NCBI GenBank assembly: GCA_020184695.1
Contig: JAANOX010000111.1
Coordinates: 124,001-188,000 of the forward strand
Direction: 5' to 3'
Source of the DNA: Histomonas meleagridis 2922-C6/04-290x
Lineage: Eukaryota; Protista; Parabasalia
Length of the DNA: 64,000 nucleotides
This document shows positions 1 to 64,000 of this stretch, one piece after another. Made by a program: the position numbers and the translations under genes. The stretch's first letter is position 1, and every line of letters starts with the position of its first letter. The notes under the pieces were generated by a model, which saw only the letters and a list, made by a program, of their open reading frames with translations, had not been told where the DNA came from and did not search any database.

Positions 1-3000
1 ATTTTTACGTCGTGTCGATGAATGTGTTTCTGAACCAATATTAGCAAAGAACTTTAAGTTATATTCTTCTTATGTGAAAGCATTTATTGATTATGCAGAG
101 AAAGGGAAAGAAGTTGTTGATGAAATGTTATGGAATCAATTTTTATCATTATGTGAAAGTCGATTATTAGTATATGCATTATTCCCAGATATTAATGTAA
201 CAAATATAGTTCGACAAACTTGGAAACATTTAAGTAAAGATACTGTTGTCTATAAAGATAAAAATCCTCCATTAGCTACAGTAATTCCAGATATTACACA
301 AAATCCAATATATCAATTATCAAAACATACTAATTTCCATGGGTTTGAAACACGATATTTATCATTAGCTACATATTTTGCTAAGCCTAATGGTAAAATA
401 CCAAAAGAATTCCATAATGCTATAGCTAAATTATTATTTGCATTATATAAAACAAAATATTATGAAAATAATGAACCTTTAAATCAACAAGTAGTTACTA
501 TACTTGTCGATACATTACAACGATTTTCTCAACAAGAAATCTTTAATTTAGTTTGTTTGTCTGATAATAATTCTTGGTATTATATCATAGATAAAATTAG
601 TAATAATACACAAATTACTTTACCTACAAAACTTAAATATGTTTGGTCACTTTCATCACATATTAAGTTTTGTAAAACTGTTTTAGAATCAGAACAAATT
701 CGTAAGAACTTATGTATAATATTTGAAGCTTTTATCCAATCTCCATTACCGAAGAATGAAAGTGAACAATCAATTGAAGTTATAGGCGCAGAATTTTGTG
801 CTACATTTGTCCGAACTATATCAAATCAATTTAAAGATGAACAAATATTTAATGATTTTAATAACTTAATCATTAAAATCATTTCAAGATTAAATCCGGA
901 TTCAATTACATTACCCGATATACCACATGTATTTGCATTATTAGAATTAATTCATGCATTATTAGATACAAAACCTATTGATAATAATACTGTCGAAAAT
1001 GTATTAGATTGGACATTATATATAGCATTAAAAACTAAAGGTTCAACAATATTACAATTACAATGTCATGATGTAGTATTATCATTAGTTAAAAATAACT
1101 CAAATTCATTACCATTAATTATGCAATGTTGTTTTAGAGCTTCTTCTTTAACTACTGCACATGTCGCTTCTGCTATTATTAGTTCTAAAGTTTCAAGTAC
1201 TGATTTAGCTATATTATCATTAGGTTTAAGTAGTAGACCTTCAATGATATGTAGAGCTATTTCAGCCGAAATTGCAAATACTTCATCAAATGCAAAGTTT
1301 TCACCACTTGCTTGTATTGATCCATTATTTGAAGAGAAAATTGTTGAATTTTATGCTTCTTCATTTACACCAGAAAATGTCCGTAAATTAATGTTACAAA
1401 TTCCTTCATTATTAACAACTGGTGAAAGTGATCCATCATCAGTTCAACATTTCTTACTATTACAAAATCGATTAACTAAAATCACTAAAGTTAAAACAGT
1501 ATTAACATTATTACATTTAACAGCTATTACTGAATTTAGTGATTTAACACCTATTAAACCTTTAATACCAATTTGGGATCAAGTCTTTGAAAGTCCACCA
1601 GATAAATTAGAGAATATATTAGAAATGATATTAAATGAAGTCAAATCTATTACTGATGCTAAAATGCTTACAGCTTGTTGTATATCATTTTCAAGAGCAT
1701 TCTTTAAATATCCTAAACAAACAGCTACATTTATAATCGAACATTTACGTGTAACTACAGATCCTAATTTATCATTTGATAATTTTAAGCCGACAACAAT
1801 TGAATTAGTAATATCAGCAGTGTTAAGTTTCATCTTCGATTTAGAAACTGATCGACAACGTTTTGTTGTTTGTTTCTTAGATCATATTCGATTTATATTA
1901 GTATGGGCCATTTTCTTACGATTTAATCCATTATATGAACATCATCATTTACCACCATTAGTTACATCTATTATGCATGCAGCTGTACCTGATTCAAGTT
2001 TACCATTATTTGTATTAGCACCAAGTGAATGTGTAGCACGTGCAGTTTATTTACCATTTAGACATACAACAGAATTAACATCAGCACAAATCGCTTCATT
2101 ATTAGATGTATTAAAATCATTTTCTAAATTAACAGCAGAATTATTCTTAGATACAGTTGCAGCTAAAGCAAGTTCATTAGCAAAGTATTCACCTGATTTT
2201 TGGATATTGTTTTCGAATTTCTTCCAACCTATACATAGTACGACATTCTTAAATTCATTTATAGCTAATGCACAAAATGTGGACTTAGAAAATATATCAA
2301 TGATGTTGCCTATATTAACTGGTATGGTGAAACAAAACGCAGATCCTTCACATATAGCTGGTTTCATTGCTGTCATTATATTTATAATATCATCAACTAA
2401 TGATATGAACTTCCTTAAAGTGATTAACAAACATTTGCCAAAGTTTATCGATACTGTCACTGAAAGTGAAGACGCAGAAATTATATCATCGACTTTGTTG
2501 ACTATCATTGATGAACATGGAGGTGAAGAATCAATTGTCGAAGGTATAATATACTTATTACAATTACCTGAGAAGATTAACTCAAGCGATATGAATAATG
2601 TATTGATATATCTATATGAAATATCAAAGTTATTATCGATTTCAAACGCAATTTATTCTTATACTTCATTGATCTTGTTCATCTTCGATTCATTTAGATG
2701 GTTGGAAAGTAATGGAACTGAGTTCATGACGTCATTAGCATTCTTAAGCTTAAATCCTCCAAATTCATATGAAGAACTTTCAGATATAATTGTCGATAAA
2801 TGGGTTCCAAAAATTGTATCTTTCTCGATCAAATGTATAGCGAATTTCGTTGGGAAAACTTCAATTATTACTTTCTCATTTAAGAAGAATATCATTAAAA
2901 TGATAATGAGGGTGACAAATCAATGGAAGAACATGGAAATAATGCCCGACGCTGAAAAGTTAAGGAAGTTGATTTTGATGTTGTTGATCGGCTCCGATAG

Positions 3001-3232
3001 CGAGAACTTAACGGATTTGGCAAAGATGTTTTCTGAGCTGATCGAAACGATAGGTGACTCAGGTGAAATTTCACTGGTGGAATCAATACAGCCGTTAAGA
3101 GTGGCTAAAACTGATAATAACCAGATCAAAAGAGCTATCGCACAAGAAGCAACACCAGTGTTCGTCCCACATGAAATCAAACACCCACTGTCTGAGGTTT
3201 GCCAGTACATTCAAAATAACATTCTCAATTAA
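1..3232 (+). CDS. Large alpha-helical (HEAT/ARM-like solenoid) hypothetical protein, 5'-truncated by the window edge
   Basis: The frame is open from position 2 to TAA at 3230-3232, so the track's GTG start at 74 is not the real start. Leu/Ile-rich helical composition; no family recognised. Confidence 0.75.
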   Translation, partial: FLRRVDECVSEPILAKNFKLYSSYVKAFIDYAEKGKEVVDEMLWNQFLSLCESRLLVYALFPDINVTNIVRQTWKHLSKDTVVYKDKNPPLATVIPDITQNPIYQLSKHTNFHGFETRYLSLATYFAKPNGKIPKEFHNAIAKLLFALYKTKYYENNEPLNQQVVTILVDTLQRFSQQEIFNLVCLSDNNSWYYIIDKISNNTQITLPTKLKYVWSLSSHIKFCKTVLESEQIRKNLCIIFEAFIQSPLPKNESEQSIEVIGAEFCATFVRTISNQFKDEQIFNDFNNLIIKIISRLNPDSITLPDIPHVFALLELIHALLDTKPIDNNTVENVLDWTLYIALKTKGSTILQLQCHDVVLSLVKNNSNSLPLIMQCCFRASSLTTAHVASAIISSKVSSTDLAILSLGLSSRPSMICRAISAEIANTSSNAKFSPLACIDPLFEEKIVEFYASSFTPENVRKLMLQIPSLLTTGESDPSSVQHFLLLQNRLTKITKVKTVLTLLHLTAITEFSDLTPIKPLIPIWDQVFESPPDKLENILEMILNEVKSITDAKMLTACCISFSRAFFKYPKQTATFIIEHLRVTTDPNLSFDNFKPTTIELVISAVLSFIFDLETDRQRFVVCFLDHIRFILVWAIFLRFNPLYEHHHLPPLVTSIMHAAVPDSSLPLFVLAPSECVARAVYLPFRHTTELTSAQIASLLDVLKSFSKLTAELFLDTVAAKASSLAKYSPDFWILFSNFFQPIHSTTFLNSFIANAQNVDLENISMMLPILTGMVKQNADPSHIAGFIAVIIFIISSTNDMNFLKVINKHLPKFIDTVTESEDAEIISSTLLTIIDEHGGEESIVEGIIYLLQLPEKINSSDMNNVLIYLYEISKLLSISNAIYSYTSLILFIFDSFRWLESNGTEFMTSLAFLSLNPPNSYEELSDIIVDKWVPKIVSFSIKCIANFVGKTSIITFSFKKNIIKMIMRVTNQWKNMEIMPDAEKLRKLILMLLIGSDSENLTDLAKMFSELIETIGDSGEISLVESIQPLRVAKTDNNQIKRAIAQEATPVFVPHEIKHPLSEVCQYIQNNILN

Positions 3233-3423
3233 AAATTTATTCTCGTGAAAACTGTTTTTTGAAGTTGAGATTTACTTACAAAAAGTGGCACTTGTAATTC
3301 AATATTTTAATTGCATCACAATATCTGTTCTCAGAAACATATTTTGCATATGAAAATTATGTTTACAAATTTTTAAATTTAACAATTAGAAGGGAAATGG
3401 TTATTTTTTTGAACAATGAAGTT

Positions 3424-3512
3424 AAAGCTTCATTCAGGCGGTTGGGACACTTTTGAATGCTTTTGAGTTCAATTTGAAAAAGTTCGGCCCAAAGGGTTTT
3501 GAACTGAGCTTT
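3424..3512. repeat. Dispersed ~90-100 nt element, copy 1 (MITE-like or structured ncRNA)
   Basis: 3435-3484 is identical over 50 nt to 27999-28048. Imperfect terminal inverted repeat AAAGCTTCA...TGAGCTTT; internal GTTCAA...TTGAAC stem. Confidence 0.7.
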
Positions 3513-3875
3513 ATAACAACGATAACTTTTTCAAATAAAAATAACAATTAATCACAGAAAATATTTTCTGAGGGTTTTAATTTTAAAATTTGATTATTTA
3601 GATAAGCAATATTTAAAAATTGTTTGATTTTATATATTTATAATTGATCTCAATGTTTATTTATATTTTAATATTAATTTAAATAGATAACTAATAAATC
3701 ATAAGATATTATTATATTTTTTAAGAATTAATTTATTTTTGGTGCTCTCAAACTTCAATACAAAAGCTATTTAACCGTTGTTATAAAATGTGACTCAACG
3801 GTTTTTCGTTGGACAAATAAAAAAACTTCTTCAATCGTATTTTGCTTTATTTTTGAGTATTTGAAGACAACAGGT

Positions 3876-4178
3876 TTAGTTTTCATATACTGGCTTGATG
3901 CATGGTAGGAAGTTTTTCACTTCTTCACAATGGATTGTGAACCATTTGTACATGAGTACCTTACTTCTTTTGAAATTACGTGGTAGAGGTAATTGAAACC
4001 TTTTAGAGATTAAGAGTGCTAAAGAAATCATTCGGTTAACTGTTACTTGTTTGTTAAAGTATTCATTGATTATGTTATATCCAATACTTCCTTTCGCAAC
4101 ATAATCGCCAACAAGAGCTTCAGTGACTCCACCTTCTCCAAGATTTTTTCGGCTCACATAATTTGGCTTGAGTTCCAT
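3876..4178 (-). CDS. Small basic hypothetical protein (100 aa)
   Basis: ATG-initiated ORF with protein-like composition. The C-terminal PRNFKRSKVLMYKWF motif resembles small parabasalid hypothetical families (from recall). Confidence 0.65.
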   Translation of the reverse strand: MELKPNYVSRKNLGEGGVTEALVGDYVAKGSIGYNIINEYFNKQVTVNRMISLALLISKRFQLPLPRNFKRSKVLMYKWFTIHCEEVKNFLPCIKPVYEN

Positions 4179-4229
4179 GTTCCAATTATTTTTTGGTTTT
4201 TGATTGACAGAAAAAACTAATTGAAAGGA

Positions 4230-4242
4230 AACGGTAACCGTT
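4230..4242. promoter_or_regulatory. Dyad AACGGT-A-ACCGTT in a divergent promoter (M3/Myb-type motif pair)
   Basis: Palindrome midway between divergent ATGs at 4178(-) and 4302(+); half-sites resemble the Trichomonas M3 core-promoter consensus. Confidence 0.4.
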
Positions 4243-4301
4243 CAAATAAGCGTTTCAATGTTTTACAAAATTTTATCCTCAAACAACGTTTATTCAGCTC
4301 T

Positions 4302-4928
4302 ATGAAATATATCCTCAATATTAAGGTTGTGGCTCTAAATGTTGATACAAATTTTGTTACCTACCAAAGGAAGGCAAGAAAGGATTCTGGATGGCTTGTT
4401 GTTAAGGTTGATGGAGGAAAATCTGCTGTCTCAACTCCACTTGTTTCAATTCAGCAAAGAATGAGTTTTAACTTCCAAACTTCAATCCCTTATGAATCAA
4501 ATGATAACATGCAATCTTACGTATACTTCACTTTATGCGTCTTTGGAAAATCACAAAGAGAAAATATTCCAATTGCAAAGTGTCGTTCTAGAATTGGGAG
4601 ATTACCATTAAATGGTGCTGTCCAATTTGACCTTCCACTCATAAGCGGTAATCAACAAGTTGCAGTAATCAATTTATCTGGCGTTCTCCAGTCTGTTGGA
4701 GCAGCAAATCCTCAAGTGCCACCACCAATGCAAGTACAACCACCTCCATATCAATATGCTCAACCAAATGCACCTCCTCCATATGGTGCACCACAATTAC
4801 CACCTAATCCTAAACAACAACCAGCGCCACCACAAAACAAACCATCACAGGGTTATATCCCTTCACAACCACAATATGCACCAACGAATGATTATACTAA
4901 TCCATCCAATAATCCATACTTTTACTAA
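4302..4928 (+). CDS. C2-like domain protein with Pro/Gln/Tyr-rich tail
   Basis: First ATG at 4302 (track used TTG at 4221). Beta-rich N-terminal domain followed by PPPYQ/PPPYG repeats. Confidence 0.7.
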   Translation: MKYILNIKVVALNVDTNFVTYQRKARKDSGWLVVKVDGGKSAVSTPLVSIQQRMSFNFQTSIPYESNDNMQSYVYFTLCVFGKSQRENIPIAKCRSRIGRLPLNGAVQFDLPLISGNQQVAVINLSGVLQSVGAANPQVPPPMQVQPPPYQYAQPNAPPPYGAPQLPPNPKQQPAPPQNKPSQGYIPSQPQYAPTNDYTNPSNNPYFY

Positions 4929-5257
4929 ATAAAAAATGCAAAGTTGAAAGATTTTTGTTTGCCAAAAATATGAAATAACCTTTTAGCATAATCATATTTT
5001 ACAATTTCAAACATTCTTCTAATACGACGCTTATCTCTCCCAAGACTCAAACCTTTTAAATGTATCATTGGGCAAGCATTAATTACAAAATTATCATAGC
5101 AATCATGGAGGAAATAGTTATACAAAGGTTCAAAAAAATGATTTTATGAACAAGAATATAAGTGATTTGATTTTGGATCCATTTATGAAGGATCTTAAAT
5201 GTGTGATGAATGAATGAGTAAAAAAAATAAATAATAATGTTTATAGAATATGAAGAA

Positions 5258-5503
5258 TCACTTTGATTTGGTATCTTTCTTGTTTTTCTTTGTATTAATA
5301 GCACTCACCTTCTTTGCTACTTTCTTTGTAAAGTATGGGAGTAGAACATCTTCTTCAGTATCTCGAGGATCTGGAATAACATCCACAAGAAGTGATGGAA
5401 GTGGAACTGTCTTCTTGTCATCCTCTTCATCTTCAGTTTGTTCGGTATTAGCTTCTTCTCCTTCCTGCTCTTTGTCAGATGAATCGTAGCTCGAATCGCT
5501 CAT
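5258..5503 (-). CDS. Small acidic/basic hypothetical protein (81 aa)
   Basis: ATG ORF, acidic N-terminal half and Lys-rich C-terminal half; an in-frame TAA lies immediately upstream of the ATG. Confidence 0.45.
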   Translation of the reverse strand: MSDSSYDSSDKEQEGEEANTEQTEDEEDDKKTVPLPSLLVDVIPDPRDTEEDVLLPYFTKKVAKKVSAINTKKNKKDTKSK

Positions 5504-6019
5504 TTACTGTTGAATAGTATTCAAAAAGTCTGTTGTTTTTGAATTGAACCCGTTTACATCATCAAAACGGTTAGGGAAAAGTGCATATGGTTAATGATAA
5601 TGTTCAAAACTCTTTTTGGTATGTGCGTCTTTGTGGTTTTGTAGCATTGAGCCCATATTTAGTAATACATTTAAATAGTAACATAGGTGCATAATGCGAT
5701 TTTTTATTAAATTTATATTTATTCAATTGAATGATAATTATTTTCAGAAATTTAGATTACTGTAGTAATTAATATAAATTGTCAACAATATATTGTGTTT
5801 TCGACATAAGGGTAGCCCAATATAATTATTTTTATAAAGAAATCGGCTTCGAGATACCCTCAAAAATCATCATAATTTGAATAATGTTTGTTCTTCCAAG
5901 CTCTTCGTTGAATAAAAAATAACGAGAGAAAAATATATCTAATCAAGAAAATTTAAATGAATGGGAAATACTTTCATTAATTAAAAAATTAGTATTTGGT
6001 TTGAACAATATATACATTT

Positions 6020-6270
6020 TACCACACGCAAAATTAATCAAACAATTGAAGCATCACTTTATGAAAGATATTCATTTGATAATTATCATCGAAGTAATAT
6101 TTTTAAATATATATTGAAGAGAAATTTGTGAAAATCAATGATTTGGAAAAATTATAAAACTAGTTTAATAATTTAGTATATTAAGATAATATTTGGAAAT
6201 TATTTAAATTATTTTGAACGGCAACACATATGAAATAGTTAAATTACTTCTTACACAATATAATGATTAA
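6020..6270 (+). pseudogene. Deleted relic of a DUF3447-like ankyrin/spacer gene
   Basis: Translates INQTIEASLYERYSF..YHRSNIFKY (cf. FNQTIEPSLYER and FHQNDIFKY in the intact paralog). Then the exact spacer 3' motif ATAATATTTGGAAATTATTTAAATTATTT (6186-6214) and YEIVKLLL. Confidence 0.75.
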
Positions 6271-6675
6271 TTCGATTAATTTTTATTTTTTCATGAAGTT
6301 TGTTTTAAAAATTTGATCAAATTTGTAAGCAACATTTAAAAATCATTTAAATCATTAAAATTTTTGATTACGATTACTTATAAAAATGGAAACAAAACTC
6401 CACATATTTCTAGATCGATAACATATATATTTTATAATAAAATATATATTATTTATTTTTATTTAATTTTTGTAATATTTGATAATAAAATACAATATTA
6501 AATCCTAAATAAATTTAGTTATATTAATATGTTTTAAGTATTTAAAGGAGGATTTCCATTTTTGTAAAATGAAGGGAAAATATGTCAAATTACTAGTAGT
6601 AGTAACCGCAAATATTGTTTCTGGGCTAAAAACGGTTATTTGAACAATAGGTGTCAAATTTGCCAGGCCAATTAT

Positions 6676-7359
6676 ATGAACTTTAAAAAATTGTTTAGAG
6701 CTCCTAAGTGCTATTTAACAGTACCATTAATAGTTCCTCTTGCATTGCTTATATGCGTTCCCATTGGTTACTATAATGACCAATATGATTTTGAATATTA
6801 TCCTCCTATTCCATCTTCTGTCATAATTTATACACCACAAAATATCATTTTTGGTATTTCTGTTGCTGTTGCATGTGTTTTCATGGCCATTGGATTATAT
6901 AAAATGTTCAGATATCTCAATTCAAATCATCGTGTAGGTCTCCAATCCACACTAGCAAAGGTACTTGTTTATGTTTTTACAATTTGTGGAGCTGCTGCAA
7001 TTATTTGCTTAGCAATAACAAGCTTTTTCTCACTTGGTGATGGATTATGGGTTCATTTAGGATTCCATCTTGCTTTCTTCACAACATTTATGATCCAACT
7101 CGGCGTTTCTGATTATTTACTCAATCGCCTTAAACACAAAACACCAACGTCTGCATACATATTAGATGGTGTTATTTGCGCCTTTTATATTTTCTACTTT
7201 GCTGTCGGCTACGCTCTCTTCTTCCGTCCACCAACTTCCTTCTTCTCCTTAATATCAATTTCTGGATACGTACTTTTCGCTCTTGTGTTCATTAAGAACT
7301 TCATCAATGGAACACAAATTTTGGAGCACGCACTCATTCCAGCAGGAAAGCGAAACTAA
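6676..7359 (+). CDS. Frag1/DRAM/Sfk1-family multi-pass membrane protein
   Basis: About 6 hydrophobic segments with PSSVIIYTPQNIIFG and VHLGFHLAFF motifs; first ATG at 6676. Confidence 0.6.
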   Translation: MNFKKLFRAPKCYLTVPLIVPLALLICVPIGYYNDQYDFEYYPPIPSSVIIYTPQNIIFGISVAVACVFMAIGLYKMFRYLNSNHRVGLQSTLAKVLVYVFTICGAAAIICLAITSFFSLGDGLWVHLGFHLAFFTTFMIQLGVSDYLLNRLKHKTPTSAYILDGVICAFYIFYFAVGYALFFRPPTSFFSLISISGYVLFALVFIKNFINGTQILEHALIPAGKRN

Positions 7360-7661
7360 ACACACACACACACAATTTTTTTTATAATTTATGTTATGTG
7401 ATTGAAAATTTGCATAATTATATTACAAAAAACATTTATTTGAATTCTTGAATATTTTAAGAAAATATATACTTTATTGAATTTTTAAAGAAAAGTAAAT
7501 AACTACATAGCTATGAAGTTTTTTTTTCACTATAAATAATTTATAAACAAATGCTTAGAGTATGTTATATATATATGATATAAATTATTAGTCATTTTTA
7601 AACATATTTAACAATAAGAAATTGGTTGTGCATTGTTTAACTAAACCCAAACTAAAAATTT

Positions 7662-10061
7662 TTATAATTTTACAGGTTGAAAAGTTAAAAAGATTTCGTT
7701 ATTGTCCCAATATTTAATATCATTTTTCAAATTAGATGATGTGAAATTGGAAGAAATTTTTTTTGATATTTCTTTGATGGCATTGCTTTTTGGATCAAAT
7801 TCAAGTTGCGTTTGCTCTTCAATTTCATTTCTAGTTTCTATTGTTGAAAATATTGATGATATAGTATACTTGAATTCAGGTTTTTCTATTGGCGGTGCTG
7901 TTGGTGGAATTGCACCGCATTTCCCACTTGTTTCAACATATTCAGCAACCATATTTGCTATTGGATGCACAGTTAAATCTATTGTAGCTAATGAACTTAG
8001 ATCTAATAATGATAAAATCGGATTTCTAAATCCCGAATTTATAAATTGTGAAGCATCAGATCCATCTCCAGCATTCTCATTCATATTAAATGAATTCTCT
8101 GGTGAAACATTAACAGCAAACTCACCAATCATTGACAAGTAAAGCCCACACCTTTGTGTGGTCGAAGAAAAAAATCTTTTCTTCGAAAATCTATCTTTTA
8201 ATCTTTTGATTTCATTGATTTCTTTATTATATTCCATAAATTTTGAAGGATATCCAAATGATATTATTTTTGAATTACTTAAAACTGTATCATAAAAATT
8301 TAACTCCTTCTCATTATTTTGAAATGAAAGTTCATTAATTCCTAATTCACTTAAATAAGGAGCTCTTTCAATAATCTGATATATTGTTTTTATGTCATCA
8401 TCATAAATTGTATTTTGTCCAATATTAAGTGAATAAAGACCTGGAATTTCTGTATATTTTATGCTTGGTTTTATCCCACAAACGTCTAAGCCCCAAAGAT
8501 TTCTTCCTTTCTTAAAAAATTTTACAATTTTATTAATACAATATTGTGATAATGCAGGAGAAAAACAATTTGATAAATTGAGATAATTTAATGTATTTAA
8601 ATTTTTGTTTGATATTAGTGGCGATTGTGTTTCTAAAAATTTTAAAAACAATTTTATAGCAGATTCATCAAATGTGTTATTACTGAAATTAATTTCAGTA
8701 AGCGCTGGATAAAGTGAATCAAATTTAAATTGAGAAAATACTTCATCCCAATTTGTATTAATTTGAGCTCTTTCAACAGATAATATCAAAGGATATTTTC
8801 GAGGATTTGAACAAAGGATTGATATAAAAGAAACAAATGATTCTGGACTCCATTCACAATAACCAACATCAATAAATAAAAGAGTAGGAGGAAGAATCAT
8901 TGTATCTTTTACTATAATTGTATTACCTGTATTATTTCTCATACATAATTTTTGGATTATTGTTTCACATCTTGATATACCTAAAAGAGCATCACAAACA
9001 TCAATATAACACCATTCAACTTGAAAGTTTTCAAGCTTTTTGCAAAAAGCAACACAAATTAAAGCAAAATCAAGAAAAGAAGAATCTGAACACATACATC
9101 TTACAAATCCTAATGACGTGATTGCATTACAAAAATATGATTTCATAATACATTGAGAAATTATTTCTATTCCAGATGTTTCAAAAGTAATATCCCAAAA
9201 AATCAATGTCGAAATTTGAAGACTTCCATTTTGAATTGCCATAAAAAATTCTACAATAAACTTATTTGAACAATTATTAATCTTAATAGTTGTAAGGGTA
9301 GAAGACATTTTCTTTAAAATTATTCCTTTTAATTTTGCATGCGTATAATTCTTTAGTTCTAAAGATACTAAGTTTTTAGAAGATAAAATAACATTCAAAA
9401 AATTATCAAGATGAATTTCATCAAATTTATCAAGAATTAATGATTTTAAGTTTGATTCAACAGATAAAGACATTGCAACTTCTTTTGACGTTTTACTTTT
9501 CCAAATGTTTGGTAAATTAATTTCTTTTTCACCCATATAATGACCTAATACATTGATCACTTTCTTTTCTGGTCGTTTTGAACTAACAAGACAAAATGCA
9601 ATATAACGGTATAAAAGTAAAAAAGGTGGTCTTGAATTGGGTATTTTTATCAACTCAAAGAAAGGTGATTTTTCAATGTTTCTTGAAATTTTAATTTGAT
9701 TTGTAAAAACATTCCAAAATAATTTCTTAATTTGTTGACAAATTGTTACATAAAGTAATTTTGAATCAGGAACAGTAAACAAGTAATTTTTTGATTTGAA
9801 ACTAATTTTAAATTCATTTCCATTAATCTCTATAGCTTCTAATAAAAACAAAGAATGGCAATGATGAATTTTAAACTCATTACTTTTTTCAAAAATATAA
9901 AATCCACATTCAGTAATCATTATATAATAAATCTTCTTTTTCTTTTCATCATTTTCTTCAATACCTGAAACATGAACACAATATTGCGATGTTTCCTTAT
10001 CAGAATAACATAATTTTAATAAGTTATTGATAGTATCACTTCTAATTTGTTGATTTATCAT
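7662..10061 (-). CDS. RNI-like leucine-rich repeat protein (CARMIL-like architecture)
   Basis: 799-aa ORF with LxxLxLxxN/C repeats (LTEINFSNN, LNYLNLSNC, LYSLNIGQN) after a PH-like N-terminus. Confidence 0.65.
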   Translation of the reverse strand: MINQQIRSDTINNLLKLCYSDKETSQYCVHVSGIEENDEKKKKIYYIMITECGFYIFEKSNEFKIHHCHSLFLLEAIEINGNEFKISFKSKNYLFTVPDSKLLYVTICQQIKKLFWNVFTNQIKISRNIEKSPFFELIKIPNSRPPFLLLYRYIAFCLVSSKRPEKKVINVLGHYMGEKEINLPNIWKSKTSKEVAMSLSVESNLKSLILDKFDEIHLDNFLNVILSSKNLVSLELKNYTHAKLKGIILKKMSSTLTTIKINNCSNKFIVEFFMAIQNGSLQISTLIFWDITFETSGIEIISQCIMKSYFCNAITSLGFVRCMCSDSSFLDFALICVAFCKKLENFQVEWCYIDVCDALLGISRCETIIQKLCMRNNTGNTIIVKDTMILPPTLLFIDVGYCEWSPESFVSFISILCSNPRKYPLILSVERAQINTNWDEVFSQFKFDSLYPALTEINFSNNTFDESAIKLFLKFLETQSPLISNKNLNTLNYLNLSNCFSPALSQYCINKIVKFFKKGRNLWGLDVCGIKPSIKYTEIPGLYSLNIGQNTIYDDDIKTIYQIIERAPYLSELGINELSFQNNEKELNFYDTVLSNSKIISFGYPSKFMEYNKEINEIKRLKDRFSKKRFFSSTTQRCGLYLSMIGEFAVNVSPENSFNMNENAGDGSDASQFINSGFRNPILSLLDLSSLATIDLTVHPIANMVAEYVETSGKCGAIPPTAPPIEKPEFKYTISSIFSTIETRNEIEEQTQLEFDPKSNAIKEISKKISSNFTSSNLKNDIKYWDNNEIFLTFQPVKL

Positions 10062-10340
10062 AAAAATAAAATGTAAATGAGTTTTTCATTTATGGTTTTA
10101 TAAAATGAAGTTTTTTTTTAAATCATAATATTTTTACAATTATATAGAAAGAATCAATCCTATATAATAGTTGTAATAATAATATATGTCAAGCAAAGCT
10201 TAAACCATAGAAGAAGTTTATTTTTATTTTCTTTTGGCTGAATTATCAATAAACCGTTTTACATGCAAACAATTTTCAATGCACACAAAAAGCTTGTGAA
10301 ATTCAAATGAAACCGTTCACATAGGCACCAAAAATTACAG

Positions 10341-12848
10341 ATGTTTGAATTTACTGTTGTTTTTCATGCAGAGGATAATATATGGAACTCAATAAAAAAT
10401 TCACTGATTAAAAACACCCCAAAACAAGCAAGTTTCACAATTAATGATTATGCCCAAATCGTAGATATAAATCCAAAATTAATTCATGCTTCAGTTCCAC
10501 CAGACATTTCTAAAATAGTATATGCACCTACGGTAATAATTGTATGTTTCACATGTGATTATAAATCAGATTATACGAACAAAAAAAGCGCTGAATTAAA
10601 AACATTTTTTAAACAATATTCTAAACCATATATCCAAAGTTTTCCACTTTTAGTCAATGATGCTAGTCACGAAAAAGGATTTTTTAACACTACTTCAAGT
10701 ATTTTTTCACTTGTACAAGAAGAATTTCCTTTAGCTCAAACCTTTCAAATTGAAAAGACAGGTCGTGTTTCAAAGTCAGAAGCGAATAAGTTGTGGACCT
10801 CTATTATTTCTGGTACACAATTTGCTCTTGAAACCAGAGTTAATTTATTAAATAATTTATTCAAACGACCACTATCAATTTCTACCATTTACCATTACTT
10901 ACGTTTAAGCGTACTTTACAGTAGCGCTGCCTTTTATGAGCTTCAAGAGATGAATATCCAAAAAGCATTAGCATTAATTGAATCCAATTCAGACGCGTTA
11001 TTTAAAACTTTTATTCATCACAAAGATATGGAGACCAAAATCGATGTCTTTGATAACAAAATTCTTCAAGAGAAACGAACAGATATATTCAAAGTTCAAA
11101 ATCCCTCAGAATTTGAAGTTCGAAGTCATTTTATCTCACAACAAATTTATTGTTTTTTATCATCCAAAAGGCCTGAATTTGCGATTGAAATTGGATTTAA
11201 TTTTTATCATTTTCTTGAAAACAAAATAACCGAAAAGGACATGTTATATAAAATCTGGATTACTCAGTATTTACATGATTTATGTAATATCTCATTTCAA
11301 TATGAATCCAAGAACATAATTTCAGTTAAAATAATTGAAACATATCAAAAGCTCATTCAAGAATTAATAGGAAATGATTCCGATGAAATAAAACATTATT
11401 CACAATTTGATATTATCGAAATTATTACAAATGAAAATAAATTTATTGAAGAGAACAATAAAATGAATTTTGAGATATTTCATATCTATAAATATTTAAA
11501 TCTAATCAACAAAGCGTTTTTAATGTTTTTCAAGTTAAGTAAAATTGATCAAAAGACTATAAACATTACGAAGTTATTAAACAATCGAAAAGGTATCATT
11601 AGTAGTGACATAACACCAGTTTTACCAACGCAAATAATTAACAGCTTAACAATAAATGAAAGGTTACCAATAATATGTGAAATGTTAACATCGAACAACA
11701 AAGAAAAAACAGAAATTGCGTCGAATCTTTTATCAAAGATATTATTAACGAAACAAAAGAATTCATTCACATGTGTAATTGATTTACCAATACATTTCAC
11801 GTTATATGATAAAGAAACATTTCGATCACATGCGAAATCAACTATAAAACTTAAATGTATTACATCATTTCCAAATGTGATCAAATTTTCCAAATTAACA
11901 TTTTCATTTGTTAATAAAAACTCTAAAACATCTCTTTTCAACGTTCTAGAGAAAGAGATTTCTAATAACTCTATCATAACATTAACAGGAATGCCTCATA
12001 AAGTCGGTCCTTATTGGGGCGCATATTTCCGTTTTCATATAGGAAAATCTATTATCCAATGTATATTATCTAATAGAAAGCCTATAATTTTTAATGTGAT
12101 GAGATCTCCTCCGAAATTTGATTTCCATTTAGAAACTCCAAAATGTTTTTTACCGAATAAAGAACAATTAATTATTGTTCATTTTAATGTAACGCGTGAT
12201 ATGGATTCATTAAAGTTTAATATTAATGATAATGATATTAATATAATTTATGATAAAATTTCCGTTTCGCCCGAAAATTATAAAAATAAAAACGTGTTAG
12301 AATTTAATGATATTAAAAAAGGTTCTTATTTAATGAAGATTCCTTTAATACCGATAAAATCATTCGAAATGAGAATAATTGGTTCCGCTTCTTCGCAAAA
12401 CATTGATAATATGAAAGTTACTTTAAAGCATAAAATTCAAGTTCTCGACTTTTTACAATTAAATATATTATATAGAGAGAAAACTAATGTGATACAATTT
12501 AAAGCAAACTCTTTGATATCAAATTGCGACTTCGATATTTTGGAAATTATTTTCTTCGATAAAGATTTCAACGAAATAAACGCAAAAAGTTTCGGAATGC
12601 CAATACATTTGGAAACATTCGAAAACTCTGTTTTGTTCGTTTTGGAAAAGAAACCAGAGAAAATGAAATTGGTGTGCAAACAAAGCGAAATTCCGTTGTG
12701 TTTGTTATATGAAAAGAATTGGCTGATAGATGAAAATGCGTTGTTGGAAAGCGTTGGTAAAATTAAGCCAATGACGCCAATAACAATTCTGACAAAAATG
12801 GCGCCGCAATTAAATAGCGAAAATATAGAAAGTGTTACTATTGAATAA
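10341..12848 (+). CDS. TRAPP II subunit TRAPPC10/Trs130-like protein
   Basis: The N-terminus (VVFHAEDNIWNSIKNSL; PTVIIVCFTCDYKSDY; SSIFSLVQEEF) aligns by eye with the TRAPPC10 N-terminal domain; beta-rich C-terminal half. Confidence 0.5.
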   Translation: MFEFTVVFHAEDNIWNSIKNSLIKNTPKQASFTINDYAQIVDINPKLIHASVPPDISKIVYAPTVIIVCFTCDYKSDYTNKKSAELKTFFKQYSKPYIQSFPLLVNDASHEKGFFNTTSSIFSLVQEEFPLAQTFQIEKTGRVSKSEANKLWTSIISGTQFALETRVNLLNNLFKRPLSISTIYHYLRLSVLYSSAAFYELQEMNIQKALALIESNSDALFKTFIHHKDMETKIDVFDNKILQEKRTDIFKVQNPSEFEVRSHFISQQIYCFLSSKRPEFAIEIGFNFYHFLENKITEKDMLYKIWITQYLHDLCNISFQYESKNIISVKIIETYQKLIQELIGNDSDEIKHYSQFDIIEIITNENKFIEENNKMNFEIFHIYKYLNLINKAFLMFFKLSKIDQKTINITKLLNNRKGIISSDITPVLPTQIINSLTINERLPIICEMLTSNNKEKTEIASNLLSKILLTKQKNSFTCVIDLPIHFTLYDKETFRSHAKSTIKLKCITSFPNVIKFSKLTFSFVNKNSKTSLFNVLEKEISNNSIITLTGMPHKVGPYWGAYFRFHIGKSIIQCILSNRKPIIFNVMRSPPKFDFHLETPKCFLPNKEQLIIVHFNVTRDMDSLKFNINDNDINIIYDKISVSPENYKNKNVLEFNDIKKGSYLMKIPLIPIKSFEMRIIGSASSQNIDNMKVTLKHKIQVLDFLQLNILYREKTNVIQFKANSLISNCDFDILEIIFFDKDFNEINAKSFGMPIHLETFENSVLFVLEKKPEKMKLVCKQSEIPLCLLYEKNWLIDENALLESVGKIKPMTPITILTKMAPQLNSENIESVTIE

Positions 12849-13015
12849 AATTATTACTATCACTCATGTTTTTACTGTAATTTAAAGTTGTTCTTAAATA
12901 TTTTGTTTTGTTTCTAATGAAACGTTTCATTTCAACAATTTTCTCCACAAATAAATCAGCGGTTGATTCTTTCAACTTTTTGTGAATCAAAAAGTGGAAA
13001 GACACTTTTTAAATA

Positions 13016-14743
13016 ATGGTTTTGTTGGTCCCATTGCTTATTTTGGGAATAGAATTAAACTATAATAATACAACTCAGGAAATGTTATCAATAACAAACG
13101 ATGAAGAAAATATTACAGTTAATAAGGAAAATTCAACAGATACAAATTTTTATGAAAATAGCCAAAACTTAAATAATAATAGCACATTTACAGAAAATAC
13201 TTTAAACGATACAGATAATTTATTAAATTCATCAGAAGAAAATTCTGATTTAGCAAATAGAACAATTTTGCAGCAAGATGAAAATATAACAATTATCAAC
13301 GAAACGTCTTCATTCAGTGAAATCACAGTAAGTTCAAGTTCGTTAAATGAAACACAAACACAAAACATACATATTGAAAATGATAATCAAACACAAACAG
13401 AGAGTACAAAAGAGGCTGTCGAATCAATAAACGAACAAAATCACACAGATTTACAAGAGAATGAAACACTAAATGAACAACAAACTACTGAAAACATAAC
13501 CATCATTGACAATTACACACAAAATACAGAAGCAGAAAACATTACCCAAATCAATGAACATTCTGATGTTAACGTTACACAAATAGAGAGCATAGAAAGC
13601 AATCAAACAGAACATAATGACACTTCAGTAATGACTGAACAAAACAATACAACTTTAAATATAGAAAACCAAACAATAATTAATGCAAACACAACTTTGG
13701 ACGAACAGAATGAAACACTCACTGACATCAATGGAAATGCAACACAAAACACAGAAAATGAAACAATCATTGATTTAAATGTCAATGCAACTTCGCTACA
13801 AGCAATCGCTGATGCACACAATTACACAGAAAGCGAAACAGTTAAATCAAATAATGAAACAAATTTAGTTACAAAAAGCGAAACAACCACAACACAAAGC
13901 GCAGAAAACGAAACCATAGACATCCAAAGCAATACTACTGTTAGCGCAGCAGAAAGTATAACAACGTCCAACGCTTCTGACGCATCTTCAGAACCAATAA
14001 ATATTCAAACTCCAGACAACAACAAAGAGCACACAATAACAATTAAATCACATAACACGCCACGAGAAAACAGGCGCATTGCACCAAACATTACGCGCAA
14101 ACAATGTCCACCGCATATGGAACTTGACACTAACAACAAATGCAAATGTGTTTCTGATTATCTTTATGATGGCAACATATGTTTTAAGTGCGCGCCGCCA
14201 TGTCATCCGCGTGCGACATGCGTATCACCAGGTAAATGTGTCTGCAAAGAAGGCTATGCAGGCGACGGCATCAGAAGCTGCAGCTCTACAACGCCAAAGA
14301 TATCGAAGATATCGCCTAATTCAGCATCAGCAAATGGTGGCACTATAATAAATATTGTACTCGATGATGAAATACCTATGGAAGTGCATGCTGCATATTG
14401 TCGATTCGGCGCTACAATTGTTAGCGCATTTTCCGTTGGAGGAAAAGAAGCGAAATGCAGAGCGCCAACACACATTCCAGAAAAAGTTATATTTGCATTT
14501 TCATATGATCACGTAAAATGGTCAAAAGATGAAATAGAATTCACATTCATCGAAAAGAATTCTTCGTTTGAATTTCCTTTCGATCGAAAATTTGTTTTTG
14601 TTATTGTCGTTTGTGTTATTTTGGGTGTTATATATATTTTGTTCTTAAGGAAAAAAGATAAAAACGATGATTTATTACCACTGTTACAAAATAATGATGA
14701 AATGGTTCCATTCATACAAAAGAAAAGAGAACATCTCGATTAG
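13016..14743 (+). CDS. Type I surface glycoprotein: signal peptide, N/T/E-rich mucin-like stalk, EGF-like, IPT/TIG, TM
   Basis: Hydrophobic N-terminus, many NxT/S sequons, CHPRATCVSPGKCVCKEGYAGDG EGF motif, ISKISPNSASANGGTIINI IPT motif, C-terminal TM. Confidence 0.85.
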   Translation: MVLLVPLLILGIELNYNNTTQEMLSITNDEENITVNKENSTDTNFYENSQNLNNNSTFTENTLNDTDNLLNSSEENSDLANRTILQQDENITIINETSSFSEITVSSSSLNETQTQNIHIENDNQTQTESTKEAVESINEQNHTDLQENETLNEQQTTENITIIDNYTQNTEAENITQINEHSDVNVTQIESIESNQTEHNDTSVMTEQNNTTLNIENQTIINANTTLDEQNETLTDINGNATQNTENETIIDLNVNATSLQAIADAHNYTESETVKSNNETNLVTKSETTTTQSAENETIDIQSNTTVSAAESITTSNASDASSEPINIQTPDNNKEHTITIKSHNTPRENRRIAPNITRKQCPPHMELDTNNKCKCVSDYLYDGNICFKCAPPCHPRATCVSPGKCVCKEGYAGDGIRSCSSTTPKISKISPNSASANGGTIINIVLDDEIPMEVHAAYCRFGATIVSAFSVGGKEAKCRAPTHIPEKVIFAFSYDHVKWSKDEIEFTFIEKNSSFEFPFDRKFVFVIVVCVILGVIYILFLRKKDKNDDLLPLLQNNDEMVPFIQKKREHLD

Positions 14744-14927
14744 AGATTTGTGTTTACAGAAAAAATCGGAATAAAAATCATAAAATTTTGTCAATAACGA
14801 TAATAATATTGTGCGAATTTTGATCGGAAAACTTTCAAAATATGAATTGAATTTTATAAAGGAAATAAATCATACAAAATTTAATAGATATCGTGTCTAT
14901 CGTTTTAATAACAATTCAATTTGCCAG

Positions 14928-16145
14928 ATGCTTTCGGCTGTTTTCATTTTAAATAAGGATGCAACAATTTTAATAGAAAAACAATATAGAGAAAAAGTCG
15001 AGAGATCAGTAATAGATGAAGCTTGTTTAGCAATTAGAGATCAATCTCAAACTCCTCCTGGCATTATTCCAAATGGTGAATTAACCATAATAACTCACCA
15101 TGAAAATGAAATTTGGGTTGTGGGAGTTTGCGAAGGTGATGAATTTGCACTATTTTCAATCAGTCTTCTTCAACATATAGGAAAGCTTCTTGCAACATTA
15201 TTAAAAGAAGGAGCTACAGAAAACTCAATCAAATCAGAATATCCTTCCGTATATCAGATCCTTGATTATGCAATCGATTATGGTTTTCCTTTTTTGGATG
15301 AAAGCAATACTATTTTTACATTACTTACTCGTCCGCCAACAGATTATACTAAAGGAAATAGGCTTCAACTAGATTTAGTGAGACCTTGGAGAAGCGTAGG
15401 TATTCAAAGATCACAAAATGAAATTTTAATTGATATAATTGAAAAAATTGATGTATCTGTATCAGACCAAGGGAGGACAGAGTTTTGTTACATTCGTGGG
15501 TCTGTTGAATGTTATTCTCTTTTGTCAGAAAATCCTTTTTGCAAAATCATTCTCCTCCCTTCTGTTCATATAGAAGACGTCACATTTCATCGGTGTGCCC
15601 AGGTTGAATCAAATGAAGCTAAAGTAATTCCATTTGTACCGCCTGATGGACCATTTACCTTAATGAAATACAAAATTAACAACCCTCAAACAAACGTCCC
15701 CCTCTGGGTCACCCCAAGATTTGTGTGGGGAAAAGGAGTTGTCACTTTTGAAATCATTGTGAAAGTTGACGGTTCTATTCAAAAGAACCTTGAAAAAGTG
15801 GAAATCAGATTTGGGCTCCCAGAAGGAGTTTTATCACCAGCTCTTTCTGTGCCAGTTGGAAGAGCAGTGTTCGAAGGATCAACCAGAGAAGTAATATGGG
15901 TAATTGGACAGATGAATAGCCAAAATCCTCCTCTGATTTTCAAAGGAAGTGCATCATTAGAACAAGGATTTGAACCTCGAGGAAGACTTCCTGTTATTAG
16001 AGCTTCGTTTGTGACAATTGGTTTTGTTGCTTCTGGATTCAAAATTGATCGATTGGAAATTGAAAATGTAAATTATAAGTCATTTAAAGGTGTGAAGTAT
16101 GTAACAGAAGCCGGTGATTATGAATTTAGAACAGGACTTAATTAA
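14928..16145 (+). CDS. AP3M: Adaptor complex medium (mu) subunit, AP-3 mu-like
   Basis: MLSAVFILNKDATILIEKQY N-terminus, WRSVGI..NEILIDIIE, FHRC, FVPPDGPFTLMKY, FKGVKYVTEAG. First ATG at 14928. Confidence 0.8.
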   Translation: MLSAVFILNKDATILIEKQYREKVERSVIDEACLAIRDQSQTPPGIIPNGELTIITHHENEIWVVGVCEGDEFALFSISLLQHIGKLLATLLKEGATENSIKSEYPSVYQILDYAIDYGFPFLDESNTIFTLLTRPPTDYTKGNRLQLDLVRPWRSVGIQRSQNEILIDIIEKIDVSVSDQGRTEFCYIRGSVECYSLLSENPFCKIILLPSVHIEDVTFHRCAQVESNEAKVIPFVPPDGPFTLMKYKINNPQTNVPLWVTPRFVWGKGVVTFEIIVKVDGSIQKNLEKVEIRFGLPEGVLSPALSVPVGRAVFEGSTREVIWVIGQMNSQNPPLIFKGSASLEQGFEPRGRLPVIRASFVTIGFVASGFKIDRLEIENVNYKSFKGVKYVTEAGDYEFRTGLN

Positions 16146-16379
16146 ACATTTTAGTGGGAAATTACCAAAAACATCAAAAATAATTTTGAATTCTATGAAT
16201 TAATTTTTAGTTTCTTTTAAATTTCGAAGTTTCAAATAAACTTTGTAAATGAGGCCACTAATAATTTTATACATATGATTATTTTGTATCTGTATTTTAA
16301 TAACAAATCATTAGTTTAGGTTTCATGTTAAATGTTTGTTACTCTCGTTATATCAAATTTTTAACATCTTTAGTGGAGT

Positions 16380-19300
16380 TTGCTTTCAACAAATTTTATA
16401 TAAAACGAATAAACATCTTTAACAATAATATCAATTCCTTTTTGCTCAAGAAGTAAATTAACAATTTCTGTATGGCCATTTTGAGATGCACAAATAAGTG
16501 CTGTTTCAAACAATTTGAAAAAAATTCAAATTTTATATTGAAATATTAAATTATTAAAATAAATTATACCCTTAGCATTAATATCAATTTCTTTTTGCTC
16601 AAGAAGTAATTTAACAATTTCTGTATGGCCATTTTGAGATGCTAAAATTAGTGCTGTTTCAAATAATTTAAATAATTTCCAAATATTATATCAAAACATT
16701 AAATTGATTAATGAAATATTAAATGCAGTAAATAAATATCTTTAGCGTTGATATCAATGCCTTTTTGTTCTAGAAGTAATTTAACAATTTCAGTATAACC
16801 ATTTTTAGATGCTAAAATTAGTGCTGTTTCATATAATTTAAATAATTTCCATATATTATTTTGAAATAAAAAGTTATTAAAGAAAACTATAATTAAAACA
16901 AAAAAGCATTCTGTGAAATAGTATCAATTCCTTTAAAGTTAAGAAGTAGTTTAACAATTTCAATATGATTATAAGACGATGCGAAAATAAGTGCTGTATA
17001 TAATAGTTTAAATAATTTCCATATATTATATTGAATTATCAAATTATCAAAATAAGTTCTAAATAATCTAGATAAATATCTTTAGTATTAATATCAATTC
17101 CTTCTTGTTCAAGAAGAAATTTCACTATTCTTATGTGATTTTTTTTAGATGCTAAAATAAGTGGTGTACAAAATACTTTGAATCATTTCCAAATATTATT
17201 TTACAATTTCGAATTATTAGGATAAATTTCAAACAAAACAAATAAATATTTTTAGCGTTAACATCAATTCCTTTTTGGACAATAAGTAATTTTGCTATAT
17301 CTATTTCATCATAAAATGATGCTATATAAAGAGCTTCTTCAAATATGCAAATTTTCTACAAATTATATTGAAACTCCATATAAAAAAAATAATTTTTTTT
17401 AACATTTAATTGATGTCCTTCATACATAAGGAATAATTTTATTATTTCGACATTATTTAAAAAATACTTCAAAGCATACTGAAAAGCTGTTAAAAATATA
17501 TTTAATTAACTCCAAATATTATTTTGGATTACAAAATTTTACTAAAAAATAATATCTTTAGCATTAATATCAATTCCTTTTTGTTCAAGAAGTAATTTAA
17601 CTATTTCTTTATGACCATTTAAAGATGCAAGCATAAGTGCTGTTTGAAATAATTTAAATAATTTCCAAATATTATTTCTAAATATAAAATTATAAAAATA
17701 AATTACAAGTAAAACAAACAAATATCTTTAGCATTAATATCTATATCTTTTTGTGAAAGAAGTAATTTCACTAATTGAATAATGCCTCTTTTTGATGCAA
17801 ATATTAACATTATATTAATTATTTATAATAAATTTTAAATGTTACTTTGAAATATTAAATCAATGAAATAAACTAAATAAAATAAAATGTAATATTTCTA
17901 CAATATACATCATCAATATTTTCTCCAAAAAGAAATTTTACTGTATCCTTGTAATCATTACCAACAAGAGAAATTTTAAAAATAATAAATAATTATAAAT
18001 AATTATTTTGAATCATTATATTATTGATATAAATATCAATTAAAAGGGTAAAACAATTTCATCATTCCTAAAATAAATTAATTGTTTTTCAAGAAGTAAT
18101 TTAACTATTTCAGTGTAACCTCTTTCAAATGCTGTCCAAATTGCTATTCCAAATAAAATAAATGAATAATAAATATTATTTTGAAATCCAAAATTATTAG
18201 AAAAAATATCAAATAAAACATATTAATGGCTTCAGCATTTTCATCTATTCCTCCTTTTTCAAGAAGTAATTTTACTATTTCAATATGACCATTTTTAGTT
18301 GCAATTATAAGCGCTGTATCAAATAATAAGAATAATTTTCAAATATTTTATCAAAATATTAAATTATTTAATTGGATTTCATATGAAAAATTTGAATATC
18401 TCGGGCATTAACATTAATTCCTTTTTGTTCTAAAAGTAATTTTACTATATCTGTGTAACCATTTTTCGTTGCAAATATAAGAGGTAAATTAAAAATATTA
18501 AAGAATTTCCAAATACTCTATTTAAATATTAAATTAATGAAGCAAGTTTCATAAAATATTAAAAAATATCTACAGCATTTATGTCAATGTATTTTATTTC
18601 AAGAATTATTTTAAATATATCAACAATTCCTTTGTTATATCCATAATCAAGTTCTGTAATAAATAAATTAAACAATTTTCAAATATTTTTTTTAAACCCA
18701 AAAATATTAAAATAAAGATTAAGTTAAATATATAAATCTTTTTGTTATTGATTTTATTTTTTTTGAATTCTAGTATCATTTTTGCTATTTCCATTTGATT
18801 ATTTTCATATGCATTAATCAGTGGTGTCCAAAATAATTTAGATAATTTCCAAAAATACTTTCAAAACATCAAATTCTTCAAACAAAATTTATACAATTAA
18901 TATTTACTGTTTTATAATTTGTATCAATATCTTTGTGTTCAAGAAGTAATTTGACGATTTCAGTGCTACTATTGATAGATGCTAAAATAAGTGATGTATA
19001 AAATATTTTGTTTTAATACCAAAAGCAAATTTCAATCACGCGAATCGTGTATATTAATATCAGTTCTTTTATAATTAAGAAGTAATTTAACTATTTTAAC
19101 ATTATTCTTTTTAACTGCAATCATCAATGCTGTATAAAACATACCATAAAAATTCCTAATATTATCATCAAATTTTAAAATTTTTAATTAAAAATTATGA
19201 TCAAAAAAGGAAAATTTGTAGCATTTACATTGATTCGTTTTTGTCTAAGAAGCAATTTAACAATTTCATTATACCTATTTTGTGATGCATCCATAAGAGC

Positions 19301-19720
19301 TGTCCAAAATAATTTGAATAAATTCCAAATGTTATCAATAATTACCAAATACCACAATTTTAACATTAAGTTTAAAAAAGAAAAATTTGCAGCATTCATA
19401 TTGGTTCTTTTTTGTCGAAGAAGTAATTTCACAATTTCAATGTGATTATTTTTAGCTGCCATTAAAAATGCAGTATAAAATAAATTAAATAAATTCCAAA
19501 TAAATATTTAAAATTTTATAAGATAAAAACAAATTTTCTTATTTACAATGAAATATTTTTATGATTTATTTTTATATCTTTTTGTTCAAGAAGTATTTTA
19601 ACTATATCAATATGACCTTCACTACATGCAACAATTAATGGTGTATAAAATTATTTATTTAAAATTTATTTTACATCAGAAAACACCAAATCAATGAAAT
19701 ATTTTTTGAAAAATATTATT
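16380..19720 (-). other. Array 1: 20 ankyrin modules interleaved with non-coding ~68-nt spacers (continuation of the 19719-20885 gene)
   Basis: Manual reverse-complement translation gives 20 stop-free modules of the type xTALILASxNGxTEIVKLLLEQKGIDINAKDI. Period is 170 nt in 14 of 20 intervals; spacers carry stop codons and shift the frame. Confidence 0.9.
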
Positions 19721-20885
19721 AATCATATTTAATGTTTATATCAATTTCATTTGTCTCAAGTAGTAATTTAACAATTTCAATATTACCTGATCTTGCTGCT
19801 GATATTAAAATCTCTTTTGGCATTTGATTTCCTAATGAAAAATGTTTGAAAAGAAATAAATTACCATTTTCTACTGCTTCGATAATCAATTCTTTAATAT
19901 TTAAACATTTTCCTTCTAAAAAAGTTAAAACTTCAAAATTATTATATAAAATACATTTCTTTCCTAATTCAGTTAAATTTACATCTTTGGTATTCATGTT
20001 ATTAAAAAAATAATAAAAAATTTCATTTCTATGAAATTCAATTGCTATTTCTATTGCATCATTAAAGTTTGAATGATTTTGTTCACAATAATGAACAATT
20101 TCAAGATTTCCACCAGCAACAGCATAAATTCCTGTGTTTTTTAAATCAACATTATTTAATATTAAAAATTTAAAACATTTTATTGATCCAAAGAATGCGG
20201 CATAATCAACAAGTGAAACTTTTTCTTTATTAATGAAAGAATATCTTTCATATAGCGATGGTTCTATAAACTGATTAAAATCAAAGTTTTGTTGTGATGA
20301 AATTTCTTGAAGTTTTTCAATATCATCATTTCGAATCGCTTTAACAATATTTGACGGATTATATCCTTCTTGTATAAATTGCTTATGAAGTTTCCATTTA
20401 TCTTTTTTTAGTTCTTCAATATTTTCATAAAATTGTTGATAAAATGGAATGGTACTCTTTATATCTTCGAACGAATTTATTTCTGCTTTTGTTTTGTAAT
20501 GAATGAAATATAAAGTTTTAATATCCTTTAATATGTTAGGATTAATTAAATTATGTTCAATAAGCTTTCCTAGAAGATAATTAGATTCTTGAGTATTTAA
20601 ATGAATTAATAATTTAGCAAAGATATCAATAATGGAATATTTTGTTGATAATGTTTTAAGAAATTTCAAATATATATCAAAATTCTTCATATTATAAATA
20701 AAAGATGAATATATCATTCGACTTAAAATTAAAATGGAAGAATACGGATATTTAGAATCAATTATTTTTTTTGTTAATTCAATTGATTCAGAAATATTTT
20801 TTTCATTTACATTAGAAATGGTATATTGTATATTTTTTAGATATCGAATATATTTAGTTTCCCTTGTTCCATTTGATCCTTTCAT
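19719..20885 (-). CDS. DUF3447-like/ankyrin-repeat protein, first continuous coding segment
   Basis: AIRNDDIEKLQEIS, IEPSLYERYSF, SLVDYAAFFGSIKCFKFL, AVAGGNLEIVHYC, AIEFHRNEIF. The stop falls inside the first spacer. Confidence 0.85.
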   Translation of the reverse strand: MKGSNGTRETKYIRYLKNIQYTISNVNEKNISESIELTKKIIDSKYPYSSILILSRMIYSSFIYNMKNFDIYLKFLKTLSTKYSIIDIFAKLLIHLNTQESNYLLGKLIEHNLINPNILKDIKTLYFIHYKTKAEINSFEDIKSTIPFYQQFYENIEELKKDKWKLHKQFIQEGYNPSNIVKAIRNDDIEKLQEISSQQNFDFNQFIEPSLYERYSFINKEKVSLVDYAAFFGSIKCFKFLILNNVDLKNTGIYAVAGGNLEIVHYCEQNHSNFNDAIEIAIEFHRNEIFYYFFNNMNTKDVNLTELGKKCILYNNFEVLTFLEGKCLNIKELIIEAVENGNLFLFKHFSLGNQMPKEILISAARSGNIEIVKLLLETNEIDINIKYD

Positions 20886-21305
20886 TAAGCCAAGTCAATA
20901 GAGAATCTTCAAACCAAACAATTTTGGGGTAAAAACCGTCATTTTTGAGAGCAAAATTTCGCCTTTCAAAAGTCTGATATGAAATGAAATAGTGTGTAAA
21001 AAAATGCTTATCAACAATAATATGCAATTTGCATTGGAAATTGATTTAAATGCAATTTTTTTGTATAATATTGAAAGTTATTTTAATGTGTTTGTTTATT
21101 CTGAATACTAAAAAATTGTATTCAAATATTAATTTCAATAAATAATGAGTTTTTTCTCAAATTTAATAACAAAATCTGCAAGTTTAAAAGAAACACAATA
21201 TAAATCAAATATTTTCGATTATAAGCGGAAAAGCAGTATCAAAATATGTTTCCAAAAATTTATTTATGATAAATTAATAGTAACGTTTGAAAAAGTAAAT
21301 GAAGA

Positions 21306-21377
21306 GCTTCACTAGTCTAACGGTTAGAACAGTAGCTTTACACGCTATTGATCCAGGTTCGACTCCTGGGTGAAGCA
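21306..21377 (+). tRNA. tRNA-Val(TAC)
   Basis: Acceptor stem GCTTCAC/GTGAAGC, anticodon arm GTAGC-TTTACAC-GCTAT, T-loop GGTTCGACTCC, downstream T-run. Confidence 0.95.
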
Positions 21378-21560
21378 AAATTTTTTTTTGTTTATTTTTT
21401 CATCACATGTTTGTTAGATAATTTCATGTTAAATTAACCATTTTCTTAGCAAATTAAGCTTAAAGATCATTTAAACATTTCTTTATTTTTTGATAAAAAC
21501 AACAAACAACTCAATAACTTGAAAGAGAATGAAATTTTTCACATAACATTTCTCAAGCAA

Positions 21561-23165
21561 ATGGAAGTTACACTTCCATTGTTTCCTAAAACAGATGATT
21601 TATGCAAAAGGATTAAATTACCAATACTATCTACAGTATCACCTGTGACATCTTTTGGTGTTCAAAAAATTAATTGTAAAAATGATGATCTTTCTTTTTG
21701 CCATGTTTGTCATGCATTTCTTTCATCCAATTGCAAGCATGATAATGAAAAATGGGAATGTTCAATATGCGGGAATAAGAATAAATTCATTAATTCAAGT
21801 GTATCACAAGAACAAATCAAAAATCAAAATTATGAAATCATATTAAAGTCACAAAACGATGGAGGAATTATTTTTGGTATTTATCTTTCACTAGGTTTTT
21901 CACAACAAGACTTTGTCCGTGCCAAACTTTCATGCATTTCCATTCTTAGACATCTTCCAGAATCTAGTCGAGTCATCATTTTCCTTGGAACTGATCAGTG
22001 TCCATATGTACTTCTTGTTCCTCCTAAAGATCAAAGTGAGCTTGATGAAAACTTCGTTAAAAGTGATACATCCCATTTTCCACATATCCACATTGAAACA
22101 TCCAAAGTTGCCTCAATTGCTCGGTTTGCTAGCATTGAAACTATGATTGGTATTGATTTATCAAATCTTTTTTTCACAAATAAAACAATTTCTGCAGCAG
22201 AAAGAACGATAGAGAAATTGACACTTTTAAGTAACAAAATGGAGTGCCCCAGTACGATAGAAATTGTTGGCACTCTTTCACGAGTTCTTTCTGGAACTCC
22301 GCTTCATTTTATTTCTATAGTTGATCAAATTAATCAAAGTCCTTCATTCGTTGATATGATTCATTCATTTCCAGTTCGACTTGATTTTCTTGTAGCTCAT
22401 TACACAAAAACAATTCATCAATTATACCCAAACCATCAAGGTACAATCCAAGTTATCTCAATGGAGAACCCCATTGAGCAATCATCACAGCTTCTTCTTC
22501 AAAAGACCACCTTCCAAGTCATGACTAAAGTTCGCTCAAGCCGATCAGCGGTTGAATGGCATAAACCATTGAAACATGCAACGATAGAAGGCTCAATTAT
22601 ATTTTCACCTGTTTGTATTTGTTCTGAGCAGCCATTTACACTTGAAATTCGTACACTTCCAAATCAAGATTTTTATAATTTTCAAATTGTTACCAAATAT
22701 GTAATTTGTGAAGATACAAAAACAAATTTTTATCTTCGTGTTATGAATTATTCTTTTGCTAGTTCCACAAATTTTGATGATATTGTTCAAAGAATTAATT
22801 GGAATTGTGTTTTATGGCATTGGTCTAAAAGTATTTTGACTAAAGTTCATAACGAAGCAATTAATTCGATAAATAAAATGTCAGAAGTAATGCAAAGTGT
22901 TTATAAAAGCGAAACACTTCTAAATGCTATTTCATTGTTTCCTGACTTATGGATCACAAGCAATGATATAATGAAACGATTCATTGGAACTGAACTTTTG
23001 TTGTATTCGAAGCCATCTGAAATTGGATTTATAAAAGAAGAAGAAAGCAAAAGATATGTAAGAACGCCAAACGGAACACTTGAGAATAATGAGAAAAAAG
23101 ATGTGGAAGAAGAGATGCCATTGCTCCCAATATATGTTCCAATTCGTACGTGTGATGGTAAATAG
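21561..23165 (+). CDS. Divergent Sec23/Sec24-like protein (zinc finger + trunk)
   Basis: CHVCHAFLSSNC..WECSICGNKN zinc finger followed by a vWA-like trunk; first ATG at 21561. Confidence 0.7.
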   Translation: MEVTLPLFPKTDDLCKRIKLPILSTVSPVTSFGVQKINCKNDDLSFCHVCHAFLSSNCKHDNEKWECSICGNKNKFINSSVSQEQIKNQNYEIILKSQNDGGIIFGIYLSLGFSQQDFVRAKLSCISILRHLPESSRVIIFLGTDQCPYVLLVPPKDQSELDENFVKSDTSHFPHIHIETSKVASIARFASIETMIGIDLSNLFFTNKTISAAERTIEKLTLLSNKMECPSTIEIVGTLSRVLSGTPLHFISIVDQINQSPSFVDMIHSFPVRLDFLVAHYTKTIHQLYPNHQGTIQVISMENPIEQSSQLLLQKTTFQVMTKVRSSRSAVEWHKPLKHATIEGSIIFSPVCICSEQPFTLEIRTLPNQDFYNFQIVTKYVICEDTKTNFYLRVMNYSFASSTNFDDIVQRINWNCVLWHWSKSILTKVHNEAINSINKMSEVMQSVYKSETLLNAISLFPDLWITSNDIMKRFIGTELLLYSKPSEIGFIKEEESKRYVRTPNGTLENNEKKDVEEEMPLLPIYVPIRTCDGK

Positions 23166-23578
23166 AATTGTTGTGTTATAAAATATTTGTTATAATTATT
23201 TTTTATTTAAATTAAATATTTTAATTTTTGTGGAATATAATATAATTTTTATAGTTATATTAAATTTATCGTTCAAAATTCTTTTTCTATATATTTTAAA
23301 ATCAAAACTATTTTATCTAAAGATAAATTTAGATTGTAATATGGTAACAAGTTTATTCTAATGTTGTAAGCAGAAAAACTTGCAAAAAGATCTAGACAAT
23401 ACATCAGTTAACGAAAGTATTAAATGGTTAAGATATATTATTAATCATATTTTTCAATAAAAAAAAAAAATACATAAATTCAAATTTTAAATGCTCTATA
23501 ACACATACATATTTGACTAAAAACATCGAATTATAAACATTTACTAAAAGTATTTACAAATAAAAAATATTTGATTGA

Positions 23579-24181
23579 TTATTTTTGAAATTTTGATTTA
23601 ACATTGAACGATGGTAAAGGAGAGGTCACCATCTCATTCAAAGAAAGAGGGCGATTTTGCTTGAAGAGCTGTGGCTCTCCAAAATAAGAATTTTCAATCT
23701 GCTTTCTCATGTTTGATATGATTTCTTTTGAGTCTTGAATTTTGATTTTAAGTTCATCGATGTTCCCAACTACATCATAATCGAAGTAAGGTATTTGAGT
23801 CTTTAATAATGACTGTGAATTTTCGATTTTATTTTTGGCTGCCAGAATTCGTTGGTCTACTGCTTCGATTTCTTTCTTGATTTCATTTCTTTTTTTATTC
23901 TGTTCCTTTGTAAGTGAATAAATTCTTTGGTTATATTCTTCTTGATGTCGTATTATTGTATCCATACACTTACTTTCCCATTGAGTTGGCGACATTGAAG
24001 GCAGTGAATCTTGCTCTGAAAGAGTTACTTGACCAACTAAATAATGTCTTTGTAACTTTTGAAGTTGCATTTTTTGTTTTGCAATAGTAAGAGTAGCACC
24101 AATACATAAAGTATTAAGAGACGCACCAGTCATGGCTGTATTCCATTGTACAATTTCTTTGTTATTATCGTAAGTGTTCAT
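23579..24181 (-). CDS. Coiled-coil hypothetical protein (200 aa)
   Basis: ATG ORF with heptad-rich Q/E/K segments. Confidence 0.65.
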   Translation of the reverse strand: MNTYDNNKEIVQWNTAMTGASLNTLCIGATLTIAKQKMQLQKLQRHYLVGQVTLSEQDSLPSMSPTQWESKCMDTIIRHQEEYNQRIYSLTKEQNKKRNEIKKEIEAVDQRILAAKNKIENSQSLLKTQIPYFDYDVVGNIDELKIKIQDSKEIISNMRKQIENSYFGEPQLFKQNRPLSLNEMVTSPLPSFNVKSKFQK

Positions 24182-24263
24182 TTTTTATTTTAAACGTTTA
24201 TAAAAAACGTTAATTTTTTTATGCGAAAAAATTGACGAACACTGTGAAAATTATTGCTTCGAT

Positions 24264-24584
24264 ATGTCTGGGATGGCTTTTACCCCTGGGCCACTTAGGC
24301 TAAAAGGCAGAAAGAAAAAATCAGCAGCTTCTAGGGCTACTCCAAAAAAACCTCAAAAGAACAATGATTCCAAAGATCAAGAATTGGAAACAAAACAAGA
24401 AGAAAACCCTGATGATGTTTTGAACACGCTCACCGATGCAGAAATTCGTTTCATGGAAATAAATAATCAGTGTAGAAAAAGAACAATCGAAAAGAATGCA
24501 TCTCTTTCTTATAAAGAACAGATCGAAAAATATAATGAACACTTACTCAAAGCTCCAATGCACTTTGATCTTGAAGGTGATTAA
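24264..24584 (+). CDS. FAM32A: FAM32A-like protein
   Basis: GPLRLKG N-terminal motif and LTDAEIRF..ASLSYKEQIEKYNEHL..HFDL match the FAM32A pattern. Confidence 0.75.
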   Translation: MSGMAFTPGPLRLKGRKKKSAASRATPKKPQKNNDSKDQELETKQEENPDDVLNTLTDAEIRFMEINNQCRKRTIEKNASLSYKEQIEKYNEHLLKAPMHFDLEGD

Positions 24585-24824
24585 TTTTTTCCTTTTCCTT
24601 TCTTTTTGCTAAAAAATTAGATCTCGATATCATTGTTTATAATGCCCAAAATATCCATAATCAATAAAGAATAATTCGAACTATATGTTAAGATCATCTA
24701 TATTGTGCATACTATTTTAATTCAAAATCAGAAAAATTAAAATATTTTATATCGTATTTTATTTGTTTGTAAGTAAATAATTTTATTTTATCAATTGTTT
24801 TTATATAAGTTAATAGTTGCCATA

Positions 24825-26774
24825 ATGATTAGTAGACTTAGAAAGAGATATTACATCTCAAGACCTAAAAATGTGACTCGAGACATTTATATTGATCACG
24901 ATTTAAATTGGGTTTTTGGAGAATCATTTGATCCTAAGAAAATTTTTATTAAGCTTAATGTTATAGGTAAAGGATGTCTTGGAACAGTTAACAAAGTTAT
25001 TCATTTACCCTCTATGAAACAACTTGCAGGAAAGTTTATTCACCCAGCTTTAATAAATGAAGACATGCTCAAAGAAATTAAACATGAAGTCCAAATCATG
25101 AAAGAAATCGATTCGCCATATACAGTTCATTATTATGGTTGTGTTCCTTATGATAATACATTAATGATTTTAATGGAGTATTGTAGTTGTGGATCAATAC
25201 GTGATATACTTGATAAACGTCAAATAGTTTTAAGTGAAGACATAATTTCAATTATAATGAATGAAGTATTAAATGGTTTGCAAGTTTTACATAATGAATA
25301 CCATATTATTCATTGTGATATAAAGGCATCAAATATTTTATTAACATCTACAGGTGAAATTAAGATTGCTGATTATGGAGTATCAAGAAAGCATGGATCA
25401 GTATCATTATCACATGGATTTGGAATAATTAGTACACCATATTGGATGGCACCAGAAGTAATATCTAAAGCTTCATATGATTATAAATCTGATGTATGGA
25501 GTATAGGAATGACAGCAATTGAGCTAGCAGAAGGCGCCCCTCCATATTCAGAATATATTCAAACAAAAGCTATTTTGGAAATCGTTACAAATGGTTTTCA
25601 GGGCTTTCGATATCCAAAGATGCATTCAGAAGATTTTTGTGATTTTGTAAATAAATGTCTACAAAAGAACCCAAAAGATAGATGGGAAATAAGTAAGTTA
25701 CTTGAACATTCATTTATTCAACGAGCTAGAAGATTAGCAAAAGAAAAAATTCTTAAAACATTGGGAAATACATTTCGAAACTCTTTTTCATTTAATACTG
25801 GAATCAAAACTGTTCCTGAATATCACAAAGGAGATTTATCTGCACAAATGATGAGCAGTGAAAGTTATTCCCAATCTTCACCAATTTACCTTGGATCTGA
25901 TATTCAACTATCAAATAGTGGCTTTAATTCTTCTTCATTTCAAAATAATATTCTTCAAAATACTCAAGGTATTGATAAAAAATTAGGTGAATCAATTGAT
26001 AAAATAATAAATGAAATTGATACATTTAATGAAACAGTTTCACGATTAGCAAGTTTATTCTCTGAATATATTCGTTCTCATTCATCTAATTCATTAAATA
26101 GCTTTGAGTTACAAAAGAAAAATATTGAATCATTAGAAAACATGATTGAAGAATTAATATCATCAAATGTTCTCACCAATTTGTTGAAATTCAAGAAAAT
26201 AAATCAATTTCCAAATAAAAATTATCCTTGCTTTAAATATCATTCATTAAATGTTGATAAGAAAAAAGATTTTCTTTCATCTCATAAAATAAGGGAATAT
26301 CCTAATTCAGTCAATCTTAAGATTGTTCAAAGAAAAGCTCCAAATATCATTAGACAAACATTAAGAGCAAATCATAAACAAAAAGAGAGAAATTTTGATT
26401 TAACATATATTTCTAAAATTTCCCAAACAGATAACATTTCAAATATATCAGATGAAATATTTGTTATTGGTTCAAGGATAATGAGCATGAAAATTCCATT
26501 TGTACAATTGAGAGCGATTACAAACCAAAATATTTCACCACATGCTATTTATGAACATAGGGATTGCTTGAACATTAAAAAACAAAAGGTAAAACATCAA
26601 TCAAATGAAAAACATGATTTTTATGATAAGAAAATGGTAACTCATTCCTCCATTTTTCTTGTTTTTCTTGTTTATTTCTTTTTTGGATTTGAAGGATTTC
26701 TTTTCTTAATATGCTGTTCATTTGAAACAAATGTATTAATAAAATTTCAAAAAAGAAAAAACAAGAAGATTTAA
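24825..26774 (+). CDS. STE20-family Ser/Thr kinase with C-terminal TM-like segment
   Basis: GKGCLG, AGK, HCDIKASNILL, DYG, TPYWMAPEV, DVWSIGMTAIELAEGAPPY. Confidence 0.9.
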   Translation: MISRLRKRYYISRPKNVTRDIYIDHDLNWVFGESFDPKKIFIKLNVIGKGCLGTVNKVIHLPSMKQLAGKFIHPALINEDMLKEIKHEVQIMKEIDSPYTVHYYGCVPYDNTLMILMEYCSCGSIRDILDKRQIVLSEDIISIIMNEVLNGLQVLHNEYHIIHCDIKASNILLTSTGEIKIADYGVSRKHGSVSLSHGFGIISTPYWMAPEVISKASYDYKSDVWSIGMTAIELAEGAPPYSEYIQTKAILEIVTNGFQGFRYPKMHSEDFCDFVNKCLQKNPKDRWEISKLLEHSFIQRARRLAKEKILKTLGNTFRNSFSFNTGIKTVPEYHKGDLSAQMMSSESYSQSSPIYLGSDIQLSNSGFNSSSFQNNILQNTQGIDKKLGESIDKIINEIDTFNETVSRLASLFSEYIRSHSSNSLNSFELQKKNIESLENMIEELISSNVLTNLLKFKKINQFPNKNYPCFKYHSLNVDKKKDFLSSHKIREYPNSVNLKIVQRKAPNIIRQTLRANHKQKERNFDLTYISKISQTDNISNISDEIFVIGSRIMSMKIPFVQLRAITNQNISPHAIYEHRDCLNIKKQKVKHQSNEKHDFYDKKMVTHSSIFLVFLVYFFFGFEGFLFLICCSFETNVLIKFQKRKNKKI

Positions 26775-26798
26775 TAACCGTCATAACCGCTTTCACTA

Positions 26799-26842
26799 GT
26801 CACTTTTCAAATAGCTTAAAGTCACTTTTCAAATAGCTTAAA
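26799..26842 (+). repeat. Exact 22-nt tandem duplication containing an Inr-like TCACT
   Basis: GTCACTTTTCAAATAGCTTAAA occurs twice, 9 nt upstream of the phosphatase ATG. Confidence 0.85.
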
Positions 26843-26851
26843 AAAGATTTT

Positions 26852-27862
26852 ATGTGGAGAAAGCAAATTTGTGGTCTATGGAAACCACAAATGATATCCC
26901 TCTTATACCCTGATGGAGAAGCTGTTGAGGAACCAGATTCTCTTGATAAAGTCATTGAAAATCTTCTCAATTCTGTTCTTCCAACACCTCAAGAACTTCA
27001 ATCCATAATTAGTAAAGCAACAGAAATATTCCGAGAGGAACCAAACATTCTTGAGATCAAACCTCCCATAGTTATTTGTGGAGATGTACATGGGCAATTT
27101 GATGACATGCTTCAAATTTTTCAAATTTCTGGAACTCCTCCGTATACACAATTTCTTTTTCTTGGTGATTATGTTGATAGAGGCACCAAAAGCATCGAAA
27201 TTATGATTCTTCTATGCATCTTCAAAATAAAATATCCGAACAAATTCTTTATGATACGTGGGAATCACGAAAGCATGAACATTTCCCAAGTGTACGGGTT
27301 TTATCAAGAAGTTCTCACCAAGTACAGATCGGATTCACTTTATCAATCGTTTAAACCACTTTTTGAATCCATGCCGATAGCAGCGGTTATAAACGGCGAA
27401 TATTTTTGTGTGCATGGCGGTATTAGTGAAAACGCAATGACTCTATCAGAAATCTCGAACATTAATCGATTTACAGAAATACCTAGCACTGGTGCACTCT
27501 GTGAATTAGTATGGAATGATCCAGCAAAAGATAATTCTGGATTTACTGAATCTGGAGGACGTAATGTTGGCGCACTCTTTGGAATGAAGTCTACTGATTT
27601 ATTCTTTTCAAAGAACAATGGAATAAATCTTATAATTCGAGCACATCAATTGAAGAAACAAGGATTCGAATACTGTCAAAACAATAAAGTTTTAACATTG
27701 TTTAGTGCTCCGAACTATGAATCGATGTCAGGAAATGATGGCGCAATACTTTGCGTAGACGAAAAAATGACAAGAAACATAATTAGGTTCAAGAAACTGC
27801 CGCCAAACGAGAAAATATGGGAGCGATTGAGTAGTGTCGTATACAATCGAATTGGGGAGTAA
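26852..27862 (+). CDS. PPP-family Ser/Thr protein phosphatase
   Basis: GDVHGQ, GDYVDRG, RGNHES, HGG, RAHQ and SAPNY motifs. Confidence 0.95.
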   Translation: MWRKQICGLWKPQMISLLYPDGEAVEEPDSLDKVIENLLNSVLPTPQELQSIISKATEIFREEPNILEIKPPIVICGDVHGQFDDMLQIFQISGTPPYTQFLFLGDYVDRGTKSIEIMILLCIFKIKYPNKFFMIRGNHESMNISQVYGFYQEVLTKYRSDSLYQSFKPLFESMPIAAVINGEYFCVHGGISENAMTLSEISNINRFTEIPSTGALCELVWNDPAKDNSGFTESGGRNVGALFGMKSTDLFFSKNNGINLIIRAHQLKKQGFEYCQNNKVLTLFSAPNYESMSGNDGAILCVDEKMTRNIIRFKKLPPNEKIWERLSSVVYNRIGE

Positions 27863-27976
27863 TGTGTTTATTTGTTGTAGTAAAGTTTATTTTTCATAAT
27901 TAAATTAAACCTATAAAAATGTAATGCTAATTCATATTTTATAGTTATTTTTAAATGTGCATTTTTGAAATTGCAT

Positions 27977-28075
27977 AAAGCTTCATGAAATTTTCACCCA
28001 GGCGGTTGGGACACTTTTGAATGCTTTTGAGTTCAATTTGAAAAAGTTTGTTCAAAGGGTATTGAACTGAGCTTT
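27977..28075. repeat. Dispersed element, copy 2
   Basis: Shares a 50-nt identical core and the terminal inverted repeats with 3424-3512, in the same orientation. Confidence 0.7.
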
Positions 28076-28690
28076 TGGTACTATATGTTAAACTCGACTA
28101 GCGATTTCCGCCCATCGTATATAGCGATCATCCTACAATCTTGATATTATGGATATATAATATATATACATAGTTGTATCTATGATTAATATAAATCTAA
28201 GAATTATATTATGATTAGCACGAGATAAATTTATTCTTTTATTCCAAAAAGTGACAGAAATCGACTTTTGCATGGTTTATATCGAATGATAAGGGCAACG
28301 ATAAGTGACGATAGGAGCGAATTTGAATGACGGTAAATATTATCAAAATTTTACCCTTTATTCGAAAAGATACGTTGTTTGTTTGTTTCTTGTATATAAA
28401 TAAAGTTGTTACTAATTATTGGAATGTTTTTGTATAGTTTACTTTATTATTATTAGGGTGCTCCAATGTTAATAGTTTTTTACTTCTAGAAACTTCCATT
28501 ATAAACATACCTTGATGTAATATATTGAAAAAACTATTTGTTTTTTCATGGTATTAGTTTTTCATCAATAAAATCAAATAAATATTAAGTTGATTGATTT
28601 GTGTCAGTCGCGATAAAACTGACAAACGAACGTTTAAATGTCAAATCTTACACAAAATTCCAAAGTACAGAAACGTTTCGTCTAAAAAAA

Positions 28691-31600
28691 ATGTTGGTGC
28701 TTTTATTTCTTCAAAAAAGCTTCCAACTTGATGTTACAATATTCATGGATCAGACAAAAAAACAAATTTCAGGCGAAAACCTAACCAACATAATTGCAGA
28801 CTTTTCAGGAATTACTTCAATTGAAATTTCAAATGGTTATCTTTCAAATTATGACATAATAAATTGCAACAGATCTCTTACTAATGTTGTTACATACAAA
28901 GCAACCAACGTTCAATTTGAAAATAAAAAAATTCCTTCATACTCATTTACTGCAATGAAGAAACTTAAGGAAATATCTATTCAAGGAGACCTTGAGGTTG
29001 TTGGCCAGAGTTCATTTGCTAGGCTTTGGTTACTCGAAAAAGTTTATTTTTCTAATGTTGTAACAATTGAAACAGCTACCTTTTTATTATGCACTTCACT
29101 GACAACATTTGAGGCACCTACTCTAAAAAGCTTTGGTCAAGGAAGTTTTCGTCAATGTCAATCATTAATTAAAGTTTCATTTCCAGATGTTGAATCCATT
29201 CCAATTTCTGCTTTTTTCAATTGTGTCAAATTAAATTATGCATATTTACCCAAGGCAATAAATATTAGTGAAGAATCTTTTTGTTATTGTATTTCATTAG
29301 CTGACATTACATTGCATCCTGACATTTCTACACTTCCATCGTCTTTATTCCAATATTGCTCAAGTTTAACTTGCTTAAGTTTCCCGAAAGCAATAAATAT
29401 AAATTCATTTGTTTTTTGTGGTTGTACCTCATTAGTTAACATTACGTTACATCCTGATATTTCGATTCTTCCACAAAGTTTATTCCAAGATTGCTCAAGT
29501 TTAACATGCTTAAGTTTCCCGAATGTTAAAAATTTAAGTATAGAGGTTTTTTATGGTTGTACATCATTAGTTAACATTACGTTACATCCTGATATCGATG
29601 AAATATCACAAAATGCATTTAGGGATTGTCTTAGTTTAGCTAATGTAAGTTTTACAAACGTCAAATTTCTTAATGATTATGCTTTTTATCGATGCAATTC
29701 ATTTACAATTATTAGTCTGCCAAATGTTCAAGTCTTGATGAAATCTGTATTTTATTTCTGTACGAATTTAATGGAAATATATTTACCAAAAGCTACAAAC
29801 TTTGGCGATCTTGTATTTCACAATTGTCATAATTTAGCTATTATTCATTATGGAGAAATAAAATCTATTGGAATAGGATGCTTTCAAAATTGTTATTTAT
29901 TAACAAATGTTTCAGACATTACCAAAAATTTAGTAACAATTAATGAATCTTTATTTTCTAGGTGTATAAATATTCAATCATTTGAATCAAATGTCGCTGA
30001 ATCTATTGGCTTGCGAACATTTTATGAATGTGTCCGATTAGAAACATTAACTTTACCCAACTTAATACAAATTGGTAATGAATCCTTTGCATATTGCATT
30101 AAACTTAAAGAATTTATGGGTAGTAATATAGATAAAATTCCCAGGGAAGCATTTACATATTGTACTTCATTAAGAAGTTGTAATTTTATAATAGCTACAT
30201 TTTGTGGTACAAAAGCATTTTATCATTGTACTTCATTAACGGATACAACATTTTTATCAAACCTTCAAATAATTAATGAGAGTGCATTTGAAGATTGTTG
30301 GTCATTATACATTGCAGGCTTTATAAATGTGTATTATATAGGTGATTATGCGTTTAAGAATTGCGTTAAATTAACAGTTTTCTTTTCTTATAATATAACT
30401 AGGTTCGGTAAATCCATATTTGAAAATTGTACCACTTTGCAAAGTATCTCTATGCGTGGATTAAAAAAGATTAATTCAGAAGATACATTACCATTATATG
30501 AGAACCAACAACTAATTTACATCGATTTCCCAGATCTGATAGAAATACCATCAAATTTCTTAAGTAATTGTCATTCTTTAACTGATGTAACCTTACCAGC
30601 AATTGAAAGAATTGGAGATAATTTTTGTTTTAATTCATCTTCTTTGTTTGAAATGACTTTACCTTCATTAGTATCAATCGGTAATGATTGTTTTAAGAAT
30701 TGTATAAACTTAAGATATCTAAATGTTCCTAAGTTAAAATACATTGGCGATAGTTTCATGCAAGGTTGTATTAATTTTAGGCCAACAAATTTCTCGACAT
30801 TATTATCAATTGGTAAAAATCCTTTTATTGACAGTAAAGAAAGGTTTTTAAGTACATTTAATTTCAATAGTTTACAATATGCATATGATTGTTTTACTTA
30901 TAATATTAATTTCATTGGGGATATTGAAGAATTTCAAATTTCTACACCTAAACTTTTGAAACTTGGTAATAATCCATTTCCTAAGGGAAATATTGGTGGT
31001 AAATTTGTTCATAATACAGTTACTAATTTAAGTAATAATACATTTTCTAATTTCGATCAATTAAATGAAGTTGAGATGACAAATTTAACTTATTGTGAAG
31101 ATAATACATTTGCAAATTGTACTAATTTAACAATCGTTAAATTACCATCATTAAAAGAATGTGGTGATTCTACATTTGAAAATTGTTCTTCATTAAAAAG
31201 TGTTAAATTGAATTCATTATTAAAATGTAAAGCAAAAACATTTTATAATTGTTATAAAATAGTAGAAATTTTAATGCCAAATGTTATAGATATTGGCCCT
31301 TTATCATTTGCTAATTGTTTTGATTTATATGAAATTGATTTCCCATGTGTTGAAAGAATTGATGCTCGTGCATTTGTAAATTGTTCTCATTTAGTAAGTG
31401 TTTCAGTTCCTCAATTAAATTTTGCAGGTGAATTCATGTTTTCTGGATGTACTTTACTTCAACATTTAAATTTCCAATATTTGGAAGATACAAGTAATGG
31501 AATGTTTCAATATTGTTGCTCTTTGAATGAAATTCTATCATCTTCTTCATATGTTAATGATTATTTCTTACAAGGTTGTACTCGTTTATCAACGGCTCAA

Positions 31601-32560
31601 TTTAATAGTGCTATTTATATTGGAAAATATGCATTTGATGGTTGTGTTTTACTTAGAAATATCTCATTAGCAGCTGTCGAAACAATTAATGAACATGCTT
31701 TTTCTGGATGCATTAATATATATAGTGTACATTTCCCTGTATTAAGTTATGTATATGATGGAGCTTTCCAAAATTGTATTAGCTTGATTAATATTTCTTT
31801 CCCTAATACAACATTAATATCAGAAAAAGGATTTTATAATTGTTCTTCTTTAAGTTCAGTTTATTTACCAAATGTAACATCAATTGGTGAAAAAGCTTTT
31901 TATAAATGTTCTTCTTTAAGATCAATTTCTTTGCCACATTTATACTCAATGTCTAATGAAGCTTTCTCCGAATGTACTTCACTTGAAATTGCCGATTTTC
32001 AAAACCTGACAGATATCGATGGTGATAAACATTTCTCAAATTGCTATAATCTAAAATCAGTTTTGTTCCCAATACTTCAACGTATAATGTCAACTGCATC
32101 GAACATATTTGCAAACTGTAGTAATATCACTAAGTTGTCATTACCAAGTGAACCTCCAAAAGAATTTTGTGATGACTTCATTCTACGTGCAAATGTAAAA
32201 ACAGTAAATGATTCAGGAAATGTTTACGCATCAGAAATTACTGTGTGCTTGCCTTACAAGGAGAATTACGAGAACTATCAAAAAAATAATACTTACACTA
32301 ATTTCTGGAAACATTTACAAGTGCGTGCGCCAGATATGAGCGAAACATTCAAGAGAATATGTCCTGAAACAAAACAAAATGATAATAAAATTAGTAATGC
32401 CGAAATTGCAGCATGTTCCGTGGGCGCAGTTGCATTAGTAATTGTTTTGGTCGCTCTTGTTGTAATGCTTGTGATGAGAACAAAAACAAAACAAACTATA
32501 AAAAGAGAAGAAACAATGGTACACGAACTATCAGAAGCGGTTTTAGATGATTTCGGGTGA
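28691..32560 (+). CDS. BspA-like (LRR_5) surface protein with C-terminal TM
   Basis: Dozens of AFxxCxxLxxIxLP repeats; hydrophobic N-terminus from ATG 28691; TM IAACSVGAVALVIVLVALVVMLV. Confidence 0.95.
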   Translation: MLVLLFLQKSFQLDVTIFMDQTKKQISGENLTNIIADFSGITSIEISNGYLSNYDIINCNRSLTNVVTYKATNVQFENKKIPSYSFTAMKKLKEISIQGDLEVVGQSSFARLWLLEKVYFSNVVTIETATFLLCTSLTTFEAPTLKSFGQGSFRQCQSLIKVSFPDVESIPISAFFNCVKLNYAYLPKAINISEESFCYCISLADITLHPDISTLPSSLFQYCSSLTCLSFPKAININSFVFCGCTSLVNITLHPDISILPQSLFQDCSSLTCLSFPNVKNLSIEVFYGCTSLVNITLHPDIDEISQNAFRDCLSLANVSFTNVKFLNDYAFYRCNSFTIISLPNVQVLMKSVFYFCTNLMEIYLPKATNFGDLVFHNCHNLAIIHYGEIKSIGIGCFQNCYLLTNVSDITKNLVTINESLFSRCINIQSFESNVAESIGLRTFYECVRLETLTLPNLIQIGNESFAYCIKLKEFMGSNIDKIPREAFTYCTSLRSCNFIIATFCGTKAFYHCTSLTDTTFLSNLQIINESAFEDCWSLYIAGFINVYYIGDYAFKNCVKLTVFFSYNITRFGKSIFENCTTLQSISMRGLKKINSEDTLPLYENQQLIYIDFPDLIEIPSNFLSNCHSLTDVTLPAIERIGDNFCFNSSSLFEMTLPSLVSIGNDCFKNCINLRYLNVPKLKYIGDSFMQGCINFRPTNFSTLLSIGKNPFIDSKERFLSTFNFNSLQYAYDCFTYNINFIGDIEEFQISTPKLLKLGNNPFPKGNIGGKFVHNTVTNLSNNTFSNFDQLNEVEMTNLTYCEDNTFANCTNLTIVKLPSLKECGDSTFENCSSLKSVKLNSLLKCKAKTFYNCYKIVEILMPNVIDIGPLSFANCFDLYEIDFPCVERIDARAFVNCSHLVSVSVPQLNFAGEFMFSGCTLLQHLNFQYLEDTSNGMFQYCCSLNEILSSSSYVNDYFLQGCTRLSTAQFNSAIYIGKYAFDGCVLLRNISLAAVETINEHAFSGCINIYSVHFPVLSYVYDGAFQNCISLINISFPNTTLISEKGFYNCSSLSSVYLPNVTSIGEKAFYKCSSLRSISLPHLYSMSNEAFSECTSLEIADFQNLTDIDGDKHFSNCYNLKSVLFPILQRIMSTASNIFANCSNITKLSLPSEPPKEFCDDFILRANVKTVNDSGNVYASEITVCLPYKENYENYQKNNTYTNFWKHLQVRAPDMSETFKRICPETKQNDNKISNAEIAACSVGAVALVIVLVALVVMLVMRTKTKQTIKREETMVHELSEAVLDDFG

Positions 32561-33020
32561 CGGTTAATTTGGATGTTGTATTCTATAAATCATTTTAATA
32601 GTTTTCTTTTATTAAATCCTTAATCAAAATCGCTTCCTTAAAACTTTTTAAACATAATTTTTGGAATTTTGAATTTGTTGTACAGGTTCAGAAAATTGAA
32701 ATAAAAGTGCACTTTTGGTACGATTAAAAAGCACATAAAAAGTCCCATTTTCACGGTTATTTCGGTGAAAAACTCATGAGTTTGTTCTTCAAAATGAACT
32801 ATATAAACTTATCAATTTTTATTTCTGATATTTAAAAGTGCTTGATCGGATGTACGTTTATCTTTATCATACTGTTTTTCTGAGTTTATTTGGCCGAAGT
32901 CTACTTTTTCTTTGCTGTTTTGTAAAAAACCGATAAATGATTTTCTGAAATTCAAATATCTGACGGCGGTTAAATTTGATGCATCCGCTTATCTTTTCTT
33001 TATTACAAGATTTTGTATTT

Positions 33021-55500: not shown

Positions 55501-56272
55501 TTGGATTAGCACCAGGAAGTGATGCAAGCCTTATAAGAAATAATAAAAATTTATGAACATTTGGTATAACATTATTAGAAAAATAGATTTTGAAGACAGT
55601 ATCATTTGTGATGTGACCAATGAACGATAGAAATAGGGTAACGTTCTCCGCCGATAGGGAAAAACAATGTAAAAACATTTCGGATAAATCATAATGTTGT
55701 AATGTTAATGTACAACAACGTCGTAAAGAGTCACCTGTGGATAATATTGTGATAAGCCATTGAACAACTAATGGAAAACCTTCTTTGTTATGAACCGCTA
55801 AAAATTCAAATTCTTCAAAAAAAACTGAAAATATACACTGACAAAGTAATATTGCGTTGGGTTCGAGTTCTTTTTCGATGTCAAGTGAATCACCTTGATG
55901 ATCCTTACAAAAACCTTCTTTATGCCATAAATCAAAATCCCCACAATCACAATTGCCACTAAGTGAACGAGATATCCGAACGTGATGTCCTTTGTGATTG
56001 CTTTTAATAAAACAGTCTAAGCAAATACAACTATTCGTTTTGATACCACATTCATCACAATGAATTGCATAAGATCTTTTTGTCCATGAGTTTTGGCATG
56101 CGGATTTTTTAAAATTTAAAGCACAAAAATCATCCATTGAACCAACATTAAAAACATCAAATAATTTTTGTTCGGAATATGTGATAAACTTCCTTGTGTC
56201 GAGTAGAAAAATATGTCGTAAACTTTCTCGTAAAGGATCTTCTAAAAAATTTTGATATCGAGGTTGGTCCAT
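52532..56272 (-). CDS. UBR-box (N-recognin) E3 ubiquitin ligase, UBR1-like
   Basis: UBR zinc finger HCDECG..CICLDCF..HKGH..GNCDCGD..FCKDH; RING CIVCH..CTHTMHKNC..CPIDR. First ATG at 56272. Confidence 0.9.
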   Translation of the reverse strand: MDQPRYQNFLEDPLRESLRHIFLLDTRKFITYSEQKLFDVFNVGSMDDFCALNFKKSACQNSWTKRSYAIHCDECGIKTNSCICLDCFIKSNHKGHHVRISRSLSGNCDCGDFDLWHKEGFCKDHQGDSLDIEKELEPNAILLCQCIFSVFFEEFEFLAVHNKEGFPLVVQWLITILSTGDSLRRCCTLTLQHYDLSEMFLHCFSLSAENVTLFLSFIGHITNDTVFKIYFSNNVIPNVHKFLLFLIRLASLPGANPKRPPLSSMKKVIQPLFHAFHKEHVLDLINQGFKWSPCIIECLKTIFDFYGAWKNVKILSYSKANVFLSYLIVLIKAGKQFKDFEEFIINFSMFLNETIDFHFLQYREMGNKRDDLENYIIGLHRINFQLMRSIRVISKTNIICEEPFKILINSDAFNSINPFQSVLSPTTSLSLFLPLHALSWETIKHKKNLKEFFQQFVTNDIEYDQLLIKYITMPLRLIAISSLSTYNYFARNESSFLTICLSVKYYRNKVDTFIPLFSMVQAMLGLINDKNLFIKVMLSTYDIIEENEKDQNSILLTFLNDLCCLIFDRCCIINDYNTMRRLCCMTLMKSKQITLKDFPTWATNKSNKNNFADDLMSYSTRVTNANGVSFRLSDDSEWHVIMPWEDCNKLNEAISNTYSKKPNVLIPFPKFTKEFYNLDLKSVLFCSMIYSIEYYCINEFIYKKLKCHTTHMNYILNLILQTSLLINTYELYQSDEIIVANSIEELSEKLQNFEFYQFFYQRISYENSTPKSIFELMEEFQLGIYTLTRMPINYVAPQKEENIKNKAKANHLKEQIMKSFKEKITMYNGNENDKNNNEIEQEEDECIVCHENSDQPLYYPLFYYDSLLPSIVQSQNHKDTFIYISKSFCICTHTMHKNCFVSRTKRCPIDRCNRNSLLPKIPFTYDKNNEQIQHMIIYIKDFIKEIFHDNFEEAVISLSSEIILLENRYRINPNCLDENKYKILFPSLFYIIYHGMKVIDYEISKNDPFQQYLKFCLQQTEYDINVNMKEIQRIANDTDNEYLYEFLRRVSILHHFVFNDLVSNNENFYEWDEILSDIELSKRYLGKELTLTQLKQFSLTKLPDNPLYFMLPPYNVDLNSEEDLVICLLTGNILSMSKNGKYQYVMDYLREYFNNTFLLIMDLNGNDATMPAIIMKNIKTKLNVFYRDEFGDIDVGFEKGDLTLKLSQEWIEKLIDMLLSSAWVDLPTSAVIGDFMDFMQTMFRFV

Positions 56273-56585
56273 TTTACAAAAAAATTGTAGACTTGGATTT
56301 TTAAACGGTCGCACATTTTCTCATTTCGAAAACTTTAGTTCTTTGATATACCAGATAAATTTGAGGTTCATTAACAAAGCGATATTAAATTTCTAATGGC
56401 TAAGTGGTTTGTTCACTGTTTCAATGTTAAAAAAATAAGTAAATCAAATTAATGATACAAAATCCAAGCAAGAAATCAAAAAAAAAGTATAATTAAAGAA
56501 GAACCAAGTATCTTTGAGTATTATATTTACATTCATATATCAAATATTACAAAAAAAAATAGTTAAAAAGCTATAAAAAAATTCT

Positions 56586-56657
56586 TTCCGATACGGGGAG
56601 TCGAACCCCGCTCCCGTGGATGAAAACCACATATCCTAACCGATGAACGATATCGGA
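56586..56657 (-). tRNA. tRNA-Glu(TTC)
   Basis: Acceptor stem TCCGATA/TATCGGA, anticodon arm TGTGG-TTTTCAT-CCACG, T-loop GGTTCGACTCC. Confidence 0.95.
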
Positions 56658-56775
56658 AGACATTTATCATTTTAGAATTTAATATATAATTATATTTCAT
56701 CAATGAAATTGTTTTTAGAAAATCCAATTGTTGAAAAATAATAATATTGAAACAAAAGGTTTTTTTATTTTGGCT

Positions 56776-58449
56776 CTATTTATTTATTGGGATAATATTT
56801 AAGTATTTCTTCAGAATTTCAGATTCTGGAAACTCGATTATTCCTGCTTGAAGAAGAGATTCTTTGTTTGGATGATCGCATAGCACTGCTAATGCGACAG
56901 ACCTTTCTACAATCGAACGATTCTTTGGATACATCTTTAGAGCGTTCATTACTGTTGGGAGTACAGGACGAGTATTTTTAATTGTTTGCAGCATTCCATT
57001 TACTGAACATTCATATAAGAAAGAAATAATATTTTGGGCGACAATTTGATTGTTTGTATGAACTTGAAGTAATGCTGATGCAACATTAATAATGTTTTGT
57101 TCTTCAATTTTAGCTTTAACTTTTTCAGCACACATTGACAAAACCGCAAAACCGTTGGAAACGATAGAACCGTCTTTTGAGGCACCCTTAATTTTAGGCC
57201 AAACAGCATCAAATATTGCTGTGTATTTCTCATCTGGTGGTTCTACAACACTGAGCATGTTGGCTAAAAGTATAAATGAAGATACAATAATCATATTTTC
57301 TTTTGTAGTTTGAAGATATTCAAGTGCCCAATCAATTGCACCTTGATTATAGCTTTGTTTAGCAACATCTTCCATCTGAACAAGCTTAGATAAAAGCATG
57401 AAGCCGGATTCATTCTTCTTTTCAAATAGATTGTCAAGAACACCTTCTGAAACAATTTGTGTCATTTGAGGAACAGTATTTCCAAGATGGAAAAGAAGGA
57501 AGTAAACTGCTTCAAACTCATCGTCTGTTATCGGAAGTTGCATTGCTGCACAAACAGGTGGAATAAAATCAGAACGTGCAAGATATGGAATAAGTTCAGC
57601 TGGAGAAAGTCTTAAAAATCGTAGTGCATCACCTATAACGTTTGCGTTGTTCTTCCAGTGCTCCATTGCTATTCTAATAATCATGAAACCATTAAATACA
57701 TCTCCAATACCTTTTTCTGCGCATATTCTGGCAGCTGAAATGCATCCAACAACTATCATTTCGTTGTCCATATGTAATTGCATTGCTCCAAATAAAACTC
57801 TTGATGCACCAGTATCATTAATTTTCTTAATAAGATCATCACTGAGTTCATTTTCAGTTAGATAAGTCATAAGGGCTGTGAGGCTAGCCATGAGATTCAT
57901 TTCACTGATAATATGTAGTACGATCATGCCGAATGGTTTTAACTGGGCATCTGTTTGTTCAAAATTCTCAGGTATTCCAACTACCTTAAGAACGCGTTTC
58001 ATTGCAGCTTGTCCTTCATCGCTTATTTTCAATGCGTTTGATAATGAATATTCTTGAAGTGCGTCAAGTAATTGGGTTTTAGCTTCAAGAACTTGACCTT
58101 TACGAAGGTAAGCCAATGAAAGTACTTGAATTAATGGATCTTTGTTTAATACATCTTCCTTTACAACTTTACTTTCGTCGTCTGGTCTTTTTTCTTTGTA
58201 CAAAGTAATAACAGCATTAGCGTCTGATAGTGCGTCATCTTTTTTATCCAAGAATAGATTACACATTGATCTATTCAATAAGCATGTAGATTTTAGTACA
58301 ACTTTTTCATCCGTATCTGTTTCTATCTTATCTATTACTTTATTAAAATGTTCAATAGCCTTTTGCCAATGTTTCTTGTTCATACATTGGATCCCATAAT
58401 CCTTCAGCTTGATGAAATCGTCCATTTCAAGCAAAGAGTTTATGGCCAT
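56776..58449 (-). CDS. TPR + ARM-repeat protein (UNC-45/TTC12-like architecture)
   Basis: N-terminal TPRs (LKDYGIQCM..WQKAIEHF; LLNRSMCNL; AYLRKGQVL) followed by helical ARM-like repeats. Confidence 0.75.
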   Translation of the reverse strand: MAINSLLEMDDFIKLKDYGIQCMNKKHWQKAIEHFNKVIDKIETDTDEKVVLKSTCLLNRSMCNLFLDKKDDALSDANAVITLYKEKRPDDESKVVKEDVLNKDPLIQVLSLAYLRKGQVLEAKTQLLDALQEYSLSNALKISDEGQAAMKRVLKVVGIPENFEQTDAQLKPFGMIVLHIISEMNLMASLTALMTYLTENELSDDLIKKINDTGASRVLFGAMQLHMDNEMIVVGCISAARICAEKGIGDVFNGFMIIRIAMEHWKNNANVIGDALRFLRLSPAELIPYLARSDFIPPVCAAMQLPITDDEFEAVYFLLFHLGNTVPQMTQIVSEGVLDNLFEKKNESGFMLLSKLVQMEDVAKQSYNQGAIDWALEYLQTTKENMIIVSSFILLANMLSVVEPPDEKYTAIFDAVWPKIKGASKDGSIVSNGFAVLSMCAEKVKAKIEEQNIINVASALLQVHTNNQIVAQNIISFLYECSVNGMLQTIKNTRPVLPTVMNALKMYPKNRSIVERSVALAVLCDHPNKESLLQAGIIEFPESEILKKYLNIIPINK

Positions 58450-58537
58450 TTACTTAAATTCAAAATTTGAATTGAAGACGTTCAAAAATTTTCAAAAGAA
58501 AAAAGTGACTGTTTATTGATGAAACCGCTATAGGCAT

Positions 58538-59509
58538 TTAATAAGAGTATGGATTTGTTGGTGCATTTTGATTGATGCCAAGATAGCCGCCGGTTGGTGG
58601 AACTGGTTGTGTGTTTGCAGGATAGTTATTAACTGGTGGTAAATATTGATTTTGAGGAACTTGATATCCACCTTGTGGAGGTGGAGCTTGTTTAGGAGGT
58701 GGTTGGTAATATGTTGGTGGGATTGATGGATTAGGATTTGTTGAATATGGAATTACAGGTTTGGGTGGTTGCTTCTCAATTTCAGATGGTTGTGGATAAT
58801 GTGGATATGCTTGTTGAATTGGTGGAGTTGTTGGTGGATAAGCCTTTGGTTGTTGTGGTGGATATCCTTGTTGTGGTGGATATCCTTGTTGTGGTGGATA
58901 TCCTTGTTGTGGTGGATATCCTTGTTGTGGAGGATAACCTTGTTGTTGAGGTGGATAGCCTTGAGCTGGTGGATATTCAGTTGGTGGAGCTGGGTAGAAG
59001 CATTGTTGTGGTCCTGAAGTATTTTCTGTTGGTTGTGGTTGTATAGGTGCTTGTGGTTGAACAGCTTGTCCTGGTGTAGTTCCTGCCTTAGCTAATGTTA
59101 CTGGTGAAGGTGGTGCCCTGAATGGATGTGCAGATGTTGAAGCAAGATGGATACGTAAATGAATACGAACCAATCCATACTTAGAGCTCTTGCACTTTAA
59201 GTCAAACCATTGTTCAAGAACAGTATTAGCAACAAACAAGTTAATTGGCAATTGAAGGGTACCAACTGTGTCATCGCTACCCATAATGTTTTCTAGTTTT
59301 AAGGTGAGCAAGAACATTTGTGTTTTTGGATTTGTTACCATTAAGGTAAAAGTTTGGTTCCATCTTGGTTGTGTATCATTAGGGATAATGTTTGTTCTTC
59401 TTTGAAGGCTGTTTCCTATGACCTGTAAATAACAGTATGTTGATGGAAGGCCCTTCTTCTTGATGTTCGTAAGCCCTTCAGCTTCGATTACACATACGTG
59501 GAGATTCAT
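58538..59509 (-). CDS. C2-domain protein with XYPPX (GYPPQQ) repeats
   Basis: LHVCVIEAEGL..PRWNQTF..EQWFDL C2 domain; tandem GYPPQQ repeats. Confidence 0.9.
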   Translation of the reverse strand: MNLHVCVIEAEGLTNIKKKGLPSTYCYLQVIGNSLQRRTNIIPNDTQPRWNQTFTLMVTNPKTQMFLLTLKLENIMGSDDTVGTLQLPINLFVANTVLEQWFDLKCKSSKYGLVRIHLRIHLASTSAHPFRAPPSPVTLAKAGTTPGQAVQPQAPIQPQPTENTSGPQQCFYPAPPTEYPPAQGYPPQQQGYPPQQGYPPQQGYPPQQGYPPQQGYPPQQPKAYPPTTPPIQQAYPHYPQPSEIEKQPPKPVIPYSTNPNPSIPPTYYQPPPKQAPPPQGGYQVPQNQYLPPVNNYPANTQPVPPTGGYLGINQNAPTNPYSY

Positions 59510-59999
59510 TCTAAAAATGATAAGATGACTTTTCTGAGGAAAACGATAGTTTTATCGGAACTTTTTTTATTCAAAGTAATCGTAAAAATCTGAATTTGAA
59601 TGGGGTTACGGTGATATAAACCGTTGCATTTACTCGGTTTGACCAAATTACAATTGAAAAAAATGTTGTGATACTGGTGATCAATTGGAGAAGAAATCAG
59701 ATTTCCTATAACTTTGATTACTTAAAATATTACAATAAATTTAATGACATATTTATTTCTAAAAAATCATAATAAATTTTTATTTCTAACAAAAGAAAAA
59801 TTTGGTTAAAAGTTAGCGGTCATTGAACAATAGAACTCTCAAATTTGAATGAAACCGAGAAAATTTTCTTTCTGACGTTGATAACTTTTCAATTAAAAAA
59901 AATCTGACATTTGATAATAACTTATTATTTGCACATAAAATTTCGTTAAACAAAAGTAAAAAAAATACAAAAGTTTAATAATATGATTAAAACAATTTC

Positions 60000-62930
60000 C
60001 TATGCAAAATCCGACACGCACCAAAAATGAGCGAAACCATTTTCATCTCCTGTCATAAAAATTTCATTTATATGATTTGCGCATTTTATAGGATAAATAT
60101 GTTTATGTAATGATTCGATATTTAAATTTATCTCATCGTTGTCATTATCATCATTATTAATCATTAAATTCTTTTTTAATTCTCCGTCGAAAAGTAATAA
60201 ACTATTTTGGAAATCCATACAATCGACATAAACGACATTTAAATCGTTTATAATTACACCATTACCATCATAAGGCAACACGAACGAATTTTTCATATTA
60301 AAAACAAATTCAGGATGATTCGCCTCAGTATCATAACATATGACATTATCCGGAGTAGCGACAATGAAATTACATTGATTTCTATTCACAAGTGCTAAAC
60401 TTAACACAGATGGAGTATATATATTCGAAATAGGTAACATTATTCGCGTATCGAATATTGTCACAAGTCCCTCATTAAATCCGACTCCTAATAAAACGTT
60501 ATTCCTCCATGTACAAAAAGAAGAAGTTGAAAAAAGATTATTACCAAATGTTATAGTGTTTTGTATATTATAATCTCTCTTATCAAAGATAATCATTTTC
60601 CCTTTTTTCGATATTCCATATAATATATTCGGATCAGTTGAAATAATATTTGTTACTGGTGACTCGAAATTTATATTCGTTTCTGTTCTTTGTTTAGTGT
60701 TTAAATCTATTAATGAAAGTTTTCCTATTTCATTAGCAATTGCAATTGAATTTGTATTACGAATTTGTGTAATTGCTGAAACGCCATTTTCTTCTTCAAT
60801 AAATAAATATGAGCGTTTGTTTCGTGGCGCTAAATAAACATTTCCTTTAGTGTCTGACATTATTCCGAATAAATTTTCTTCATAAATCGGACTCATTATT
60901 GAAATTGGATAATCTGAAATTTTATAACTTGAGATAAAACGTGGAGAAATTGTTATGCCGATATGTGTCATTAATGATTCAGTTTCAAATTTCTTTTTTT
61001 CAATTGATTTTATTATGTTCTTATGATATTGTTGTGGCTCTAATAAATCATGAATAAATAAACTTAAGTTTTCATATTCGAAAAAATTAGGAAGTAATCG
61101 AAATATTTTTGTTGTATAATATTTGAAGTTTGGTGAATTTATTGTTTCTTTAAATTCTAATATTAAGAAATATAATTCGGGTGTTAATGTTTTAGGAAAT
61201 AAATTTTGTTCTAAAAGCCATAAAATATTTGATAAATATGAAATTATATTTTTTTCTATTTTTTCTTCTTTTATTAATGTTAAAATTATTGTTGGAATAT
61301 CTTTATAAAGTTGTCTTAATAAATGTTTTTCATTCGAATTTTCATAATATATTCGATAAATTCGGAATATTCCTATTTTAAGTTTAACATTATTTTCGGA
61401 TGTTAAACATGAAAACATTAACTTATGGAAATATATAAATGATTCATAATTTAATTTATCAATAATCAAATACATAGAATGAATAAATCCTTTAATAACA
61501 ATAACTTCTGTTTCATTCTTAATGAAATTTAACATTTCAAATGCATATTGTATTATATCTGATTGAAGTTTATACATACTAATTGTCATTAAAGGACAAA
61601 CATTTGCTGTTGTTGTTCGAAATCCAATTGATTGATTATTTACTGCTTTACATATAATTGGTATTACATATTTTTGGAATATAATTTGAAATCCATCAGG
61701 AATATTTTTTAAAGAACAAATTATTTTATAAATACATGTTAATGAATTGGATTTAACAATGTCAGAAGGTGTTTTAAGTAATGAACAAAAATGTGGTAAA
61801 ACTCTATTTAGTTTAAAAATATCATTTAATGGTAATGAATAATCGTAAATAAAATTCATAAAATAAACGGTTTCTTGTACCTTTGAAGAATTCGAAAGAT
61901 AACGCAAAAATATCCCTAAAAACAAAAGTCTTGATTCAGTTGGGAGATTTTCAAATAGTAATTCAAACGATGGTATTAATGATATAATATGTTTTAATTC
62001 TACTTCACCAGAAAAAAATTGTGACGATTGTTCTGATAATTGTGAGAAAGAAGGTGGGAAATATTCATGATATTTCTTGAAAACTGTGATTCTTTCATCA
62101 GGATCTAATGACAATAAAGATTTTATAAACGGTCGTATTTCGGTTGGAACTTTTTCAAGCTTTTCAGTGATGTCAATTTGCGACTTACGATATTGAATTA
62201 ATTGGGAAAATGTAAAAAGATGGGATTCTGTGAAAAGATAGTAAAGAACAAGACCGGTAGAAAAAAGATCCATAGGGAATGTGCCTAACCCAAAGATAGC
62301 ACTTTCAATTTGTTTGTTGGAATCAATGATTTGATCAGGGGAAAGATAACAATACCCTTCAGAGGCAGTTGTGAAGTAGTGATGAAATAATTGTGGTTTG
62401 TCTTCTTTAATGTGAGATGGCTTAAATGGAGATAAATCACTGATTTTAACTTCTAAATCTAATGAAACAAATACATTGTGTGGGTTTATAGATCCATGAA
62501 TGAGATTGATCTCATGGAGTGAATTAACTGCTGATATGATTTTGAAAGAAATCCATAATTTTTCGATTGATTCAAGTGGTGGATATTCTTCAATTCTTTG
62601 AGAAAGTGTAAATTCGTACTTTGGCCGGATTAGGAAAGCGCAATTATCGACTACATGAATTGCATTATATACTCCAATATTATCAATCTTATTCATTGAA
62701 TCTTTTAATATGTTAAAATAAATTTCGCAGCTCCCTATTAAACTCATTTGTTTTAGTGGTGCATTTGACTGAAATGCTTTTACAATAACTGGGTTTCTTT
62801 TTTTATCAATACAATCAAGGTTAAGAGCAAATGTTCCTGATTCATTAAATTTTTTGACTGTAATTCCAAAGTAGTGGAGATAATCAGAATACCAATTTCC
62901 CATAGAAGGAATTACTACTTCATTTCCCAT
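60000..62930 (-). CDS. VPS15: Vps15/PIK3R4-like protein (kinase-like + HEAT + WD40)
   Basis: MGN N-terminus; TLSQRIEEYPPLESIEKLWISFKI, LSDLSPFKPSHI, FHHYF; HEAT-like middle and WD40-like C-terminus. Confidence 0.8.
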   Translation of the reverse strand: MGNEVVIPSMGNWYSDYLHYFGITVKKFNESGTFALNLDCIDKKRNPVIVKAFQSNAPLKQMSLIGSCEIYFNILKDSMNKIDNIGVYNAIHVVDNCAFLIRPKYEFTLSQRIEEYPPLESIEKLWISFKIISAVNSLHEINLIHGSINPHNVFVSLDLEVKISDLSPFKPSHIKEDKPQLFHHYFTTASEGYCYLSPDQIIDSNKQIESAIFGLGTFPMDLFSTGLVLYYLFTESHLFTFSQLIQYRKSQIDITEKLEKVPTEIRPFIKSLLSLDPDERITVFKKYHEYFPPSFSQLSEQSSQFFSGEVELKHIISLIPSFELLFENLPTESRLLFLGIFLRYLSNSSKVQETVYFMNFIYDYSLPLNDIFKLNRVLPHFCSLLKTPSDIVKSNSLTCIYKIICSLKNIPDGFQIIFQKYVIPIICKAVNNQSIGFRTTTANVCPLMTISMYKLQSDIIQYAFEMLNFIKNETEVIVIKGFIHSMYLIIDKLNYESFIYFHKLMFSCLTSENNVKLKIGIFRIYRIYYENSNEKHLLRQLYKDIPTIILTLIKEEKIEKNIISYLSNILWLLEQNLFPKTLTPELYFLILEFKETINSPNFKYYTTKIFRLLPNFFEYENLSLFIHDLLEPQQYHKNIIKSIEKKKFETESLMTHIGITISPRFISSYKISDYPISIMSPIYEENLFGIMSDTKGNVYLAPRNKRSYLFIEEENGVSAITQIRNTNSIAIANEIGKLSLIDLNTKQRTETNINFESPVTNIISTDPNILYGISKKGKMIIFDKRDYNIQNTITFGNNLFSTSSFCTWRNNVLLGVGFNEGLVTIFDTRIMLPISNIYTPSVLSLALVNRNQCNFIVATPDNVICYDTEANHPEFVFNMKNSFVLPYDGNGVIINDLNVVYVDCMDFQNSLLLFDGELKKNLMINNDDNDNDEINLNIESLHKHIYPIKCANHINEIFMTGDENGFAHFWCVSDFA

Positions 62931-63056
62931 TTTTTAAGTTCGTTTAGGGCGCCCAAATGTTTTGAATCCATAAAACGGTTATTCGTTTTAGTAAAATTTT
63001 TGGAATTAAAAGAAATTTGAAGCATTTCCTTTTTTATTAAAACCCAAAATCATCTT

Positions 63057-64000
63057 TCACCATGATGACGAATGCGATTTTTGTAGGTATAAATGAGTGA
63101 GTATATAAAAGATCGAAACAGATATAATTAAAACTAATGTAATTCCACTTAACAACAATAGATAAAAAATCCCTGGTGGCATTTTATATTTTGGGGAAGA
63201 TGGTTCAAATGTTGTTTCTTTATATGTTTTTTCGAAGTTTATTTTATTTTCGCTTTGTTCTTTCCAATCAAATACTTTTTTGGGTTCATCAGGTTTATTT
63301 TTAGCAAAAAATTCTTCCAAAGTTATATGTTTTGTTTCACTTATTATTGTCTTTGTTCCAATAGATGCAAATGCTGCAACATGTACATAAGAAAAATGAT
63401 AATATTTATCAACTGGAATAGTTCCATGAGAAATTTTAGCATCTGCTTGTTTTACTGATGTAATATTTGTGTTATCATAAATATCATTTATATATAGATA
63501 TTTAATTTTCAATGTAGAATAATCAAATTTAGTCATATCTGATAAATATTGCTTCTTACCACTGGGTGTAAATCCAATAATTTTATAATAATATTCTTTT
63601 CTCTTTATACTTAATTTTAATGTTTTGGTATATAAATCTTTTATTACTGTAGGTTTATTAAGTTTTAATGCGTATTGAAATGAATTATCATAAGTATATT
63701 GAAGTGACGTTTTTTGATATAAATAACATAAAACGTTAACAAGAGTTTTCCTTTCGTTTTCTGTTATTAAATGTTTACTATGACCAATTTGAATCATTGC
63801 TGTATTTTTAAATGTTGTTAAATAATATCTTGGATCTACGTATGTATATTCTGATAATAATGAATTTGGAATTTCATATTTAAAGCTTTCTGCTTGTAAT
63901 AATGGTGTAAAATACCCAGAATTTTCTAAATAATATTTGTCATCATATAAATTCATCCATACATCACCAAATGCTGCATTGTTATTTGTATGTGTTAATG
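63057..64000 (-). CDS. Type I membrane protein, 5'-truncated by the window edge
   Basis: The frame is open from 63998 through the track ORF; C-terminal TM IFYLLLLSGITLVLIISVSIFYIL. Confidence 0.7.
   Translation of the reverse strand, partial: LTHTNNNAAFGDVWMNLYDDKYYLENSGYFTPLLQAESFKYEIPNSLLSEYTYVDPRYYLTTFKNTAMIQIGHSKHLITENERKTLVNVLCYLYQKTSLQYTYDNSFQYALKLNKPTVIKDLYTKTLKLSIKRKEYYYKIIGFTPSGKKQYLSDMTKFDYSTLKIKYLYINDIYDNTNITSVKQADAKISHGTIPVDKYYHFSYVHVAAFASIGTKTIISETKHITLEEFFAKNKPDEPKKVFDWKEQSENKINFEKTYKETTFEPSSPKYKMPPGIFYLLLLSGITLVLIISVSIFYILTHLYLQKSHSSSW

What the first reader, a model, noticed from the sequence alone, without database searches (positions are those of the whole stretch)
16380..20885. 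Candidate new system: an ankyrin gene whose every repeat is split by a non-GT-AG, stop-containing ~68-nt spacer
Seen: the DUF3447-like ORF stops just after its last ankyrin repeat. Twenty more modules follow, each open from the Thr-equivalent codon to the KDI-equivalent, although they are strongly diverged and usually in a different frame from their neighbour. Spacers contain TAA, TAG and TGA, including spacers whose length preserves frame. They have no consistent GT, no AG and no parabasalid ACTAAC branch point. Removing 68 nt from a 170-nt period leaves 102 nt, a 34-aa ankyrin repeat (e.g. ..INAKDI-LF-ETALILAS..), and would give a ~1,070-aa protein. Inference: stop-free divergent modules beside stop-rich, length-fixed spacers indicate purifying selection on translation. 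The spacers would then need to be removed or skipped. Options are non-canonical introns, ribosomal bypassing (as in T4 gene 60 or Magnusiomyces mitochondrial byps), or DNA-level excision (IES-like). Novelty not verified.
Basis: partly seen in the sequence, partly recalled or inferred. Interest (0 to 1): 0.95.

Follow-up and report, generated by a model that had tools for sequence, protein, structure and literature searches.

The report
Ankyrin gene split by 17-nt inserts
An unannotated gene of the poultry parasite Histomonas meleagridis encodes a ~1,070-residue ankyrin-repeat protein only if 75 tiny T-rich inserts of exactly 17 bases, mostly separated by single codons and lacking normal intron signals, are removed; that would be an intron-like element unlike any I found described.

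Summary
On the minus strand, a 388-aa DUF3447/ankyrin ORF (19719-20885) is followed by 20 diverged ankyrin modules. These have 0 stops in 625 in-frame codons, where neutral decay predicts 14-19, and only 3n indels.

The "68-nt spacer" is not one block. Each 80-nt gap is four units of a 17-nt T-rich insert (consensus ATTT-N9-ATTT) followed by one codon. Keeping those codons restores the canonical ankyrin hairpin KD-x-x-G-x-T. The third codon is Gly in 18 of 21 gaps. The other three are hydrophilic and are the most variable sites of the unit. Gap lengths are quantised (12, 46, 63, 80 = 12+17n), also in relatives from metagenomes.

Removing 75 inserts gives one ORF of 1,068-1,079 aa. There is no GT-AG, no ACTAAC and no conserved RNA structure. 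The region is unannotated in GCA_020186115.1.

I could not lay reads because the single call was lost to a filter. RNA-run word shares (best 0.52 and 0.40) fit the removal model (0.56 and 0.34), but they are not decisive.

The scan found the same 17-nt grammar before on other DNA of this genome (s1-298693, s1-298680, s1-298667, s1-298676), with claimed RNA support. That note gave me the lead; the tests here are my own.

The parts
19722..20885 (-). First long exon: ATG at 20885, N-terminal domain with DUF3447, and first ankyrin repeats (M0 = 19722-19811). The apparent stop TAATAA (19721-19716) lies in the first insert.
19555..19721 (-). Unit 1: 77-nt gap (19645-19721) plus module M1 (19555-19644). 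Inserts 19721-19705, 19704-19688 (adjacent, or one 34-nt piece), 19684-19668, 19664-19648. Kept codons G, K, Y.
   Evidence: this parse is less certain than those of the 80-nt gaps
19385..19554 (-). Unit 2: 80-nt gap plus M2. Inserts 19554-19538, 19534-19518, 19514-19498, 19494-19478. Kept codons K, K, G, Y.
19214..19384 (-). Unit 3: 81-nt gap, in frame and open, plus M3. Inserts 19384-19368, 19364-19347 (18 nt), 19343-19327, 19323-19307. Kept codons N, G, G, W.
19044..19213 (-). Unit 4: 80-nt gap plus M4. Regular parse gives inserts 19213-19197, 19193-19177, 19173-19157, 19153-19137. Kept codons N, K, G, Y. An alternative parse with equal score shifts the first insert by 3 nt.
18908..19043 (-). 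Unit 5: 46-nt gap plus M5. Only two inserts: 19037-19021 and 19017-19001. Kept codons S, R, G, Y.
18738..18907 (-). Unit 6: 80-nt gap plus M6. Inserts 18907-18891, 18887-18871, 18867-18851, 18847-18831. Kept codons K, D, G, W.
18568..18737 (-). Unit 7: 80-nt gap plus M7. Inserts 18737-18721, 18717-18701, 18697-18681, 18677-18661. Kept codons N, W, E, I.
18398..18567 (-). Unit 8: 80-nt gap plus M8. Inserts 18567-18551, 18547-18531, 18527-18511, 18507-18491. Kept codons E, N, G, N.
18228..18397 (-). Unit 9: 80-nt gap plus M9. Inserts 18397-18381, 18377-18361, 18357-18341, 18337-18321. Kept codons E, N, E, D.
18058..18227 (-). Unit 10: 92-nt gap plus short M10. Inserts 18227-18211, 18207-18191, 18187-18171, 18167-18151. 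GGA is then contiguous with the module (G-I-A-I-W...).
17894..18057 (-). Unit 11: 83-nt gap plus degenerate M11 (81 nt). Inserts 18054-18038, 18034-18018, 18014-17998, 17994-17978. Kept codons I, D, N, Y, K.
   Evidence: irregular, parse uncertain
17724..17893 (-). Unit 12: 80-nt gap plus M12. Inserts 17893-17877, 17873-17857, 17853-17837, 17833-17817. Kept codons L, N, K, N.
17554..17723 (-). Unit 13: 80-nt gap plus M13. Inserts 17723-17707, 17703-17687, 17683-17667, 17663-17647. Kept codons V, Y, G, Q.
17395..17553 (-). Unit 14: 63-nt gap plus M14 (96 nt). Three inserts: 17550-17534, 17530-17514, 17510-17494. Kept codons I, C, G, L; the first insert position is empty.
17248..17394 (-). Unit 15: 57-nt gap plus M15. 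Inserts 17394-17378, 17374-17358, 17357-17341. Kept codons G, E.
   Evidence: irregular, parse uncertain
17078..17247 (-). Unit 16: 80-nt gap plus M16. Inserts 17247-17231, 17227-17211, 17207-17191, 17187-17171. Kept codons E, E, G, C.
16908..17077 (-). Unit 17: 80-nt gap plus M17. Inserts 17077-17061, 17057-17041, 17037-17021, 17017-17001. Kept codons R, D, G, Y.
16738..16907 (-). Unit 18: 80-nt gap plus M18. Inserts 16907-16891, 16887-16871, 16867-16851, 16847-16831. Kept codons I, F, G, E.
16568..16737 (-). Unit 19: 80-nt gap plus M19. Inserts 16737-16721, 16717-16701, 16697-16681, 16677-16661. Kept codons N, N, G, E.
16415..16567 (-). Unit 20: 63-nt gap plus M20. Three inserts: 16564-16548, 16544-16528, 16524-16508. 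Kept codons I, N, E, E.
16370..16414 (-). C-terminal tail and stop. Depending on whether 0, 1 or 2 further 17-nt pieces (16414-16398, 16394-16378) are removed, the ORF ends after 1,079, 1,068 or 1,075 aa.
   Evidence: not resolved
49661..52037 (-). Second, paralogous locus with the same grammar: 307-aa DUF3447-type ORF 51114-52037, then modules separated by 80-nt gaps parsed as Q-N-G-Y, R-D-G-W, G-Y-G-N and K-S-G-M, and one 78-nt gap.

Best explanation
The region 16370-20885 (minus strand) is one intact, unannotated Histomonas meleagridis gene. It encodes a ~1,070-aa protein with an N-terminal DUF3447-type domain and 21 ankyrin repeats.

Structure of the gene:
- The coding sequence is interrupted 75 times by T-rich inserts of exactly 17 nt (one is 18 nt).
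- All inserts are in phase 0. The consensus is A/G-T-T-T, nine variable bases, then A-T-T-T.
- They sit in clusters of up to four in the part of each repeat that encodes the beta-hairpin tip.
- Each of the four linker codons (x-x-G-x) is therefore isolated as a 3-nt island, or attached to the next 90-nt module.

What must happen:
- The inserts have to be taken out for the protein to be made.
- The most likely route is excision from the RNA by an intron-like process that recognises the short U-rich ends and measures 17 nt.
- This process is either a highly unusual mode of the spliceosome or a separate cut-and-join activity.

Shown here: the grammar, the selection on modules and on the single codons, the length quantisation, and its presence in relatives.

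Inferred: that removal happens at the RNA level, and by which machinery.
For: Selection on the modules:
- 0 stops in 625 codons against 14-19 expected under neutral decay, and only 3n indels in modules.

The 17+3 grammar, from 21 gaps of exactly 80 nt (16 in the window, 5 in relatives):
- The 3-nt islands have G 32% and T 21%; the 17-nt pieces have G 5% and T 57% (chi-square 196, p about 3e-42).
- The third island is Gly in 18 of 21 (GGA 15, GGC, GGG, GGT).
- Hydrophilic residues make up 0.83 of triplets in the model register, against 0.38 or less in all 17 other registers.
- Uninterrupted homologues mostly have a 4-residue linker, with Gly at position 3 in 50 of 91 and D/N/K/E at positions 1-2.

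Length quantisation:
- Gap lengths are 12+17n: n=0 in L004, and 46, 63 and 80 nt here.
- Other family contigs show 43, 63 and 66 nt = 3m+17n.
- Distant relatives in JGI metagenome contigs have junction gaps of 6/9/12/18/39 nt or 26/29/43 nt = 9 or 12 plus 17k.

Variability:
- Islands c1, c2 and c4 are the most variable sites of the unit (0.51-0.64 differences per site). c3 is 0.24, inserts are 0.26-0.41 and module third positions are 0.40. This matches the known variable binding positions of ankyrin repeats.

Product:
- Removing 75 inserts gives one ORF of 1,068-1,079 aa.

RNA word shares:
- Runs labelled RNA hold at most 0.52 of the words of 16300-20950 (model maximum 0.56).
- They hold 0.40, 0.29, 0.26 and 0.17 of the words of 18318-18907 (model 0.34).
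- DNA runs hold 0.92-0.97.
Against: - The only read-laying run failed on a filter.
- The word shares could also come from patchy coverage. Low-depth DNA runs give 0.36-0.60, and run X5 held 0.46 of the whole stretch but under 0.05 of the 590-nt test region.
- The ends (AT/AA/GT ... TT) fit no known splice-site rule.
- Exons of 3 nt between 17-nt introns have no precedent I could find for a spliceosome.
- Parses of the five irregular gaps (77, 81, 83, 92, 57 nt) were chosen to avoid stops, so they are not independent tests.
Confidence: 0.75

Rival explanations
1. One non-canonical intron of about 68 nt per repeat. It keeps ATT on the left and TTATTTGAA on the right, giving KDI-LFE-TAL.
For: The arithmetic works: 170-68=102 nt. 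An uninterrupted junction in a relative reads KN-VMFE-SAL. The word-share prediction of 0.39 is as close to the observed 0.40 as the 17-nt model's 0.34.
Against: - It does not explain the 17-nt steps in gap length (80, 63, 46; also 26, 29, 43).
- It does not explain the G-rich, hydrophilic, hypervariable 3-nt islands at columns 17-19, 37-39 and 57-59.
- It does not explain the Gly codon with four synonymous forms.
- It puts Phe where homologues have Gly.
Confidence: 0.05
2. A dead or decaying tandem amplification. Only the 388-aa ORF is functional, and the array is an untranslated 3' region or junk.
For: The region is unannotated. dN/dS between modules is high (median 0.73). The ORF has its own stop codon.
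Against: - 0 stops against 14-19 expected, and indels in modules are only 3n.
- Codon position 2 is more conserved than positions 1 and 3.
- Insert length is conserved at exactly 17 nt across paralogues and across relatives whose N-terminal domains are about 50% identical.
- The third island stays a Gly codon with four synonymous forms, although changes at its first two positions are as frequent as third-position changes.
Confidence: 0.06
3. Translational bypassing. Ribosomes hop over each 17-nt piece, as in T4 gene 60 or the byps of Magnusiomyces mitochondria.
For: The pieces are short, in phase 0, and often contain stops.
Against: - There is no match between the codon before an insert (GAT, AAT, GGA and others) and the last triplet of the insert (mostly TTT), which bypassing requires.
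- There is no conserved hairpin.
- 75 consecutive hops would leave almost no full-length product.
- RNA word shares are far below the DNA shares.
Confidence: 0.03
4. DNA-level excision (IES-like), so that an expressed copy without inserts exists in some nuclei or as an extrachromosomal molecule.
For: The ends are short direct repeats (ATTT...ATTT), and paralogous repeats show precise presence or absence of single inserts.
Against: DNA runs hold 0.93-0.97 of the words of an insert-rich stretch. No germline/soma split is known in parabasalids (general knowledge). I could not test for joined forms in DNA.
Confidence: 0.03

Closest known systems
Ultra-short fixed-length spliceosomal introns: Mikrocytos mackini 16-17 nt, Stentor coeruleus 15-16 nt, Bigelowiella nucleomorph 18 nt or more (PMC10245619, PMC9505925, PMC12316389)
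   Same: Extremely short, with a very narrow length distribution (17 nt here), A/T-rich, and many per genome.
   Different: As far as I recall, those introns have GT-AG ends and a branch A; the passages I read describe them only as spliceosomal, with conserved sequences (PMC10245619). They are flanked by ordinary exons. Here the ends are mostly AT/AA/GT...TT, there is no AG, and the inserts stand in series separated by single codons.
Trichomonas vaginalis / Giardia type introns: extended 5' splice site, fused branch point and 3' site ACTAACACACAG; type B about 23-25 nt (PMC12316389, PMC6679479)
   Same: Same phylum. Short and T-rich. A few T. vaginalis intron-containing genes encode ankyrin proteins.
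   Different: No ACTAAC/CTAAC, no ACACAG-type 3' end and no obligatory GT. The inserts are 6 nt shorter than the shortest known trichomonad intron. There are 75 in one gene, whereas the H. meleagridis paper reports at most one intron per gene (PMC8529796).
Euglenid nonconventional introns (from general knowledge, not checked in the library)
   Same: No GT-AG rule.
   Different: Those have variable length, and their ends pair to form a stem. Here the length is fixed and no conserved pairing was found.
Translational bypass elements (T4 gene 60, Magnusiomyces byps; general knowledge)
   Same: Short, non-coding, stop-containing inserts within a reading frame.
   Different: No matched take-off and landing codons and no hairpin. 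The RNA word shares suggest the inserts are missing from RNA contigs.
3-nt microexons of animals and plants (general knowledge)
   Same: A single codon as an exon.
   Different: Those are rare, isolated and flanked by long canonical introns. Here there are up to three in a row between 17-nt inserts, about 55 in one gene.

Membership tests
Ankyrin-repeat / DUF3447 protein family of parabasalids | DUF3447 domain followed by ankyrin repeats | tested here: met
   Pfam PF11929 (E 1.2e-8) and Ank_2 (E 2.9e-10) hit the 388-aa ORF. Homologues occur in Histomonas, Tritrichomonas foetus and T. musculus. The 20 modules match the ankyrin pattern.
Parabasalid/diplomonad spliceosomal introns | GT at the 5' end with an extended 5' splice-site motif | tested here: not met
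   The first two bases of the 75 inserts are AT 35, AA 15, GT 11, TT 5, other 9.
Parabasalid/diplomonad spliceosomal introns | Fused branch point and 3' site (A)CTAAC...ACAG, ending in AG | tested here: not met
   No ACTAAC or CTAAC in 16300-19900. Last two bases are TT 57, AT 12, AG 1. No CTAACACACAG within 1 mismatch in the window.
Ultra-short spliceosomal introns (Stentor, Mikrocytos) | Narrow length class near the lower limit (15-17 nt) | tested here: met
   74 inserts of 17 nt and one of 18 nt. Gap lengths are 12+17n.
Ultra-short spliceosomal introns (Stentor, Mikrocytos) | GT-AG termini and removal by the spliceosome | tested here: not met
   Termini as above. Spliceosome dependence cannot be tested with these tools.
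Any intron | Absent from mature RNA while present in DNA | tested here: inconclusive
   Only word shares are available: RNA runs at most 0.40-0.52, DNA 0.92-0.97, model 0.34-0.56. Read laying failed.
U12-type AT-AC introns | 5' ATATCCTT and a 3' AC | tested here: not met
   Insert logo is ATTT...ATTT, and no insert ends in AC.
Structure-defined introns (archaeal/tRNA bulge-helix-bulge, IRE1-type, euglenid nonconventional) | Conserved pairing that brings the two cut sites together | tested here: not met
   RNAalifold on 21 aligned gaps with flanks gave no consensus pairs. Mean MFE z-score was +0.3 against shuffles.
Translational bypass elements | Matching take-off and landing triplets, usually with a stem-loop at take-off | tested here: not met
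   Codons before inserts (GAT, AAT, AAA, GGA...) differ from the insert's last triplet (mostly TTT). No hairpin.
Ciliate-type internal eliminated sequences | Insert-free form in somatic DNA | tested here: inconclusive
   Bulk DNA runs keep the inserts (0.93-0.97 of words). Rare joined DNA forms could not be looked for.

The most novel reading that the evidence does not exclude
Histomonas and related parabasalids possess a non-spliceosomal RNA excision-ligation system that works as a ruler. It removes exactly 17 nt bounded by AUUU...AUUU-like ends and can join exons as small as one codon. In ankyrin genes it isolates each hypervariable target-binding codon of every repeat as its own micro-exon, possibly allowing combinatorial or regulated variation of binding surfaces.
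Probability: 0.3. Interest if true: 0.97.

Novelty: categorically new. Interest (0 to 1): 0.88.

Why it matters
If the 17-nt pieces are cut from RNA, several things follow.

- **A new kind of intervening sequence.** It has a fixed length, no GT-AG ends, and stands in series between single-codon exons. It occurs in a lineage thought to be almost intron-free, with strictly canonical, motif-rich introns.
- **Limits of splicing.** It would reset ideas on the minimum size of introns and exons. It makes the question of how cut sites are recognised directly testable.
- **Annotation.** Current annotation of H. meleagridis misses a family of large ankyrin proteins. This 4.5-kb gene is entirely unannotated, and paralogues are annotated as truncated proteins. 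The same probably holds for relatives.
- **Ankyrin biology.** The inserts flank exactly the hypervariable binding positions of the ankyrin fold. This suggests a link between gene structure and diversification of binding surfaces.

Tried and rejected
- **Exact look-up.** Looking up the 388-aa product found nothing on record. The Logan contigs of this species do not appear to be in the gene-position collection, because AP-mu was found only in the NCBI assemblies. No RNA contigs could therefore be fetched.
- **Protein searches.** Searches for a long spliced product found only paralogues and relatives read from DNA, each truncated in or reading through the gaps.
- **GT-AG parsing.** By eye, some gaps have no AG or no usable GT, so GT-AG was rejected.
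- **A longer exon.** Reading the conserved NIWKLFKLF stretch as coding was rejected. It has stops in three modules and in L004. It resolves into insert 3 end + GGA + insert 4.
- **Stop counts per register.** These alone do not single out the model register, since registers 0, 5 and 14 also have no stops. Composition, hydrophilicity and Gly do.
- **RNA structure.** No conserved structure.
- **Bypass codon matching.** Rejected.
- **Isolated inserts elsewhere.** A scan of the window for single 17-nt inserts joining long ORFs in other genes found none outside the two ankyrin loci.
- **Canonical motif and Rfam.** No trichomonad 3' motif in the window. Rfam found only two tRNAs.
- **dN/dS.** The value between modules (median 0.73) is not informative, because repeats diversify.

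Full report
**Where the window comes from**

The AP-mu gene next to the finding is identical to a gene on contig WSYJ01000182.1 of Histomonas meleagridis GCA_020186115.1. That record has no called gene between window positions 16146 and 21560. The whole finding is therefore unannotated. The published genome paper reports a 43-Mb genome with 28% GC, where only about 5% of genes have an intron and none has more than one (PMC8529796).

**The observation**

- On the minus strand, ORF 19719-20885 (388 aa) carries DUF3447 and ankyrin Pfam hits. It stops at TAA TAA right after an ankyrin repeat.
- Twenty further ankyrin modules follow down to 16415. Seventeen are exactly 90 nt from the Thr-equivalent to the Asp-equivalent codon. 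The other three differ by -12, -9 and +6 nt.
- In the ankyrin frame there are no stops in 625 codons, against 56 and 107 in the other frames.
- The modules differ from their consensus at a mean of 18.5 of 90 positions. Neutral mutation to that degree gives 14-19 stops and never gave zero in 4,000 simulations.
- The gaps are 80 nt in 12 of 20 cases. Sixteen of the 20 shift the frame.
- The gaps are rich in stops and very T-rich: 51% T and 4% C on the sense strand.
- ACTAAC and CTAAC are absent, and several gaps have no AG at all.

**What the spacer really is**

I took this as a lead and tested it here.

- Every 80-nt gap divides without remainder into four units of 17+3 nt.
- The 48 pieces from the twelve 80-nt gaps at this locus give the logo A(77%)/G-T-T-T ... 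A-T-T-T.
- In 21 gaps of exactly 80 nt (16 from two loci of the window, 5 from relatives), the 3-nt islands differ sharply from the 17-nt pieces. G is 32% against 5%, and T is 21% against 57% (chi-square 196).
- The third island is a Gly codon in 18 of 21, with all four synonymous forms.
- 18 of the 28 GG dinucleotides in these gaps sit at column 57, and most of the rest lie in or next to the other islands.
- Hydrophilic residues make up 0.83 of the in-register triplets, against at most 0.38 in every other register.
- This explains the conserved TTTGGAAAT motif: it is the end of insert 3, then GGA, then the start of insert 4.

**Check against uninterrupted homologues**

Among 185 proteins collected in the searches, the commonest linker between modules is 4 residues (91 cases). 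Gly is at position 3 in 50 of them, and D/K/N/E dominate positions 1-2. The 17+3 parse reproduces this pattern: N-N-G-E, K-D-G-W, R-D-G-Y and so on.

**Length quantisation**

- At this locus the gaps are 80 (12 times), 63 (twice) and 46 nt, which is 12+17n.
- The rest are 77, 83, 92 and 57 nt, which fit 3m+17n, and 81 nt, which has one 18-nt piece.
- In shorter gaps, a whole 17-nt piece is missing and its neighbouring codons are directly joined. An example is gap 17491-17553: ATT, insert, TGT, insert, GGA, insert, TTA.
- A relative has a junction with n=0: KN-VMFE-SAL, 12 nt.
- Other family contigs from ENA gut metagenomes show 43, 63 and 66 nt with the same parse. Some have the 63-nt in-frame form, which gene callers read through as ...VYFNNLIFQNNIWNFFKLF....
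- In more distant relatives from JGI metagenome contigs (23-38% identity, GC 0.32-0.34), junction gaps are either 6, 9, 12, 18 or 39 nt, or else 26, 29 or 43 nt = 9 or 12 plus 17k. No other frame-shifting length occurs.
- The extra 17 nt in those contigs are T-rich, often start with GT, and sit between linker codons. An example is R-[GTATTATTACTTATTAT]-G-Q-TPLH.

Seventeen is thus a conserved quantum well beyond this gene.

**Variability**

Over all 120 pairs of 170-nt units in the window, per-site differences are as follows:

| Site class | Differences per site |
|---|---|
| Island c1 | 0.51 |
| Island c2 | 0.55 |
| Island c3 (Gly) | 0.24 |
| Island c4 | 0.64 |
| Inserts | 0.26-0.41 |
| Module third positions | 0.40 |
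| Module positions 1+2 | 0.32 |

- In pairs with similar modules the contrast is larger: c1 0.61 and c4 0.69, against insert 4 at 0.10.
- The three hypervariable islands correspond to the hairpin-tip positions that vary in ankyrin binders. That correspondence is general knowledge, which I did not check here.
- Hypervariability confined to 3-nt islands between better-conserved T-rich pieces is hard to explain unless the islands are codons.

**Product**

Removing 75 pieces (74 of 17 nt and one of 18 nt) gives a single ORF from the ATG at 20885. It is 1,068-1,079 aa long, depending on how the tail after M20 is processed. Parses of the five irregular gaps were chosen to avoid stops and are provisional.

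**Is the removal at the RNA level?**

I could not lay reads. The indirect evidence is as follows.

- Runs labelled RNA (study P2) hold at most 0.52 of the sampled 31-mers of 16300-20950. DNA runs hold 0.91-0.92. The removal model allows at most 0.56.
- For 18318-18907 (four gaps and three modules), RNA runs hold 0.40, 0.29, 0.26 and 0.17, and DNA runs hold 0.97 and 0.93. The model gives 0.34, and the sampling SD on 58 words is about 0.06.
- This shows the array is represented in RNA contigs and is compatible with insert removal.
- However, low-depth DNA runs also give 0.36-0.60, and run X5 dropped out of the second query. Patchy coverage is therefore not excluded.
- Four earlier follow-ups of this scan report read-level removal of 17-nt pieces at other loci. 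I did not check them.

**Mechanism**

- The pieces have none of the signals of trichomonad introns: extended GT 5' site, fused ACTAAC...ACAG 3' site, and a shortest known length of 23 nt (PMC12316389, PMC6679479).
- They have no U12 signals and no conserved secondary structure.
- Bypassing lacks matched take-off and landing triplets.
- What is conserved is the length, the U-rich ends and phase 0.
- I therefore favour RNA excision by a length-measuring process. I put roughly even odds on an aberrant spliceosomal mode versus a separate endonuclease-ligase.
- The four 20-nt units resemble each other. The series may have grown by 20-nt tandem duplication and then by duplication of whole 170-nt units. 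This is inference only.

**Comparison with the literature**

The nearest known things are the 16-17-nt introns of Mikrocytos and the 15-16-nt introns of Stentor (PMC10245619). Those are spliceosomal; from memory they have GT-AG ends. Full-text searches for 17-nt introns, Histomonas introns, non-canonical introns in parabasalids, and Histomonas ankyrin found no description of this arrangement.

**Verdict**

It is wrong in anatomy: there are four 17-nt inserts plus single codons, not one 68-nt spacer.
- This locus is another, large (75 inserts) instance of the phenomenon the scan already noted elsewhere in this genome.
- New here is evidence that the 17-nt quantum extends to distant relatives, and that the isolated codons are the hypervariable ones.

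Noticed in passing
window 49661-52037 (-): Second paralogous gene with the same grammar. One 78-nt gap (50573-50650) lacks the GG of the Gly codon, so two inserts fuse into a 35-nt piece and the gap reads through in frame. The last detectable module (49661-49750) has an in-frame stop, and 49751-50142 has no recognisable module.
   Followed up: partly
L032:6474-6684 and L033:6438-7169 (Tritrichomonas foetus GCA_001839685.2): - T. foetus homologues also continue past annotated ends.
- TRFO_39332 is followed after 46 nt by another ankyrin ORF, with a 31-nt frame-shifting gap between modules.
- P0055 has two 81-nt gaps, one with an in-frame TAG followed by an intact module.
- These lengths do not fit a simple 12+17n.
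   Followed up: partly
L008, L015, L024, L027, L028, L031 (JGI metagenome contigs Ga0209639_*, Ga0074193_*): Distant DUF3447/ankyrin relatives have single or double 17-nt T-rich inserts, often starting with GT, between linker codons. Open stretches on either side are only 33-106 codons, so these genes seem to be interrupted often as well. The source organisms are not identified.
   Followed up: partly
L034-L036 (ENA gut metagenome contigs): These relatives have 63-nt gaps (three inserts) that are in frame and stop-free. Gene callers therefore produce proteins with a spurious 19-residue hydrophobic stretch (VYFNNLIFQNNIWNFFKLF) in every repeat. One insert is 19 nt because of a longer A run.
   Followed up: partly
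window 16146-21560: No gene is called here in GCA_020186115.1, although it holds a 388-aa ORF with clear Pfam domains. The paralogue P0020 is annotated as a 532-aa 'caskin' protein that ends inside a gap.
   Followed up: yes
window 21306-21377 (+) and 56585-56658 (-): tRNA-Val(TAC) lies about 420 nt upstream of the ankyrin gene's ATG, on the opposite strand. A tRNA-Glu(TTC) lies further on.
   Followed up: no
window 13016-14743 (+): A 575-aa protein with a long N/T/E-rich region full of N-x-T/S sites, a weak EGF-like Cys-rich part and a C-terminal hydrophobic segment. It is probably a surface glycoprotein.
   Followed up: no
window 17972-18009: read laying refuses this low-complexity stretch (AATTATAAAT repeats) and counts the call. 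Future sessions should lay reads on either side of it.
   Followed up: no
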